The notes below the pieces were generated by a model, which had not been told where the DNA came from, searched no databases, and worked only from the letters and a program-made list of their open reading frames with translations. A program made the position numbers and the translations under genes. Below, in pieces: positions 1-55,976 of a stretch of 55,976 bases of DNA. Numbering within the stretch: the stretch's first letter is position 1; every line of letters begins with the position of its first letter. The DNA is from Actinomycetota bacterium. Its GTDB lineage: Bacteria > Actinomycetota > Thermoleophilia > Solirubrobacterales > 70-9. The stretch covers positions 1-55,976 of the forward strand of contig JBEHWY010000001.1 in assembly GCA_048498975.1 (NCBI GenBank). The letters are read 5' to 3'.

Positions 1-14
1 GGCCCCGCCAAGGT

Positions 15-1610
15 TTAGGGGCCGGGCGTCCGCTCGACCGCGGCTTCGGCGGTTGCCGCCTCGGCCTCGCGGGTCGCGGCGCCCTCCAGCGAGTTCGACA
101 GCGCCCGCAGGTAGGCGCGCGCGGAGGCCTCGATGATGTCGGTGGCGACGCCGACGCCGGTCGCCAGGCGACCGTCGGTGCGCAGCATCACCGTCACCTC
201 GCCGAGGGCGTCCTCTCCCCCGGTCACCGCGTCGACCGTGTACTGGCGCAGCTCGCTCTCGGTGCCGGTCGCTTTCTGGATCGCGCGGAAGATGGCGTCG
301 ATCGGGCCGTCGCCGCTCGACTCGCCGACGACGACCTCGCCCGAGGGCATGGTGACGCCGACCTGGGCGCGCGGCTCGTGGTGGGAACCGGCTTCGACCT
401 CGAAGGAGGCCAGCTCGTGGGAGTCGGAGCGCTCGCGCATCTCGTCGGAGACGATCGCCTCCAGATCCAGCGCGGTCACCTGCTTCTTGCGGTCGGCAAC
501 CTCCTTGAACGCCTTGAAGGCGGAGTTCAGCGCGTTGCCCTCGACCTTGAAGCCCAGCTGCTCCAGCGCGTCTTTCAGCGCGTGGCGGCCGGAGTGCTTG
601 CCCAGCACGATCGAGTTCGACTCCAGGCCGACTTCGGTCGCGTCCATGATCTCGTAGGTGCTGCGCTCCTTCAGCACGCCGTCCTGGTGGATCCCGGACT
701 CGTGGGCGAAGGCGTTGCGGCCGACGATCGCCTTGTTGGGCTGAATCGCGTAGCCGGTCAGGCGCGAGACCATGCGGCTGGTGCGGGCGATCTCCCGGGT
801 GTTGATCCCGGTGCTCATCCCGTGGGCGTCCTCGCGCACGTGGACCAGCATCGCGATCTCCTCCAGGGAGCAGTTGCCGGCGCGCTCGCCGATCCCGTTG
901 ACGGCGCACTCGACCTGCCGCGCCCCGGCCAGCAGACCCGCGTAGGAGTTGGCGACGGCCAGTCCCAGATCGTCGTGGCAGTGGACCGACAACTCGACCT
1001 CGTCCAACCCGGGCACCAGCTCGTACAGCCGCTTCAGGTAGGCGGAGTACTCCTCCGGCGTGGTGTAGCCGACGGTGTCGGGGATGTTGACGACGGTGGC
1101 GCCCTCCTCGACGGCGATCGCGCAGACTTCGGCGGTGAACTCGACGTCGGCGCGGGTCGCGTCCATCGGCGAGAACTCGACGTCCTCGCAGTAGGACTTG
1201 GCCAGGGCGACGGCCGCCCGGGCCTGGCCCTTGACGTCCTCGCGGTCGGTCTGCAGCTGGTGCTCGATGTGGATGTCGGAGGTCGAGATGAAGGTGTGGA
1301 TGCGCGGCCGCGCCGCCTCCTTCACCGCCCCCCACGCCGCATCGATGTCGGCCTTGTGGGTGCGGGCCAGGCCGCAGATCACCGGGCCCTCGACGCGGCG
1401 GGCGATCTCGGAGACCGCCTCGAAGTCACCGGGCGAGGTGATCGGGAAGCCGGCCTCGATCACGTCGACCCCCAGCCGCGCCAGCTGCTGGGCGATCTCG
1501 ACCTTCTCGGCGGTGTTGAGCGAGATCCCGGGCGACTGCTCGCCGTCTCGCAGGGTGGTGTCGAAGATGTGGACGCGGTTGGCGTCGTTTACGTCGGTCT
1601 TGGGTCCCAT
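15..1610 (-). CDS. leuA: 2-isopropylmalate synthase
   Basis: 531-aa ORF. It has the N-terminal HIFDTTLRDGEQSPG motif, the SVHCHDDLG metal site and a C-terminal LeuA regulatory region. The ATG is preceded by the SD GAGAAGGAGAAGG. Confidence 0.95.
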   Translation of the reverse strand: MGPKTDVNDANRVHIFDTTLRDGEQSPGISLNTAEKVEIAQQLARLGVDVIEAGFPITSPGDFEAVSEIARRVEGPVICGLARTHKADIDAAWGAVKEAARPRIHTFISTSDIHIEHQLQTDREDVKGQARAAVALAKSYCEDVEFSPMDATRADVEFTAEVCAIAVEEGATVVNIPDTVGYTTPEEYSAYLKRLYELVPGLDEVELSVHCHDDLGLAVANSYAGLLAGARQVECAVNGIGERAGNCSLEEIAMLVHVREDAHGMSTGINTREIARTSRMVSRLTGYAIQPNKAIVGRNAFAHESGIHQDGVLKERSTYEIMDATEVGLESNSIVLGKHSGRHALKDALEQLGFKVEGNALNSAFKAFKEVADRKKQVTALDLEAIVSDEMRERSDSHELASFEVEAGSHHEPRAQVGVTMPSGEVVVGESSGDGPIDAIFRAIQKATGTESELRQYTVDAVTGGEDALGEVTVMLRTDGRLATGVGVATDIIEASARAYLRALSNSLEGAATREAEAATAEAAVERTPGP

Positions 1611-1615
1611 CGGAC

Positions 1616-1711
1616 CTTCTCCTTCTCTACTCGAATCGAATGGCCTTTTTCATCTCGCGGCTATCGCGCCGCCCAGCGCTATTCCCCCCGAGGGGGGAGG
1701 AGAAGGAGAAG
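1616..1711 (-). promoter_or_regulatory. SD-sequestering helix of the leuA leader (anti-SD = Leu codon run)
   Basis: Minus-strand CUUCUCCUUCUC (plus 1700-1711) is a perfect 12-nt complement of the leuA SD GAGAAGGAGAAG (plus 1616-1627). Confidence 0.6.
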
Positions 1712-1741
1712 CGCGAGGCTGTGGGTATCGCGGAAAGCCAT
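1679..1741 (-). promoter_or_regulatory. Leu-rich leader peptide ORF upstream of leuA (MAFRDTHSLALLLLLPPRGE)
   Basis: 20-codon ORF on the minus strand whose stop lies 68 nt upstream of the leuA ATG. It contains CTC GCG CTT CTC CTT CTC CTC, which is 6 Leu in 7 codons. Confidence 0.7.
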
Positions 1742-1846
1742 TCGTCCAGGAGGGTAGCGCACTCCCGCGATTCCGTTGGCGGCTTGACGTAGCCTGCCCG
1801 CATCGCCTCCCCGACGCAACGCACGAACTGGCTGGCGCTGGTCGCC

Positions 1847-3196
1847 ATGGGCCTGGCGGTGATCGTGATCGCCAACGACTTCTCGGCGATCAACGTCGCC
1901 CTGCCCACGATGGAGAAGGACTTCGACACCAACGTCAACACGATCCAGTGGGTGGTCAACGCCTACGCGCTGACCTTCGGCGTGATGATCGTCACCGGCG
2001 GCCGCCTCGCCGACATGTTCGGGCGCCGCAACGCCTTCTTCCTCGGCACCGCGATCTTCGCCACGATGTCGGCGCTCGGCGGCGCCGCCCAGAGCGAGGC
2101 CTGGCTGATCGCCAGCCGCACCCTGATGGGGATCGGCGGGGCGCTGATGTGGCCGGCGATCCTCGGCATGACCTTCGCGATCCTGCCCGAAGAGAAGGCG
2201 GGCCTGGCCGGCGGCATCATCCTCGGCGCGGCGGGCCTCGGCAACGCGCTCGGGCCGCTGATCGGCGGCGTCCTCACCGACCTCGCCAGTTGGCGCTGGA
2301 TCTTCTTCCTCAACGTCCCGATCGCCCTCTTCGCCGTGCTCGTCACCTACTTCCTGGTCCACGTCGAGGAGCCCGAGAGCGCCGACCACAAGATCGACTA
2401 CGGCGGGATCACGACCCTCTCGATCGGGCTCGTCTCGCTGCTGGTAGCGCTCGACCAAGTCGACGACTGGGGCTGGGGCGACCCGCGGGTGATCGGGCTG
2501 CTGGCGACCTGCGTCGTCATGCTCGCCGCCTTCGGGCCGATCGAGCGCCGCGCCGGCGCGCACGCGCTGGTGCCGAAGGAGGTGATGCGCAACGAGAGCT
2601 TCACCGCCTCCTGCATCGCGATCCTCTTCATGTCGGCGACCTTCTTCGCGGCGCTGCTCTACCTGCCGCAGTTCATGGAGAAACAGCTCGGCTACTCGCC
2701 GCTGGAAGCCGGCGTCGGGATCCTCCCCTTCCTCGGCACCTTCGCCGTCGTCTCCTTCATCGCCGGCCCGCTCTACAACCGGGTCGGCGCCAAGCCGCTG
2801 GCGGTGCTCGGCGCCCTCTGCATCACCGTCGCGCCGTTCCTGTTCTCCCTCGTCGACAGCGGCTCGGGCTATGACTCGCTGATCGTCGGCATGGTCGTCC
2901 TCGGCGTCGGGGTCGGCAGCTTCTACCCGACGGCGACGACCGCCGGGGTGACCTCGGTCGACAGCTCCCAGACCAGCCTCGCCGGCGGCATCGTCTACAT
3001 GTTCCAGATCGCCGGCGGCTCGATCGGGCTGGGGCTGACGACGACCGTCTTCTCGGCCGCGATCCCGCCCTTCGTCGACGGCGTCAGCGCCGCCTTCCGG
3101 CTCGACGCCTCGCTCTCGCTGGTCGGGTTGCTGATCGCGCTGTTCTTCGTCGGCGGCCGCCTCTTCCCCCGCCGCGCCGCCGCCGACACAGCCTGA
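1847..3196 (+). CDS. MFS transporter (drug:H+ antiporter-like)
   Basis: 449-aa multi-TM ORF with the MFS signature GGRLADMFGRR. There is no canonical start between the upstream in-frame stop (1790) and the ATG at 1847. Confidence 0.85.
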   Translation: MGLAVIVIANDFSAINVALPTMEKDFDTNVNTIQWVVNAYALTFGVMIVTGGRLADMFGRRNAFFLGTAIFATMSALGGAAQSEAWLIASRTLMGIGGALMWPAILGMTFAILPEEKAGLAGGIILGAAGLGNALGPLIGGVLTDLASWRWIFFLNVPIALFAVLVTYFLVHVEEPESADHKIDYGGITTLSIGLVSLLVALDQVDDWGWGDPRVIGLLATCVVMLAAFGPIERRAGAHALVPKEVMRNESFTASCIAILFMSATFFAALLYLPQFMEKQLGYSPLEAGVGILPFLGTFAVVSFIAGPLYNRVGAKPLAVLGALCITVAPFLFSLVDSGSGYDSLIVGMVVLGVGVGSFYPTATTAGVTSVDSSQTSLAGGIVYMFQIAGGSIGLGLTTTVFSAAIPPFVDGVSAAFRLDASLSLVGLLIALFFVGGRLFPRRAAADTA

Positions 3197-3197
3197 G

Positions 3198-3749
3198 CTA
3201 CTGCGCTTCGGTGTTGTGGCCGGGCCCGCCGACGAGCAGGTCTTCGCCCGGACCGCCGGCCAGCCGGTCGTTGCCGGCACCGCCGTAGAGGCGGTCGGCG
3301 CCGGGGCCGCCGAACAGCCAGTCGTCGCCGGGCTGGCCGATCAGTTTGTCGTTGCCCGAACCACCGAGGATCTTGTCGCTGCCGCCGCCCCCGGCGAGGA
3401 TGTCGCGCCCGGGGCCACCGCGCAGGGTCGCCGGCGCCGTGATCGTGCGGCTGACCGCGAAGCGGTCGTCGCCACCGGCCCCGTTGAGTTCGAAGCCGAC
3501 GATCGCCGCCGCTTCGCACTGCAGCAGGTTCGGGTTGTTTTCGATGTGGGTGCAGATGCCGCCGCCGACTTCCAGCGGCGCGTTGGCCTCGATCAGGTAG
3601 TAGCGGCCGTCTTCGCTGAGTTCGATCGAGAAGCCGTTGGCGCCCGCGTCGCCGCTCAGCAGCAGCGTCAGCCCCCGTTCACTCGCATGCGCGGCCGTGG
3701 CCAGCATGGCCACGAGGACGGTGACGAGGATCGAGATCGCCTTCTTCAT
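3198..3749 (-). CDS. secreted calcium-binding protein with RTX/hemolysin-type GGxGxD repeats
   Basis: Signal peptide MKKAISILVTVLVAMLATAAHA. The C-terminal half carries tandem nonapeptides (GGSGNDKLIG, GGPGADRLYG, GGAGNDRLAG, GGPGEDLLVG). Confidence 0.8.
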   Translation of the reverse strand: MKKAISILVTVLVAMLATAAHASERGLTLLLSGDAGANGFSIELSEDGRYYLIEANAPLEVGGGICTHIENNPNLLQCEAAAIVGFELNGAGGDDRFAVSRTITAPATLRGGPGRDILAGGGGSDKILGGSGNDKLIGQPGDDWLFGGPGADRLYGGAGNDRLAGGPGEDLLVGGPGHNTEAQ

Positions 3750-3769
3750 TGCGGGGCAGGTATTCGCTT

Positions 3770-3787
3770 CAGGGGGACGCTCCCCTG
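3770..3787 (-). terminator. hairpin directly after the oxidoreductase stop codon
   Basis: CAGGGGG-ACGC-TCCCCTG stem, 2 nt past the stop at 3789-3791. No U-tract. Confidence 0.4.
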
Positions 3788-3788
3788 T

Positions 3789-4823
3789 CTATGGGAACAA
3801 CACGACCTTGCCGACGTTGCGGCGCTGGCCGATGAACTCGTGCGCGGCGCCGGCTTCGGCGAAGGGGAACGAGGCGCCGACGACCGGCTCCAGGCGGCCG
3901 GCCTGCAGGTCGGCGAGCAGCGGCTCGGTGACGCGGTCGAGGTTGCCCTCGCGATCCCACCAGGAGAGCATGTTGAGCCCAAACACGCCTTTGTTCTCGT
4001 TCATCAGGTTGAGGCTCTTCCACCACGGCAGCGTCGCCAGCGGCATCGTCGCCAGGCTGCGCAGGGTGGCGGCGATGCTGCGGCCGCCGTCAGGCGAGGC
4101 TTCGGAGAGGCCGAACATCACCAGTCGCCCGCCGGAGCGCAGCAGGCGGTAGTCCTTGCGGAAGCTGGCGGGGCCGAGAGCGTCGATCACCAGGTCGACG
4201 CCCTCCCCTTCGGTGAGCCGCATCACCTCGGCCTCGAAGTCCTGCGTCCGGTAGTCGATCGGGTCGGTGACGCCCTGGGCGCGGATCGCCTCGTGCTTGG
4301 CCGCCGAGGCGGTGCCGATCACCATGCCGGCGCCGACGTTGCGGGCGATCTGGGTGGCGGCGATGCCGACCCCGCCGGCCGCCGCGTGGATCAGAACGCG
4401 GTTGCCGGGGCGCAGGCTGCCCATCACGACCAGCGCCGCGTAGGCGGTGCCGTAGTTGACCGGGAAGGCGGCGCCCTGCTCGAAGCTGAGCGGCTCGGGC
4501 AGCGGCAGGACCTGGGCGGCATCGACGGCGACGAGCTCGGCCTGGCCGCCGAAGCGGGTCCCCGCCATCACCCGGTCGCCGACCGCGAAGTCCGCGACCC
4601 CCTCCCCCACCGCGTCGACCTCGCCGGCGACCTCGTAGCCGAGCACGCACGGCGGCTTCGGCGCGTCCGGGTAGAGGCCGACGCGGGCCATCGTGTCGGC
4701 GAAGTTGATCCCGGCAGCACGCACCGCGATCCGCACCTGCCCCGGCCCCGCGACAGGGTCAGGCCGCTCCTGCACCTGGAGAACCTCCGGACCTCCAGTC
4801 CCGGTCAGCACCACCGCCCGCAT
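3789..4823 (-). CDS. zinc-type alcohol dehydrogenase / NADPH:quinone oxidoreductase family (MDR)
   Basis: 344 aa. MRAVVL...GINFADTMARVGLYPDAPKPPCVLGYEVAGEV plus an AAGGVG nucleotide-binding motif. Confidence 0.85.
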   Translation of the reverse strand: MRAVVLTGTGGPEVLQVQERPDPVAGPGQVRIAVRAAGINFADTMARVGLYPDAPKPPCVLGYEVAGEVDAVGEGVADFAVGDRVMAGTRFGGQAELVAVDAAQVLPLPEPLSFEQGAAFPVNYGTAYAALVVMGSLRPGNRVLIHAAAGGVGIAATQIARNVGAGMVIGTASAAKHEAIRAQGVTDPIDYRTQDFEAEVMRLTEGEGVDLVIDALGPASFRKDYRLLRSGGRLVMFGLSEASPDGGRSIAATLRSLATMPLATLPWWKSLNLMNENKGVFGLNMLSWWDREGNLDRVTEPLLADLQAGRLEPVVGASFPFAEAGAAHEFIGQRRNVGKVVLFP

Positions 4824-4865
4824 CGCGACAGCCTAACCGGGGCTGGCCAGGCGGCCAAACCGACG

Positions 4866-8377
<3,512 letters not shown>

Positions 8378-8387
8378 GGAGAGGACG

Positions 8388-8792
8388 ATGACCGACGCGG
8401 AGCCGCAGGTCAGCAAGGGCGAGGGCTATGCCGTCGCCAACCTCGACGACCTCGGCCAGGGCCCCGGGTTCCGCAAGATTCGCGGCGCGCTCGGGGTCAC
8501 CGCGTTCGGCGCCAACGCGATCGTCCTGCCGCCGTCATTTGAGACCGGCAGCCACTACCACGACGAACAGGAGGAGCTCTACTTCGTCCACAGCGGCGAA
8601 GTCGAGTTCACCTTCGGCGACGGCTCGACCCAGCGCCTGGGCCCCGGTGGCCTGGCCTGGGTCGCGCCGGCGACCCATCGCAAGGTGCGGAACCTGAGTG
8701 ACTCAGAGGACGCCGTTTACGTGGTGGTTGGGGGCAAGGACGGGTACGTGGGGCGGGACGGGAAGTTGGCTGAGGGCGAGACGCATCGGTAG
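8388..8792 (+). CDS. cupin domain protein
   Basis: 134 aa with the cupin motifs GSHYHDEQEELYFVHSGE and GGLAWVAPATHR. The start lies 10 nt after the DUF4389 stop. Confidence 0.8.
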   Translation: MTDAEPQVSKGEGYAVANLDDLGQGPGFRKIRGALGVTAFGANAIVLPPSFETGSHYHDEQEELYFVHSGEVEFTFGDGSTQRLGPGGLAWVAPATHRKVRNLSDSEDAVYVVVGGKDGYVGRDGKLAEGETHR

Positions 8793-8854
8793 CGAGGGAG
8801 GAGCCCGGTGCATCTTCGGGCGAATTGAGTCGCGCCCCTATGTCGGGGCGGCTC

Positions 8855-8955
8855 CGCCGTGATGCTGCCCGCCTATGGCGGGCATGGAATCAGATTGCAT
8901 TTCGCGCCCTTCGGGCAACATTCGCCCGAAGACGCACCGGGCTCCTCCACCCAAA
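8855..8955. repeat. about 100-nt repeat unit, copy 1 (forward)
   Basis: Core ATGCTGCCCGCCTATGGCGGGCA is identical to the reverse complement of 9131-9153. By eye, about 75% identity over about 100 nt with copy 2. Confidence 0.7.
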
Positions 8956-9061
8956 CGCTGTGTCCCGAGACAGGAAGCTTCCGGAGCTCCCCAAGGGACG
9001 GGGCGCCGGCTGAATCTCTCGCGGCCGCCGAAGGTGCGCGAGCTTGAACAATCTGAGCGTG

Positions 9062-9160
9062 GTCGTTGGGAGGGGCGGTGACCCCTCTCCGGGAATGTGG
9101 CCGAAGGCAGCGGAAATGCAATCCGGTTCCTGCCCGCCATAGGCGGGCAGCATGTTCGGG
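9062..9160. repeat. about 100-nt repeat unit, copy 2 (inverted)
   Basis: Its reverse complement aligns with 8855-8955. It contains the internal hairpin GCCCGCC-ATA-GGCGGGC. Confidence 0.7.
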
Positions 9161-9214
9161 AGCTATCCCGACAGGGATGCGACAAATTCACGGAGAGGGG
9201 TCACCGCCCCTCCC
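9068..9214. mobile_element. MITE-like 147-bp segment bounded by perfect 24-bp inverted repeats
   Basis: 9068-9091 GGGAGGGGCGGTGACCCCTCTCCG is the exact reverse complement of 9191-9214. It has no coding capacity and lies between convergent genes. Confidence 0.35.
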
Positions 9215-9231
9215 CTTCGCCCAACCTCAGA

Positions 9232-10236
9232 TCAGAACTCTTCGTTGATCCAGGGCATCATCCCGCGAAGGTCTTTCCCGACCTCCTCGATTTCCGCCCC
9301 CGCCAGCTCTTTGCGCATGCGGTCGAAGTTCTCGCCCCCAGCCCGGTTCTCGGCGATCCACTCGCGGGCGAACTCGCCCGACTGGATCTCGCTGAGGATC
9401 TGCTTCATCGCCGCCTTCGTCTCGTCGGTGATCACCCGTTTGCCGCGGGTGAGGTCGCCGTACTCGGCGGTGTTGGAGATCGAGTAGTGCATCCCCTGGA
9501 TGCCCTTCTCGTACATCAGGTCGACGATCAGCTTCAGCTCGTGCAGGCACTCGAAGTAGGCCAGGCGCGGGTCGTAGCCAGCCTCGACCAGCGTCTCGTA
9601 GCCGGCCTGGACCAGCTCCGAGGCGCCGCCGCAGAGGACGGCCTGCTCGCCGAAGAGGTCGGTCTCGCACTCGTCTTTGAAGGTGGTCTCGATGATCGCC
9701 GCGCGGCCGCCGCCGATGCCGGAGGCGTAGGCGAGGATCAGGTCGCGGGCTTCGCCGCTGGCGTCCTGGTGGACGGCGATCAGGTCGGGAACGCCGTTGC
9801 CTTCCTCGAACTGGCGGCGGACCAAGTGGCCGGGGCCCTTGGGCGCGACCATGCCGACGTCGACGCCGGCCGGCGCCTCGATCTCGCCGAAGTGGATCGC
9901 GAAGCCGTGGCCGAAGAGCAGCAGGTTGCCGGGGGCGATCCCCTCGGCGATCTCCTCGCGCCAGACCTGGCCCTGTTTCTCGTCGGGCAGCAGGATCATC
10001 ACGATGTCGCCCTTGTAGGCGGCGTCGCCGACGGAGAGGACCTCGAAGCCGGCGGCCTCGGCCTTGGCGCGGCTGGCCGAATCCGGGCGCAGGCCGACGA
10101 TCACGTCGACGCCTGAGTCCTTGAGGTTGAGGGCATGCGCATGCCCCTGGGAGCCGTAGCCGAGGATCGCGACGGTCTTGCCGTCGAGCTTGCTGAGGTC
10201 GGCGTCTTTGTCGTAGAAGATGTCGTCGGTTCGCAT
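9232..10236 (-). CDS. ilvC: ketol-acid reductoisomerase
   Basis: Start [38 protein letters not shown]. The 64 upstream codons of the ORF lie antisense to the end of menE and are not coding. Confidence 0.93.
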
Positions 10237-10247
10237 GAGGCGGCAGG

Positions 10248-11573
10248 CTACCTGAGCGCCCGTCTCATCAGCTTGCCCGAGGGCGTGCGCGGCAGCGCCG
10301 CCGCCAGCTCGACCCGCTTCGGCACTTTGAAGTCGGCCAGCGATTCGCCGCAGAAGCGGCGCAGGTCGTCGGGGCTGACCTCGGCTCCGCTCTCCAGCAC
10401 CACCACCGCGGTCACCGCCTGCTGCCACTCGGGGTCCTCGCGGCCGATCACGGCGGCGTCGGCAACCAGGGGGTGGCGGAGCAGCACCTCCTCGACCTCG
10501 GCCGGGACGACGTTCTCGCCGCCGGAGACGATCAGGTCGTCGATCCGGTCCTCGACGTAGAGGAAGCCTTCGTCGTCGATGTGGCCGAGGTCGCCGGTGT
10601 GCAGCCAGCCGTCGGCGTCGGCGCGGCCGGGGGCGACGGTGGGGCCCTGGATCAGGATCTCGCCGTCCTCGATCCGCAGGTGGGTGGTGAGCAGCGGCCG
10701 GCCGGCGGAGCCGAGCTTGCGGCGCGCGTCGGCCGGCGCCAGCGTCGTCACCTGCGAGCAGGTCTCGGTCAGGCCGTAGGTCTGGACCACGGTGGCGCCC
10801 CGCTCGAGCGCCTCGCGCAGCGGCTCCTCGGGGACGGGGCCGCCGCCGACGAGGATCGCGCGCGGGCCGGAGAGGTCGGCGCCGGCGGCCAGCAGCCGGG
10901 TCAGCATCGTCGTCACCAGGGAGACGACCGTGATCCGGTCGGATTCGAGCGAGGCGGCGACGCGGTCGACGTCGAAGCCGTCGTGGACGACGGCGGCGGT
11001 GCCGTAGATGACGCTGCGCATGACGATCCCGAGGCCGGCGATGTGGCTGAGCGGCACGCAGCAGAGCCAGCGGTCGGCGGGGTCGACGCCGATGTTGAAG
11101 CCCGAGCCGACCGCGTTCCAGAGGAAGTTGCCGTAGGTGAGGCCGACCGGCTTCGGCGTGCCGGAGCTGCCGCTGGTGAGGACGCGGGCGCAGACGTCGT
11201 CCATGTCGTGCTCGCCGAGCAGCGGCAGGTCGGCCTCGGTCTGGGTCAGCAGGCCGGCGTCGTCGAGGTCGACGATCGGCTCCTCGGCGGCGACGATCGC
11301 GGCCCGCTCGGCCTCGGTCAGGCGCGGGCTCAGCGGCAGCAGCGTGGCGCCGACCTTCATCAGCGCGTGGGTGAGGACGACCTGCTCGCGGCGCGGATGC
11401 ATGGTCAGCGCCGCGGTCGAGCCGCGGCGGACGCCGTGGGCGGCGAGGCGGCGCGCGACCCAGGTCGACTCGGCCTCGAGCTCGGCGTAGGTCATCTCCG
11501 CCCCGTCGGCGACCAGGGCTGTGCGCTCGGGACAGCTCTGGGACCGCTGGGCGAGCCAGTTGTCGAGTTTCAT
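10248..11573 (-). CDS. menE: o-succinylbenzoate-CoA ligase
   Basis: Starts [23 protein letters not shown]-binding motif [11 protein letters not shown]. Sits in men cluster context. Confidence 0.85.
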
Positions 11574-11585
11574 AAGGTCCCCATC

Positions 11586-12452
11586 ATGCCCAAACGCCAC
11601 AAGTCCGCTCCGCCGGAGGAGCAGCTCTACGCGCCGATCGATTGGCAGAGCGCCGGCGAGTACTCCGACATCCTCTACGAGAAAGCCGACGGGATCGCGA
11701 AGATCACGATCAACCGGCCCGAGGTCCACAACGCCTTCCGCCCGCAGACGCTGATCGAGGTCGGCGCCGCGATGGAGCTGGCCCGCGAGGACCAGGAGGT
11801 CGGGGTCGTCATCCTCACCGGCGCCGGCGAGCGTGCCTTCTGCTCGGGCGGCGACCAGCAGGTGCGCGGCGACACCGGCTACGTCCCCGAGGGCGAGAGC
11901 ATCGGCCGCTTCCACGTCACCGACCTGCAGGTGCAGATGCGGCGGCTGCCGAAGCCGGTGGTGGCGATGGTCGCCGGCTACGCGGTCGGCGGCGGCCACG
12001 TGCTGCACGTCTGCTGCGACCTGACGATCGCCGCCGACAACGCCGTCTTCGGCCAGACCGGGCCGCGGGTCGGCTCCTGGGACGGCGGCTTCGGCGCCTC
12101 GCTGCTGCGCGACCTGGTCGGGACCAAGAAGGCGAAGGAGTTCTGGCTGCTGTGCCGGATGTACGACGCCGAGGAGGCGCTGAAGATGGGCTTGGTCAAC
12201 ACCGTCGTCCCGCTCGCCGACCTCGAGCGCGAGACTGTCGCCTGGTGCCGCGAGATGCTCTCCCTCTCCCCCTTCGCCCTGCGCCTGGTCAAGGCCAGCT
12301 TCAACGCGCACGAGGACGGCTACGCCGGGATCCAGCAGCTCGCCCACGACGCCAACCTCCTCTTCTACGGCAGCGAGGAGGCAGCCGAGGGCCGCGAGGC
12401 GTTCAAGCAGAAACGGCTGCCCGAGTTCGACAAGTTCCCGCGGCGGCCGTGA
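11586..12452 (+). CDS. menB: 1,4-dihydroxy-2-naphthoyl-CoA synthase
   Basis: 288 aa, crotonase fold. Contains [23 protein letters not shown] and [36 protein letters not shown]. Confidence 0.93.
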
Positions 12453-12462
12453 GGCGAGTGCG

Positions 12463-13344
12463 ATGAGGATCTGGCTGATGGCGGCGCGGCCGCGGACGCT
12501 GCCGGCGGCGGTGGCGCCGGTCCTGGTCGGCACCGCGGCGGCGGTCGAATGGGCCGGCCACGTGCCGCGCTGGGGCGCCTTCGCCGCCGCCCTGATCGGC
12601 TCGATCTTCATCCAGATCGGGACCAACCTCGCCAACGACTACTCCGACGCCAAGCGCGGCGCCGACACCGCCGACCGGCTCGGGCCGGTGCGCGTCACCT
12701 CCAGCGGCCTGGTGACGCCGCGGCGGGTGCTGACCGCGACCTGGATCGCCTTCGGCGTCGCCGTGCTCTGCGGGATCTACCTGGCGGCGGTGGCGGGGAT
12801 CGTGATCATCCTGATCGGCATCCTCTCGATCGCGGCCGGCGTCCTCTACACCGGTGGGCCGCGCCCCTACGGCTACTCGGGGATGGGCGAGATCTTCGTC
12901 TTCCTCTTCTTCGGCCTGGTCGCCGTCAACGGCTCCTACTACGTGCAGCTCGAGGAACTCGACGCGCTGCCGCTCGGCCTCTCGATCGCGATCGGCTTCC
13001 TCGCCACCGCGATCCTCGTCGTCAACAACGTCCGCGACATCGAGACCGACCGCCGCGCCGGCAAGCTGACGCTGGCGGTGCGGATGGGCCGCGCCAACGC
13101 GGTCAACCTCTACCGGCTGCTGATGCTCGGCGCCTTCGTCGTGCTGCCGATCGCGCTGCTGGCGGGCGAAGCGAGCGCCTGGCCGCTGCTCGGCCTGCTG
13201 GCGCTGCCGTTGGCGCTGAAACCGATCCGGACCGTGGCGACGCGGACCGACGGGCCGGCGCTGAACGGGGCGCTGGCGGCGACCGGCGCCGCGCTCGGCG
13301 CCTTCAGCCTGCTGGTCACCGTCGGGCTGCTGCTCGGCGCCTGA
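12463..13344 (+). CDS. menA: 1,4-dihydroxy-2-naphthoate polyprenyltransferase
   Basis: 293-aa UbiA-family membrane protein with the [14 protein letters not shown] motif. Confidence 0.9.
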
Positions 13345-13350
13345 GAGGCT

Positions 13351-14436
13351 GTGGGCGTGCGCCTGGCGTCCGTCGAGGTCATCCCTTACGCCCTTCCCTT
13401 CAAGCAGCCCTACGTGACCGCGCGCGGGGCGCTGGCGCAGCGCGAGATGGTGCTGCTGCGGCTGCGCACCGACGAGGGCGTCGAAGGGCTCGGCGAAGCG
13501 GTGCCGCTCTCGCTGCGCGGCGGGGCCACGCTCGAGGAGGTGGTGCACGAGCTGGAGGAAGTGGCGCGAAGCCAAGCCTTGGAGTTGATGACCGGAGCCG
13601 GGGTCGCCGAATACGCCTCGGCCGACAGCCTCGACCCGCGGCTGCAGCTATCGCCGCCGGCCCAGTGCGCCGTGCTGACCGCGCTCCACGATCTGTACGC
13701 GCGACTGCGCGAAGAGCGCTACCTGCCAACTGCGGTCGAATGCAACGCGACCCTCGTCGCGGGGGAGCCCGCGGCGGTCGCCGCCGACGCCCTCGCCTGG
13801 GCCGACGCGGGCTTCTCGACCTTCAAGCTGAAGCTGGGGACGCGCGAGGACGTTGCCCAGGTGCGCGCGGTGCGCGATGCGCTGGGACCGGCGGCGAAGA
13901 TCCGGGTCGACGCCAACGCCGCCTGGTCGCTGCCCGACGCCGAACGGCTGCTGGCCGAGATCGAGCGATTCGACATCGAGCTGGTCGAGCAGCCGGTGGC
14001 GACGATGGAGGAAGCGGCCGCGCTCGCCGCGACGACCTCGATTCCGCTGGCCGGCGACGAGAGCATCACCGACCGCGCCGAGGCCGAGCGCGCGGCTGAG
14101 ATGGACGCCTTCGCCGTGACCGGGATCAAGCTCGCCAAGGTCGGTGGCTACATGCCCGGCCTCGAAATCGCCGATGTCCTGCCCGCCTACGCCTCCAGCG
14201 CGCTCGACGGACCGATCGGGATTGCCGCCGGGGCGGCGCTGGCGGGCGCCCTCGACGAAGACGCCCGCGACCTCGGCTGGCCGCGGTGGGCCCACGGCCT
14301 CGCCACCCAGCGCCTCTTCGCTTCGACGATCGCCGCCGTCGAGTGCGAGCTGCGGGGCGGTTACCTCTACCCGCCGCCGGGCCCCGGCCTCGGCGTCGTC
14401 ATCGACGAGGATGCACTCGACGCACACCGGATCTAG
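13351..14436 (+). CDS. menC: o-succinylbenzoate synthase (enolase superfamily)
   Basis: GTG start. MR/MLE fold signatures (FKLKLG, VDANAAW, ELVEQP, AGDES). The assignment rests on men context; an N-acylamino-acid racemase cannot be excluded. Confidence 0.75.
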   Translation: MGVRLASVEVIPYALPFKQPYVTARGALAQREMVLLRLRTDEGVEGLGEAVPLSLRGGATLEEVVHELEEVARSQALELMTGAGVAEYASADSLDPRLQLSPPAQCAVLTALHDLYARLREERYLPTAVECNATLVAGEPAAVAADALAWADAGFSTFKLKLGTREDVAQVRAVRDALGPAAKIRVDANAAWSLPDAERLLAEIERFDIELVEQPVATMEEAAALAATTSIPLAGDESITDRAEAERAAEMDAFAVTGIKLAKVGGYMPGLEIADVLPAYASSALDGPIGIAAGAALAGALDEDARDLGWPRWAHGLATQRLFASTIAAVECELRGGYLYPPPGPGLGVVIDEDALDAHRI

Positions 14437-14489
14437 GCTGCGCGTGTCGAGTTTGTTCACCCCCCGTGGCCAAAGTCGACAGTGACCAG

Positions 14490-16244
14490 ATGGACCCGAC
14501 CAACGCCAACACCGCCCTCGCCTCGGCCTTCGCCGAGGAGCTGGAACGTGGCGGGCTGAAGCACGCGGTCGTTTCGCCCGGCTCGCGCTCGACGCCGCTG
14601 GCGGTGGCGCTGTGGCGGGCACCGGGGATCGAGGCGACGGTGATCGTCGACGAGCGCTCGGCGGGGTTCTTCGCCTTGGGCGCGGCGCAGGCGAGCGGCG
14701 AGCCGGTGGCGCTGCTCTGCACCTCGGGCACGGCGGCCGCCAACTACCACCCCGCGGTCTGCGAGGCCGACGAGTCGGCGCTGCCGCTGCTGGTGCTGAC
14801 CGCCGACCGGCCGCCGGAGCTGCGCGGGATCGGCGCCGGGCAGACGATCGACCAGGTGAAGCTGTATGGCGACGCGGTGCGCTGGTTCTGCGAAGTCGGC
14901 ACCCATGCCGCCGACGACGCGGGGCTGCTCCACTACCGCTCGGTCGCCTGCCGGGCGCTGGCCGCGGCCCGCGGCGAGGTGCGGCCGGGCCCCGTCCACC
15001 TCAACCTGCCCTGGCGCGAGCCGCTGGCGCCGGTCCCGGTCGAGGGCGCGGTTACCGCGACCGAGCCGCTGGCGCTGGCCGGGCGCGAGCGCCGGCCGCT
15101 GACCGCGGTGACGAGCTATGACCGCGAGCCGACCGCCTTCCTGATCGAGGAGGTCGCCGGCCACATCGGCGACGCGATCTCCGGCGTGATCGTCGCCGGC
15201 CGCCAGCTCGACCCCGAGCTGCGCGAGCCGCTCGCCCACCTCGCCCGCGTCAGCGGCTTCCCGATCCTCGCCGAGCCGACCTCGCAGCTGCGCTGCGGCC
15301 CGCACGACCGCTCGCGCATCGTCTCCACCTATGACCTGCTGCTGCGCGAGGAGCGCTTTGCCCGCTCGGTCGCCCCCGAGCTCGTCCTCCGCTTCGGCGA
15401 GATGCCGACCAGCAAGCCGCTGCGCGCCTGGCTCGCCGCCAGCGAAGCCGACCAGATCGTCGTCGACCCCAGCGGCGGCTGGAACGAGCCGACCAACCGA
15501 GCGGCGGCCGTCCTGCGCGCCGACCCGACCGAGCTCGCCTCCGGCTGGGCGGCGCGACTGGAGCGCGAACCGCGCGGCGAGCCGGCGGCTTGGCTTGCGG
15601 CCGAGGCGGCGGCGCTGGAGGCGATTCTCGAGGCGCTGGCCGGCGATGGCGCGATCACCGAGCCGGCGCTGCACCTGGCGCTGGGCCGCTCCCACCGCGA
15701 CGGCGACCTCGTCTACACCGCCTCGAGCATGCCGATCCGCGACCAGGAGGCGTTCATGGCGCCAACGGCGACCGATGCGCTCTTCCTCTGCAACCGCGGC
15801 GCCAACGGGATCGACGGCCTTCTCTCCTCTGCAATCGGCGCCGCCCACGCCAGCGGCCGCCCGACCACCGTCGTCACCGGCGAGCTGGGACTGCTGCACG
15901 ACCTCGGCGGCCTGGCGGCACTTCGCGAGACCGAGGTTCCGGTCCGGATCGTCGTCATCGACAACGCCGGCGGCGGCATCTTCCACTTCCTGCCCCAGCA
16001 GAGCCTCCTCGCCGAGGACGAGTTCGAGGCCCTCTTCGGCACCCCGCGCGGGGTCGACGTCGCCAAAGCGGCGGCGCTCTTCGACCTCCCCCACACCCGC
16101 CTCGGGTCGCTCACCGACCTTCCCGCCGCGCTCGCCGCCGGCACCGGCCTGATCGAGGTCCGCACCGACCGCCACGCCAACGTCGCCGTCCACCGCCGCG
16201 CCGCCGAGCGGGTGGCGGAGGCGCTGGCCGCGCCCAGCAGCTGA
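14490..16244 (+). CDS. menD: SEPHCHC synthase (2-succinyl-5-enolpyruvyl-6-hydroxy-3-cyclohexene-1-carboxylate synthase)
   Basis: Starts [37 protein letters not shown]. ThDP motif GANGIDG. An alternative GTG start lies at 14466. Confidence 0.9.
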   Translation: MDPTNANTALASAFAEELERGGLKHAVVSPGSRSTPLAVALWRAPGIEATVIVDERSAGFFALGAAQASGEPVALLCTSGTAAANYHPAVCEADESALPLLVLTADRPPELRGIGAGQTIDQVKLYGDAVRWFCEVGTHAADDAGLLHYRSVACRALAAARGEVRPGPVHLNLPWREPLAPVPVEGAVTATEPLALAGRERRPLTAVTSYDREPTAFLIEEVAGHIGDAISGVIVAGRQLDPELREPLAHLARVSGFPILAEPTSQLRCGPHDRSRIVSTYDLLLREERFARSVAPELVLRFGEMPTSKPLRAWLAASEADQIVVDPSGGWNEPTNRAAAVLRADPTELASGWAARLEREPRGEPAAWLAAEAAALEAILEALAGDGAITEPALHLALGRSHRDGDLVYTASSMPIRDQEAFMAPTATDALFLCNRGANGIDGLLSSAIGAAHASGRPTTVVTGELGLLHDLGGLAALRETEVPVRIVVIDNAGGGIFHFLPQQSLLAEDEFEALFGTPRGVDVAKAAALFDLPHTRLGSLTDLPAALAAGTGLIEVRTDRHANVAVHRRAAERVAEALAAPSS

Positions 16245-16248
16245 TCGG

Positions 16249-16266
16249 CCCGGCCTCGCGGCCGGG
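16249..16266. terminator. bidirectional hairpin between convergent menD and menF
   Basis: CCCGGCC-TCGC-GGCCGGG within the 28-bp gap. Confidence 0.45.
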
Positions 16267-16272
16267 ACCTGC

Positions 16273-17676
16273 CTACTCGGCCAGCAGCGGCAGCAGCGCC
16301 TGCAGCTTGACCTCGGTCTCGGCCAGCTCGGCGGCGGGGTCGGAGCCGGCGACGACGCCGACGCCGGCGTAGAGGTGGGCCTCGCGGTCGCGCAGGAGGG
16401 CGCTGCGCAGGGCGACGCAGAACTCGCCGTCCTCGGTCGCGTCCATCCAGCCGACGGGGCCGGCGTACCAGCCGCGGTCCATGCCCTCGAGGTCGGCGAT
16501 CGCGGCGCCGGCCTGGGGCCAGGGCTCGCCGCCGACGGCGGGCGTCGGGTGCAGCAGGCCGGCGATCTCGATCGCCGAGTGGGGCTCGGCGAGCTGGGCG
16601 ATCACCGGCGTCGCCAGGTGCTGGATGTTCGCCACCTTGACGATCTCCGGCTCGGGGGCCGCCTCGACCCAGACCGCGTGCGGGCGCAGGGCGCGGACGA
16701 TCCGCTCGCTGACGATGCGCTGCTCGCGGCGGTCCTTGTCGCTGCGCAGCAGCTGCTCGCCGAGGTGGTCGTCGACGGCCGGATCGGAGCTGCGGCGGGT
16801 CGAGCCGGCGAGGGCGACGGTCGAGACGCCGGCGCCGGAGCGGCGCACCAGCAGCTCCGGGCTGGCGCCGGTGAAGGCGGCCTCGGGGGTGCCGCAGCAA
16901 AAGCAGAAGCAGGCCGGGAACTGGACCCGCATCGCGCCGAACAGCGCGGCGGGGTCGTGGGCGGCGCCGGCCTCGACGATCACCTCGCGGGCGAGCACCA
17001 CCTTGCTCATCTCGCCGGCGGCGATCCGCTCTGTGGCGGCGGCCACCGCGGCTTCGAACTGGGCCGGCGGGCGGGCGCTGCGGATCTCGGCGTGGGCGGT
17101 CGGGTGCGGGTCGATCAAGGGCAGCGGCTCGTCGGCGCGCAGGCCGGCGAGCCGCGCAGCTGCCGCCGCCTCGGCGCGCCCCGGCTCCTCGCCGGTGCCG
17201 ACCAGGGCGTTGACGGTGAGAAAGCAGCGCTCGCCGCTGCGGCAGAGCGAGAGCTCGGGCAGGACCAGCGAGCCCGGTGCCAGCGAGGACCAGGCCGAGG
17301 AGCCGCCGCCCGCCGGGTCGAAGGCGAAGCCGCCGAGCCAGACCGGGCCGGCGCCGGCCGGCAGCCCCGGCGGCTCGTCGAGGAGCGGGTCGCGACCGAT
17401 CGTGGCGACCTCGGCGGCGACGTCGCGGAAGCGACCTGCCCCGCGCGAGGTCGCCTCATGGGCGGTGCCGAGCCCGGCGAGGGCGAAGCCGCGGTCGGGC
17501 TGCTCCCAGCAGAACCAGCGATCCGACGCCAGCCGCGAGGCGAAGACGACGGCGCAGGGGTCCGCGATGTCAACCTCCCTGGTGACGCTCACCAGAGTCC
17601 GCTTGCCACGGGCGAGAGCGCGATCGATCGCCGGCCTCAGGCTAGAAAATGACGAATTCCAGAGGTCAGCAGGCAA
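16273..17676 (-). CDS. menF: isochorismate synthase
   Basis: Chorismate-binding domain (GSTRRS, NIQHLATP, LHPTPAVGG, DRGWYAGPVGW, ALRSAL). The TTG start at 17676 is uncertain. Confidence 0.82.
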   Translation of the reverse strand: MPADLWNSSFSSLRPAIDRALARGKRTLVSVTREVDIADPCAVVFASRLASDRWFCWEQPDRGFALAGLGTAHEATSRGAGRFRDVAAEVATIGRDPLLDEPPGLPAGAGPVWLGGFAFDPAGGGSSAWSSLAPGSLVLPELSLCRSGERCFLTVNALVGTGEEPGRAEAAAAARLAGLRADEPLPLIDPHPTAHAEIRSARPPAQFEAAVAAATERIAAGEMSKVVLAREVIVEAGAAHDPAALFGAMRVQFPACFCFCCGTPEAAFTGASPELLVRRSGAGVSTVALAGSTRRSSDPAVDDHLGEQLLRSDKDRREQRIVSERIVRALRPHAVWVEAAPEPEIVKVANIQHLATPVIAQLAEPHSAIEIAGLLHPTPAVGGEPWPQAGAAIADLEGMDRGWYAGPVGWMDATEDGEFCVALRSALLRDREAHLYAGVGVVAGSDPAAELAETEVKLQALLPLLAE

Positions 17677-17752
17677 GGACGCAGGGAGCCTGAATAGCAG
17701 CGCTATTCGGGCGACTGAGGACGCCGCATGCTGGCGTCTGGGATCGTCATTT

Positions 17753-18298
17753 TCAGTCTGAGCCGCGAGCGATTGCGATCTCGCCCGTCCGGACCATTTC
17801 GACCAGGCCGTGGGGACGCACCATGCGCTCGAAGGCCTCGATCTTGTCGGCCGAGCCGGTCACCTCGATCGTCATCGTGCGGCGGGCGACGTCGACGATT
17901 TTGGCGCGGAAGATCTCGGCGAACTGGATGATCTCGGCCCGGTTCTCGACCGCCGAGGAGACCTTGAACAGCGCCATCTCGCGCGCCACCGTCTCCTCCG
18001 GCTCCATGTCGCGGATCTTCAGCACGTTGATCAGCTTGTGCAGCTGCTTGGTCACCTGGTCGATCGGGTGGACGGCGCCGTCCAGCGTCAGCGTGATCCG
18101 CGAGACGCTGGGGTCGTCGGTCGGCCCGACCGCGAGCGTGTCGATGTTGAAGCCGCGGCGCGAGAAGAGGCCGGCGACACGCGCCAGCACGCCCGGCTTG
18201 TTCTCGACCAGGATCGAGAGGATGTGCTTGCGGCCACTGAGCTGCCCGGGCACGTGCAGGTCCTCGAGCTTGACCACCTGCGGGGTCCCGGCCTCCAT
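17753..18298 (-). CDS. ilvN: acetolactate synthase small (regulatory) subunit
   Basis: Contains HILSILVENKPGVLARVAGLFSRRGFNIDTLAVG (ACT domain). The ATG overlaps the ilvB TGA by 1 nt. Confidence 0.92.
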   Translation of the reverse strand: MEAGTPQVVKLEDLHVPGQLSGRKHILSILVENKPGVLARVAGLFSRRGFNIDTLAVGPTDDPSVSRITLTLDGAVHPIDQVTKQLHKLINVLKIRDMEPEETVAREMALFKVSSAVENRAEIIQFAEIFRAKIVDVARRTMTIEVTGSADKIEAFERMVRPHGLVEMVRTGEIAIARGSD

Positions 18299-19995
18299 CA
18301 GCACACCGCCCTCGGCGCCTCGACCATGTCGCGGGCGGCGTTGCCCGGCGGGATCATCGGGTAGCAGTTCTCCTCGGCGGCGACGCGGACGTCGAGCAGC
18401 ACGGGGCCCTCGGCCTCGAGCGCCTGGCGCATCGTGCCCTCGAGCTCGTCGGCGTTGTCGCAGCGCAGGCCGGTGGCGCCGAACGCGTCGGCCAGCTTCA
18501 CCCAATCGGGGCTGCCGGTCATGTCGACGGCGCTGTAGCGGCGATCCCAGAACAGCTCCTGCCACTGGCGGACCATGCCCATGTAGCCGTTGTTCATCAG
18601 GAAGATCTTGACCGGGATGTTCTCGGTGACGCAGGTCGCCAGCTCCTGGATGTTCATGATCAGACTGCCGTCGCCGGCGACGCAGACGACCGTCTCGTCC
18701 GGGCAGGCGACCTTGGCGCCGATCGCGGACGGCAGGCCGAAGCCCATCGTGCCGAGCCCGCCGGAGTTGATCCAGTGGCGCGGCTTCTCGAAGCCGTAGT
18801 ACTGCGCGGTCCACATCTGGTGCTGGCCGACGTCGGAGGTGACGATCGCGTCGCCGCCCGTCACCCGGTGCAGCGCCTCGATCATGAACTGCGGCTTGAT
18901 CTCGCCGTCCTTGCCGGCCTCGTAGTAGAGCGGATGCTCGCGCTGCCAGCCGCGGATCGTCTCCCACCAGACGTCGAGCCGGCTGGAGTCGGTCTGCAGC
19001 GCCCGGTACTCGCGAGTCAGCTTCGGCAGCACCTGCTTGACGTCGCCGACGATCGGGATGTGGGCGCCGACGTTCTTCGAGATCTCGGCCGGGTCGATGT
19101 CGATGTGGATCACCTTCGCGTGCGGCGCGAACTCCGACAGCTTGCCGGTGATGCGGTCGTCGAAGCGGGCGCCGATCGCGACGATCAGGTCGGCCTTGTC
19201 CATCGCGTAGTTGGCGGTGAAGGTGCCGTGCATCCCCAGCATCCCCAGCCACTGGTCGCTGGAAGCGGGGAAGCCGCCGAGCCCCATCAGGGTCGAGGTG
19301 ACCGGGAAGCGGTCGGAGCTGGCCAGCTCGCGCAGCTCCTCGGAGGCGTTGGCGTTGATCACGCCGCCGCCGGTGTAGAGGATCGGCCGGCGGGCGCTGG
19401 CCAGCGCCTTGGCGGCGATTCGGATCTGCTTCGTGTTGCCCTCGGTCGAGGGCTTGTAGCCGGGCAGGTCGACCGGCTCGGTGCGCGGCTCGTACTCGAT
19501 GTCGGCGCGCGAGAGGTCCTGCGGGATGTCGAGCAGGACCGGCCCGGGGCGCCCGGTCGAGGCGATGTGGAAGGCCTCGTGGACGTACTCGGGAATCTGG
19601 CGCGGGTCGGTGACCGCGAAGGAGTGCTTGACGAAGGGCAGCGTCGCCCCCAGCACGTCGGCCTCCTGGAAGCCGTCGGTGCCGATCAGTTCGGTTTTCA
19701 CCTGGCCGGTGATGAAGACGGTCGGCGTCGAGTCCATCATCGCGTCGGCGATCGCGGTGATCAGGTTGGTCGCGCCGGGACCGGAGGTGGCGAAAGCGAC
19801 GCCGACGCGGCCCGAGGCCCGCGCGTAGCCCTCGGCGGCGTGGCCGGCGGCCTGCTCGTGGCGGGTCTGGACGTGGCGGAAGTCGGCGTCGACGACGGCG
19901 TCGTAGATCGGCAGGTTGGCCCCACCGGGGATCCCGAAGACGTGCTTGACGCCCTCGGCCTTGAGCGATTCCATCAATGCGTCGGCGGCCCTCAT
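18298..19995 (-). CDS. ilvB: acetolactate synthase large subunit
   Basis: 565-aa ThDP enzyme with GGLGTMGFGLPSAIGAKVA and GDGSLIMNIQEL. Confidence 0.95.
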   Translation of the reverse strand: MRAADALMESLKAEGVKHVFGIPGGANLPIYDAVVDADFRHVQTRHEQAAGHAAEGYARASGRVGVAFATSGPGATNLITAIADAMMDSTPTVFITGQVKTELIGTDGFQEADVLGATLPFVKHSFAVTDPRQIPEYVHEAFHIASTGRPGPVLLDIPQDLSRADIEYEPRTEPVDLPGYKPSTEGNTKQIRIAAKALASARRPILYTGGGVINANASEELRELASSDRFPVTSTLMGLGGFPASSDQWLGMLGMHGTFTANYAMDKADLIVAIGARFDDRITGKLSEFAPHAKVIHIDIDPAEISKNVGAHIPIVGDVKQVLPKLTREYRALQTDSSRLDVWWETIRGWQREHPLYYEAGKDGEIKPQFMIEALHRVTGGDAIVTSDVGQHQMWTAQYYGFEKPRHWINSGGLGTMGFGLPSAIGAKVACPDETVVCVAGDGSLIMNIQELATCVTENIPVKIFLMNNGYMGMVRQWQELFWDRRYSAVDMTGSPDWVKLADAFGATGLRCDNADELEGTMRQALEAEGPVLLDVRVAAEENCYPMIPPGNAARDMVEAPRAVC

Positions 19996-20054
19996 CGAAC
20001 TCCCGATGCTACCAGCGCGCGGCGGGGCGCCCGGCGCCGCTCATAGAGCCGGTT

Positions 20055-21230
20055 CTACGCCTGCGTCGCAGGGGATTTGGCCGGGTTCCAGCGGGTGCGG
20101 GGATCGATCGAGGACTCGATCGCGTTGCCCTTGTAGCGCTCGATCGCGTGGATCATCGTCTCCACCAGCTCCTCGCCCAGCAGCGTCGGCTGCAGGCCGA
20201 GGTCGAGCAGCTTGGTGTGGATCGCGTTGTAGTAGTGCTCTTCCTTCTCCACGCGCGGGTTCTCGTAGTGCTGGATCTCGACGCTGTAGCCGAGGTGCTC
20301 GCCGGCTTCCTTGACCAGCTCGGCCAGCTGCAGGACCGAGAACTGCTCGGTGAACTGGTTGAAGACGCGGTACTCGCCGCGCTCGGCCGGGTTGGTGGCG
20401 GCGAGCTCGACGCAGGCGAGGGTGTCGCGGATGTTGAGGAAGCCGCGGGTCTGATGGCCGGCGCCGTAGACGGTCAGCGGGTGGCCGATCACCGCCTGCA
20501 GGCAGAAGCGGTTGAGCACGGTGCCGAACAGCTCGTCGTAGTCGAAGCGGGTGATGAGGCGCTCGTCGCGCGAGGTCTCGTCGGTTTCGACGCCGTAGAC
20601 GACGCCCTGGTTGAGGTCGGTCGCGCGCAGGCCCCAGGTGCGGCAGGCGAAGTGGATGTTGGTCGAGTCGTGGACCTTCGAGCAGTGGTACAGCGAGCCG
20701 GGCAGTTTGGGGAACGGCAGCGTGTCCTTGCGCCCCTTGTGCTCGATCTCGATGTAGCCCTCCTCGATGTCGATGTTGGGCTGGCCGTACTCGCCCATCG
20801 TCCCCAGCTTCACCAGGTGGGCGTCGGGGACGTGGTCGCGCATCGCGAACAGCAGGTTGAGGTTGCCGATCACGTTGGCGTGCTGGGTTTCGACCGCGCG
20901 CTCGCGGGAGAGCATCGAGAACGGCGCCGAGGCCTGCTGGCCGTAATGGACGACGACCTCGGGCTTGGTCTCGGCGACGACCTCTTCGAGGAAGTCGCCG
21001 TCCTCGATCGCGCCCTCGTAGCTGCGGATCTGCTCGCCGGAGACCTCGCGCCAGGCGGCGACGCGGCCCTCGAGCGAGGCGATCGGGGTCAGCGAGCCGC
21101 TGCCGTGTTCGTGGTGCCAGCGGCGCCGGGAGAAGTTGTCGACGACCGAGACCTCGTGGCCGCGGGCCGAGAAGCGGAGCGCGGTGGGCCAGCCGAGGTA
21201 GCCGTCACCGCCCAGGATCAGAACTCGCAT
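20055..21230 (-). CDS. sqdB: UDP-sulfoquinovose synthase
   Basis: MRVLILGGDGYLGWP Rossmann fold, plus the SQD1/SqdB-specific block KLGTMGEYGQPNIDIEEGYIEIEHKGRKDTLPFPKLPGSLYHCSKVHDS...WGLRATDLNQGVVYGV...LNRFCLQAVIGHPLTVYGAGHQTRGF. Confidence 0.85.
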   Translation of the reverse strand: MRVLILGGDGYLGWPTALRFSARGHEVSVVDNFSRRRWHHEHGSGSLTPIASLEGRVAAWREVSGEQIRSYEGAIEDGDFLEEVVAETKPEVVVHYGQQASAPFSMLSRERAVETQHANVIGNLNLLFAMRDHVPDAHLVKLGTMGEYGQPNIDIEEGYIEIEHKGRKDTLPFPKLPGSLYHCSKVHDSTNIHFACRTWGLRATDLNQGVVYGVETDETSRDERLITRFDYDELFGTVLNRFCLQAVIGHPLTVYGAGHQTRGFLNIRDTLACVELAATNPAERGEYRVFNQFTEQFSVLQLAELVKEAGEHLGYSVEIQHYENPRVEKEEHYYNAIHTKLLDLGLQPTLLGEELVETMIHAIERYKGNAIESSIDPRTRWNPAKSPATQA

Positions 21231-21316
21231 AGGCGGCGCAGCGTAGCTGAACCCGCGGCGCAAACGGCTTCGGACCGGCCCCGGCGCAGCTGCCCCCTCA
21301 ACCTAGAATCGCCCCG

Positions 21317-22735
21317 GTGAGAGCGCGCCTGGAGAATGCCTGCGGCGGCCGACGGGCGGCTGTCGCGCTGGCCCTCGTCTTCCTGCTCGGGCTCGGTCTG
21401 CGCCTCGACTACGCGATCCGCGCCCCCCAGCACCCGGTCGACGACGCCCGCGCCTACGCGCGGATCTCGCGGGCGCTGTACGAGGGCGAGGGCTACACGC
21501 AGGGGCCGGGATTCGGCTACCTGCAGTCGGCCTCCAATTATCAGCCGGGGCTGCCGCTGTTCGTGACCGGGCTCTACGAGGTGCGCCGCGCGCCCGACGA
21601 ACGCTTCGCCCGGATCGTGCTGGCACTGCTCAGCTCGCTGGCGATCCCCTTCGCCTTCGCGATCGGGCGCCGCCTCGGCGGCCCCGTGGGCCGACGGGCC
21701 GATTTCGGTGGACTATCACCCGAAATCGGCCCGTCGGCCGCGGTGGTTGCCGGGTTGATGGCGGCGACGGTGGTGGCGGTGTACCCGGCGCTGCTCGAGT
21801 ACACGGGGATGCTGATGACCGAGCCGGTGGGGACGGCGCTGCTCGCCGGCACGGTCCTCTTGCTGCTGCGCGCGCGCGAACGCGAACGGCCCTGGCCGTG
21901 GGCGGCGACCGGGCTGGCGATCGGGGCGCTGGCGATGCTGCGGCCCGAGTACCTCCTCCTCGTCCTCGTCCTGCCGGCGCTGATGCTGCTGCCCTGGCAC
22001 CGCGACGCCGCCGGGCGCGGGCGGCGGTTGCGGCTGGCGGCGCTGATGGCGGGCTGCGCCCTGCTGGTGCTGGCGCCGTGGACGGTGCGCAACTTCATCG
22101 CCTTCGAACGGCTGGTGCCGGTCTCGACCGGCGGCGGCCAGGTCCTCTACGAGGGCAGCTACCTGCCCGCCGGCCCCAACCCCGAAAACATCACCGACCA
22201 CCTGCTCGCGGAATACCCGTGGATTCGGCGCCAGCTCGGGCCGCTGCCCGGGCCGATCTACCGCGGCCAGGCGGTGGCGGCGCTGGCCCACCGCCTCCAC
22301 CCCGGCGAGAACACCGACACGGCGCTGACCGGGATGGCGATCGACGCCTACTGGACGGCGGCCCGCTCCGAACCGCTCGACCTCGCCGGCTTCCTTGCCG
22401 GCAAGGTCTGGTTCGCCTGGACCGATCCGGCCCGCGGCGTGATGCGCTTCCCGCTCTGGCGGGCGCTGCAGATCGCGCTGCTGGCGGCGGCCGCGCTGGG
22501 CCTCGCCGTCAGCCTCGCCCGACGCCGCTTCGACGTCGCCGCGATCGCCGCGGTCCTCCTCGTCGTCACCCTCGTGCAGGGGCTCTACATCGCCTCGCCG
22601 CGGCGCACCCTGACCCTGCTGCCGCTGACCTCGGCCCTGGCCGGCTACGGCGCCGTCTGGCTCTGGGCTCAGATATGGAAGGTCGGCCCGCGGGTTTCCC
22701 AGAAGAGGTCGGAGTATTCGCCGGCGTCGACGTAG
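21317..22735 (+). CDS. GT-C fold membrane glycosyltransferase (GT39/ArnT/PMT_2-like), paralog A
   Basis: 472 aa with more than 10 TM segments. First-loop acidic motif PVDDARAY. GTG start lies 7 nt after TAGAAT, so the mRNA may be leaderless. Confidence 0.8.
   Translation: MRARLENACGGRRAAVALALVFLLGLGLRLDYAIRAPQHPVDDARAYARISRALYEGEGYTQGPGFGYLQSASNYQPGLPLFVTGLYEVRRAPDERFARIVLALLSSLAIPFAFAIGRRLGGPVGRRADFGGLSPEIGPSAAVVAGLMAATVVAVYPALLEYTGMLMTEPVGTALLAGTVLLLLRARERERPWPWAATGLAIGALAMLRPEYLLLVLVLPALMLLPWHRDAAGRGRRLRLAALMAGCALLVLAPWTVRNFIAFERLVPVSTGGGQVLYEGSYLPAGPNPENITDHLLAEYPWIRRQLGPLPGPIYRGQAVAALAHRLHPGENTDTALTGMAIDAYWTAARSEPLDLAGFLAGKVWFAWTDPARGVMRFPLWRALQIALLAAAALGLAVSLARRRFDVAAIAAVLLVVTLVQGLYIASPRRTLTLLPLTSALAGYGAVWLWAQIWKVGPRVSQKRSEYSPAST
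21689..21739. repeat. 51-nt perfect palindrome (20-bp stem, 11-nt loop) in frame inside GT-C paralog A
   Basis: GGCCGACGGGCCGATTTCGG-TGGACTATCAC-CCGAAATCGGCCCGTCGGCC. It encodes the core of the peptide GRRADFGGLSPEIGPSA. Confidence 0.9.
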
Positions 22736-23339
22736 TAGCTGGCCTTGCCGTGGAAGTTGCCGACGTCGAAGACGGCGCTGCCGGTCTTGTTCGCCTTCTT
22801 GCCGCCCCTGGTACCCGGGATCTCGTAACCCGATTCTTCGAGCAGGTAGAGCCGCAGCGGGATCTTGCCGGCGCCCTTGACCGTCATCTTCACCTTGCCG
22901 CCGCCGAGCTTCTTCACCTTGACCTGCGTTCGCGCGAGACTTCGGCCTGGGCGAAGGCGCCGGCGGCTTCGAAGCCGATCGTCAGTTTGGTCGCGGTCTT
23001 CGCCGCGTAGGAGAACTTGCCGGCGGCGTTGGCCTGGACGGTGAGCGTCTTGAATTCCTCGACCGAGTAGTAGCCGCCCTTGGGGATCCATTTGCTCAGC
23101 TTCACGGTGACGGGACCGGAGACGGGCTTGTTGGAGTCGTCGCGCACGACCCCTTCGATCGTCCGCGGCTTGCCCGGCTTGTCCGCACAGAGCACGGACC
23201 CGACGCTGTCCCGGTTGTGCCGGCCCTTGCCGCCGCACTTGAGCGAGATCGTGGCGGCCGAGGCGCTGGCGGCGACGGCGAGCAGGACGAGGGCGGCGAG
23301 AGCGAGAGGGAGCGCTGAGTGCAGGCGGCGTCTGGTCAT
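22669..23339 (-). pseudogene. secreted Ig-like/CarboxypepD_reg-like protein, apparent frameshift near 22925-22940
   Basis: A signal peptide (MTRRRLHSALPLALAALVLLAVAASASA) and N-terminal domain run in one frame to the stop at 22914. Protein-like sequence then continues in another frame (RTQVKVKKLGGGKVKMTVKG...FHI) to 22669. Confidence 0.55.
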
Positions 23340-23449
23340 GCGCGGCACCCTATTCCAGCCGCTCTCGGCGTCAGCGCCGCGCGCGGAGCGCACTGGGTGA
23401 AAACCACGGGGGCGGCGTCGGCCGCTCACACCCGCCCCCCCCGCGGCGG

Positions 23450-23833
23450 CTAATCGAGGTTGTACTTGACCTGGAAGACCAGCCTCACGTACATCGGCGT
23501 GTCGGCGCCTTTGAACTCGCACTTGTACTTCACCTTGTCGGGGGCGGTGGCGAGCACCGTCGGCGTGCAGTAGAAGCCGATCACGCTCTTCGGCTCCTCC
23601 ACCCGCAGGGCGAGGATCCGGTTCATCACCTTCTTGGCGTAGCCGCAGGTGGCGTATTCGGCCTGGACCTTGTTCACGTCGCGCGAGGTCAGCGTGCCTT
23701 TGACGGTCTTGCCGATCACGTTTTTGGAGTGCGTCGTGCAGGTCTTGGGCCCGCCCTTGGCGGCGGCGGTGCCGCTGAAGGCGATGACGGCGCAGAGGAC
23801 GGCGCCGGTGAGGATCAGGGAGATGCGTCGCAT
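23450..23833 (-). CDS. small secreted cysteine-containing protein (127 aa)
   Basis: AAGGAG SD upstream of the ATG at 23833. Signal peptide MRRISLILTGAVLCAVIAFSGTAAA. The mature part has 4 Cys. Confidence 0.7.
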   Translation of the reverse strand: MRRISLILTGAVLCAVIAFSGTAAAKGGPKTCTTHSKNVIGKTVKGTLTSRDVNKVQAEYATCGYAKKVMNRILALRVEEPKSVIGFYCTPTVLATAPDKVKYKCEFKGADTPMYVRLVFQVKYNLD

Positions 23834-23966
23834 GTGCGGGGGCTCCTTGTCGGTGTACGGGTCCCGAAGATCGGCCCCGGCGGGTTGGATCTTTAGCCCG
23901 GTCGGGCCGAGCCGGACACTCGCCGACAGCGCCGGCCGCCCCGCGCGCGGATAGCCTGACTCGGCT

Positions 23967-25388
23967 GTGACCGCCGTCGCCGACCGCATTCGGGCGCTGC
24001 CCCAGCGCCTCGGTAAGAGGACCCTCATCGCGCTGGTCGGGATCGCGCTGCTCGGCTTGCTGCTGCGCGGCGTCGCCGTGGTCCACCCGGTCGCCAACCC
24101 CGCCGACGACTCCCACGCCTACTTTGGCCTCGCCAAGGCGCTCTACGAAGAAGGCAGCTTCGGCGGGCCCGACTTCGAAAACTCGAGCGACTGGTCGCCG
24201 GGCGCGCCGCTGCTCTACGCGGCCAGCTTCGTCCTCACCGGCGGCGCCCGCGAAGGCACCGCCCGCGCCGTCGAGGCCCTCCTCGGCACCGCCGCGATCC
24301 TCGTCGTCTTCGCCCTAACCCGCCGCCTCGCCCTGGGCTCGCGGGGCCGACGGGCCGATTTCGGGCGACTATCACCCGAAATCGGCCCGTCGGCGGCTGG
24401 GGTCGTGGGGTTGGTGGCGGCTTTTGGGGTGGCGGTTTATCCGGCGTTCTTGCATTCGACGGGGGAGTTGATGAGCGAGCCGCCGGCGATGCTGACGCTG
24501 CCGGCCGCGGTGCTCGCCTTCCTCTGGGCGGGTGATGAGGAGCGGCGCTGGTGGGCCTGGCTGGTGCCGGGGGTGCTGTTCGGGCTGACGGCGATGTTCC
24601 GGCCCGAGTACCTGTTCGTCGGCGCCGCCTTCGTCGTCCTCGCCGCGCTGCGGGTGGGGCCGGCGCGCGGCTGGCGACCGGGACTGGCCGGCGCGGCGCT
24701 GCTGGCCGCGGCGCTGGTCGGGGTGATCCTCCCCTGGACGATCCGCAACGCCGACGTGCTCGGCCGCCTGGTGCCGATCTCGACCGGCAGCGGCAAGGCG
24801 CTCTACGTCGGCACCTTCCTCCCCGCTGACGGCGAATACCAGCGGGTCAAGGCGATCCTCTACGAGCGCAAGACGGGGATCTCGCTGCCGCCGCAGTCCG
24901 AAGCGCTGAACGAAGTCGACCCGACCCCACTCTTCGACGAAGTCGCGGAAAGCCGCTATCCCGACCTCCCCCGCGACTCCGCCCTCGGCAAGATCGGCAA
25001 GCAGAACTTCTCCAAGTACTTCGGCGAAGACCCGCTCGGCTACCTGGCGATGACCGCGCGCAAGGTCGGCCGGATGTGGAGCAGCGGGCCGGGCGCGGCG
25101 ATGAGCAGCACCCCCGGCCGCGTCGTCCAGATCCTGCTCGTCGCCCTCGGCCTCGCCGGCTTCGCCTGGCTCGGGCTGCGCCGCCGCTGGTGGGATCTGG
25201 TGGCGATGGCGACGCCGATCGTCCTCGTCACCGCGGTCGGCGCGATCTCGCTGGCGGCGCCGCGGCGCAACGAGGTGCTGATGACGCTCGTCTTTCCGCT
25301 CGCCGCCCTGGCCCTGGGTTGGGGGGCCGCGGCCCTATCCTCCGCACGCCAATGGTCCTCCAAGCAGGCATCTTCCCCGCCGAACTGA
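23967..25388 (+). CDS. GT-C fold membrane glycosyltransferase (GT39/ArnT/PMT_2-like), paralog B
   Basis: 473 aa with the same architecture as 21317-22735. First-loop motif PADDSHAY. GTG start. Confidence 0.8.
   Translation: MTAVADRIRALPQRLGKRTLIALVGIALLGLLLRGVAVVHPVANPADDSHAYFGLAKALYEEGSFGGPDFENSSDWSPGAPLLYAASFVLTGGAREGTARAVEALLGTAAILVVFALTRRLALGSRGRRADFGRLSPEIGPSAAGVVGLVAAFGVAVYPAFLHSTGELMSEPPAMLTLPAAVLAFLWAGDEERRWWAWLVPGVLFGLTAMFRPEYLFVGAAFVVLAALRVGPARGWRPGLAGAALLAAALVGVILPWTIRNADVLGRLVPISTGSGKALYVGTFLPADGEYQRVKAILYERKTGISLPPQSEALNEVDPTPLFDEVAESRYPDLPRDSALGKIGKQNFSKYFGEDPLGYLAMTARKVGRMWSSGPGAAMSSTPGRVVQILLVALGLAGFAWLGLRRRWWDLVAMATPIVLVTAVGAISLAAPRRNEVLMTLVFPLAALALGWGAAALSSARQWSSKQASSPPN
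24345..24395. repeat. second copy of the 51-nt palindrome, in frame inside GT-C paralog B
   Basis: GGCCGACGGGCCGATTTCGG-GCGACTATCAC-CCGAAATCGGCCCGTCGGCG. It matches the copy at 21689-21739 at 48 of 51 nt, while the flanking DNA is much more divergent. Confidence 0.9.
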
Positions 25389-26419
25389 CGGCCCTGCGCG
25401 GCGCCGGTCTGCTGATCGCCGCCCTGCTGATCGTCTACGCGGTCGTCCGCCGCCACACGCTGCGCAACGCCGACGTGCTGCTGCTGCTCGCCGCCGGCGT
25501 CGGCCTGGCCCTGGTCACCGGCACCGAAATCATCGACGGCCTGCTCTCCGCCTTCTCCTTCGAAAAGGGCAACGGCGGCCGCATCCTCGGCCTCGCCGTC
25601 TTCGCGATCTTCGCCCTCTTCCTACTGACGCTGCGGGCGCTCTCGCAGACGGCGCGCAACGCGCGCCAGCTCTCGGCGGCGCTCGAGGGGCTGGCCTGGG
25701 AGGAGTTCCGCCAGGCCGGCCTACCGGAGCGCTTCCGCGGCAAGGTCGCGATCCTGATCCCGGCCTACAACGAGGCCGAGAACGTCGGCGTCGTGCTCAA
25801 CCAGATCCCGGCCGAGGTCTGCGGCGTGCCGACCGCCGTGCTCGTCGTCGACGACGGCTCGCGCGACGGCACCGGCGACGTCGCCGCCGAGCACGGCGCG
25901 CTCGTCGCCCGCCACGTCACCAACCGCGGCGGCGGCGCGGCCCTGCGCACCGGCTACCGGCTGATGGTCGAATCCGGCGCCGAGATCGTCGTCACCCTCG
26001 ACGCCGACGGCCAGCACCGCCCCGACCAGATGGAGCGGCTGGTGGCGCCGATCCTCGACGGCGAAGTCGACGTCGCCCACGGCTCGCGCGTCCTCGGCGC
26101 CGCCGACCGCAACCACTTCGCCCGCGAGCTCGGCATCGTCTTCTTCAACCGCCTCGTCTCCTTCATCACCCGCACTCACGTCACCGACTGCTCCAACGGC
26201 TACCGCGCGGTGCGGACCACCGTGCTGCCCCAGCTCGTCCTGCGCCAGGAGCAGTTCCACACCTCGGAGTTCATGATCGAGGCGATCAAGCGCGGGATCC
26301 CCGCCCGCGAGATCCCGATCACGGTCGAACAGCGCCTGCACGGCCACTCGAAGAAGCCGGCCGTCTTCCGCTACGGCGTCGGCTTCGCCAACGCCATCGT
26401 CCGCACCTGGCTGCGCTAG
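25352..26419 (+). CDS. GT2 glycosyltransferase (polyprenyl-phosphate sugar synthase-like: DPM1/ArnC/GtrB type) with N-terminal multi-TM domain
   Basis: The internal ATG at 25352 gives MVLQAGIF... followed by about 3-4 TM segments. After those comes AILIPAYNEAENVG...VVDDGSRDGT...DADGQH. The gene overlaps the end of GT-C B by 37 nt. Confidence 0.8.
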   Translation: MVLQAGIFPAELTALRGAGLLIAALLIVYAVVRRHTLRNADVLLLLAAGVGLALVTGTEIIDGLLSAFSFEKGNGGRILGLAVFAIFALFLLTLRALSQTARNARQLSAALEGLAWEEFRQAGLPERFRGKVAILIPAYNEAENVGVVLNQIPAEVCGVPTAVLVVDDGSRDGTGDVAAEHGALVARHVTNRGGGAALRTGYRLMVESGAEIVVTLDADGQHRPDQMERLVAPILDGEVDVAHGSRVLGAADRNHFARELGIVFFNRLVSFITRTHVTDCSNGYRAVRTTVLPQLVLRQEQFHTSEFMIEAIKRGIPAREIPITVEQRLHGHSKKPAVFRYGVGFANAIVRTWLR

Positions 26420-26497
26420 CGGGCTCCGCCAGACCGCACATCGCGGGGCGCGACCGGGGAGGCTCTCACGCGTTCGCGATATTGACCACACCAGTGG

Positions 26498-26530
26498 CCT
26501 GTGGGTGCGCCGGGCTGCCCGCCGCTCGCC
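26498..26530. repeat. 33-nt REP-like repeat, single copy
   Basis: CCTGTGGGTGCGCCGGGCTGCCCGCCGCTCGCC matches 45547-45580 at about 30 of 33 positions. Confidence 0.75.
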
Positions 26531-26572
26531 AGCGCGAGCCCTCCGCTCCGGGCGAGTTTGCATTTCCTAACT

Positions 26573-26600
26573 CAATTACTGGATCTAATTCCAGTAATTG
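26573..26600. promoter_or_regulatory. perfect 11-bp inverted repeat in a local AT-rich island
   Basis: CAATTACTGGA-TCTAAT-TCCAGTAATTG, preceded by the TTGCAT hexamer at 26557. Confidence 0.4.
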
Positions 26601-26716
26601 ACGGTCCCCTTCTCTGAACACAGGGAAAGGGGGTGACGCCATGAGGATCGGTACGTCCGCGAATCGCTTCCCGACGGCCTCGATCACGAAGAACGGCTAG
26701 CCGAACTACCGGTGGG

Positions 26717-26739
26717 CCGGCCGCGCCCGGGGCGGCCGG
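26717..26739 (-). terminator. hairpin downstream of the zinc-ribbon membrane protein gene
   Basis: CCGGCCGC-GCCCGGG-GCGGCCGG, 22 nt past the stop at 26762. Confidence 0.4.
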
Positions 26740-26761
26740 TGACCGGGCAGAGCACCCCTAA

Positions 26762-27085
26762 TTACTGCGAGGGCTCGGCTCGTTCGACGCCGGGATGGCG
26801 GACGGCGGCGGGGTCGGGCAGGTAGAGGTCGGTCCCGCAGCGGGGGCAGACCTGGACGTAGAGCTTCAGCGCCTTGCCGCAGTTCGGGCACTGCCGTTCG
26901 GGTTCGTCCTTCTCGAAGCGGTAGAGGACGACGGCGATGAGGCCGAAGAAGAGCAGCACGCCGCCGACCAGGAACCAGATCCAGAACGAGCTGCCCTTGG
27001 CCTTGCCGATGATGCCGGTGGCGAGGGCGAAGCAGGCGGCGATGACGAGGTAGGCCACGACCGCATTGTGGCGCCTGCGCGGCAT
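26762..27085 (-). CDS. small membrane protein with C-terminal zinc-ribbon (CPNC...CPRC)
   Basis: 107 aa with two hydrophobic segments, then CPNCGKALKLYVQVCPRCG. Confidence 0.7.
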   Translation of the reverse strand: MPRRRHNAVVAYLVIAACFALATGIIGKAKGSSFWIWFLVGGVLLFFGLIAVVLYRFEKDEPERQCPNCGKALKLYVQVCPRCGTDLYLPDPAAVRHPGVERAEPSQ

Positions 27086-27174
27086 CGACCGTCCGTCCAG
27101 GCAGGGGCCGCCGCCTCACGCCCGCCCGCGCCGGGCCGACAGAGAACGAAGGTCCCCGCGGGGCCGTCCCGGCC

Positions 27175-28752
27175 ATGGCGATTCCCCAGGCGAAAGCGAG
27201 CGCGAAGCAGAAGGGGCGGCACAAGCGCCGCAAGCACAAGCGCGTCTGGAACGACAAGCACTGGCGCTGGGTCCCGACCGCCGACGGCGACTGGCGCGTC
27301 CAGGGCTACGTCTTCCACCACAAGCACAAGCCGCCCAAGCACCACTTCCGCGGCCCCGGGCCGAAACCGCCCAGCCGAGCCGTTGCCCCGCCGCCCGCCG
27401 AAACGCGTCCCGCCGGCTCCTACCAGGGCCCGTTCGGGACCGCCCAGGCCACCCGGCTGCTGCAGCGGGCCGGCTTCGGGCCGCGGCCGGGCCAGGCCGA
27501 GCAGCTCGCCTCGATGGGCCTCGTCGGCGCGGTGCAGTCGCTGACCCGCCCGAGCGGCGCCGCCACCCTCTCCGGCCCCTCCCCGGTCGACGACGAAGGC
27601 AACCCGCTGGCCCCCGCCGACGCCTGGGGCCACGACCACCTCTGGTGGCTCGACCGCATGGTTCGCAGCGACCAGCCGCTGGTCGAGCGGATGGCGCTCG
27701 TCTTCCACGACTGGTTCGCGACCTCGGCGGCCGGCGTCTCCAAGACCCAGCAGATGATCGACCAGTCCAACCTCTTCCGCTCGGCCTGCTTCGGCTCCTT
27801 CCTCGACCTGTTCAAGGCGGTGACGGCCGACCCGGCGATGTTGCAGTGGCTGAACGGGATCGAAAACGTGAAGTCGGCCCCGAACGAGAACTACGCGCGG
27901 GAGATGATGGAGCTGTTCTCGCTCGGCGCCGATCGCGGCGCCTACACCGAGGACGACGTGCGCGAACAGGCGCGGGCACTGACCGGCTGGCGCGCCGACT
28001 GGTCGAGCGAAGAAGGCCTCCACAACTTCCGCTTCGACCCCAAACGCCACGACGAAAAAACGAAGACGGTCTTCGGCAAGAGCGGCAACTGGAGTTGGGA
28101 GGACGCCTGCCGGCTCTGCGTCGAGCACCCCCTCCATCCCAGCTTCTTCGTCAGCAAGCTGTGGAGCTACTTCGTGCCCGGGCCGATGCCGGAAGCGACC
28201 GAGAACGCGCTGATCGGGACCTACGCCTCCTCCGGCTGGCAGATCCGGCCGGTGCTGGAGGCGATCCTGCTCAGCCCCGACCTCTACGAAGGGCCGCCGA
28301 TGGTCAAGCCGCCGGTCGTGCAGCTGGCCTCGATGCTGCGCTCGGTCGGGCGCTACGTCGACACCCAGGCCTGGGTCTGGCTCTGCGAAGAAGCCGGCCA
28401 GCGACTGTTCTGGCCGCCCAACGTCTCCGGCTGGGACGACACGCGCTGGCTCGACACCTCGCGGCTGCGGGCGCGCTGGAACACGGTCGACTACGTCCTC
28501 GACGGGATCTCGGTCGATGCCTGGGGCCAGCCGTACAGCGCAACCGAGACCGCCGAAGAAGCGCTGGCGCGGGCGCTGGCCTCCTGGGGCTCGCCGGCGC
28601 TGCGCGAGGAACACCGCGCCGAGCTGCTCGACTTCGCCCAGCGGGCCGAAAAACAGGTCGTCGCCAACTGGCAGAAGGGCCCCTACCGGGCGCTGCGCCA
28701 GAACGCCCTGCTGCAGCTGATCGGCACCAGCCCCGACCTGATCCTGCAATGA
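27175..28752 (+). CDS. DUF1800 family protein with His/Lys/Arg-rich N-terminal extension
   Basis: 525 aa. The LLQRAGFGPRPGQ, DHLWWLDRMV and MALVFHDWFATS blocks are typical of DUF1800. The stop overlaps the next start (ATGA). Confidence 0.8.
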   Translation: MAIPQAKASAKQKGRHKRRKHKRVWNDKHWRWVPTADGDWRVQGYVFHHKHKPPKHHFRGPGPKPPSRAVAPPPAETRPAGSYQGPFGTAQATRLLQRAGFGPRPGQAEQLASMGLVGAVQSLTRPSGAATLSGPSPVDDEGNPLAPADAWGHDHLWWLDRMVRSDQPLVERMALVFHDWFATSAAGVSKTQQMIDQSNLFRSACFGSFLDLFKAVTADPAMLQWLNGIENVKSAPNENYAREMMELFSLGADRGAYTEDDVREQARALTGWRADWSSEEGLHNFRFDPKRHDEKTKTVFGKSGNWSWEDACRLCVEHPLHPSFFVSKLWSYFVPGPMPEATENALIGTYASSGWQIRPVLEAILLSPDLYEGPPMVKPPVVQLASMLRSVGRYVDTQAWVWLCEEAGQRLFWPPNVSGWDDTRWLDTSRLRARWNTVDYVLDGISVDAWGQPYSATETAEEALARALASWGSPALREEHRAELLDFAQRAEKQVVANWQKGPYRALRQNALLQLIGTSPDLILQ

Positions 28753-30098
28753 GCCACGACTGCTGCAACGACTACACCCGCTCCCAGCTCTTGCGCGCCG
28801 CCGCCGCGGAAGCCGGCCGCGGCCTGCCGGCGATCGAGCCGGGGATGCCCGAGCCGGCCGGCACCGGGCTTTCGCGACGCCGGTTCCTCTCCCGCGCCGC
28901 CGGCCTCGGGCTCGCGGTCTACGGCGCCTCGAAGATCCCGCTCGCGGCCTTCGACACCGGCATCGCGCAGGCCGCCCAGGGCGAAAAAATCCTCGTCTCG
29001 GTCTTCTTCGACGGCGGGATCGACGCGCTCAGCGTGCTCGCCCCGGTCGGCGACTCGCGCTACTCGCAGCTGCGCCCGACGCTCGCCTTCGCCCCCGGCG
29101 CCGGCCCGACCTTCACTGAGGACACCCGGCTGCAGTGGCACCCGGCGGCGGCGGGCCTGGCAACGCTCCATGGCGAGGGCAAGGTCAGCGCCTTCCCGGC
29201 GATCGGCTACGACCACCCCGACCAGTCGCACTTCACCTCGCGCCACTACTACGAGATCGGCGAGCTCGACGTCGGCTTCCACACCGGCTGGCTGGGGCGC
29301 TACCTCGACCTCGTCGGCGACGACGAAAACCCGCTGCAGGGACTGTCGATGGACGGCACCCTCTCGCCGATGATCGCGACGGCCGAAAAGCCGGTCGCCT
29401 CGATCGACAGCGTCGACGGCTACGACCTCTGGGCGCCGGTCTCCGAACCGATCACGGCCGAGATGTTCAAGACCTTCGCCCGCTTCGGCGCGCTGCCCTC
29501 CGACTCGCCGGCGCTGACGCAGGTGCGGCGGGCGACCTCGCAGACCGACAAGCTGCGGACCGAACTCGGCGGCGTCGGCGACTTCTCCAGCCCGGTCACC
29601 TACCCCGAAACCTGGTTCGCCCACATGCTCGCCGGCCTCGCCGCCTACATCGAGTTCGGACTGCCGATGCGGGTGGTGACGATCCGCGCCGCCGGCGGCT
29701 ACGACACCCACTCCGGCCAGGCCGAAGACCTCGAACGGAACCTCAAAGAGACCTGCGAGGGGCTGCTCGCCTTCCAACGCGACCTCGAGAAACGCGGGCT
29801 CGACGATCGCGTCATGGTCGAGCTGTGGAGCGAGTTCGGGCGGCGGCCGGAAGAGAACGGCTCGCAGGGAACCGACCACGGCGCCGCCGGCTGCGCCTTC
29901 GTCATCGGCTCGCGCGCCAAGGGCCAGATGGTCGGCGAATTCCCCGGCCTCTCGAAACTCGACGCCAACGACAACCTGCGCGTGACCAGCGACTTCCGGG
30001 CGATGTACTGCTCGCTGCTGGAGCAGTGGCTCGGCTACGACGCCGAACCGATCATCCCCGGCGCCAGCGGCTTCGAACGGCCGCTGCTGGTGGCGTGA
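28749..30098 (+). CDS. DUF1501 family protein (sulfatase/alkaline-phosphatase-like fold) with Tat signal
   Basis: Twin-arginine motif SRRRFLSRAAGLGLAV. FFDGGIDALS and GTDHGAAG are typical of DUF1501. Confidence 0.82.
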   Translation: MSHDCCNDYTRSQLLRAAAAEAGRGLPAIEPGMPEPAGTGLSRRRFLSRAAGLGLAVYGASKIPLAAFDTGIAQAAQGEKILVSVFFDGGIDALSVLAPVGDSRYSQLRPTLAFAPGAGPTFTEDTRLQWHPAAAGLATLHGEGKVSAFPAIGYDHPDQSHFTSRHYYEIGELDVGFHTGWLGRYLDLVGDDENPLQGLSMDGTLSPMIATAEKPVASIDSVDGYDLWAPVSEPITAEMFKTFARFGALPSDSPALTQVRRATSQTDKLRTELGGVGDFSSPVTYPETWFAHMLAGLAAYIEFGLPMRVVTIRAAGGYDTHSGQAEDLERNLKETCEGLLAFQRDLEKRGLDDRVMVELWSEFGRRPEENGSQGTDHGAAGCAFVIGSRAKGQMVGEFPGLSKLDANDNLRVTSDFRAMYCSLLEQWLGYDAEPIIPGASGFERPLLVA

Positions 30099-30670
30099 GG
30101 CGGGCGCTCGCCAGCGCCGCGCTCTGGGCTCTGCTCGGAGCGGCGGTGACGGTCGGGCCGGGACTCGGCCCGCTGCCCGGCGGCGAGCGCGCCGCGGCGG
30201 CGGAATGCACCTGGACGAAGCACGCCAAGCGGGTGGTGAAGAAGGTGCGCCGGCACGGCAAGCTGCGCCGGGTCGTCCGCCACCGCCACTTCTGGACCTG
30301 CGACGCGGTCGCGCCGGTGCCAGGCGGGCCGGCAGGGCCAACCTCGCCGCCGGCGGGCGAACCGGAACCGGAACCGGTCGCAAACCGGCTCGGCGTGCGC
30401 GCCTCCGAGTTCTACTTCATCCTCTCGCGGCCGAGCGTCAGCGCCGGCGAAGTCACGATCGAACTCGACAACCGCGGCGAAGACGCCCACGACCTCAACC
30501 TGCAACGCGAGGGCGGCGGCGAAGAACCGGTGCTCGAAATCGGCGAAACCCAGTCGACGCAGCACGCGACGGCGAAATTCGACCTCCCCGCCGGCACCTA
30601 CAAGCTCTGGTGCGGCCTCCCCGAACACCGCGAAAAGGGGATGGAAACGACGCTGGTCGTCAGCGGCTGA
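30095..30670 (+). CDS. secreted cupredoxin (type-1 blue copper) domain protein
   Basis: The GTG start overlaps the DUF1501 stop (GTGA). There is an N-terminal hydrophobic signal, and the C-terminal domain has candidate T1 Cu ligands: H (EDAHD) and C-x4-H-x4-M (WCGLPEHREKGM). Confidence 0.72.
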   Translation: MRRALASAALWALLGAAVTVGPGLGPLPGGERAAAAECTWTKHAKRVVKKVRRHGKLRRVVRHRHFWTCDAVAPVPGGPAGPTSPPAGEPEPEPVANRLGVRASEFYFILSRPSVSAGEVTIELDNRGEDAHDLNLQREGGGEEPVLEIGETQSTQHATAKFDLPAGTYKLWCGLPEHREKGMETTLVVSG

Positions 30671-30678
30671 AGGGTTGA

Positions 30679-30694
30679 CGCCCCCAGGGGGGCG
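30679..30694. terminator. bidirectional hairpin between the cupredoxin gene and ndh
   Basis: CGCCCCC-AG-GGGGGCG in the 40-bp convergent gap. Confidence 0.4.
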
Positions 30695-30710
30695 CGAATG
30701 CTTCAGCGAC

Positions 30711-31982
30711 TCAGTCGAGGCGTTTGGGGCGGCCGATCGAGCCGACCTCGGCGATGTCGCGCTTGAACGGCAGGCCGGCGGTCCAGTCGAGGACGGCGCG
30801 CGCCTTGCGGGCGGTGCCCGGGATCTGGGACATGTGGTAGCTGCGGGCCAGCCACCAGGCGGGGAAGCCGCGGAAGGTGCGCTCGCCGATTCGGCCAACG
30901 GCCTTGTAGCGGCCGAGGTTGACGAACGAGGCCTCCGAGCGGTAGGTGAACGGTGCCGGCGAGCCGACGCCGAGCTCGGCGGCGATGTTGCGGGCGGCGA
31001 CCGGCCCCTGGCGCACCGCGTGCTGGGCGGTCGGCGGGCAGAGGCCGCCGCGCGGGTCGGGCGCGGCGGCGGCATCGCCGATCGCCCAGACCGAGTCGAG
31101 GCCCTGGACCCGCAGGTACTCGTCGACCGGGACCCGGCCGCGCTCCTCCAGCGGCAGGTTCAGCTCGCGCAGGATCGGCTGCGGGGCGACGCCGGCGGTC
31201 CAGACGACGGTCCGGGTCGGCAGCGTCTCGCCGGTTGAGAGCTGGGCGCTGCTCTCCGTCACCTCCTCCAGGGTCGTGTTCAAGCGGATGTCGATGCCGC
31301 GACCGCGCAGCTCGCGCAGGGCGTAGTCGGCGAGTTCGGCGTCGATCTCCGGCAACACGCGATCGGCGGCCTCGACCAGGACCCAGCGCATCCCGTGCAG
31401 GCGTGCGCGCGGGTATGACTCCATCGCGTCGGCGGCGAAGTCCTGCAGCTCGGCCAGCGCCTCGAGGCCGGCGTAGCCGCCGCCGACGAAGACGTAGGTG
31501 AGCAGCTCCTCGCGCCGCGCCGGGTCCTCGGTCGCGTTGGCTTCCTCGAGCGTCTCGACCACGTGGTTGCGCAACCAGATCGCATCGGCGAGGCTCTTGA
31601 AGCCGATCGCGTGGTCGGCGAGGCCGGGGACCGGCAGCGTCCGCGAGACCGAGCCGAGCGCGATCAGCAGCTGGTCGTAGGGCAGCGTTTCGCGCTCACC
31701 GTACTTGGCCTCCAGCGTCACCGTCTTCGCCGCGGGGTCGTGGCCGACGACCTGCCCGATCCGCAGATAGGTGCGCTTGAGGATGTCGCGCAGCGGCGTC
31801 ACCACGTGCCGCGGCTCCAAGGTTCCCGCCGCGGCCTCCGGCAGGAACGGCGTGTAGAGCGCGAAGTTGGTCTCGTTGACCAGCACCAAGCGAGCCGACT
31901 GCTTCGGCAGCAACCGCTCAAGCTCCCGCGCAGCCGCCGCCCCTCCGAATCCACCCCCGGCGATGACGACGTTCCAGGCCAT
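30711..31982 (-). CDS. ndh: type II NADH dehydrogenase (NDH-2)
   Basis: 423 aa with the VVIAGGGFGG FAD motif and a second dinucleotide fold VFVGGGYAGLE. Confidence 0.88.
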   Translation of the reverse strand: MAWNVVIAGGGFGGAAAARELERLLPKQSARLVLVNETNFALYTPFLPEAAAGTLEPRHVVTPLRDILKRTYLRIGQVVGHDPAAKTVTLEAKYGERETLPYDQLLIALGSVSRTLPVPGLADHAIGFKSLADAIWLRNHVVETLEEANATEDPARREELLTYVFVGGGYAGLEALAELQDFAADAMESYPRARLHGMRWVLVEAADRVLPEIDAELADYALRELRGRGIDIRLNTTLEEVTESSAQLSTGETLPTRTVVWTAGVAPQPILRELNLPLEERGRVPVDEYLRVQGLDSVWAIGDAAAAPDPRGGLCPPTAQHAVRQGPVAARNIAAELGVGSPAPFTYRSEASFVNLGRYKAVGRIGERTFRGFPAWWLARSYHMSQIPGTARKARAVLDWTAGLPFKRDIAEVGSIGRPKRLD

Positions 31983-31999
31983 ACGCCTACGCTAGCAAG

Positions 32000-32020
32000 T
32001 TTGTAACAACTTGTTACAAA
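32000..32020. promoter_or_regulatory. 21-bp perfect palindrome upstream of ndh (candidate Rex-type operator, or the gatB terminator)
   Basis: TTTGTAACAA-C-TTGTTACAAA, 18-38 nt upstream of the ndh ATG and 18 nt past the gatB stop. Confidence 0.45.
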
Positions 32021-32037
32021 GTGTCAGATGTGGCGAG

Positions 32038-33474
32038 CTAACCGCCGAGCTGCTCGCGGATCAGGCGGTTGACCTCGCCGCCGTCGGCGCGGCCTTTGGT
32101 CTCGCGCATGACGGCGCCGACGATGGCGCCGATCGCCTTGCCGTTGCCGGCGCGGATCTGCTCGGCGGCGGCGGGGTCGGCCTCGATCGCGGCGGCGACG
32201 ATCGCCGCCAGCTCGCCGTCGTCGCCGGCCATCGCCAGGCCCTCGCGCTCGACGATCGCCTCGGCGTCGCCGCCCTCGGCGACCAGCGCCGCCAGCACCG
32301 TCTTGCCGGAGCCGTGGGAGATCGTCTTGCGGGCGACCATCGTGACCAGCTCGGCCAGCGCCGCCGGCGTCACCTTCGACTCGGCAGCCGAGCCGCCGTC
32401 CGCGGCGCGCAGCGCCGCAGCCAGCTCGCCCGTCACCCAGTTGGCCACCACCCGCGACTCGACCTCGGGCGCCTCGTTGTCGACCTGCTCGAAGTAGGCG
32501 GCGGTCTCGGGGTCGGCGGCGAGGACGGCGGCGACGTCGTGGGCCAGGCCGAGCTCGCTCGTGTAGCGCTCGATCCGCGCCGCCGGCAGCTCCGGCAGCG
32601 ACTCGCGCGCCGCGCGCACCATCTCCTCGGTCGCCACGATCGGGACCAGGTCTGGCTCGGGGAAGTAGCGGTAGTCGTGCGCTTCCTCCTTGGAGCGCAG
32701 CGAGGTCAGGTCGCCACTGACCGGGTCGAAGTGCAGCGTCTCCTGTTCGACCGTCCCCCCCGCCTGCACCAGCGCTCGCTGGCGCTCGAGCTCGGCTTCG
32801 ATCCCGCGCTGCAGGAAGCGGAAGCTGTTCATGTTCTTCAGCTCGGTCTTGGTGCCGAGCTCCTCGCTGCCGGCCGGGCGCACGGAGACGTTGGCGTCGA
32901 CCCGCAGGCTGCCCTCCTCCATGTTGACGTCGGAGACGCCGAGCTGGCGCACCGTCTCGCGCAGCAGCCGCGCCCACTCGGCCGCTTCGGCGGCGTCGCG
33001 CAGGTCGGGCTCGGTGACGATCTCGACCAGCGGCGTGCCGCCGCGGTTGAAATCGACCAGCGAGGCGGCGGAGCCGTGGATCCGGCCCGATTCGCCGACG
33101 TGGATCGTCTTCGCCGCGTCCTCCTCGAGGTGGGCGCGGTGGATCCGTACCTGGCCGAGCTTGCCCTCGCCGCAAATCGGGATGTCGTACTGGCTGATCT
33201 GGTAGGCCTTCGGGCTGTCGGGATAGAAGTACTGCTTGCGGTGGAAGATCGAGCGCGGAGCGATCTCGCAGCCGAGCGCGGCACCGATCTGCAGCGCGTA
33301 GAGGATCGCCTGTTCGTTGGGCACCGGCAGCACGCCGGGATGGGCGAGGCAGATCGGGCAGGTGTGGGTGTTGGGCGCCTCGCCGAAGGAGAGTTCGCAG
33401 CCGCAGAACATCTTCGTCCGCGTCGCCAGCTGGACGTGGATCTCGAGCCCGATCACCGCCTCCAGCTCAGCCAT
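32038..33474 (-). CDS. gatB: Asp/Glu-tRNA amidotransferase subunit B
   Basis: 478 aa, [24 protein letters not shown]..., with a C-terminal GatB/YqeY domain. Confidence 0.95.
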
Positions 33475-34936
33475 CGGAGCCCTCCCCGTTGGAGAGGTAC
33501 GGGACCGCGTGCGTCGTGGTGAAGCCGATCGACCGCTCCAGCGCGTAGGAGGCCTCCAGCAGCTTCTGCTCGGCGAAGGCCGGCGCCGCGATCTGGAAGC
33601 CGACCGGCAGCCGCGGGCCGCCGCCCTCGGGCTCGGCGAGGCCGGCGGGGATCGAGATCGCCGGGATCCCGGCCAGGCTCATCGGCACCGTGAAGAAGTC
33701 GTTGAGGTACATCGAGAGCGGGTCGGCGGTCTTCTCGCCGAGGCCGAAGGCGACCGAGGGCGAGGTCGGGGTGACGACGAAGTCGACGTCGGCGAAGGCG
33801 CCGCTGAAGTCCTCGGCGATGCGGGTGCGCACCTTCTGCGCCTGGCCGTAGTAGGCCTCGTAGTAGCCGGAGGAGAGCGCGTAGGTGCCGAGCATGATCC
33901 GCCGCTTGACCTCGGCGCCGAAGCCCTCGGCGCGCGTCGTCTCGTACATCTCGAGCAGGTCGCCGGCGTGCTCGGAGCGCATCCCGTAGCGGACGCCGTC
34001 ATAGCGGGCGAGGTTCGACGACGCCTCGGCCGGCGCGATCACGTAGTAGGCGGAGATGCCGTGCTCGGCGTTGGGCAGGCCGACCTCGGTGACCTCACCG
34101 CCGAGGTCCTCGATCCGCCTCAGCGTCGCTTCGAAGACCTCGCGCACGCCGGCGTCGATCGCATCGGCGGCGAGCTCGCGGGGGACGCCGAAGCGCAACC
34201 CGCGCAGGTCCTCGGCCGAGGGGGCGACGATGCCGCCCTCGATCCCGACCGAGGTCGAGTCGCAGGGGTCTTTGCCCTGCAGCGCCGCCAGCAGCAGCGC
34301 CGCGTCGGTGACGTCGCGGGTCAGCGGCCCGCACTGGTCCAGCGAGGAAGCGAAGGCGATCATCCCGTAGCGGGAGATCGCGCCGTAGGTCGGCTTCAGG
34401 CCGACGATCCCGCAGAGCGAGGCGGGCTGGCGGATCGAGCCGCCGGTGTCGGTGCCGAGCGCGCAGGGGGCGAGGCCGCCGGCGACCGCCGCCGCCGAGC
34501 CGCCGGAGGAGCCGCCGGGGACGCGGCCGCGGTCCCAGGGGTTGAGGACCGGCCCGTAGGCCGAGTTCTCGTTCGAGCTGCCCATCGCGAACTCGTCCAT
34601 GTTGGTCTTGCCGAGGACGCGGGCGCCGGCCTCCTCGAGCTTGCGCACGGCGGTCGCGGTGTAGGGCGGCAGGTAGCCCTCGAGGATCCTCGAGCCGGCC
34701 GTGGTCGGCGTCCCCTCGGTGCAGAAGATGTCCTTGACCGCGACCGGGATGCCGCCCAGCGGGCCGTCGATCGCCTGGTGGGGCTCGGCGCGCTCGACCT
34801 GGACCAGGTAGGCGTTCAGCTCGTCGCCGGCGGCCGCCTCGTGCCAGGCCGCGAAGTACTCGGCGGCCGAGAGCTCGGTGGCGGCGATCCGCGTCGCCGC
34901 TTCGGCGACGGTGAGGTCGAGGACGCTTGCCATCAC
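33467..34936 (-). CDS. gatA: Asp/Glu-tRNA amidotransferase subunit A
   Basis: Amidase signature [12 protein letters not shown]. Overlaps gatB by 8 nt. Confidence 0.95.
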
Positions 34937-35229
34937 TCGGCCTGCGGCGAGGGGACGCGGAAGGCGCCGTCCTGCGGGTCGGGCGCGGAGGCGAGGGCGA
35001 CGTCGTGCGGCAGGCTCGGCCGCGGCTCGTCGGCGCGCCAGACGTTCTCCAGGGCGACGACGTGAGAGGTCGGCTCGACGCCCTCCAAGTCGAGATTGGA
35101 GATCCGGTCGACGTGGTCGAGGATGCCCGACAGCTCGCCGGCCATCGTCTCGACCTCGGCGTCGGAGAGCCGCAGGCGGGCGAGGCGGGCGACGTGCAGG
35201 ACCTGGTCGCGGTCGATCATCGATTGCAT
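34933..35229 (-). CDS. gatC: Asp/Glu-tRNA amidotransferase subunit C
   Basis: 98 aa. [23 protein letters not shown] is typical of GatC. ATGA overlap with gatA. Confidence 0.9.
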
Positions 35230-35267
35230 TCTAGGTGTGCAATTAAATACCGCCTCTCACGGACCGG

Positions 35268-35291
35268 TTTTCCCATGATTTACAGGGAAAA
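35268..35291. promoter_or_regulatory. inverted repeat TTTTCCC-N10-GGGAAAA in the AT-rich gatC / membrane-protein divergent region
   Basis: Seen directly in the sequence. The 142-bp intergenic region is the lowest-GC stretch in this part of the window. Confidence 0.25.
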
Positions 35292-35371
35292 AGTGGAATT
35301 CGGCGGGTTTATTTATTTACACCGCGTGCGTTTGATCTGCTGCCCGTCGCGCACTGGCCAGGCAGCCAGTT

Positions 35372-35827
35372 ATGCTGCTCGCGATGCAGGGGCCCGCGGC
35401 AGAGAGATTCGTCGTCCTCAGCCTGCGCCTGCTCGCCGCGACCTTCGCCGTCGTCGGCCTCCTCTTCATCGCCGTCCCCAACCCGACGCTCGACGTCCTC
35501 TCCGACTTCGGCGAATGGTTCGGCAACCACACCCGCGCCCCGCACGGCTCCGAGCAGCTCTGGCTCTCGCTCGGCTTCGCCTACATGGTCGTGATCACCG
35601 GCATCTGCCTGGTCGCGCAGCTCGACGTCGTCCGCTACCGGCCGCTGCTGCTCGTCCTCGCCGCCGGCAAGACCGCCTCCTCGCTGGCGACGCTCGGCTT
35701 CTTCGTCTTCGACGAACAGGTCTTCGCCTACCTGCTCAACTTCATCCTCGACGGCTCGCTGGTCCTGATCGCGCTCGCTCTCTACGTGCTGGCGGGACGG
35801 ATCGGGCGGCCGGTCGACCCCGGTTGA
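35372..35827 (+). CDS. hypothetical integral membrane protein (4 TM)
   Basis: 151 aa and strongly hydrophobic. It ends with a TGA that is in frame with the next gene. Confidence 0.65.
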   Translation: MLLAMQGPAAERFVVLSLRLLAATFAVVGLLFIAVPNPTLDVLSDFGEWFGNHTRAPHGSEQLWLSLGFAYMVVITGICLVAQLDVVRYRPLLLVLAAGKTASSLATLGFFVFDEQVFAYLLNFILDGSLVLIALALYVLAGRIGRPVDPG

Positions 35828-35887
35828 CGGCGCCCGCCAGGGCTGTCGGCCGCTGAGCAGCGCACGCTGAGCGCGATCTGCGCGGCG

Positions 35888-37708
35888 ATGGCGCCGGGCG
35901 TCGGCGGCCTGCCCGCCGCCGAACGCGACGTCGAGGTCGCCGGCCCGGTCGCCGAGTTCATGCGCTCCCTCTCCCCCGTCATGTTGCTGCAGCTGCGGCT
36001 GGCGCTGCACGCCTTCGAGTGGCTGCCGTTCCCGCGCCGCTTCAGCCGCCTCGACGCCGAGGGGCGCGAGCGCGCGCTGCAAAAGCTGGAGCGCTCGCGC
36101 AACCCGCTCAAGCACGAGCTGCTGCTGATGGCGAAGATCTTCTCGACGCTCGGCTACGCGGTGACGCCGCCGGTGCGCGAGGCACTCGGCTTCGAGATCG
36201 GCTGCGCGCTCGCCGACGGCAGCGTGCCGGAGCCGGCCGGCTCGCTGGGCGACACGAGCCCGCCGCCGGGAGGCGAGGAATGCGACGTGGTGATCGTCGG
36301 CTCGGGCGCCGGCGGCGCGGTCGCCGCCGCGACCCTGGCCGAGCTCGGCGTCGACGTCCTCGTGCTCGAGGCCGGCGGCCACTACACCCGCGACAACTAC
36401 CCCGAGGGGCTCGACGCGATCGCCGCGCTCTACCGCGACGCCGGCCTGACGATCGCTGCCGGCAAACCGCCGATCCCGGTGCCGGTGGCCAAAGCGCTCG
36501 GCGGCACGACGGTGATCAACTCGGGGACCTGCTTCCGCGCTCCCGACCCGGTGCTCGAGGACTGGCGGCAGCGCTTCGGGATCGGCTGGGCGCACGAGCT
36601 CGACGCCGACTTCGCCGAGGCCGAGGACTTCCTCCGCGTCACCCAGCTCGACCCCGAGCGGATGGGCCGCAACGGGCAGCTGGCGATGGAGGGTGCGGCG
36701 GCGCTCGGCGCCAGCGGCGCCCCGATCCACCGCAACGCCGGCAACTGCGTGCAGTGCAGCTCCTGCCCCTTCGGCTGCGCGATCGACGCCAAGCGCGGCA
36801 TGCACGTCAGCTACCTGCCCCGCGCCGTCGCCGCCGGGGCGCGGGTGCGGGCCGGGATCGAGGTCCAGCGGGTGATCGTCGAGAACGGGCGCGCGGTCGG
36901 AGTCGAAGGTAAGGGCTTCGAGGTCCGCGCCCGCAAGGCGGTGATCGTCGCCGGCGGCGCGCTGGGCACGCCGGAGCTGCTGCTGCGCTCGGAGCTCGGC
37001 GGCGGTCAGGTCGGCCGCAACCTCCACATCCACCCCGCCTGCTGGGTCGGCGCCCGCTACGAGGAGGAGGTGCGCGGCTGGGAGGGCGTGATGCAGAGCT
37101 ACTACCTCGACCAGTGGGAGGAGCAGCGGATCCTGCTCGAGGCGACCTTCACGCCGCTGGCCTTCGGCGGCGCCTGGCTGCTCGGCGCTGGCGCCAGCCA
37201 CCAGAAGGCGATGCTCGACTTCGGCCACATCGGCTCGATCGGCGTCCACCTCTCCGACCACTCGGCCGGCCGCGTCGGCCTCGGCACCGGCAGCGTCCGC
37301 GCTTCCTACGCGCTGACCCGCGACGACGCCCGCCGCCTCGCCTACGGCATCGCCCGCGCCGCGGAAGTCCACTTCGCCGCCGGCGCCAGCGAGGTCTACC
37401 CCAACATCGCCAGGGTCGGGGTGCTGAAGCCGAGCGACCTGGCCAGCTTCGAGGCGACCACGTTCAAGCCCGGCGAGCTGCGCCTGGAGGCCTTCCACCC
37501 GATGGGGACGGCGCGGATCGCGGCCGACCCGCGCGAGGGCGTCTGCGCGCCCGACGGCTCGGTCCACGGCACCGCCGGCCTCTATGTCGCCGACGCCTCG
37601 CTGTTCCCGACCTCAGTCGGGGTCAACCCGATGATGACGGTGATCGCTTTTTCGAAGCGGATCTCGCGGGACCTCGCGACTCAGGGCGCCGCTGTCGCTT
37701 CGGCTTAG
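35888..37708 (+). CDS. GMC family FAD-dependent oxidoreductase
   Basis: CDVVIVGSGAGGAVAA FAD motif and the C-terminal GMC block HPMGTARI...GLYVADASLFPTSVGVNPMMT. The true start may lie upstream of the first ATG (see findings). Confidence 0.85.
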   Translation: MAPGVGGLPAAERDVEVAGPVAEFMRSLSPVMLLQLRLALHAFEWLPFPRRFSRLDAEGRERALQKLERSRNPLKHELLLMAKIFSTLGYAVTPPVREALGFEIGCALADGSVPEPAGSLGDTSPPPGGEECDVVIVGSGAGGAVAAATLAELGVDVLVLEAGGHYTRDNYPEGLDAIAALYRDAGLTIAAGKPPIPVPVAKALGGTTVINSGTCFRAPDPVLEDWRQRFGIGWAHELDADFAEAEDFLRVTQLDPERMGRNGQLAMEGAAALGASGAPIHRNAGNCVQCSSCPFGCAIDAKRGMHVSYLPRAVAAGARVRAGIEVQRVIVENGRAVGVEGKGFEVRARKAVIVAGGALGTPELLLRSELGGGQVGRNLHIHPACWVGARYEEEVRGWEGVMQSYYLDQWEEQRILLEATFTPLAFGGAWLLGAGASHQKAMLDFGHIGSIGVHLSDHSAGRVGLGTGSVRASYALTRDDARRLAYGIARAAEVHFAAGASEVYPNIARVGVLKPSDLASFEATTFKPGELRLEAFHPMGTARIAADPREGVCAPDGSVHGTAGLYVADASLFPTSVGVNPMMTVIAFSKRISRDLATQGAAVASA

Positions 37709-38234
37709 TCGTCGCGCCCGGCTTCGAGAGCGAATCGGCGACCTTGGCGAACGAGGTGCCGCGCTCGGCCATCGAGCGGTAGCCGCCGTAGGCGATGCCG
37801 GCCGCGGCGGCGAGGCCGAGCCAGACGCCGAGCTTCAGAGTCGCGTTGACGCCGACCCCGCCGAGCTCACCGAAGTCGGGCGGGAAGAGGATGCGGAGGA
37901 GGACCAGCAGCGTCGCCAGGCCGCCGAGGACGGCGACGGCGGCGCTGAGCGGCACCGCCGGCTCCCACTTCGAGCCCCGCAGCCGCAGCACCGCGGCAGC
38001 GACCGCGACAAGGATCACGACGAGCAGCAACCAGGAGATGACGTCGAGGGTCTGCCAGGCATCCCCGCCCGCACCGGCGCCGCCGCCGAGCTTGATCCGG
38101 CGCGCCTCGCCAGCGACTTCGGCGCCGTACCAGTCGAGGAACATGAAGACGAAGAGCGCCAGCGCCGAAAGCGCCGCGACCGCCTCCCCGCGGCTGAGCC
38201 GCCTCGACTTCCCTTTCCCCCGCGCGCCCGGCAC
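37623..38234 (-). CDS. hypothetical membrane protein with basic C-terminal tail
   Basis: 203 aa with 4 predicted TM segments. Its 3' end overlaps the convergent GMC gene by 86 nt. Confidence 0.6.
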   Translation of the reverse strand: MPGARGKGKSRRLSRGEAVAALSALALFVFMFLDWYGAEVAGEARRIKLGGGAGAGGDAWQTLDVISWLLLVVILVAVAAAVLRLRGSKWEPAVPLSAAVAVLGGLATLLVLLRILFPPDFGELGGVGVNATLKLGVWLGLAAAAGIAYGGYRSMAERGTSFAKVADSLSKPGATTKPKRQRRPESRGPARSASKKRSPSSSG

Positions 38235-38244
38235 GAGGGCGAGC

Positions 38245-39093
38245 CTACACGCCGCTGCGCCGGCGCCGCGCCGCCTCGAGCGTGTTGACGAGCAGCATCG
38301 CCCGCGTCATCGGCCCGACCCCGCCGGGCACCGGCGTGATCGCGCCGGCGACCTCCTTCACCGCCTCGAAGTCGACGTCGCCGACGAGGCCGTCCTCGCC
38401 ACGGTTGGTGCCGACGTCGATCACGATCGCGCCTGGGCGCACCATCTCGGCGCCGATCAGCCCCGCCGAGCCGGCGGCGGCGACCAGGATGTCCGCCTCG
38501 CGGCAGACGGCGGCGAGGTCGCGGGTGTGGGAGTGGCAGTGGGTGACGGTCGCGTTCTCGGCCAGCAGCAGCGCCGCCAGCGGCTTGCCGACCAGGATCG
38601 AGCGGCCGACGACGACGGCGCGGGCACCGTCGAGCTCGGCGCCGGCCTCGCGCAGCAGCTCGATCACGCCGCGCGGCGTGCACGGCACCAGCGCCTCCGG
38701 GCGGCCCTGGGCGAGCAGCCCGGCGCTCAGCGGCGTCAGCCCGTCGACGTCCTTGCCGGGGTCGATCGCCGCGATCAGCGGGTCCTGGTCGAGGTGCGCG
38801 GGCAGCGGCAGCTGCAGGAGGATGCCGTCGACGCTCTCGTCGGCGTTCAGCGCTTCGATCAGCGCCAGCAGCTCCGCCTGGGAGATGTCGCCGCCGGGCT
38901 CGTGGTGGACCGAGCGGATCCCGACCTCGGCCGAGTCCTCGCGCTTCATCCGCACGTAGACGGCGGAGGCGGGGTCGTCACCGACCAGGATCGTCGCCAG
39001 CCCCGGCGGCTCGGGCAGCGTCGCGACCTCGGCAGCGACCCGCTCGCGCAGGCGCGCCGCCACCGCTTTGCCGTCGATGATCCGCGCCGCCAC
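38245..39093 (-). CDS. folD: bifunctional methylenetetrahydrofolate dehydrogenase/cyclohydrolase
   Basis: 282 aa with [12 protein letters not shown]...YVRMKRE...GILLQLPLP...TPGGVGPMT. Confidence 0.95.
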
Positions 39094-39094
39094 C

Positions 39095-41365
39095 TCAGCG
39101 CCTCCGGATCGGGGCGTAGTCGGCCATCAGCTTGCGCTCGCTGCCGTCGCCGGAGAAGCGGACGACGACCACGCCGCCGGGCTCGACCGCGGTGACGACG
39201 CCGTCGCCGAAGCTGGCGTGGACGACGTCATCGCCGATTCCCAGCTCCAGCGCCGGGCTCGGGTCGCGCGGCTGCGCCGCCGCCGGGGCGCCGACCGGCG
39301 TGTCCCAGCGCATCCCCCCGCCCCCGGCGGGAACCGTCGTCTGGCGTTCGGTCAGTTCGACCGGCAGCTCGTCGATGAAGCGCGAGGGCAGGTTGTACTC
39401 GGCGCGGCCGAACAGGCGCCGCTCCCTGGCCCAGGTCATGTAGAGCCGTTTGCGGGCGCGGGTGATGGCGACGTAGCAGAGCCGCCGCTCCTCTTCTTCG
39501 CCGCCCTCCTCGAGCGCCCGCATGTGGGGGAAGGCGCCGTCCTCGCAGCCGATCACGAAGACCGTGTCGTACTCGAGCCCCTTGGCGTTGTGCAGCGTCA
39601 TCAGCGTCACCAGGCCGCTGTCGTCGGCGATCGAGTCCTGGTCGGAGAGCAGCGAGATCTGCTGCAGGTACTCCTCCAGCGGGGTGACCTCGCTCTCCCC
39701 CTCCCGCTCGCGCTCGAGGTCGAACTCGGCGGCGCCCTCGACCAGCGCTTCGAGGTTCTCGATCCGCCCTTCGGCTTCGACCGTGCGCTCGGCTTCGAGC
39801 GCTTCCAGGTAGCCGGTCTCGCTCAGCACCGCCTGCAGCAGCTCGGCGACCGCCGAGCCCGAGTCGGCGCGCGCCCGCAGCAGGTCCATCGTCTCGTGGA
39901 AGCGGCCGACCGACTTGATCGCCGCGGCACCGAGGCCGGGCACCTCCTCGGGCCGTTCCATCACCTCCCAGATCGTCAGTCCGGCGGTGTTGGCGTAGGC
40001 GGCGAGGCGCGCCTGGCTGGTGTTGCCGATCCCGCGCCGCGGCACGTTGACGACGCGGCCGAAGGAGACCTGGTCGGCCGGGTTGGCGAGCAGGCTGAGG
40101 TAGGCGATCGCGTCCTTGACCTCGGCCCGTTCGTAGAACTTGGTGCCGCCGATCACCTGGTAGGCGACGTTGAGCCGACTCAGCGTGTCCTCGACCACGC
40201 GACTCATCGCGTTGGTCCGGTAGAAGACGGCGACCTCGGCGCGGCCGACCCCATCCTCCTCGCCGAGTCGCTCGATCTCGCCGGCGACCCAGCGCGCCTC
40301 CTCGTGCTCGTCGCCGAGTTCGGAGAGCTGGATCTTCTCCCCCTGCTCGGCTTCGCTCCACAGCTCCTTCGGTCGCCGCTCGCGGTTGTGCTCGACCACC
40401 GCGTTGGCCGCCTGCAGGATCGTCTCGGTCGAGCGGTAGTTCTGCTCGAGCTTGACGACACCGGCCTCGGGGAAGTCCCGATCGAAGTTCAGAATGTTTG
40501 ATACGTCTGCGTACCTAAACCCGTAAATCGACTGATCCTCGTCGCCGACGACCATCAAATTGCCGTGCTCGGCGGCGAGCAGCTGCAGCAGGCGGTACTG
40601 GGCGTGGTTGGTGTCCTGATACTCGTCGACGAGGACGTGGCGGAAGGTGCGGCGCCAGCGATGGCGCACCTCCTCGAAGAGCTCGAGCGCGTTGACGGTG
40701 CGGACGAGCAGGTCGTCGAAGTCCATCGCGTTGGCCTCGAGCATCCGCTTCTCGTAGAGCGGGAAGGCTTCGGCGACGACTTCCTCGAACGGGCCGGCCG
40801 CCGTTTCGGCGTAGCTGTCGGAGTCGATCAGCTGGTTCTTGGCGCCGGAGATCTTCGAGCGGACCGCGCGCGGCGGGTAGCGTTTCGGGTCGATCCCGAG
40901 CTCGCCGAGGCAGCGTTTGAGCATCCGCAGCGAGTCGCCCTCGTCGTAGATCGTGAAGCTGCGCGAGTAGCCGAGGCGCTCGGCGTCGGCGCGCAGCATC
41001 CGCGCGCAGGCGGAGTGGAAGGTCGTCACCCACATCGCCCGCAGCGAGCGGCCGACGAGCTGGCCGACGCGGTCGCGCATCTCGGCCGCGGCTTTGTTGG
41101 TGAAGGTGATCGCCAGGATCTCGCCCGGCTGGGCGGCGCCGGTCGCCAGCAGGTAGGCGATCCGGTGGGTCAGGACCCGGGTCTTGCCGGAGCCGGCGCC
41201 GGCCAGCACCAGCAGCGGGCCGCCGGGGTGGACGACGGCCTCGCGCTGGGGCGGATTGAGGCCCGCCAGCAGCCGCTCGACGCGGTCGGCGCCGGGCTCG
41301 GTCGGGGCGCCGCCGGCGACTTCCGGCAGCCCCTCGGGCGGGTCGAACTCGGCTTGCAGGCTCAC
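39095..41365 (-). CDS. pcrA: ATP-dependent DNA helicase PcrA/UvrD
   Basis: Walker [16 protein letters not shown] and the other SF1 motifs. The GTG at 41365 is preferred. The ATG at 41458 would overlap the upstream lipoprotein gene by 44 nt. Confidence 0.9.
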
Positions 41366-41414
41366 CCGCCGAGCATAGCCACGAGCTCGGCGGGGGCCTG
41401 CGGAGGGGTCGGTG

Positions 41415-42053
41415 CTATTCGCAGGCTGCTTCGATCGCCTTGCCGAACCCTTCGCCATCGCCTTCCAGGACCCATGCCTGGAGTTCGTCTTCGGGGGCTT
41501 CGCGGATGACGTCGCCGATGCAGCTGAGCTGTTCGTCGGTCACTTCACCGGCGAGGCCCTCTTCGGCGGCTTCGGCGAGCACGTCCTGGTCGAGTTCGGC
41601 GAACCCTTCCAGTTCGTCCAGCTTCCACCCGCCGTCTTCCTTGACCAGGGCGACGGCAATCGTCTGGCCGTCGAGCGGGCTGCCGACGAAGGCGGCGTTG
41701 GCGGTGGCGTTCTCACCGTCGACCTGGATGTCGGTGACCGTCACCTTTTCCGGGTTGTCCGAGGTGTCTTCAGCTTCTTCTTCGCATTCTTCGAGCGCGG
41801 CCTTGCCTTTGCCTTCGCCGTTCTGCTCGAGGAAGTTCTGGGTCATGTATTCGGTGCATTTCGACGGGTCGCCGAGGGTCACCGATTTGACGATCGCGTC
41901 TTCGATCTGGGCTTCGTCTTCGCTGCTGCCACTGGAATCTCCCCCTCCACCGCAGGCAGCGGCGACGAGCAGGATCAGCAGGGCGAGCGGAAACAGCAGG
42001 AAACGCGTCTTCAAGGCGAACCTTTCGGAGAGGGGACGGACTGGACCGTCCAA
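41415..42053 (-). CDS. acidic lipoprotein, unknown function
   Basis: Lipobox LLVAAAC, followed by a Gly/Ser linker and an Asp/Glu-rich domain. The likely start is the TTG at 42014. Confidence 0.7.
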   Translation of the reverse strand: MDGPVRPLSERFALKTRFLLFPLALLILLVAAACGGGGDSSGSSEDEAQIEDAIVKSVTLGDPSKCTEYMTQNFLEQNGEGKGKAALEECEEEAEDTSDNPEKVTVTDIQVDGENATANAAFVGSPLDGQTIAVALVKEDGGWKLDELEGFAELDQDVLAEAAEEGLAGEVTDEQLSCIGDVIREAPEDELQAWVLEGDGEGFGKAIEAACE

Positions 42054-42078
42054 GCTATATCAGCCACCGGCCGGCCAG

Positions 42079-42798
42079 TCAGCCACCGGCGGATGACCGA
42101 CCGGTACGGGGACGGATGTCCGGCGGCTCCCCCCCGGCGCTGCCGCCGTCGAGCTCGGCGAGGCGCTGCTCGAGCGCCGCAATGCGCTCGGAGAGCGCCT
42201 TGATCGCGTCGGCGATCGGGTCCGGCAGGTGGATCCAGTCGGCGTCTGGACCCTCGACCCGCTTGCCTTCGACCCGCACCGGGTGGCCGGGGTTGCCGAC
42301 CACGGTGGCGCCGGGCGGCACGTCCTCGACGACGACGGTGTTGGCGCCGATCTTGGCGCCGTCGCCGACCGCGATCGGCCCCAGCAGCTTCGCGCCGGAG
42401 CCGACGGTGACGTTGTTCCCCAGGGTCGGGTGGCGCTTGCCGCGCTGGAAACCGGTGCCACCCAGGGTCACCCCCTGGTAGAGGGTGACGCAGTTGCCGA
42501 TCACCGCGGTCTCGCCGATCACCACGCCGGAGCCGTGGTCGATGAAGAACTCCTCGCCGATCTCCGCCGCGGGGTGGATCTCGACCCCGGTGACCGCCCG
42601 GGTGACGTAGGCGATCACCCGCGGCGCCAGCGGCACCCGCGCCTCGAGCAGGGCATGGGCGAGGCGGTGGGCAAGCAGCGCCTGCACCCCGGCCCAGCTG
42701 GTCAGGATCTCGAACGAGGAGACCCCCTGCGCCGCCGGGTCGCGGTCGCGGGCCGCGGCGACGTCGGCACGGATCTCGCGCAGGACTCGACGGATCAT
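42079..42798 (-). CDS. cysE: serine O-acetyltransferase
   Basis: Left-handed beta-helix hexapeptide repeats ([10 protein letters not shown] etc.), the [12 protein letters not shown] block and a coiled C-terminal extension. Confidence 0.88.
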
Positions 42799-43718
42799 GG
42801 CGAGAAGAAGGGTAGGGACATGTAGCGCTCGCCCGAGTCGCAGACGATCGTCACCACGCGCTTGCCCGCCATCTCCGGCCGGCCCGCGACCTGAAGCGCC
42901 GCCCAGACGTTGGCCCCGGCCGAGATGCCGGAGAGGATGCCCTCCTTGCGACCGAGCAGCCGCGCCGTCTCCAGCGCGTCCTCGTCGCCGACCGGGAGGA
43001 TCTCGTCGATCACCTCGCGGTCGAGCACCTCGGGGACGAAGCCGGCGCCGATTCCCTGGATTTTGTGCGGGCCGGGCGGGCCGCCGGAGAGGACCGGCGA
43101 GCTGGCCGGCTCGACCGCGACGACCAGGGTCTGCGGCGAGCGCTCGGCGAGCATGCGGCCGACGCCGGTGATCGTGCCCCCGGTGCCGACGCCGGCGACG
43201 AAGGCGCCGATCTCGCCGTCGGTGTCGCGCCAGATCTCCTCCGCCGTGGTGCGGCGGTGGGCCTCGGGGTTGGCGGGGTTTGAGAACTGCATCGGCATGA
43301 AGCCCTTGCGCTGCTCGCGGATCTCCTCGGCCAGCGCCACCGCCTCGTTCATGCCGCCCAGCGAGGGCGTCTCCCGCACCTCGGCGCCGTAGGCGCGCAG
43401 CAGCTTCGCCCGCTCGCGGCTCATTCCCTCGGGCAGGGTGAGGATCAGCTCGTAGCCGCGGGCGGCACAGACCATCGCCAGGGCGATGCCGGTGTTGCCG
43501 CTGGTCGGCTCGACCACGACCGCGCGCCCGGGCCGAATCAGCCCCTCTTCCTCGGCCGCGTCGATCATCGCCACCCCGATCCGGTCCTTGACCGAGCCGC
43601 CGGGGTTGAAGTACTCGAGCTTGACGCAGACCTGACCGCCGACCTCATCGGACATCCGGTCGAGCATCACCAGCGGCGTGTTGCCGACGACCGCGGAAGC
43701 CTCTGCCCCGATTCGCAT
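42795..43718 (-). CDS. cysK: cysteine synthase A (O-acetylserine sulfhydrylase)
   Basis: PLP lysine motif NPGGSVKDR and the GTGGTITG loop. ATGA overlap with cysE. Confidence 0.93.
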
Positions 43719-43727
43719 CCCGTGACT

Positions 43728-44207
43728 TTAGATGCGCAGCCGGTAGAGGACGTGCGGCAGTCCCGCGTGCTCGACATCCCCCACCAGCTCCATCCCGACC
43801 TTCTCCGCCACCCGCCGCGAGGCCGCGTTGTCGGGCAGGGCCACCGCCACGAGCTCCTCGAGACCGACCTCGCACGCCAACTCGATCCCCGCTTCGGCGC
43901 CAGCCGTCGCCAGGCCTCGCCCGTGCAGGTCGGGGTCGACCGTCCAGGCAAGCTCGACCGCCTCTTCCGCCTCGATCTGCGTCTGCCGCAGACCGACTCG
44001 CCCGGCGTAACCGACGGCCTCCTCGACCACAGCGAACGGCCCGTAGCCGTGCTCGCGCCAGTGCCGCAGGTCCTCCAGCAGCATCGCCGACGCCTCCGAA
44101 GGCACGATCGGCGGCATCGGCCACGGCCGCAGCCAGAGGTTGACCTCCGGGCGGGTGAAGACCCGCACGTAGCCCGCTTCATCGCCGGCCTCCGGTCGCC
44201 GCACCAC
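43728..44207 (-). CDS. GNAT family N-acetyltransferase
   Basis: 159 aa with an RGRGLAT-type acetyl-CoA motif (LHGRGLATAG). GTG start lies 2 nt after the Rrf2 stop. Confidence 0.75.
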   Translation of the reverse strand: MVRRPEAGDEAGYVRVFTRPEVNLWLRPWPMPPIVPSEASAMLLEDLRHWREHGYGPFAVVEEAVGYAGRVGLRQTQIEAEEAVELAWTVDPDLHGRGLATAGAEAGIELACEVGLEELVAVALPDNAASRRVAEKVGMELVGDVEHAGLPHVLYRLRI

Positions 44208-44209
44208 GC

Positions 44210-44608
44210 TCAGATGAAGTACATGCCCGAGCCGGACTCTTCGGCCTCGCGGCGGGCGACTTCGGCGATCGTCGTCTGGCCGAAGACCTTGCGCAGGGCG
44301 GCGACGCCCTCGGCCCAGATGCCGCCCGCCTCGTCGGCCTCGGTGCCGATCTTGCCGTCGAGGGTCTGGACGACCTCGAGCACGGTGATCTCTTCGGCCG
44401 GGCGCGAGAGGGTGTAGCCGCCGCGCATGCCGCGGTGGCTGGTGAGCAGGCCGGCGCGGCGCAGGGTCGAGAAGAGCTGCTCGAGGAACTGCTCGGGGAT
44501 GTCGCGGCGCTCGGCCAGCTCTTTGATCGGAACCGGGCGATCGCCGGAGCGCGCCAGCTCGGCGAGGGCAACTACCGCATAGCGCGACTTCGAGGTGACC
44601 GAGATCAC
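44210..44608 (-). CDS. Rrf2 family transcriptional regulator (CymR-like by context)
   Basis: Contains SKSRYAVVALAELAR...PIKELAERRDIPEQFLEQLFSTLRRAGLLTSHRGMRGGYTL. First gene of the cys operon. Confidence 0.85.
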   Translation of the reverse strand: MISVTSKSRYAVVALAELARSGDRPVPIKELAERRDIPEQFLEQLFSTLRRAGLLTSHRGMRGGYTLSRPAEEITVLEVVQTLDGKIGTEADEAGGIWAEGVAALRKVFGQTTIAEVARREAEESGSGMYFI

Positions 44609-44638
44609 AGCCGGGTTTCTACCGCACCAACCCGGGCT
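44609..44638. promoter_or_regulatory. imperfect inverted repeat abutting the Rrf2 start codon
   Basis: AGCCGGGTT-N11-AACCCGGGCT, immediately upstream of the GTG start at 44608. Confidence 0.25.
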
Positions 44639-44738
44639 GGGCTAGGATCGAACGGCAAGGGGCGCCGTCCGTCGTCGGGCGCCCGAAACCCGCGACGAGT
44701 GATCGGAAGCCGTCCTGAGCGAGCGCCCAAACTGCCTT

Positions 44739-45338
44739 GTGATCGACGATCACCCGCTGGTCTGCGTCGGTGTGCGAGAGGTACTGGGAGACGATTTCGA
44801 GGTGCACGAGACGAGCAGCCGTGAGGAGGCGCTCGACCTCGTTCGCGACGTCGGCAACTTCGAGGTCGCGATAGTCGACATGCGCTGGCGGCTGAACGGC
44901 GACGGCGCCGCCTCGATCAGCGGCCCGGAGGCGATCCGCGCCCTGCGCCGCTCCCACTCGGCGCTGGGGATCGTCGCCCACGGCGAGCGGCCCGAGCGCC
45001 ATCTGGCCAACGCCGCGATGCAGGCCGGGGCGAGCGCCTACGTCGCCCGCACCGCCGGCCCCGAGCACCTGCGCCAGGCCGTCGACGCCGCCGTCGCCCA
45101 GGAGACCTTCGTCGATCCGGCGGTGCCGCCGAAAGGCAGCCGCGGCAAGCTCACCCGCCGCCAGCGCGAGATCCTGCAGCTGCTCGCCGACGGCGAGTCG
45201 ACCACCGTCGCCGCCCGCGAACTCGACCTCAGCGAAGAGACGGTGAAGACCCACATCAAGACCGCGCTCTCCCGGCTCAACGCGCGCAACCGCACCCACG
45301 CGGTGGCGATCGCCCTGCGCGAGTCACTGATCGTCTGA
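44739..45338 (+). CDS. NarL/FixJ (LuxR-type) response regulator, orphan
   Basis: Receiver domain (IDDHPLV...AIVDM) plus the C-terminal HTH LTRRQREILQLLADGESTTVAARELDLSEETVKTHI. The start is uncertain: the GTG at 44739 truncates strand beta-1. Confidence 0.8.
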   Translation: MIDDHPLVCVGVREVLGDDFEVHETSSREEALDLVRDVGNFEVAIVDMRWRLNGDGAASISGPEAIRALRRSHSALGIVAHGERPERHLANAAMQAGASAYVARTAGPEHLRQAVDAAVAQETFVDPAVPPKGSRGKLTRRQREILQLLADGESTTVAARELDLSEETVKTHIKTALSRLNARNRTHAVAIALRESLIV

Positions 45339-45371
45339 GTCCGCGGCGGGACGACCGGCGCTCCCGTCGGG

Positions 45372-45419
45372 GAGGGTGCTCGCCACCCTCCGTTGGCAGG
45401 TAGGGCGGCGAGCACCCTC
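45372..45419. repeat. 13-bp perfect inverted repeat with a competing internal hairpin, downstream of the response regulator
   Basis: GAGGGTGCTCGCC (45372-45384) pairs with GGCGAGCACCCTC (45407-45419). The alternative local hairpin is GGAGGGTG-CTCGC-CACCCTCC (45371-45391). Confidence 0.5.
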
Positions 45420-45516
45420 TTCCTCCGGGACCCAGGCGTGGGACGCGTGTGGTTGAGCTGGACGGCGGACAGGCGCCTTATAGGTCGAAAAGGGCGCAAA
45501 ACGCGCCTCTTCCCCT

Positions 45517-45580
45517 GTGAGCGGGCGGGCCGGCGCACCTACCTGCCCTGTGGGTGCGCCGGGCCGCCCGCGGCTCGGCC
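45517..45580. repeat. inverted pair of the 33-nt REP-like repeat (long hairpin)
   Basis: GTGAGCGGGCGGGCCGGCGCACC-TACCTGCCCTGT-GGGTGCGCCGGGCCGCCCGCGGCTC. The right arm matches 26498-26530. Confidence 0.7.
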
Positions 45581-45751
45581 GGACCGGCGGGAGGTGACGC
45601 CGCCTAACGACCTGCAGGCTGCTTCGCCGGGGCCGACCAGGCGGGGCGGCGGACGCGGAGCAGGGAGCGCCGGCGCCAGGCCGGGTCGCGCTGCGGAGCG
45701 TCCTTGGAGCGGGCCGTCGCCGGGACGGCCAGCGGGGTCCTGCTCATCGGC

Positions 45752-46849
45752 CTAGATCCAGCCTCGGTCGCGGGCCGTGAGCACGGCCTGGGCGCGGTCG
45801 ACGGCGCCGATCTTGCCGTAGACGTTGTGCAGGTGGGTGCGGATCGTCGAGACCGAGAGGTGCATCTCGCCGGCGATCTGCTTGTAGACCATGCCCTCGG
45901 AGAGGTGGCGGAGGACGTCGAGCTCGCGCGCGGAGAGCGGGCAGGGCTCGCTGATCCGCGACGATTCGCGCTGGTTGAGGGGAAGCTCGTAGAGCAGGTC
46001 GCGCAGCGCCTCCTGGCCGAGGCCGCAGCGGTCGGCGCTGGTCCGCAGGCGCTCGGGCGAGATCGCCTCGCCCTGCGAGTAGTGGGCGACCATGTCGGAG
46101 GTGGCGACGATCGCGGCCAGGCCCTCGGCGTCCTCGGCGTGGTGGCGCTCGATTGCGACGGCGATCCGCTGCGGCAGGTTCCAGCGCCGGGCGAGGACGC
46201 CGCCGACCAGGGCGTGGTCGATGCCGAGCTGCTCGCGTTCGTCCTTGAGGCGCTGCTCGGGGCTGCGCGCGATCGCGTCGAAGTAGACCTTGTAGCCGGG
46301 GTGCAGGCGGGAGATGACCAGGCGGCCGATGTCGTGCAGGAGGGCGGCGACGGCAAGCTCGTCGCGCTCGACCCAGCCGACGGTGCGGCCGATCTGGACC
46401 GCGGCCCGCTGGGTGGCGAGGGCGTGCACGCGGAAGCGCTCGGGTTTCAGCTCCCAGCCACCGTTGGACTCGAAGAAGTCGAAGCTGGGGGCGGTGCCAG
46501 CGATCGCCAGGACACCGGAGGGCTTCAGCGCCTCGACCGCCTCGGGGATGCTGGCGACGCCACCGCCCGAACCGCTGCGGTTGGCGAAGCGCAGGACCGA
46601 GATCGTCAGCGCGACGTCGGCCTCGACCGCCTCGACTAGCTCGCCGACGCGGGGAGTGTCGGCGGTCGCCGCGGCGATAACCCGCTCGCGGGACTCGATC
46701 AGGACCGGGAAGCGCTCGACGGCTTCGAAAGCCTCGGCGAGCCGGCTGCCGGGAGCCGGGGCGCCGCGGCCGCTCTTGGCCTGCGCGTCCGACACCGGGG
46801 GCTTTGCCTTGGCCTTCGGGGCGATGCTATGTGCGGTTGCTGCCTCCAT
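45752..46849 (-). CDS. HDOD domain protein fused to a LuxR-type HTH
   Basis: HDOD signatures (FPVLIESRERV, ALTISVLRFANRS, LLHDIGRLVI) plus the C-terminal LSARELDVLRHLSEGMVYKQIAGEMHLSVSTIRTHL. Confidence 0.8.
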   Translation of the reverse strand: MEAATAHSIAPKAKAKPPVSDAQAKSGRGAPAPGSRLAEAFEAVERFPVLIESRERVIAAATADTPRVGELVEAVEADVALTISVLRFANRSGSGGGVASIPEAVEALKPSGVLAIAGTAPSFDFFESNGGWELKPERFRVHALATQRAAVQIGRTVGWVERDELAVAALLHDIGRLVISRLHPGYKVYFDAIARSPEQRLKDEREQLGIDHALVGGVLARRWNLPQRIAVAIERHHAEDAEGLAAIVATSDMVAHYSQGEAISPERLRTSADRCGLGQEALRDLLYELPLNQRESSRISEPCPLSARELDVLRHLSEGMVYKQIAGEMHLSVSTIRTHLHNVYGKIGAVDRAQAVLTARDRGWI

Positions 46850-46897
46850 TCCGCCAAACTCATCGGCAGGAAGGGACGTTTGGTTTAGCCGAAAGTT

Positions 46898-46916
46898 CCG
46901 CTGCCCAAGACAGCGG
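46898..46916 (-). terminator. hairpin after gltX
   Basis: CCGCTG-CCCAAGA-CAGCGG, 7 nt past the gltX stop. Confidence 0.4.
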
Positions 46917-46923
46917 CGTTCAT

Positions 46924-48303
46924 CTATTCGTCCACGGAAACGCCAGAAAGCCGCATGAATGCTGCCTGTATGCGGTCTAAGCTGGCCTCCCGGCCAAGCA
47001 CCGAAAGTGACTCGAAAATCCCAGGTGAGACCGAAGTTCCGGTGATCGCGACCCGCAGCGGCTGGTAAAGGCGGCCCGGCTTCACCTCGAAGCGGTCGAG
47101 CAGCGGTGCCAGCGCCGCCTCGATTGGCTCCGGCTCGAAGGGATCGACTGGGGCGAGCGCCTCGGCGGCGGCCTCGAGCAGCTCGCGGCTGCCCTCTTTC
47201 ATCACCTTCGACCAGGCCTTGGGGTCCTCGACGGGGTCCTCGAAGAGGAAGCCGATCAGCGGCCAGACCTCGGCCAGCGTCTGCGCTTTCTCCTGGGCGA
47301 TCTCGCAGGCGGCGCGCAGGCGTGCGTCGGGCTCGCGGCCGACGTGGGCGGCGACCGCGGCGGTGTACTCGTCCAGCGGCAGCTCGCGCATGTAGCGGCC
47401 GTTCAGCCAGCGCAGCTTCTTCTCGTCGAAGATCGCCGCCGACTTGCCGACGTCGGCGACGCGGAAGCGGCGCACCAGCTCCTCGGTCGGCATCAGCGTC
47501 GTGTCGTCGTCGGTGCCCCAGCCGAGCAGCGCCAGGTAGTTGCGTACCGCCGCCGGCAGGTAGCCCGCGTCGCGAAGCTCCTGGACCGAGGCGGCGCCGT
47601 GGCGCTTGGAGAGCTTCTTGCCGTCGGGCCCGTGCAGCAGCGGCAGGTGCGCGTAGCGGGGCGCCGGGTGGCCGAGCGCTTCCAGCACCAGCAGCTGCTT
47701 CGGCGTGTTCGAGAGGTGATCGTCGCCGCGCACGACGTCGGTGATCCTCATCTCGGCGTCGTCGACGGCGACGGCGAAGTTGTAGAGGACGCTGCCGTCG
47801 CCGCGGGCGATGACGAAGTCGTCGTAGCTGGCGTTGGGGAAGGCGACCGGGCCGCGGATCAGGTCATGGACGACGGTCTCCCCCTCGTCGGGGACCCGCA
47901 GTCGCACCGCCGCGCCCTCGTCGCGGCTGGGCGTGCCGCGGTAGCCGCGGCTGGCGCCGTGCTCGGCCTTCCACGCCTCGACGTCCTTGGCGGTGGCGGT
48001 GTCGTGGTAGGCGTGGCCGGACTCCAGCAGCCGCGCCAGAGCCACCCCGTGGCTCTCGGCGCGGTCGACCTGGTGCAGCGGGCCCTCGTCCCAGTCGAGC
48101 TCCAGCCAGGCGAGCGCATCGAGGATCTGGGCGACGTGCTCCTCGGTCGAGCGCTCGCGGTCGGTGTCCTCGATCCGCAGCACCAGCGCCCCGCCCTCGT
48201 GCCGGGCCGCCAGCCAGTTGTACAGCGCGGTGCGGGCGCCGCCGATGTGCAGCGCGCCGGTCGGCGAGGGGGCGAAGCGAAGGCGCATCGAGGGCTCGGG
48301 CAT
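46924..48303 (-). CDS. gltX: glutamyl-tRNA synthetase
   Basis: HIGH motif PSPTGALHIGGARTAL and KMSKS motif KLSKR. The start is at 48303 (MPEPSMRLRF) or 48288. Confidence 0.93.
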   Translation of the reverse strand: MPEPSMRLRFAPSPTGALHIGGARTALYNWLAARHEGGALVLRIEDTDRERSTEEHVAQILDALAWLELDWDEGPLHQVDRAESHGVALARLLESGHAYHDTATAKDVEAWKAEHGASRGYRGTPSRDEGAAVRLRVPDEGETVVHDLIRGPVAFPNASYDDFVIARGDGSVLYNFAVAVDDAEMRITDVVRGDDHLSNTPKQLLVLEALGHPAPRYAHLPLLHGPDGKKLSKRHGAASVQELRDAGYLPAAVRNYLALLGWGTDDDTTLMPTEELVRRFRVADVGKSAAIFDEKKLRWLNGRYMRELPLDEYTAAVAAHVGREPDARLRAACEIAQEKAQTLAEVWPLIGFLFEDPVEDPKAWSKVMKEGSRELLEAAAEALAPVDPFEPEPIEAALAPLLDRFEVKPGRLYQPLRVAITGTSVSPGIFESLSVLGREASLDRIQAAFMRLSGVSVDE

Positions 48304-48348
48304 GGGGCCGGATACTTCCACAGCACCCCGGCCATAGGATGGGCGGCA

Positions 48349-49212
48349 ATGCTGATCGGGGCGCATGTATCCACCGCCGGGGGGCTCGCCAACGCGGTCA
48401 AGCGCGGCGAGGAGCGCGGCTGCGAATCGATCCAGATCTTCCACCAGAGCCCGCGGATGTGGCGGCCGACCAAATACGGCGAGGAGGACTTCGCCGCCTT
48501 CCGCGAGGCGATGGACGCCTCGAAGGTGGAAGCGGTGATCATCCATGCCGTCTACCTGATCAACTGCGCGACCAAAGACAAAGAGCTGCGCAAGAAGTCG
48601 CTCGCCTCGCTCACCCACGCGCTGCGGATCGGCGACGGGATCGGCGCCCGGGGCGTCGTCCTGCACCCCGGCGCCCAGAAAGGCGAGCCGCACGGGCCGT
48701 CGATGAAACGGGCCGGCAAAGTGATCGCCGCGGCGCTGAAGGACAGCGACCACTGTCCGCTGCTGCTCGAGCAGACCGCCGGCCACAAAGGCCTGCTCGG
48801 CCGCGACTTCGACGAGACCGCGGCTCTGATCGAACTCGGCGGCGGCGGTAAACGGCTCGGCCTCTGCCTCGACTCCTGCCACATGTTCGTCCAGGGCTAC
48901 GACGTCACCGACGAAGAGCACCTCGCGGCAACTCTCGACGAAGCCGACGCCAAGGTCGGGATCGAGCGCCTCGGCGCCGTCCACGTCAACGACGCCGCCA
49001 CCCCCCTCGGCTCCCACCTCGACCGCCACGCCAACATCGGCAAAGGCGAGATGGGCCGCAAAGGCCTCGCCGCCTTCCTCTCCGAGCCCCGCTTCGAGGG
49101 CCTCCCCGCCACCCTGGAGACCCCGGGTCCGGAAAAGAAAGGCACGAGCAAGCAGGAAGTGGCCCTGGCCAAGCGCCTGCGCCGCGAAGGCCTCAAACGC
49201 CGATTGGCGTGA
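48349..49212 (+). CDS. nfo: endonuclease IV (AP endonuclease family 2)
   Basis: 287 aa with MLIGAHVSTAGGL...IHAVYLINCA...VLHPG...LDSCH. TAGGAT lies 8 nt upstream of the ATG, so the mRNA may be leaderless. Confidence 0.9.
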   Translation: MLIGAHVSTAGGLANAVKRGEERGCESIQIFHQSPRMWRPTKYGEEDFAAFREAMDASKVEAVIIHAVYLINCATKDKELRKKSLASLTHALRIGDGIGARGVVLHPGAQKGEPHGPSMKRAGKVIAAALKDSDHCPLLLEQTAGHKGLLGRDFDETAALIELGGGGKRLGLCLDSCHMFVQGYDVTDEEHLAATLDEADAKVGIERLGAVHVNDAATPLGSHLDRHANIGKGEMGRKGLAAFLSEPRFEGLPATLETPGPEKKGTSKQEVALAKRLRREGLKRRLA

Positions 49213-49229
49213 GGGGTGCGGACCCCCTC
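49211..49229 (+). terminator. GAGGGG-N7-CCCCTC hairpin overlapping the nfo stop codon
   Basis: Seen directly. It is the same stem type as at 9071-9088. Confidence 0.35.
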
Positions 49230-49394
49230 CCACGATGCCGCCGTTTGATTCCGAGCTTCCGGGCCTTCGACCGCGTTCCGAAGCTCATCGAGCCGAGGGC
49301 GCAGACCGGCTCATGGTGCTGGGCGCGTGGGCCGCTGCCGGGCAGCTCCTGCGCCCGCGCCTGGCTGGCCAATCAGCCGAATCCAGGCAGGCGA

Positions 49395-49420
49395 CAAGGG
49401 CCGGCGTGTGCCGGCCCTTG
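49395..49420. terminator. strong 11-bp hairpin between convergent nfo and the acyl-CoA dehydrogenase gene
   Basis: CAAGGGCCGGC-GTGT-GCCGGCCCTTG, 19 nt past the acd stop. Confidence 0.55.
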
Positions 49421-49439
49421 CTCTCCCGCCGTAAACCTT

Positions 49440-50738
49440 TTATTTGACGTGGACGCCGGAGATCGCGCGGGAGATGACGAGGCGCTGGATCTCGGAGGTG
49501 CCCTCGAAGATGGTGTAGATCTTGGCGTCGCGGTGCATCCGCTCGACCGGGAACTCGCGGGTGTAGCCGTTGCCGCCGAGGATCTGGATCGCCCGCTCGG
49601 TCGCCCAAACCGCGACCTCGCCGGCCTTCAGCTTCGACATCGAGCCCTCGGCGTTTTCGAAGCGGTGGCCGTTGCGGCCCATCCAGGCAGCGCGCCAGAC
49701 GAGCAGGCGGGCGGCGTCGATCTCGAGCTTCATGTCGGCGAGAGTGAAGGCGATCGACTGGTTCTCGACGATCGCCCGGCCGAACTGCCGGCGCTCTTTG
49801 GCGTAGTCGAGCGCGTACTCGTAGGCGGCGCGGGCGATTCCCAGCGCCTGGGCGCCGACCACCGGCCGGCTCGCCTCGAAGGTCTGCATCGCCGCCTGCG
49901 ACTTGGAGCGTTTGCCCTCGCGGACCCGAGCGAGGCGTTCGTCCAGCTTGTCTTTGCCGCCCAGCAGGCAGGAGCCCGGGACGCGGCAGTCGTCGAGGTG
50001 GACGTCGGCGGTGTGCGAGGCGCGCAGGCCGTGCTTCTTCACCTTCGCGCCCTGCTCGCAGCCCTTGGTCCCCGGCGGGATGATGAAGGCGGCGTGGCCG
50101 CGCGAGCCGAGCTCGCGGTCGACCGAGGCGATCACGACGTGGACGTTGGCGATGCCGCCGTTGGTCGCCCAGGCCTTCTGCCCGTTCAGCACCCATTCGT
50201 CGCTCGCCTCGTCGTACTTGGCGGTGGTGCGGATCGCCGAGACGTCGGATCCGGCGTCCGGCTCCGACGCGCAGAAGGCGGCGAGCTTGACGTCGTCCGG
50301 CGTGCCGAAGCACTGCGGGATCCACTCCCCCATCTGCTCCGGGGTTCCCTGCCCGAAGATTGCGGCGACGGCGAGCGAGGTGCCCATGATCGCCATCCCG
50401 ATGCCCGCGTCGCCCCAGAACAGCTCCTCGTTGGCGATCGGCAGGGTCAGGCCGGTCTCGTCGGCCCAGAACTGCCCCATCGCTTCGAAGCTGTACAGGC
50501 CGATCTTGGCGGCCTCCTGGATCACCGGCCAGGGAGTCTCCTCGCGCTCGTCCCATTCGGAGGCGGCGGGACGGACGACGCCCTCGGCGAAGCCGTGCAC
50601 CCACTCGCGGATGTCCTTCTGGTCCTGGTTGAGCTCGAGCGTGAAGGCGGGACCCTCGGCCTGCCCGGATCCGTTCCCGGCGGCGCTGGTCAGCACCTCG
50701 TCGTTGGTGGCGTCAGCCACGGTTGCTCCCTCCGGCAT
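49440..50738 (-). CDS. acyl-CoA dehydrogenase
   Basis: Start MPEGATV at 50738. ACAD N-terminal, middle and C-terminal domain signatures (FCASEPDAGSD, GQKAWATNGG, IFEGTSEIQRLVI). Confidence 0.9.
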   Translation of the reverse strand: MPEGATVADATNDEVLTSAAGNGSGQAEGPAFTLELNQDQKDIREWVHGFAEGVVRPAASEWDEREETPWPVIQEAAKIGLYSFEAMGQFWADETGLTLPIANEELFWGDAGIGMAIMGTSLAVAAIFGQGTPEQMGEWIPQCFGTPDDVKLAAFCASEPDAGSDVSAIRTTAKYDEASDEWVLNGQKAWATNGGIANVHVVIASVDRELGSRGHAAFIIPPGTKGCEQGAKVKKHGLRASHTADVHLDDCRVPGSCLLGGKDKLDERLARVREGKRSKSQAAMQTFEASRPVVGAQALGIARAAYEYALDYAKERRQFGRAIVENQSIAFTLADMKLEIDAARLLVWRAAWMGRNGHRFENAEGSMSKLKAGEVAVWATERAIQILGGNGYTREFPVERMHRDAKIYTIFEGTSEIQRLVISRAISGVHVK

Positions 50739-50750
50739 CGCGGGAATACT

Positions 50751-50785
50751 ACACGAAAACGTGTCGTGTCTACACGGATTCGTGT
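50751..50785. promoter_or_regulatory. tandem operator-like palindromes ACACG-N4-CGTGT upstream of the acyl-CoA dehydrogenase gene
   Basis: ACACGAAAACGTGT (50751-50764) and ACACGGATTCGTGT (50772-50785) have centres 21 bp apart. A minus-strand TAGTAT -10 (50746-50751) lies 7 nt from the ATG. Confidence 0.5.
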
Positions 50786-50802
50786 CTAAATTTTCACGGC
50801 AC

Positions 50803-51180
50803 TCAGACGTCGCGCAGATCGAAGGCGCGCAGGCCCTCGGCACCGGTGTCGGTGCAGTCGAAGAAGCGGCGGTTGACGCAGCCGTAGGACTCGCCGCTGC
50901 CCTCGTAGGCGCGCTCGACCGAGAACTGGCAGTGCGGCAGCGGCTCGCCGGTCATCTTGACCCCGCCGAAGCCCCCCTTCTGAAGGACGGCGGCCAGATC
51001 GATCTCCGCCGAGAACACCTCCTGCATGCAGCCGACGTACTGGTTGCCGCTGAGACGGTCGACGTAGCTGTAGAGGTAGCGGCAGCCGAGTTCGACGCAG
51101 CCGCGCGGCTCGACCATCTTGTCGCAGAAGGCGCGGCACTGGCGGCATTCGCCGATCTCGGTGCGGGGGGTGACGCTCAT
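50803..51180 (-). CDS. cysteine-rich hypothetical protein (125 aa, 9 Cys)
   Basis: Contains a CxxCxxxC motif (CRQCRAFC) and further Cys. Codon usage is consistent with its neighbours. No family was recognised. Confidence 0.6.
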   Translation of the reverse strand: MSVTPRTEIGECRQCRAFCDKMVEPRGCVELGCRYLYSYVDRLSGNQYVGCMQEVFSAEIDLAAVLQKGGFGGVKMTGEPLPHCQFSVERAYEGSGESYGCVNRRFFDCTDTGAEGLRAFDLRDV

Positions 51181-51229
51181 AGAGAAAGTCTAGGGACGCC
51201 GCTGCGCGGAACCAAGCGATTTGGCTTGG

Positions 51230-54200
51230 TCAAGCGGCCAGGGCGGCGGTGCCGAGGACCTGGCCGAGCTCGTTGCGCAGGTGGGTCGACGGCCGCACGC
51301 GGTAGCCGTCGCCGAACTTCAGCTGCTTCTCCCCCGCGCTGGTCTTGACCAGGACGTGGACGTCGGCCTCGCCCTTGTGGTGTTCGAAGACCGCCTTCAG
51401 CTCGGCGACCAGCTCGGGGCTGAGGCTGGCGGCGTCGACGGTCAGCTCGAAGGGACCGCTCGGCGTCGCCGCCGGCGCCAGCTTCTTGGCGTTGGCGATT
51501 TCGTCGGAGTCGGGTTCGAAGCGGCTCACCTCTTGGACGACGAGCTTGGTTTCGCCGCGGTCCTTGTGGTCGAGGCGACCGCGGACGAGGACGATCGCGT
51601 CGGGCGCGATCGTCTCGGCGACGTCGGACTGGTCGGCCTTGAAGACGATCAGCTCGATCTGGCCCTCGACGTCGTCGAGCGTCGCGAACATCATCTGGTT
51701 GCCGCTCTTGGTGCGGATCTTCTTGCAGTCGACGATGATGCCGCCGACCGTGGCCCAGGCGCCGTCGGCCTTGCCGCCGAGCTCGGCCAGGCTGCAGTCG
51801 ACGCGGGCGCGCAGCGCCGGCCCGACTTCGGCCAGCGGGTGCGAAGAGAGGTAGGTGCCAAGCGTCTCCTTCTCCATCGCCAGCAGCTCCGCCCGCTCGA
51901 ACTCGGTGGCGGAGATCGGCGGCCGCTGGTGGGCGGCCGCGGGCTGCGCGGCCCCTCCCCCGGAGTCCTCGCCGAAGTCGAAGATCGAGCCCTGGCCGAG
52001 CTGCGCGTCCTCCTGCGCCTTCTGGCCGGCGGACTGAGCCTGCGGCAGCATCTCCAGCATCCCCTTGCGGGTGTCCCCGGTCGAGTCGAGAGCGCCGCAC
52101 TTGATCAGGCATTCGATCGCGCGTTTGTTGACCGCGCGCGAGTCGACCCGCTCGCAGAAGTCCCAGATCGAGTCGATCGGCTTCTCCTCGCGGGCGCGGA
52201 GGATCGCCTCGACCGCGGAGTGGCCGACGTTCTTGACCGCGTCGAGGCCGAAACGGATCGCGTTCTCGGAGACGACGAAGCTGTGGTCGGAGGAGTTGAC
52301 GTCGGGCGGCAGGACGTCGATCCCCATCTCCGCGCAGCGGTTGACGAAGAAGGGCACCTTGTCTTTGGTGTTCATCACCGAGGAGATCACCGCCGCCATG
52401 TACTCGGCCGGGTAGTTGGCCTTGAGGTAGGCGGTGCGGTAGGAGATCAGCGCGTAGCAGGCGGCGTGGGACTTGTTGAACGAGTAGTCGGCGGCGGCTT
52501 CGTTCAGTTTCCAGAGGTCTTTGGCGACGCTCGGAGCGGTGCCGGACTTGGCCAGCCCTTCGATGAACTTATCCTTCATCGTCGCCATCAGGTCGCGCTT
52601 CTTCTTGCCGATCGCCTTGCGCAGGTCGTCCGCCTCGGAGGGGCTGAAGCCCGCCATCTGCTTGGCGATCTCCATCAACTGCTCCTGGTAGAGGACGCAG
52701 CCGTAGGTCGATTCGGTGAAGGCGCGCAGGCGCTCGTCGGGATAGGTGACGGTGGCCGGGTTGCGCTTGCCCTTGGCGTAGGCGGGGATGTAGGCCATCG
52801 CGCCCGGGCGGTAGAGGGCGACGAGGGCGACGATGTCGGCGAACTCGGTCGGCCGCACCTTCTTCATCGCCTCGCGCATCCCCTCGGACTCGAGCTGGAA
52901 GACGCCGGTCGAGTCGCCCTCGGCGAGCATCGCGTAGGTCTTGGCGTCGTCGATCGGGATCTTCTCGATGTCGAGCCGCTCGCCGCGCGAGCGCTCGATG
53001 ATGTCGATCGCGTCCTCGATCACGTCGAGGTTGCGCAGGCCGAGGAAGTCCATCTTCAGCAGCCCCAGCTCCTCGATCGGCCCCATCGAGTACTGGGTCA
53101 CGATCTTGTACTGGCGCTCGGGCTTGGCCGACCCGTTGCCGGCCGCGCTGGCGGCCGGGGCGCTGCGGTCCTCGGCCAGCTGCAGGGGGACGATTTCCTG
53201 CAGCGGGCGGTCGGAGATGACGACCGCGGCGGCGTGGATCGAGTTGTTGCGGATGATCCCCTCGAGGCCTTGGGCGACGTCGATGATCCGCTTCGCGTCG
53301 GCGTCCTCGTCGTAGGTCCGTTTCAGCTCCTGGCCCGGCTTCAGGCACTCGTCGAAGGAGGGGCTGCGGCCCATGATCGGCTCCGGGATCTGCTTCGCGA
53401 GGCGGTCGCCGGTGCCGTAGTCGAAGCCGAGCACGCGGGCGGCGTCGCGGGTCGCCGCGCGCGGCGCCATCTTGCCGAAGGTGATGATCTGGGCGACCGA
53501 TTCGCGGCCGTATTTCTCGCCGACGTAGCGGATCATCCGCTCGCGGCCACGGACCGAGAAGTCGATGTCGATGTCCGGCATCGATTTGCGGCCGGGGTTG
53601 AGGAAGCGCTCGAACAGCAGGTCGTTGGCGAGCGGGTCGAGGTCGGTGATGCCGAGCGAGTAGGAGATGATCGAGCCGGCGGCCGAGCCGCGGCCGGGCC
53701 CGACGGCGACGCCGTTCTGCTTCGCGTAGTGGACGAAGTCCCAGACGATCAGGAAGTAGGAGGAGAAGCCCATCTCCTCGATCACGCCGAGCTCGAACTC
53801 CATCCGCTCGACCGCCTCCGCCGGCGGCGGGTCGCCGTAGCGCTCACGCAGCCCCTCGGCCGCGATCCGCCGCAGCATCGCCTCCGGCTCCTCGCCGGTC
53901 TCGGTCGGGTAGCGCGGCAGCAGCAGGCTGCCGAGCTCGATCTCCAGCGAGCAGCGCTCGGCGATCTCCAGCGAGGTCGGCACCGCCTCCGGCCACTCGG
54001 CGAAGGACTCGTGCATTTCCTCGGAGCTCTTGATGTAGAACTCGTTGGTGTCGAAGCTCATCTTCGGCGCCGACAGCGTCGACTTGGTCTGCACGCAGAG
54101 CAGCGCCGCGTGGTTGTCGAAGTCCTCGCGGGTCAGGTAGTGGACGTCGGCGGTGGCGACCAGCGGCCGGCCCAGCTCGCGGGCGTAGCGGACGATCCCC

Positions 54201-54769
54201 TGGTTGGCCTTGTCCTGCTCGTCGATCCCGTTCTTCTGCACCTCGAAGTAGACCTGGTCGGGCCCGAAGGCCTGGATCAGGTCGTCGAGGTGGGCGCGGG
54301 CGTCGTCGGGGCGTTCTTCGACCAGGCGGCGGCAGAAGCGCGACTGCAGGCAGCCGGTGAGCGCGATGACGCCGTCGGAGTGCGAGGCGAGAAGCTCGAG
54401 GTCGACGTTGGCCTTGCCGCGCGAGAACCCCTCGAGGAAGCCGGCCGAGGTGAGTTTGACGAGGTTGGCGAAACCCTTGTCGTTCTCCGCCAGCAGGGTC
54501 AGGTGGTTGCGCTCGTACTTGGTCTGTTCCTTGATCGCGCGGCGATCGTCGACCAGGTAGGCCTCGAGCCCGACGATCGGTTTGATCCCGTGCTTGTTGC
54601 AGGCCTTGTAGAGGTCGATCGCCCCGTTCATCACGCCGTGGTCGGTCAGCCCCAGCGCCGGCTGCCCCAGGTCCGCCGCGCGCTTGGCCATCGCGTCGAT
54701 CTTGCAGGCGCCATCGAGCAGCGAGTACTCGCTGTGGGCATGCAGATGTACGGCAGGAGAAGTGCTCAC
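51230..54769 (-). CDS. dnaE: DNA polymerase III alpha subunit
   Basis: 1179 aa. PHP domain VHLHAHSEYSLLDG, polymerase core and OB fold. Confidence 0.97.
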   Translation of the reverse strand: MSTSPAVHLHAHSEYSLLDGACKIDAMAKRAADLGQPALGLTDHGVMNGAIDLYKACNKHGIKPIVGLEAYLVDDRRAIKEQTKYERNHLTLLAENDKGFANLVKLTSAGFLEGFSRGKANVDLELLASHSDGVIALTGCLQSRFCRRLVEERPDDARAHLDDLIQAFGPDQVYFEVQKNGIDEQDKANQGIVRYARELGRPLVATADVHYLTREDFDNHAALLCVQTKSTLSAPKMSFDTNEFYIKSSEEMHESFAEWPEAVPTSLEIAERCSLEIELGSLLLPRYPTETGEEPEAMLRRIAAEGLRERYGDPPPAEAVERMEFELGVIEEMGFSSYFLIVWDFVHYAKQNGVAVGPGRGSAAGSIISYSLGITDLDPLANDLLFERFLNPGRKSMPDIDIDFSVRGRERMIRYVGEKYGRESVAQIITFGKMAPRAATRDAARVLGFDYGTGDRLAKQIPEPIMGRSPSFDECLKPGQELKRTYDEDADAKRIIDVAQGLEGIIRNNSIHAAAVVISDRPLQEIVPLQLAEDRSAPAASAAGNGSAKPERQYKIVTQYSMGPIEELGLLKMDFLGLRNLDVIEDAIDIIERSRGERLDIEKIPIDDAKTYAMLAEGDSTGVFQLESEGMREAMKKVRPTEFADIVALVALYRPGAMAYIPAYAKGKRNPATVTYPDERLRAFTESTYGCVLYQEQLMEIAKQMAGFSPSEADDLRKAIGKKKRDLMATMKDKFIEGLAKSGTAPSVAKDLWKLNEAAADYSFNKSHAACYALISYRTAYLKANYPAEYMAAVISSVMNTKDKVPFFVNRCAEMGIDVLPPDVNSSDHSFVVSENAIRFGLDAVKNVGHSAVEAILRAREEKPIDSIWDFCERVDSRAVNKRAIECLIKCGALDSTGDTRKGMLEMLPQAQSAGQKAQEDAQLGQGSIFDFGEDSGGGAAQPAAAHQRPPISATEFERAELLAMEKETLGTYLSSHPLAEVGPALRARVDCSLAELGGKADGAWATVGGIIVDCKKIRTKSGNQMMFATLDDVEGQIELIVFKADQSDVAETIAPDAIVLVRGRLDHKDRGETKLVVQEVSRFEPDSDEIANAKKLAPAATPSGPFELTVDAASLSPELVAELKAVFEHHKGEADVHVLVKTSAGEKQLKFGDGYRVRPSTHLRNELGQVLGTAALAA

Positions 54770-54854
54770 GAGAGAGTCACGATCATGCCAATCCGGTCAG
54801 ATGGCACCGGGGCCCGAACCCGCTATGTCCGGGGTCATTTTCGGAGGGCTGGCG

Positions 54855-55964
54855 TCAGCCGCAGACCCAGGCGCTGGAGCCGGAGTCGGCCCAGATTTCG
54901 GCGGCGATGCGGTCCTGTTCGGCCTTCGGCGCGTTCTGGGGTTCGCCCTTGCCGCCGTACAGGTCCCAGGTCGAGGGCAGGATCTGGTAGGCGCCGCCGG
55001 CACCCGAGGAGGGGTTGACGGCGCCGTAGTCGCCGCCCGACTCGCACATCACGATGTAGGTGGGGATCGAGTACGGGCCGCCGAGCCAGCGACCGACCTC
55101 TTCTTCGGCTTCGGCGGCGCTCGCTTCCTGCGCGGCTTCGATCTGCGCCGACCACTTGCCGATCTGGCGTTTCAGCTGGGCCAGTGAGGCCTCGCGGCTG
55201 GCGCTGACCGCCTGCAGTTCGGCGGCGCTCGCCTGGGCGGCTTCGCGGACACCGGCGATTTCGTCGCGGGCCGCAGCGAGCCGTTCGTCGTAGGCGACGG
55301 CGCGAGCGCGCAGCGCCGCCACCTGCCCCACCTCGGCCTCGACTTCGGCGCGGACGGCGGCGACGCGCTCGGCCAGGGCGCTGTCGGCGGCGGCGATCCG
55401 GCGCAGGTAGTCGGTCTGGGTGAGGAGAGCGTCGTAGCTGTCGGATTCGAGTACCAGCGAGAGGCTGCTCGGCGAGCCGTTCTCATAGATCGCGACCAGC
55501 CGCGCCGCCAGCGCCGCCCGGGAGCGCCGCAGCCGCGCCTTGGCGACCGCCAGTTCGTGCCGAGTGCTCGCCAGCTCTTCGCTCAGCTCGGCGGCGTGGG
55601 CTTCGCCTTCGGCGAGCAGGCCGTCGAGCCGTTCCTCGTGCGCGGCAGCGGCTGCCCCTTCGGCTTCGGCGCTCGCCATCTGCGCCCGGCTTTCCTGCAG
55701 GCCGTCGGCCAGCGCGCCGGCTTCTTCCTGGGCTGAGGCGAGCTTGCCTTCGAGCGCTTCGGGGTCCGCGGCCCGGGCGCTGCCGCCGAGCGCGAGGACG
55801 CCGAGGACCAGAGCGGCGGTGAGCGCCGCCGCGAACAGCACGGACAGTTTCCTACTCGGTCGAGCCGAAGCCACGAAAGACGAGGCTAGCGGCCACCCTG
55901 GGCTCCCCCCGGCGGTTGCCGACAACCCGCAAGCGCGCTTGTGGGTTGTCGGGGCGGGAGGCAC
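54855..55964 (-). CDS. secreted coiled-coil protein with C-terminal Rpf/IsaA-like lytic transglycosylase domain
   Basis: Signal-like LSVLFAAALTAALVLGVLALGGSARA and a long Ala/Glu/Leu-rich coiled coil. The C-terminus carries CESGGDYGAVNPSSGAGGAYQILPSTW. The start is uncertain (probably internal). Confidence 0.75.
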   Translation of the reverse strand: MPPAPTTHKRACGLSATAGGSPGWPLASSFVASARPSRKLSVLFAAALTAALVLGVLALGGSARAADPEALEGKLASAQEEAGALADGLQESRAQMASAEAEGAAAAAHEERLDGLLAEGEAHAAELSEELASTRHELAVAKARLRRSRAALAARLVAIYENGSPSSLSLVLESDSYDALLTQTDYLRRIAAADSALAERVAAVRAEVEAEVGQVAALRARAVAYDERLAAARDEIAGVREAAQASAAELQAVSASREASLAQLKRQIGKWSAQIEAAQEASAAEAEEEVGRWLGGPYSIPTYIVMCESGGDYGAVNPSSGAGGAYQILPSTWDLYGGKGEPQNAPKAEQDRIAAEIWADSGSSAWVCG

Positions 55965-55976
55965 GGAGCCCCCACA

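Follow-up and report, generated by a model that had tools for sequence, protein, structure and literature searches.

Throughout the order Solirubrobacterales, the invariant partner of the UDP-sulfoquinovose synthase gene sqdB is a gene for a GT2 glycosyltransferase, and not the genes for the GT-C enzymes that lie between the two in the stretch of DNA analysed here (the window, 56 kb long, with a GC content of 70%, from a soil actinobacterium of this order). sqdB and the gene for this DUF2304-GT2 are the conserved core, to which the GT-C and secreted-protein genes are lineage-specific additions. We see a slightly better than even chance that UDP-sulfoquinovose is loaded on polyprenyl phosphate, flipped, and moved by GT-C enzymes to an envelope acceptor.

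All genes that an earlier note had listed for this region were found at their positions, and the calls are based on third-codon-position GC values of 0.89-0.96. The sqdB gene (20055-21230, minus strand, 391 aa) is divergent to the GT-C/GT2 island, as the note had described, and judging from the gene coordinates 86 nt (21231-21316) separate it from the gene for GT-C A (21317-22735, plus strand, 472 aa), which occupies a variable slot. This intergenic region is the presumed shared promoter region of both genes; a scan for a sigma-70 consensus gave no match in it. The island continues with genes for two secreted proteins on the minus strand, SP2 (22669-23339) and SP1 (23450-23827, 125 aa), followed on the plus strand by those for GT-C B (23967-25388, 473 aa) and GT2 (25352-26419, 355 aa). 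The other genes of the window have housekeeping functions (leuA, serA, ilvC, men genes, ilvBN, gatCAB, folD and dnaE). Among the gene products scanned across the 56 kb, we found no GT4 or GT8 enzyme, consistent with the earlier claim that a gene of the SqdX/SqdD type is absent locally, and the window contains no flippase gene or candidate.

The sqdB reading frame reaches a TTG codon at 21263, and the ATG at 21230 is the start in all orthologues. Its product aligned with Arabidopsis SQD1 (PDB 1qrr) at 58% identity over 381 residues with zero gaps (phmmer E 1.5e-150), retained the catalytic residues T145, Y182, H183 and K186, and covered the full NCBIfam model NF041015 (E 7e-150), scoring 499 bits against an equivalog cut-off of 575. 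Its previous description as a clear UDP-sulfoquinovose synthase is upheld by the identity to SQD1, the catalytic residues and the model match.

To assess conservation within the order, we compared 80 species-level loci, of which 69 were evaluable (50 from a near clade and 19 from a far clade). GT2 lies near sqdB in all of them (50/50 and 19/19), and both GT-C slots occur together with GT2 in 48 of the 50 near-clade loci, so the proposed check for synteny of sqdB, GT-C and GT2 in relatives gave a positive result. In the far clade, however, the GT-C pair is present in only 2 of 19 loci, and 17 of the 19 have no GT-C gene within 10 kb of the sqdB-GT2 pair. Across the order, identities are 72-92% for SqdB and 71-90% for GT2, similar to those of IlvB and far above those of the GT-C genes. 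Within-order synteny alone carries little weight, as ilvBN, menF and a zinc-ribbon gene show it to the same degree, and the block of zinc-ribbon gene, GT2, GT-C genes, sqdB, ilvBN and menF was inherited as a whole.

Distant homologues of the DUF2304-GT2 share 32-46% identity with it and come from genomes of 33-73% GC, one of them labelled as Patescibacteria. On six long contigs (GC 33-46%, including the one with the Patescibacteria label), a SqdB-family gene lies directly upstream of GT2 in every case; the five intact SqdB copies matched NF041015 with E values of 1e-118 to 1e-136, and the sixth, which is frameshifted, was matched via tblastn. A metagenome scan yielded 17 loci from outside the order that had 2.5 kb or more of sequence to each side of GT2; SqdB was found within 6 kb in 15 of them, mostly on the strand of GT2 and 0-460 nt upstream of it. 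On two short contigs, L169 and L171, the position immediately upstream of GT2 is not occupied by SqdB. Because SqdB and GT2 adjoin in unrelated lineages and in wholly different contexts, the link is functional and not mere synteny, and this recurrence is the decisive evidence. GT-C genes recur in at least eight distant clusters (L086-L088, L131, L146, L153, L158 and L166), and 4 of the 6 long contigs carry PMT_2 GT-C genes; those of the distant clusters gave no tblastn match to the GT-C genes of the window and are not orthologous to them. In a second high-GC lineage, the neighbours scanned at four loci included no GT-C gene. Since GT-C genes are thus missing near the pair in most far-clade loci and in these four, we regard GT2 and not GT-C as the invariant partner, and the pair can stand alone, like sqdB-sqdX for sulfolipid. 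Of the earlier idea of a GT2/GT-C sulfoquinovose cluster, the sqdB-GT2 link stood (69/69, 6/6 and 15/17), but the GT-C enzymes as constant members did not.

The GT2 protein is a fusion of a divergent DUF2304 membrane domain of three helices, resembling GacJ and Rv3632, with a catalytic domain of the GacI/PpgS/ArnC/DPM1 type. Its gene overlaps the end of the GT-C B gene by 37 nt, and the N-terminal part (25352-25705) encodes three predicted membrane helices (residues 10-32, 39-57 and 75-121 of an AlphaFold2 model with pLDDT 81). An overlapping GT2 with its own N-terminal membrane domain had been noted before, and the domain is now further identified as a divergent, GacJ-like DUF2304. Although a Pfam search of the window GT2 did not detect DUF2304 directly, 28 of 36 aligned family members matched PF10066, and the N-termini from the order aligned with those of DUF2304-positive members by hhalign at 95.6% probability (E 1e-8). 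The catalytic GT-A domain, followed by a conserved C-terminal helix ending in TWLR (25745-26419), matched PF00535 with an E value of 2.7e-23. The best NCBIfam matches were AglJ, PpgS and dolichyl-phosphate hexose transferase, and none of the equivalog cut-offs was reached; PpgS, the second-best match (E 2.3e-28), was rejected as an equivalog, because the score of 99 bits is below the cut-off of 370. Sequence matches in the PDB were DPMS and ArnC, and Foldseek likewise placed ArnC and dolichyl-phosphate mannose synthase (DPMS) on top (rmsd 2.6-3.1 Å). GacI and PpgS, two polyprenyl-phosphate HexNAc synthases, each work with a DUF2304 protein (GacJ and Rv3632, respectively); both of these DUF2304-assisted GT2 enzymes make polyprenyl-phosphate sugars, and fusions of DUF2304 with GacI are on record from other bacteria (bioRxiv 10.1101/180810). 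Because of these products and of ArnC and DPMS as best structural matches, polyprenyl phosphate is the probable acceptor of the GT2, as judged from its family.

GT-C A and GT-C B are 38% identical (E 3e-61) and are true paralogues. GT-C A scored 21.9 bits against Pfam PMT_2, under the cut-off; it has an invariant DD motif (residues 42-43), and its orthologues carry PF13231. In most genomes with a SqdB about 90% identical, the slot next to sqdB holds a gene only about 42% identical to GT-C A. GT-C B was found in all 50 near-clade loci at 55-76% identity, overlaps GT2 there by a median of 34 nt, and is translationally coupled to it. With its AlphaFold2 model (pLDDT 82.7, pTM 0.87), Foldseek ranks 1-22 were almost all GT-C glycosyltransferases (among them AglB, STT3, PglB, Pmt and ALG3). 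A palindromic insert about 60 nt long, which keeps the reading frame, is also present in both GT-C genes. The copy in GT-C A (21689-21739) has a perfect 20-bp stem, reads GRRADFGGLSPEIGPSAA in frame, has a predicted RNA minimum free energy of -56.9 kcal/mol (z -7.5), and is missing from all GT-C A orthologues. The copy in GT-C B (24345-24395) lies at the homologous loop, a low-confidence part of the model (residues 127-132); the GT-C B gene of the closest relative (L173) carries the same insert, with compensatory changes in the arms.

Of the two signal-peptide proteins reported for the island, both genes are present, but they lie opposite to the GT-C genes and are therefore on a separate transcript, and SP2 is frameshifted. 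SP1 is a small protein with four cysteines and a signal peptide visible in the sequence; it matched no family in Pfam or NCBIfam, and in 10 of the 50 near-clade loci homologues, sometimes in tandem, likewise sit between the GT-C pair and are encoded on the other strand. SP2 is convergent with GT-C A and overlaps its end. Its coding phase switches near 22910, and the pieces on either side of the switch align with a single intact ORF of 221 aa in L173 at 78% and 81% identity; the N-terminal piece (22914-23348) had no Pfam or NCBIfam match.

The island may best be explained as a sulfoquinovose version of the known systems that combine a lipid-carrier sugar synthase with extracytoplasmic glycosylation by a GT-C enzyme, namely GacI/GacJ-GacL, PpgS/Rv3632-Rv3779 and ArnC-ArnT. 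GacL is the GT-C of the first of these. For the GlcNAc side chain of the group A carbohydrate of Streptococcus pyogenes, a GacI-type GT2 and the three-helix DUF2304 protein GacJ produce a polyprenyl-phosphate sugar, and an integral-membrane glycosyltransferase then uses this sugar on the outer side (bioRxiv 10.1101/180810). The window shares the GacI-type GT2 and the three-helix DUF2304, but here the latter is fused to the GT2 and too divergent for Pfam, the sugar-nucleotide gene is sqdB instead of a UDP-GlcNAc supply, and there are two GT-C paralogues without an adjacent flippase gene. The PpgS product is consumed by the GT-C Rv3779, with galactosamine placed on arabinogalactan. PpgS (Rv3631) itself is a polyprenyl-phosphate HexNAc synthase of Mycobacterium tuberculosis that is stimulated by the GacJ homologue Rv3632 (bioRxiv 10.1101/180810). 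That system is likewise actinobacterial and its synthase resembles our GT2, whereas the sugar differs and DUF2304 and GT2 are separate proteins. ArnC/ArnT and DPM1/Pmt follow the same two-step logic, with folds that the GT2 and GT-C B models match; unlike in the window, their membrane helices are C-terminal, and the window GT-C enzymes are compact (about 470 aa) without a large extracytoplasmic domain.

The reading of GT2 plus GT-C as a two-step sulfoquinovose route is supported by the conserved linkage and by the family of the GT2. [quoted passage not shown] The lipid-linked sugar would then be flipped by a protein encoded outside the window, and GT-C B (conserved and coupled to GT2) and GT-C A may transfer sulfoquinovose to one or more outside acceptors, which might include the two secreted proteins.

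The main alternative, possible but rather unlikely, is that the DUF2304-GT2 replaces SqdX/SqdD as an end-product enzyme making a terminal sulfoquinovose lipid (SQDG or another sulfoglycolipid), with the near-clade GT-C genes serving a different or secondary purpose. The SQDG sulfolipid pathway employs SqdB/SqdX in cyanobacteria, SqdB/SqdD in Rhodobacter and SQD1/SQD2 in plants; it shares the first enzyme and an adjoining transferase gene with the window, but its transferase is a GT4/GT8 diacylglycerol glycosyltransferase and not a DUF2304-GT2 of the polyprenyl-phosphate type. The pairs without a detected GT-C gene mirror cyanobacterial sqdB-sqdX, the housekeeping-level identities of SqdB and GT2 fit a core membrane-lipid function, and the lack of an SqdX/SqdD-type enzyme among the scanned gene products of the window points the same way. 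In addition, 5 of the 6 long contigs encode an LPG_synthase_TM flippase-like protein, which belongs to the MprF-type family, and MprF flips a diacylglycerol-based lipid. Against this, the closest characterised relatives by sequence and fold (AglJ, PpgS, DPMS, ArnC and GtrB) all use polyprenyl phosphate, as do GacI/GacJ and PpgS/Rv3632, and GT-C enzymes, whose donors are polyprenyl-phosphate-linked, are coupled to GT2 in 50/50 near-clade loci and recur in distant clusters. Consumers of a lipid-linked donor may also be non-adjacent, as ppgS and Rv3779 of M. tuberculosis lie about 150 locus numbers apart.

It is improbable that GT2 and GT-C make up a glycosylation system of the ordinary kind, with hexose or HexNAc on polyprenyl phosphate, while SqdB feeds an unlinked transferase elsewhere in the genome. 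The joint inheritance of the whole block means that synteny within the order is no proof of function, the sugar specificity of GT2 enzymes is unreadable from sequence, and the available flanking sequence of the GT2 loci L131 and L163 contains no SqdB, while at L169 the gene upstream is for a different SDR epimerase. This reading is opposed by a linkage that spans phyla, unrelated gene contexts and very different GC contents, by its survival in L069 and L075, where the ilvB neighbourhood was lost and sqdB, a GT-C gene and GT2 are still together, and by the genes for sulfate activation (CysD/CysN) and thioredoxin that often accompany the distant sqdB-GT2 clusters. Very improbable is a SqdB-family enzyme making another 6-modified UDP-sugar for transfer by the system: the SqdB of the window and every homologue linked to a cluster score 394-499 bits, below the NCBIfam equivalog cut-off, and some distant copies are extended at the N-terminus by about 85 residues, but the gapless alignment to crystallised SQD1, the retained SQD1-specific His beside the catalytic Tyr, and CysD/CysN and thioredoxin genes that fit sulfite supply speak against it.

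A UDP-sulfoquinovose synthase that serves a glycoconjugate instead of a lipid has a precedent in Agl3 of Sulfolobus acidocaldarius, where the gene saci0421 (Agl1) near Agl3 codes for a membrane-bound glycosyltransferase predicted to transfer sulfoquinovose (PMC4388408). Unlike the route proposed here, sulfoquinovose is thought to be added there to a dolichol-linked N-glycan, which is then delivered by AglB. Our literature searches found no described polyprenyl-phosphate route for sulfoquinovose, in line with the earlier statement that it is undescribed in bacteria. The occurrence of the sqdB-GT2 pair in unrelated bacteria therefore points to an undescribed cell-surface route for sulfoquinovose instead of the usual sulfolipid.

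The island lies in a stretch with a GC content of 70%, in which third-position GC makes genes easy to recognise, and the window proteins have their nearest homologues in metagenome-assembled genomes that bear the label Solirubrobacterales (Thermoleophilia, Actinomycetota). It is flanked by housekeeping genes, with leuA, serA, ilvC, menE/A/C/D/F and ilvBN on one side and a zinc-ribbon gene, DUF1800, gatCAB, folD, a UvrD-type helicase gene, gltX and dnaE on the other. All the elements listed in the earlier note were present, namely sqdB, two GT-C genes (A and B), two signal-peptide genes and a GT2 gene; promoter and terminator scans of the island were uninformative. The sqdB gene occupies positions 20055–21230 on the minus strand and starts with the ATG at 21230, its orthologues all coding for 391 aa. 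The TPP enzyme encoded next to it was considered as a sulfoacetaldehyde acetyltransferase, a reading we rejected because the protein is a biosynthetic acetolactate synthase (817 bits with TIGR00118, above the cut-off); ilvN adjoins its gene in relatives, which also counts against that reading.

The predicted identity of the sqdB product as a UDP-sulfoquinovose synthase is well supported. The protein aligns with Arabidopsis SQD1 (PDB 1qrr) over 381 residues free of gaps at 58% identity (E 1.5e-150), carries the SDR nucleotide-binding motif GGDGYLGW at its N-terminus, and retains Thr145, Tyr182, His183 and Lys186 in the motifs GTMGEYG and YHCSK (GTMGEYG and YHLSK in 1qrr). We take Thr145, Tyr182 and Lys186 to be the catalytic residues and His183 to be specific for SQD1. 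The NCBIfam model for UDP-sulfoquinovose synthase (NF041015) was matched over its whole length (positions 1–384, E 7e-150) at 499 bits, which is below the equivalog cut-off of 575 bits. As the earlier note had reported, no gene of the SqdX/SQD2 (GT4) or SqdD (GT8) type is linked to sqdB among the scanned gene products of the 56-kb window.

The GT2 gene extends on the plus strand from the ATG at 25352 to 26419, overlapping GT-C B by 37 nt, and codes for a protein of 355 aa, the same length as its orthologues. Its GT-A catalytic domain was matched by PF00535 (E 2.7e-23), and the DxD-type motifs VVDDGSRDGT and LDADGQH are invariant in the family alignment. The top NCBIfam matches were AglJ, PpgS and a haloarchaeal dolichyl-phosphate hexose transferase, which are polyprenyl or dolichyl phosphate enzymes; the cut-offs were missed for AglJ (105 vs. 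325), PpgS (99 vs. 370) and ArnC (45 vs. 529). Judged by these scores, the enzyme is a member of the broad polyprenyl-phosphate GT2 family and of no named equivalog. A sequence search against the PDB retrieved DPMS and ArnC, and the same two enzymes took Foldseek ranks 1–9 with the AlphaFold2 model (pLDDT 81; rmsd 2.6–4.1 Å), followed closely by the soluble enzymes GpgS and MpgS; GtrB matched as well.

The GT2 had been credited with an N-terminal TM domain of its own. A membrane domain is indeed there, with three helices at residues 10–32, 39–57 and 75–121 in the AlphaFold2 model, and it appears to be a divergent DUF2304 domain. When 1.8 billion representative proteins were searched exhaustively, many full-length relatives were found (345–355 aa, 32–49% identity), whose alignments span the first membrane helix through a conserved C-terminal TWLR; phmmer alignments with relatives likewise extend across the N-terminal domain. 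The precomputed architecture of the relatives in a large protein database is DUF2304 (PF10066) plus GT2, and individual scans found PF10066 in 28 of 36 aligned full-length family members. The remaining eight, all from Solirubrobacterales and with the window protein among them, gave no direct Pfam match to PF10066 (E ≤ 0.01), so that a profile–profile comparison was needed: hhalign matched the N-terminal domains of the order to those of the PF10066-containing members over 107 columns with a probability of 95.6% (E 1e-8). The identity of the domain matters because the DUF2304 proteins GacJ and Rv3632 are partners of the polyprenyl-phosphate-type enzymes GacI and PpgS. GacJ has three transmembrane helices, forms a complex with the undecaprenyl-phosphate GlcNAc synthase GacI and activates it, while its mycobacterial homologue Rv3632 has the same role for PpgS; fusions of DUF2304 with GacI have been described from several genera, among them Geobacter and Desulfuromonas (bioRxiv 10.1101/180810).

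Since a search for SqdB homologues went no further than Solirubrobacterales proteins of at least 90% identity, we used GT2 as the anchor for finding more distant contexts. Six distant DUF2304-GT2 proteins were picked solely for their long contigs (33–46% GC; one from a genome with the Patescibacteria label). Each of the six contigs encodes, directly upstream of GT2, a SqdB homologue with 42–53% identity to the window SqdB; at most a thioredoxin, second epimerase or GT-C gene intervenes. The five intact copies gave full-length matches to the UDP-sulfoquinovose synthase model (E 1e-118 to 1e-136), and the frameshifted copy of locus L085 was matched by tblastn. These clusters also hold CysD and CysN for sulfate activation, thioredoxin, methyltransferases and sulfotransferases, together with a flippase-like LPG_synthase_TM protein in five of the six and PMT_2 GT-C genes in four. 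Scanning metagenomes with the family alignment added 80 loci, 38 of which are not of the Solirubrobacterales type. SqdB is encoded within 6 kb of GT2 in 15 of 17 such loci having at least 2.5 kb on both sides of GT2, and in 12 of 13 with at least 4 kb; in most of these it is located 0–460 nt upstream of GT2 on the same strand, in genomes of 33–73% GC. No SqdB was found in the available sequence of L131 and L163 or directly upstream of GT2 on two short contigs with the source names Bathyarchaeota and Desulfobacterales, one of which carries a different SDR enzyme there, a mild negative from contigs too short to settle the linkage. Because the linkage is kept across many lineages and contexts, it is strong evidence that SqdB and DUF2304-GT2 act in one pathway.

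Some of these loci show further gene sets. The SqdB homologues of L083 (2650–7937), L084 (6133–7981 and 15873–17044) and L086 (2453–6978) have 508–516 aa, including an N-terminal extension of about 85 residues, and their genes are followed by a thioredoxin gene, with CysD/CysN-type sulfate-activation genes alongside, which suggests that these clusters have their own source of sulfite for making the sugar. A second high-GC lineage (L143, 7516–8754; L167, 7006–8697; L148, 5141–6550; SqdB 63–69% and GT2 about 36–46% identical) contains a class-V aminotransferase or cysteine-desulfurase-like gene directly before sqdB and GT2 on the same strand, which might contribute to sulfur supply. Another set recurs downstream in L087 (8597–13129), L088 (9026–12735) and L083 (9053–14220), in which a second GT2 is accompanied by two methyltransferases, by a sulfotransferase or sulfatase-family protein and by a flippase-like protein of the LPG_synthase_TM type; in L087, the flippase-like domain and the second GT2 form a single protein. 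Judging by this set, the product of those lineages may be more elaborate and carry methyl or sulfate groups.

To cover the order, SqdB was searched in one genome per species, which gave 80 loci (SqdB 92–72% identical), and we mapped the window proteins onto them. All 50 evaluable loci of the near clade (SqdB identity of 78% or more) have GT2 and GT-C B, and 48 have a GT-C gene in the A slot next to sqdB; the overlap of GT-C B and GT2, with a median of 34 nt, indicates that the two are translationally coupled. The far clade (SqdB 72–76% identical, 19 evaluable loci) retains GT2 throughout, directly divergent from sqdB in 12 loci, but has a GT-C gene nearby in only two. The synteny of sqdB, GT-C and GT2 considered in the earlier note therefore extends over both clades for GT2 and is largely confined to the near clade for the GT-C genes, which makes GT2 the invariant partner of sqdB. 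Because synteny is just as strong for ilvBN, menF, gatCAB and the zinc-ribbon gene, we rejected conservation within the order as sufficient proof of function and regard it as weak evidence. L069 and L075 form an exception: there the ilvB neighbourhood has given way to other genes, including those for a methyltransferase and an RTX-repeat protein, yet sqdB, a GT-C gene and GT2 remain together. Some far-clade genomes carry a gene for a protein of 1,016–1,027 aa beside GT2, either between GT2 and sqdB (L063, 6912–9971; L067, 6888–9971) or on the other side of GT2 (L068, 5134–8184); the L063 and L068 products were recognised as LuxR-type regulators by scan (AAA_16, TPR, GerE). One metagenome bin (JBJMKN01) contains two sqdB loci, L009 and L059, with SqdB 90% and 77% identical to that of the window, and either is a mixed bin or has two copies.

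The GT-C genes A (21317–22735) and B (23967–25388) are both encoded on the plus strand, and their products are paralogues with 38% identity. They score just under the gathering threshold of Pfam PMT_2 (21.9 and 22.5 vs. 26.1 bits), and PF13231 is present in the precomputed annotation of most listed homologues of GT-C A. Asp42 and Asp43 are invariant across the alignment of A and B orthologues and follow the first helix (PVDDARAY in A, PADDSHAY in B), in what the topology of the model predicts to be the first extracytoplasmic loop. A sequence search of the PDB with GT-C A gave no match, and a fold search was therefore needed. With the model of GT-C B (pTM 0.87), Foldseek ranks 1–22 were nearly all GT-C enzymes (AglB, STT3, PglB, Pmt1/2/4 and ALG3; probability 1.0, TM 0.36–0.50 by query length), the two non-glycosyltransferases being chains of the GPI transamidase complex. 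In loci L003–L058, the occupant of the A slot is only about 42% identical to the window protein in most genomes, even where SqdB is about 90% identical, and GT-C B holds at 60–76% in the same comparison; A proteins of the window type were found in L001, L002, L107 and L173 and among the listed A homologues. Such hypervariability recalls surface-antigen loci and suggests that diversifying replacement is at work.

In the window, GT-C A and GT-C B each contain an in-frame insert (about 60 nt) at the same position of a homologous cytoplasmic loop, which translates to GRRADFG(G/R)LSPEIGPSAA and contains a palindrome of about 51 nt (21689–21739 in A, 24345–24395 in B) forming a perfect 20-bp hairpin. 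Among the other GT-C orthologues, the insert is absent except from GT-C B of L173, the closest relative (5990–6040), where compensatory changes affect both arms (CGG/CCG to CCC/GGG). The predicted RNA hairpins have free energies between −51 and −57 kcal/mol, with z-scores of −7 to −8; the values for the window copies are about −57 kcal/mol and about −8. Because GT-C A of L173 does not have the insert, the B copy is the older one, and the A copy probably arose recently by transposition or short-patch gene conversion. Elsewhere in the window, and in 2.3 Mb from the other loci, no further copies were found. The insert resembles the in-frame palindromic elements of Rickettsia and may be a mobile element, a product of gene conversion or a hairpin kept by selection.

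The two signal-peptide genes between the GT-C genes are real, but they lie on the opposite strand and hence are not co-transcribed with them. SP2 (22669–23339, minus strand) is split over two frames after the sequence AEVSRE, near 22910. Since both pieces match one intact 221-aa orthologue in L173 (4798–5463; 78–81% identity), the window copy is either a pseudogene or affected by a sequencing error. The SP2 end overlaps that of GT-C A convergently by about 67 nt in both the window and L173. SP1 (23450–23827, minus strand) codes for a small secreted protein with four cysteines and matched no family; homologues lie between the GT-C genes in 10 of the 50 near-clade loci, always on the opposite strand and at times as tandem pairs (e.g. 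L007, 8190–8561; L053, 7786–8616; L056, 7849–8457).

The most economical reading of the island, towards which we lean on balance, is a polyprenyl-phosphate route for sulfoquinovose. SqdB would supply UDP-sulfoquinovose, from which DUF2304-GT2 would move the sugar onto polyprenyl phosphate; the product would be flipped across the membrane, and the GT-C enzymes would use the lipid-linked sugar on the outside. No flippase gene (GtrA-like, SMR-type or LPG_synthase_TM) was found among the scanned neighbours of the island in the window. The same logic is known from GacI/GacJ-GacL, PpgS/Rv3632-Rv3779, ArnC-ArnT and Dpm1-Pmt, but the sugar would be new. Well supported in this route are only the identity of SqdB and its linkage to GT2. 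According to the main rival explanation, DUF2304-GT2 makes a terminal sulfoquinovose lipid itself, in the place of SqdX. This is favoured by the two-gene cassette of sqdB and GT2 standing alone in many lineages and by the conservation of both proteins at housekeeping level; from the family of the GT2 and the co-occurring GT-C genes, we infer polyprenyl phosphate as the acceptor and regard the rival as rather unlikely. A chance adjacency of the two genes is less likely still, in view of its recurrence in distant contigs.

The known glycoconjugate use of UDP-sulfoquinovose is the N-glycan of Sulfolobus (PMC4388408; PMC8993221), for which Agl1, a membrane glycosyltransferase encoded in the neighbourhood, is predicted to add sulfoquinovose (PMC4388408). 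The literature searched contained no other such use. Nor did it report sulfoquinovose linked to polyprenyl phosphate, the presence of this sugar in Solirubrobacterales or the pairing of sqdB with DUF2304-GT2, which is not proof of novelty. We see about an even chance that the widespread DUF2304-GT2 fusions are polyprenyl-phosphate sulfoquinovose synthases. If so, a lipid-linked sulfosugar donor would serve non-photosynthetic bacteria to attach sulfoquinovose to polymers or proteins of the envelope; among these bacteria would be soil Solirubrobacterales, several lineages of low and high GC and at least one genome with the Patescibacteria label. Because the cassette consists of only two genes, the hypothesis is directly testable by heterologous expression.

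Sulfoquinovose is among the most abundant organosulfur compounds and is generally credited to the SQDG of phototrophs, with the archaeal N-glycan as the main exception. If the proposed route is true, bacterial glycobiology would gain a new lipid-linked sugar donor, and the large uncharacterised DUF2304-GT2 family a testable substrate. The soil Solirubrobacterales, which are very abundant, and other non-phototrophs would then be a previously unrecognised source of sulfoquinovose in the organosulfur cycle, and the route would change the picture of which organisms produce the sulfoquinovose eaten by sulfoglycolytic soil bacteria.

Follow-up and report, generated by a model that had tools for sequence, protein, structure and literature searches.

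Two neighbouring GT-C glycosyltransferase genes in the window (the whole 55,976-nt stretch of Actinomycetota DNA that we analysed) carry nearly the same 51-nt palindrome in frame in a homologous loop, and this palindrome belongs to a dispersed, REP-like repeat family found in Thermoleophilia genomes. Insertion of one such repeat into paralog B, followed by a short B-to-A copying event, is the best explanation and probably the correct one.

Two palindrome copies in neighbouring GT-C genes

Copy A (21689..21739, unstranded) has the sequence GGCCGACGGGCCGATTTCGG-TGGACTATCAC-CCGAAATCGGCCCGTCGGCC, a perfect 20-bp stem around an 11-nt loop (20+11+20 geometry). Copy B (24345..24395, likewise unstranded) repeats this sequence except for its loop, GCGACTATCAC, and a final G with which the outer pair is lost, leaving 19 of the 20 stem pairs; shifted in by one base, it gives a 20-bp stem with a 9-nt loop. 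The copies are identical at 48 of 51 bases (94% at the DNA level), both start in frame 0 of their ORFs (21317-22735 and 23967-25388), and they translate as GRRADFGGLSPEIGPSA (copy A, + strand) and GRRADFGRLSPEIGPSA (copy B), confirming the coordinates, the stems of 20 and 19 bp and the 48/51 match given in a preliminary description of this palindrome in both paralogs. Within the window, arm matches with at most 3 mismatches number 4 vs. 0.02 expected from shuffles, no perfect hairpin with 14 or more stem pairs occurs in the whole 56 kb apart from copies A and B, and their predicted RNA folding energies are -45 and -47 kcal/mol (z = -9.2 and -10.2).

A search of the window with an nhmmer profile built from 65 full copies of other genomes found no degenerate third copy, and an arm-like match of 16/20 bases at 21347, located in the conserved CGGRRAA N-terminus, was treated as chance. 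A larger inverted repeat was also rejected, with mirror complementarity over 180-nt flanks of 0.28-0.29 vs. a null of 0.31 and only short chance matches by BLAST. The curated covariance models of Rfam gave no relevant match at E <= 1 across 21000-25600, and the T run of an intrinsic (Rho-independent) terminator is absent after both window copies and after the family consensus.

The host genes, paralog A (21317..22735, + strand, 472 aa, PMT_2/ArnT-like) and paralog B (23967..25388, + strand, 473 aa), belong to the GT-C fold (PMT_2/ArnT-like) by their multi-span architecture, their fold and the PF13231 domain recorded for their orthologs. The AlphaFold model of paralog A (pLDDT 88.7, pTM 0.89) is a multi-span membrane protein of GT-C fold, with Foldseek matches to STT3, AglB, PglB and ArnT (E = 1e-6 to 1e-4). 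Copy A occupies the loop that joins helices 109-121 and 141-159, and the model's confidence is low there (pLDDT 57-58 for the insert, falling below 50 at residues 126-132); the translated insert would form a flexible loop and probably adds nothing to enzyme function. The positive-inside rule suggests that this loop faces the cytoplasm; ArnT-type numbering would presumably suggest the outside. A gene neighbouring the paralogs has a frameshift, which could be an assembly error.

The two paralogs share 36-38% of their residues (38% by BLASTP), and their best DNA block reaches 68% identity across 600 nt. The element is therefore better conserved than the genes that host it (94% in DNA vs. 36-38% of residues), as had been proposed, and its flanks, when checked for being equally near-identical, proved not to be.

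A dispersed repeat family in Thermoleophilia

A scan with the 19-nt arm returned more than 104 loci, almost all of them, among the matches listed, in Thermoleophilia/Solirubrobacterales MAGs, with at least 12 eight-kb loci in one 2.86-Mb chromosome and at least 18 in one MAG. In 67 full copies (65 from other genomes and the two in the window) the arm starts are always 30 nt apart, with a family consensus of [C/G]GCCGAYGGGCCGATTTCGG, an 11-nt loop and CCGAAATCGGCCCRTCGGC[G/C]; among the matches listed, the hosts of full copies are Thermoleophilia/Solirubrobacterales or MAGs labelled only Actinomycetes. Among 61 copies from other genomes, 27 follow the stop codon of a coding-like ORF at a distance of 0-15 nt, including 8 between convergent genes with a stop on both sides; by analogy with the REP literature, hairpins at such sites may act as mRNA 3' ends or stabilisers. 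Continuous coding frames hold 21 of 64 copies (the window's two counted), with all three frames used and with host genes such as Dxs, DnaE, PheT, PriA and an ABC transporter; in DnaE, the copy is present at locus L026 and missing at L020. The 51-nt unit is stop-free in 5 of 6 frames and is therefore able to persist inside genes that tolerate 17 extra residues.

The 30-nt flanks, aligned for 66 copies, contain no visible target-site duplication and show only a weak one-sided AACCNCC consensus. Among tetranucleotide tags, GTAG is absent, and GACG...CGTC occurs in both arms, symmetrically, 4 nt from each end and as part of the stem. Judged from its copy number and its presence/absence differences, the family behaves like mobile REP-type DNA. 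The preliminary description had likened the palindrome to in-frame elements of Rickettsia and had called for a count of its copies, and the comparison holds up insofar as this is a dispersed repeat, both intragenic and intergenic, that is often in frame within genes. Our literature search for palindromic repeats of Thermoleophilia or Solirubrobacter yielded no relevant paper, and the family goes without mention in the literature searched.

Intragenic REPs of the GTAG- and CGTC-tagged kinds (Di Nocera et al. 2013, PMC3733652) are short GC-rich palindromes with many dispersed copies, most of them within ~20 nt of ORF 3' ends and often between convergent genes, while a minority lies in frame within known genes, among them DnaE and tRNA synthetases, and is translated; a given gene can carry different REPs at approximately one position in related species, and the same paper names the Rickettsia palindromic elements (RPE). 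REPs in general measure 20-40 bp, with 8-9-bp stems and 4-5-nt loops in the CGTC families (PMC3733652). The family described here resembles them as a GC-rich palindrome with many copies per genome, in its placement 3' of ORFs (27/61, 8 with stops on both sides), in its in-frame minority in genes including DnaE, and in the occurrence of different palindromes at one gene site. It differs in exceeding REP size, with 51 nt made up of a near-perfect stem of 19-20 bp and a loop of 11 nt, in lacking GTAG and carrying CGTC/GACG symmetrically in both arms rather than as a one-end tag, in its intragenic share of about one third, and in its hosts, Actinomycetota (Thermoleophilia) being never mentioned in the text of PMC3733652.

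Prokaryotic MITEs such as Correia elements and Coxiella QMITEs are small non-autonomous repeats with inverted ends, and MITE-type repeats can sit inside ORFs and add peptide segments (PMC5896051, PMC10969869). Our family is likewise a small repeat whose arms form inverted repeats and whose copies occur inside ORFs, but its size is at or below the lower MITE limit and the 66 flanks lack a target-site duplication. RPEs are reportedly palindromic repeats lying in frame in protein-coding genes, including essential ones, where they are said to extend the protein by a short peptide at surface or loop sites that tolerate it and to have been read as selfish DNA; classical RPE-1 is ~100-150 bp long. 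The present family shares the in-frame palindromic repeat that is absent from orthologs, its occurrence in coding genes, essential ones among them, and the short peptide added at tolerated sites, although its unit is shorter than RPE-1, most of its copies are intergenic and beside stop codons, and phylum and lifestyle differ; the likeness is one of behaviour.

Insert history and probable copying between paralogs

About 100 orthologs of paralog A have no insert and read GRRL[AG]G[PST]xAGL, which bears out the proposal that the 17 residues are inserted where related proteins run straight on. Although the palindrome unit is indeed 51 nt, as first described, the gain of paralog A relative to these orthologs is 60 nt (20 residues), comprising the palindrome and nine extra bases, GCGGTGGTT (residues AVV; 21740..21748, + strand), that align with GCTGGGGTC of paralog B in the codon alignment. 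On the paralog B side, the element is found at an identical codon position in five syntenic orthologs (L105, L108, L110, L111 and L112; 82-86% identity). B orthologs range from 450 to 488 aa with widely varying loop lengths, and the 450-aa forms are without insert. The alternative that these residues are an ordinary loop present in orthologs is thus partly borne out for B alone, its nearest orthologs carrying the insert, and fails for A. Judged from these sequences, the insert in B is old and common to its nearest orthologs.

The same loop also holds other palindromes of different sequence (L113_B, L114_A, L114_B and L115_B) and, in L116_A/P0041, a different, hairpin-forming insert. We rejected L111_A as an ortholog of paralog A on its aligned identity of only 48%, and set aside L113_A and L114_A by length and a loop sequence similar to that of L111_A; we consider all three a divergent third type of GT-C gene occupying the syntenic position, an assignment that for L113_A and L114_A is by resemblance rather than measured identity.

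The shared position and frame show that one family copy entered the loop of paralog B, directly behind the RRL motif's invariant Arg, in a common ancestor of six or more of the sampled species. In the scenario that we favour, a gene-conversion or template-switch event of ~100 nt in the window's lineage would then have transferred the element from B to paralog A, which lies 2.6 kb upstream, together with the next three codons and some substitutions in the flanks. This putative tract spans approximately 21668..21782 (+ strand), and copy B is the likely donor of copy A. Within it, codons CGC CGC CTC (21668-21676) of paralog A match paralog B, and six sites at 21754-21779 are derived relative to A orthologs and identical to paralog B. 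B-like diagnostic sites in paralog A are enriched near the element (4/13 vs. 17/370 elsewhere, Fisher p = 0.0035), and the diagnostic sites upstream, at 21648-21667, are still A-like; derived sites within 60 nt of the element did not match B significantly more often (p = 0.19). The loops point the same way, with the motif GACTATCAC occurring only in copies A and B among all 67 copies, 9/11 loop bases shared between these two, the variant found in 0/65 other copies, and the closest other loop being that of the B ortholog of L112. The loop variant GATTTCGGNNGACTATCACCCGAAATC had 0 exact matches when JGI metagenome contigs were scanned.

Several observations count against conversion: flank identity between A and B is ~68%, which suits homologous recombination poorly; the putative tract is patchy and of very limited length; and GCGGTGGTT after copy A resembles the weak family flank consensus GGYGGTT, which would fit direct insertion. 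The pattern has the features of interlocus gene conversion in being a short one-way transfer between neighbours that leaves a patch closer to the paralog than to orthologs, and departs from it in that donor and recipient are only ~68% identical near the tract and the patch moved is mainly a heterologous 60-nt insertion. It is also possible that another family copy with the same loop, elsewhere in the genome, was the source of copy A, our comparison covering the window copies and those of other genomes. Among the three options of the preliminary description (independent insertion, gene conversion, nucleotide- or RNA-level selection), gene conversion is the best supported, through the shared loop variant and the B-like flanking sites.

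Alternative explanations and consequences

Separate transposition of the same repeat subfamily into the homologous loop of each paralog, whether through a target preference of the element or because only that loop is tolerant, strikes us as rather unlikely. It would draw on the recurrent occupation of this loop by the palindromes listed above, on presence/absence differences of the family elsewhere, such as in DnaE, and on the likeness of the 9 nt after copy A to the family flank consensus, but against it stand an identical codon position, frame and orientation in both paralogs, a 9/11 shared loop variant absent from 65 other copies, and B-like substitutions clustered just outside the element in paralog A. 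Far less credible is an ordinary conserved loop, with 17 residues ancestral to the GT-C family and an incidental DNA palindrome: the nearest B orthologs do carry related residues there, yet these are missing from ~100 A orthologs and many B orthologs, the 51-nt sequence occurs in all three frames of unrelated genes and between genes, and paralogs sharing 36-38% of residues hold an element 94% identical in DNA. We regard a segment duplicated by an assembly or binning artefact as extremely improbable too; the window apparently comes from a metagenome-type assembly, and the frameshift in the neighbouring gene could reflect misassembly, but the copies lie in clearly different flanking sequence on one contig, and differ at 3/51 bases, and the same element is seen in paralog B at syntenic loci of independent assemblies.

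It is also improbable that the hairpin is kept in both genes for an RNA- or DNA-level role at that gene position, for example by pausing translation behind the preceding transmembrane helix, providing an RNase site or binding a protein. Consistent with such a role are the high stability of the hairpin (-45 to -47 kcal/mol), an arm divergence in B orthologs of 0.135 vs. 0.23-0.25 in the flanks, a third-position divergence of 0.123 in the arms vs. 0.237 for the remaining gene, a swap on both sides of the inner stem (CGG/CCG to CCC/GGG) in L105, L110 and L111, and the repeated presence of unrelated palindromes in this loop in other lineages. However, ~100 A orthologs and the 450-aa B forms have no insert at all, the decaying stems of L108, L111 and L112 (3/6 species) retain 16-17 of 20 pairs, and many unrelated genes and intergenic sites harbour the same repeat. 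Strong nucleotide-level conservation was rejected, as arm divergence (0.135) equals the gene-wide average (0.142) and half of the stems are decaying; the arms of B orthologs evolve only ~2x slower than synonymous sites. The earlier option of nucleotide-level selection is weakly supported by the arms (0.135 vs. 0.237 at third positions) and is opposed by the stem decay. We give similarly little credence to the idea that the GT-C loop after RRL is more than a tolerated dumping site, the hairpin being selected there and the repeat family domesticated, which comes up because several unrelated palindromes occupy the loop in both paralog lineages (Solirubrobacterales), together with one copying between B and A. 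Were it true, a hairpin at the RRL loop might pause translation after the transmembrane helix, or set a processing site.

Under the preferred reading, insertion into B and copying into A, the window provides an apparent example of an element spread between neighbouring paralogs by local recombination, without transposition. Rickettsia and some Proteobacteria and Verrucomicrobia provide the best-known in-frame palindromic repeats, and what is known of Thermoleophilia comes mostly from uncultured genomes; the REP/RPE-like behaviour described earlier for other phyla is here present in a free-living, high-GC soil lineage. For annotation, about one third of copies add 17 residues to essential proteins (DnaE, PheT, Dxs, PriA), and these residues can distort alignments, domain calls and gene trees of the Thermoleophilia group. 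The recurrent occupation of one loop also makes such palindromes natural markers for insertion-tolerant sites in GT-C enzymes.

A dispersed palindromic repeat with two copies in the window

The window's two neighbouring paralogs each contain a 51-nt palindrome that starts in frame 0 of its host ORF. Copy A (21689-21739, in paralog A, ORF 21317-22735) reads GGCCGACGGGCCGATTTCGG / TGGACTATCAC / CCGAAATCGGCCCGTCGGCC, has perfectly complementary 20-nt arms on either side of 11 nt and encodes GRRADFGGLSPEIGPSA, and copy B (24345-24395, in paralog B, ORF 23967-25388), which encodes GRRADFGRLSPEIGPSA, differs from it at two loop bases and the final base, leaving 48/51 bases identical. No other perfect hairpin in the 56 kb reaches a stem length of 14 bp; the RNA folding energies of the two are -45 and -47 kcal/mol (z = -9.2 and -10.2), and the repeat arm is present four times in the window at ≤3 mismatches, where shuffles predict 0.02. 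A 16/20 arm match (GGCCGACGGGCGGCTGTCGC) is also found at 21347-21366, within the N-terminal CGGRRAA region of paralog A, and is probably due to chance because this region is conserved in orthologs.

Using the 19-nt arm as query against one genome per species, we matched more than 104 loci, which among the matches listed come nearly all from Thermoleophilia/Solirubrobacterales MAGs, with at least 12 loci in OY970365.1 (a 2.86-Mb chromosome), at least 18 in MAG JAENWU01 and at least 8 in OY968772.1. The second arm was never found at scattered single-arm matches in Proteobacteria, Archaea and other groups, and we take these to be chance 19-mer matches. Full copies, defined by both arms with ≤4 mismatches per arm, number 67 among the matches listed, including the two in the window, and every one has an arm-start spacing of 30 nt. 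The family consensus is [C/G]GCCGAYGGGCCGATTTCGG, an 11-nt loop (most frequently GAGATATAGGC or its reverse complement) and CCGAAATCGGCCCRTCGGC[G/C]; the flanks of family copies share nothing beyond a weak one-sided AACCNCC consensus and show no target-site duplication. The repeat has no match in Rfam, and our literature search found no description of repeats of this kind in Thermoleophilia. A preliminary description of this DNA had reported the stem, loop, frame and 48/51 match, all of which we confirmed, and its likening of the palindrome to in-frame palindromic elements is borne out by this dispersed family, many of whose full copies lie inside genes.

Among 61 judgeable copies of other genomes, 27 follow a coding-like ORF at 0-15 nt from its stop codon, eight of them being flanked by stops on both sides and hence lying between convergent genes. 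Many intergenic copies exhibit TAA or TAG at most about 10 nt before the repeat, inside the AACCNCC flank (loci L005, L015, L023, L031, L038, L058, L068 and L089), and some carry a mirror GGYGGTTA on the opposite side, so that the hairpin is bordered at each end by the stop codon of a convergent gene. A strict in-frame test, which demands a stop-free frame and coding-type GC3 periodicity over 180 nt on each side, is passed by 21 of 64 evaluable copies (the window's two included), with frames 0, 1 and 2 used 8, 9 and 4 times, and a cruder gene caller places 28/67 copies inside genes. All 10 host ORFs that we compared with Pfam are real and mostly encode housekeeping proteins: DXP synthase, an ABC transporter, DnaE (in two genomes, one with two copies), PheT, a PabB/TrpE-like enzyme, an SDR, an FAD oxidase, PriA and a Mur ligase. 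For instance, the DnaE gene at L026 on a Thermoleophilia chromosome (3366-6806, minus strand) harbors the 51-nt repeat twice in frame, and the DnaE gene at L020 (666-4070) cleanly lacks the second copy (RRRADFGPISPEIGPSA), a presence/absence difference of the repeat.

Age of the insert and origin of copy A

Orthologs of paralog A (about 100, with 82-85% identity for the closest) have an insert-free GRRL[AG]G[PST]xAGL, and compared with them the window's paralog A alone has 20 extra residues at the loop after RRL, a DNA gain of 60 nt made up of the palindrome and GCGGTGGTT. Orthologs of paralog B with 82-86% identity at syntenic loci (L105/L107, L108, L110, L111 and L112) all contain the element, with codon position and frame unchanged, and distant B orthologs have either no insert (450-aa forms, ERLGGRWVGLL) or other inserts of 10-37 residues. 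Because the syntenic B orthologs carry the element and the roughly 100 A orthologs are without it, the element is, judging from these alignments, long-standing in the B clade and a new acquisition in A. Ortholog alignment, proposed earlier as a test of insertion, supports an insert in A and does so less clearly in B, whose nearest orthologs carry the element; an in-frame addition of exactly 51 nt holds for the palindrome itself, whereas the actual gain in paralog A is 60 nt.

Copy A was probably transferred from paralog B by gene conversion between the neighbouring paralogs: conversion or template switching would have carried a short, patchy tract, roughly 21668-21782, from B to A. We favor such a transfer over a second transposition because of the same site, the shared loop, the co-inserted bases and the B-like flank. 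The two copies occupy the same codon position in the same frame and orientation, and their common loop motif GACTATCAC is found in 0/65 copies of other genomes, the nearest loop being GGGACCATCAC in the L112 B ortholog. The nine extra bases of A align with the three codons after the element in B, and directly 3' of the element A has B-like states at sites where its orthologs share a different base (GGG TTG ATG GCG ... GTG GTG GCG GTG in A, GGC CTG ATC GCC ... GTC GCG ATC in its orthologs), with six B-like sites within 21754-21779. Upstream, CGC CGC CTC of A matches B, and sites 21648-21667 remain A-like. At A/B-diagnostic sites, A is B-like in 4/13 cases within 45 nt of the element versus 17/370 elsewhere (Fisher p = 0.0035). 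Independent insertion into each paralog nevertheless keeps an appreciable probability, because A and B agree at only about 68% of flanking bases, a broader second test of B-like sites did not reach significance (p = 0.19), and GCGGTGGTT after copy A resembles the family's weak flank consensus as well.

Any selection on the hairpin looks weak. Among six B copies, mean pairwise divergence is 0.135 in the arms, 0.50 in the loop and 0.23-0.25 in the 60-nt flanks, compared with 0.237 at third codon positions in the rest of gene B and 0.142 across the whole gene. Three species retain 19/20 pairs in the B stem and the other three 16-17/20, and a two-sided inner-stem change from CGG/CCG to CCC/GGG is common to L105, L110 and L111. 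This pattern is consistent with slow decay under some constraint from structure or the repeat family, and not with a strongly selected function. The element is indeed better conserved than its host genes, as had been claimed (48/51 bases, versus 68% identity over 600 nt in the best A/B DNA block and 36-38% of residues in common between the proteins), and this high identity within the window comes from recent copying. Of the three explanations offered earlier, conversion gains from the shared loop and B-like flank, independent insertion stays appreciable, and selection recedes.

Third-position G/C skew in paralog B flips at the element (24165-24575), from -0.60 in the 60 codons upstream to +0.62 in the 60 codons downstream, with -0.14 in the rest of the gene. 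We examined this interval, 21509-21920 in paralog A and the B orthologs of L105, L108, L110, L111 and L112; behaviour is similar in the L108 B ortholog, and the downstream skew of paralog A is +0.48, versus +0.14 to +0.22 in element-free orthologs. An inverted-repeat check ruled out a larger inverted repeat as the cause of the flip. Between the paralogs, a small secreted-protein gene (22669-23343, minus strand) is split over two frames relative to its 221-aa L105 ortholog (tblastn: residues 29-133 in frame -2 and 138-221 in frame -1, with a junction near 22930); the gene is frameshifted, a pseudogene or misassembled. About 66 nt of its 3' end overlap the 3' end of paralog A, as also seen in L105.

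Host glycosyltransferases and a recurrent insertion site

The hosts are GT-C glycosyltransferases, with PF13231 found in orthologs of both proteins and an AlphaFold model of paralog A (pLDDT 88.7, pTM 0.89) that resembles STT3, AglB, PglB and ArnT structures. In this model the insert lies between helix 109-121, which terminates in Arg119, the RRL motif's invariant arginine, and helix 141-159. Its mean pLDDT is 57-58, falling below 50 at residues 126-132, with the remaining protein confidently modelled, and we infer a flexible, tolerated loop.

The post-RRL loop is a recurrent insertion site, with other palindromes present there in other lineages of both paralogs. At the B position these include CGGGTTCGCGATAACCCGCG...CGCGGGTAACTGCGAACTCGG in L113 (about 3370-3425), a short palindrome in L115 (about 2835-2853) and, in L114, a member of a second dispersed family; at the A position, L114 has a palindrome with a 17-bp stem (1366-1411), and L116 (protein P0041) has a different insert whose DNA folds into hairpins (about 2950-3030). 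The second family consists of GAGGTTGCCTTTTSC, about 13 nt and the reverse complement, and occurs inside GT-C genes of other Solirubrobacterales (L114 1740-1782 and 3368-3410, L111 4486-4528, L102 3838-3880), including the A-position genes of L114 and L111; in one genome it lies in both GT-C genes at differing positions. GT-C genes of 490-499 aa at the syntenic A position (L111 3743-5215, L113 1454-2935, L114 997-2496) appear to be a divergent type, with 48% identity to the window's paralog A in L111, the one of the three compared; their same-loop inserts span 30-40 residues in L111 and L114 and are shorter in L113. The recurrence can be explained by insertion tolerance of this loop, and we consider it improbable that a hairpin at this point of the GT-C gene has a function.

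Among REPs, the CGTC type has no known transposase. For REPs and Rickettsia palindromic elements, both stop-codon-adjacent placement and in-frame insertion into the genes for DnaE and tRNA synthetases have been described (PMC3733652), and the present family similarly adjoins stop codons and occurs in frame inside genes. The preliminary reading of a Rickettsia-like in-frame palindromic element was essentially right: the family represents REP/RPE-like translated palindromic repeats, a kind already known, here in Thermoleophilia.
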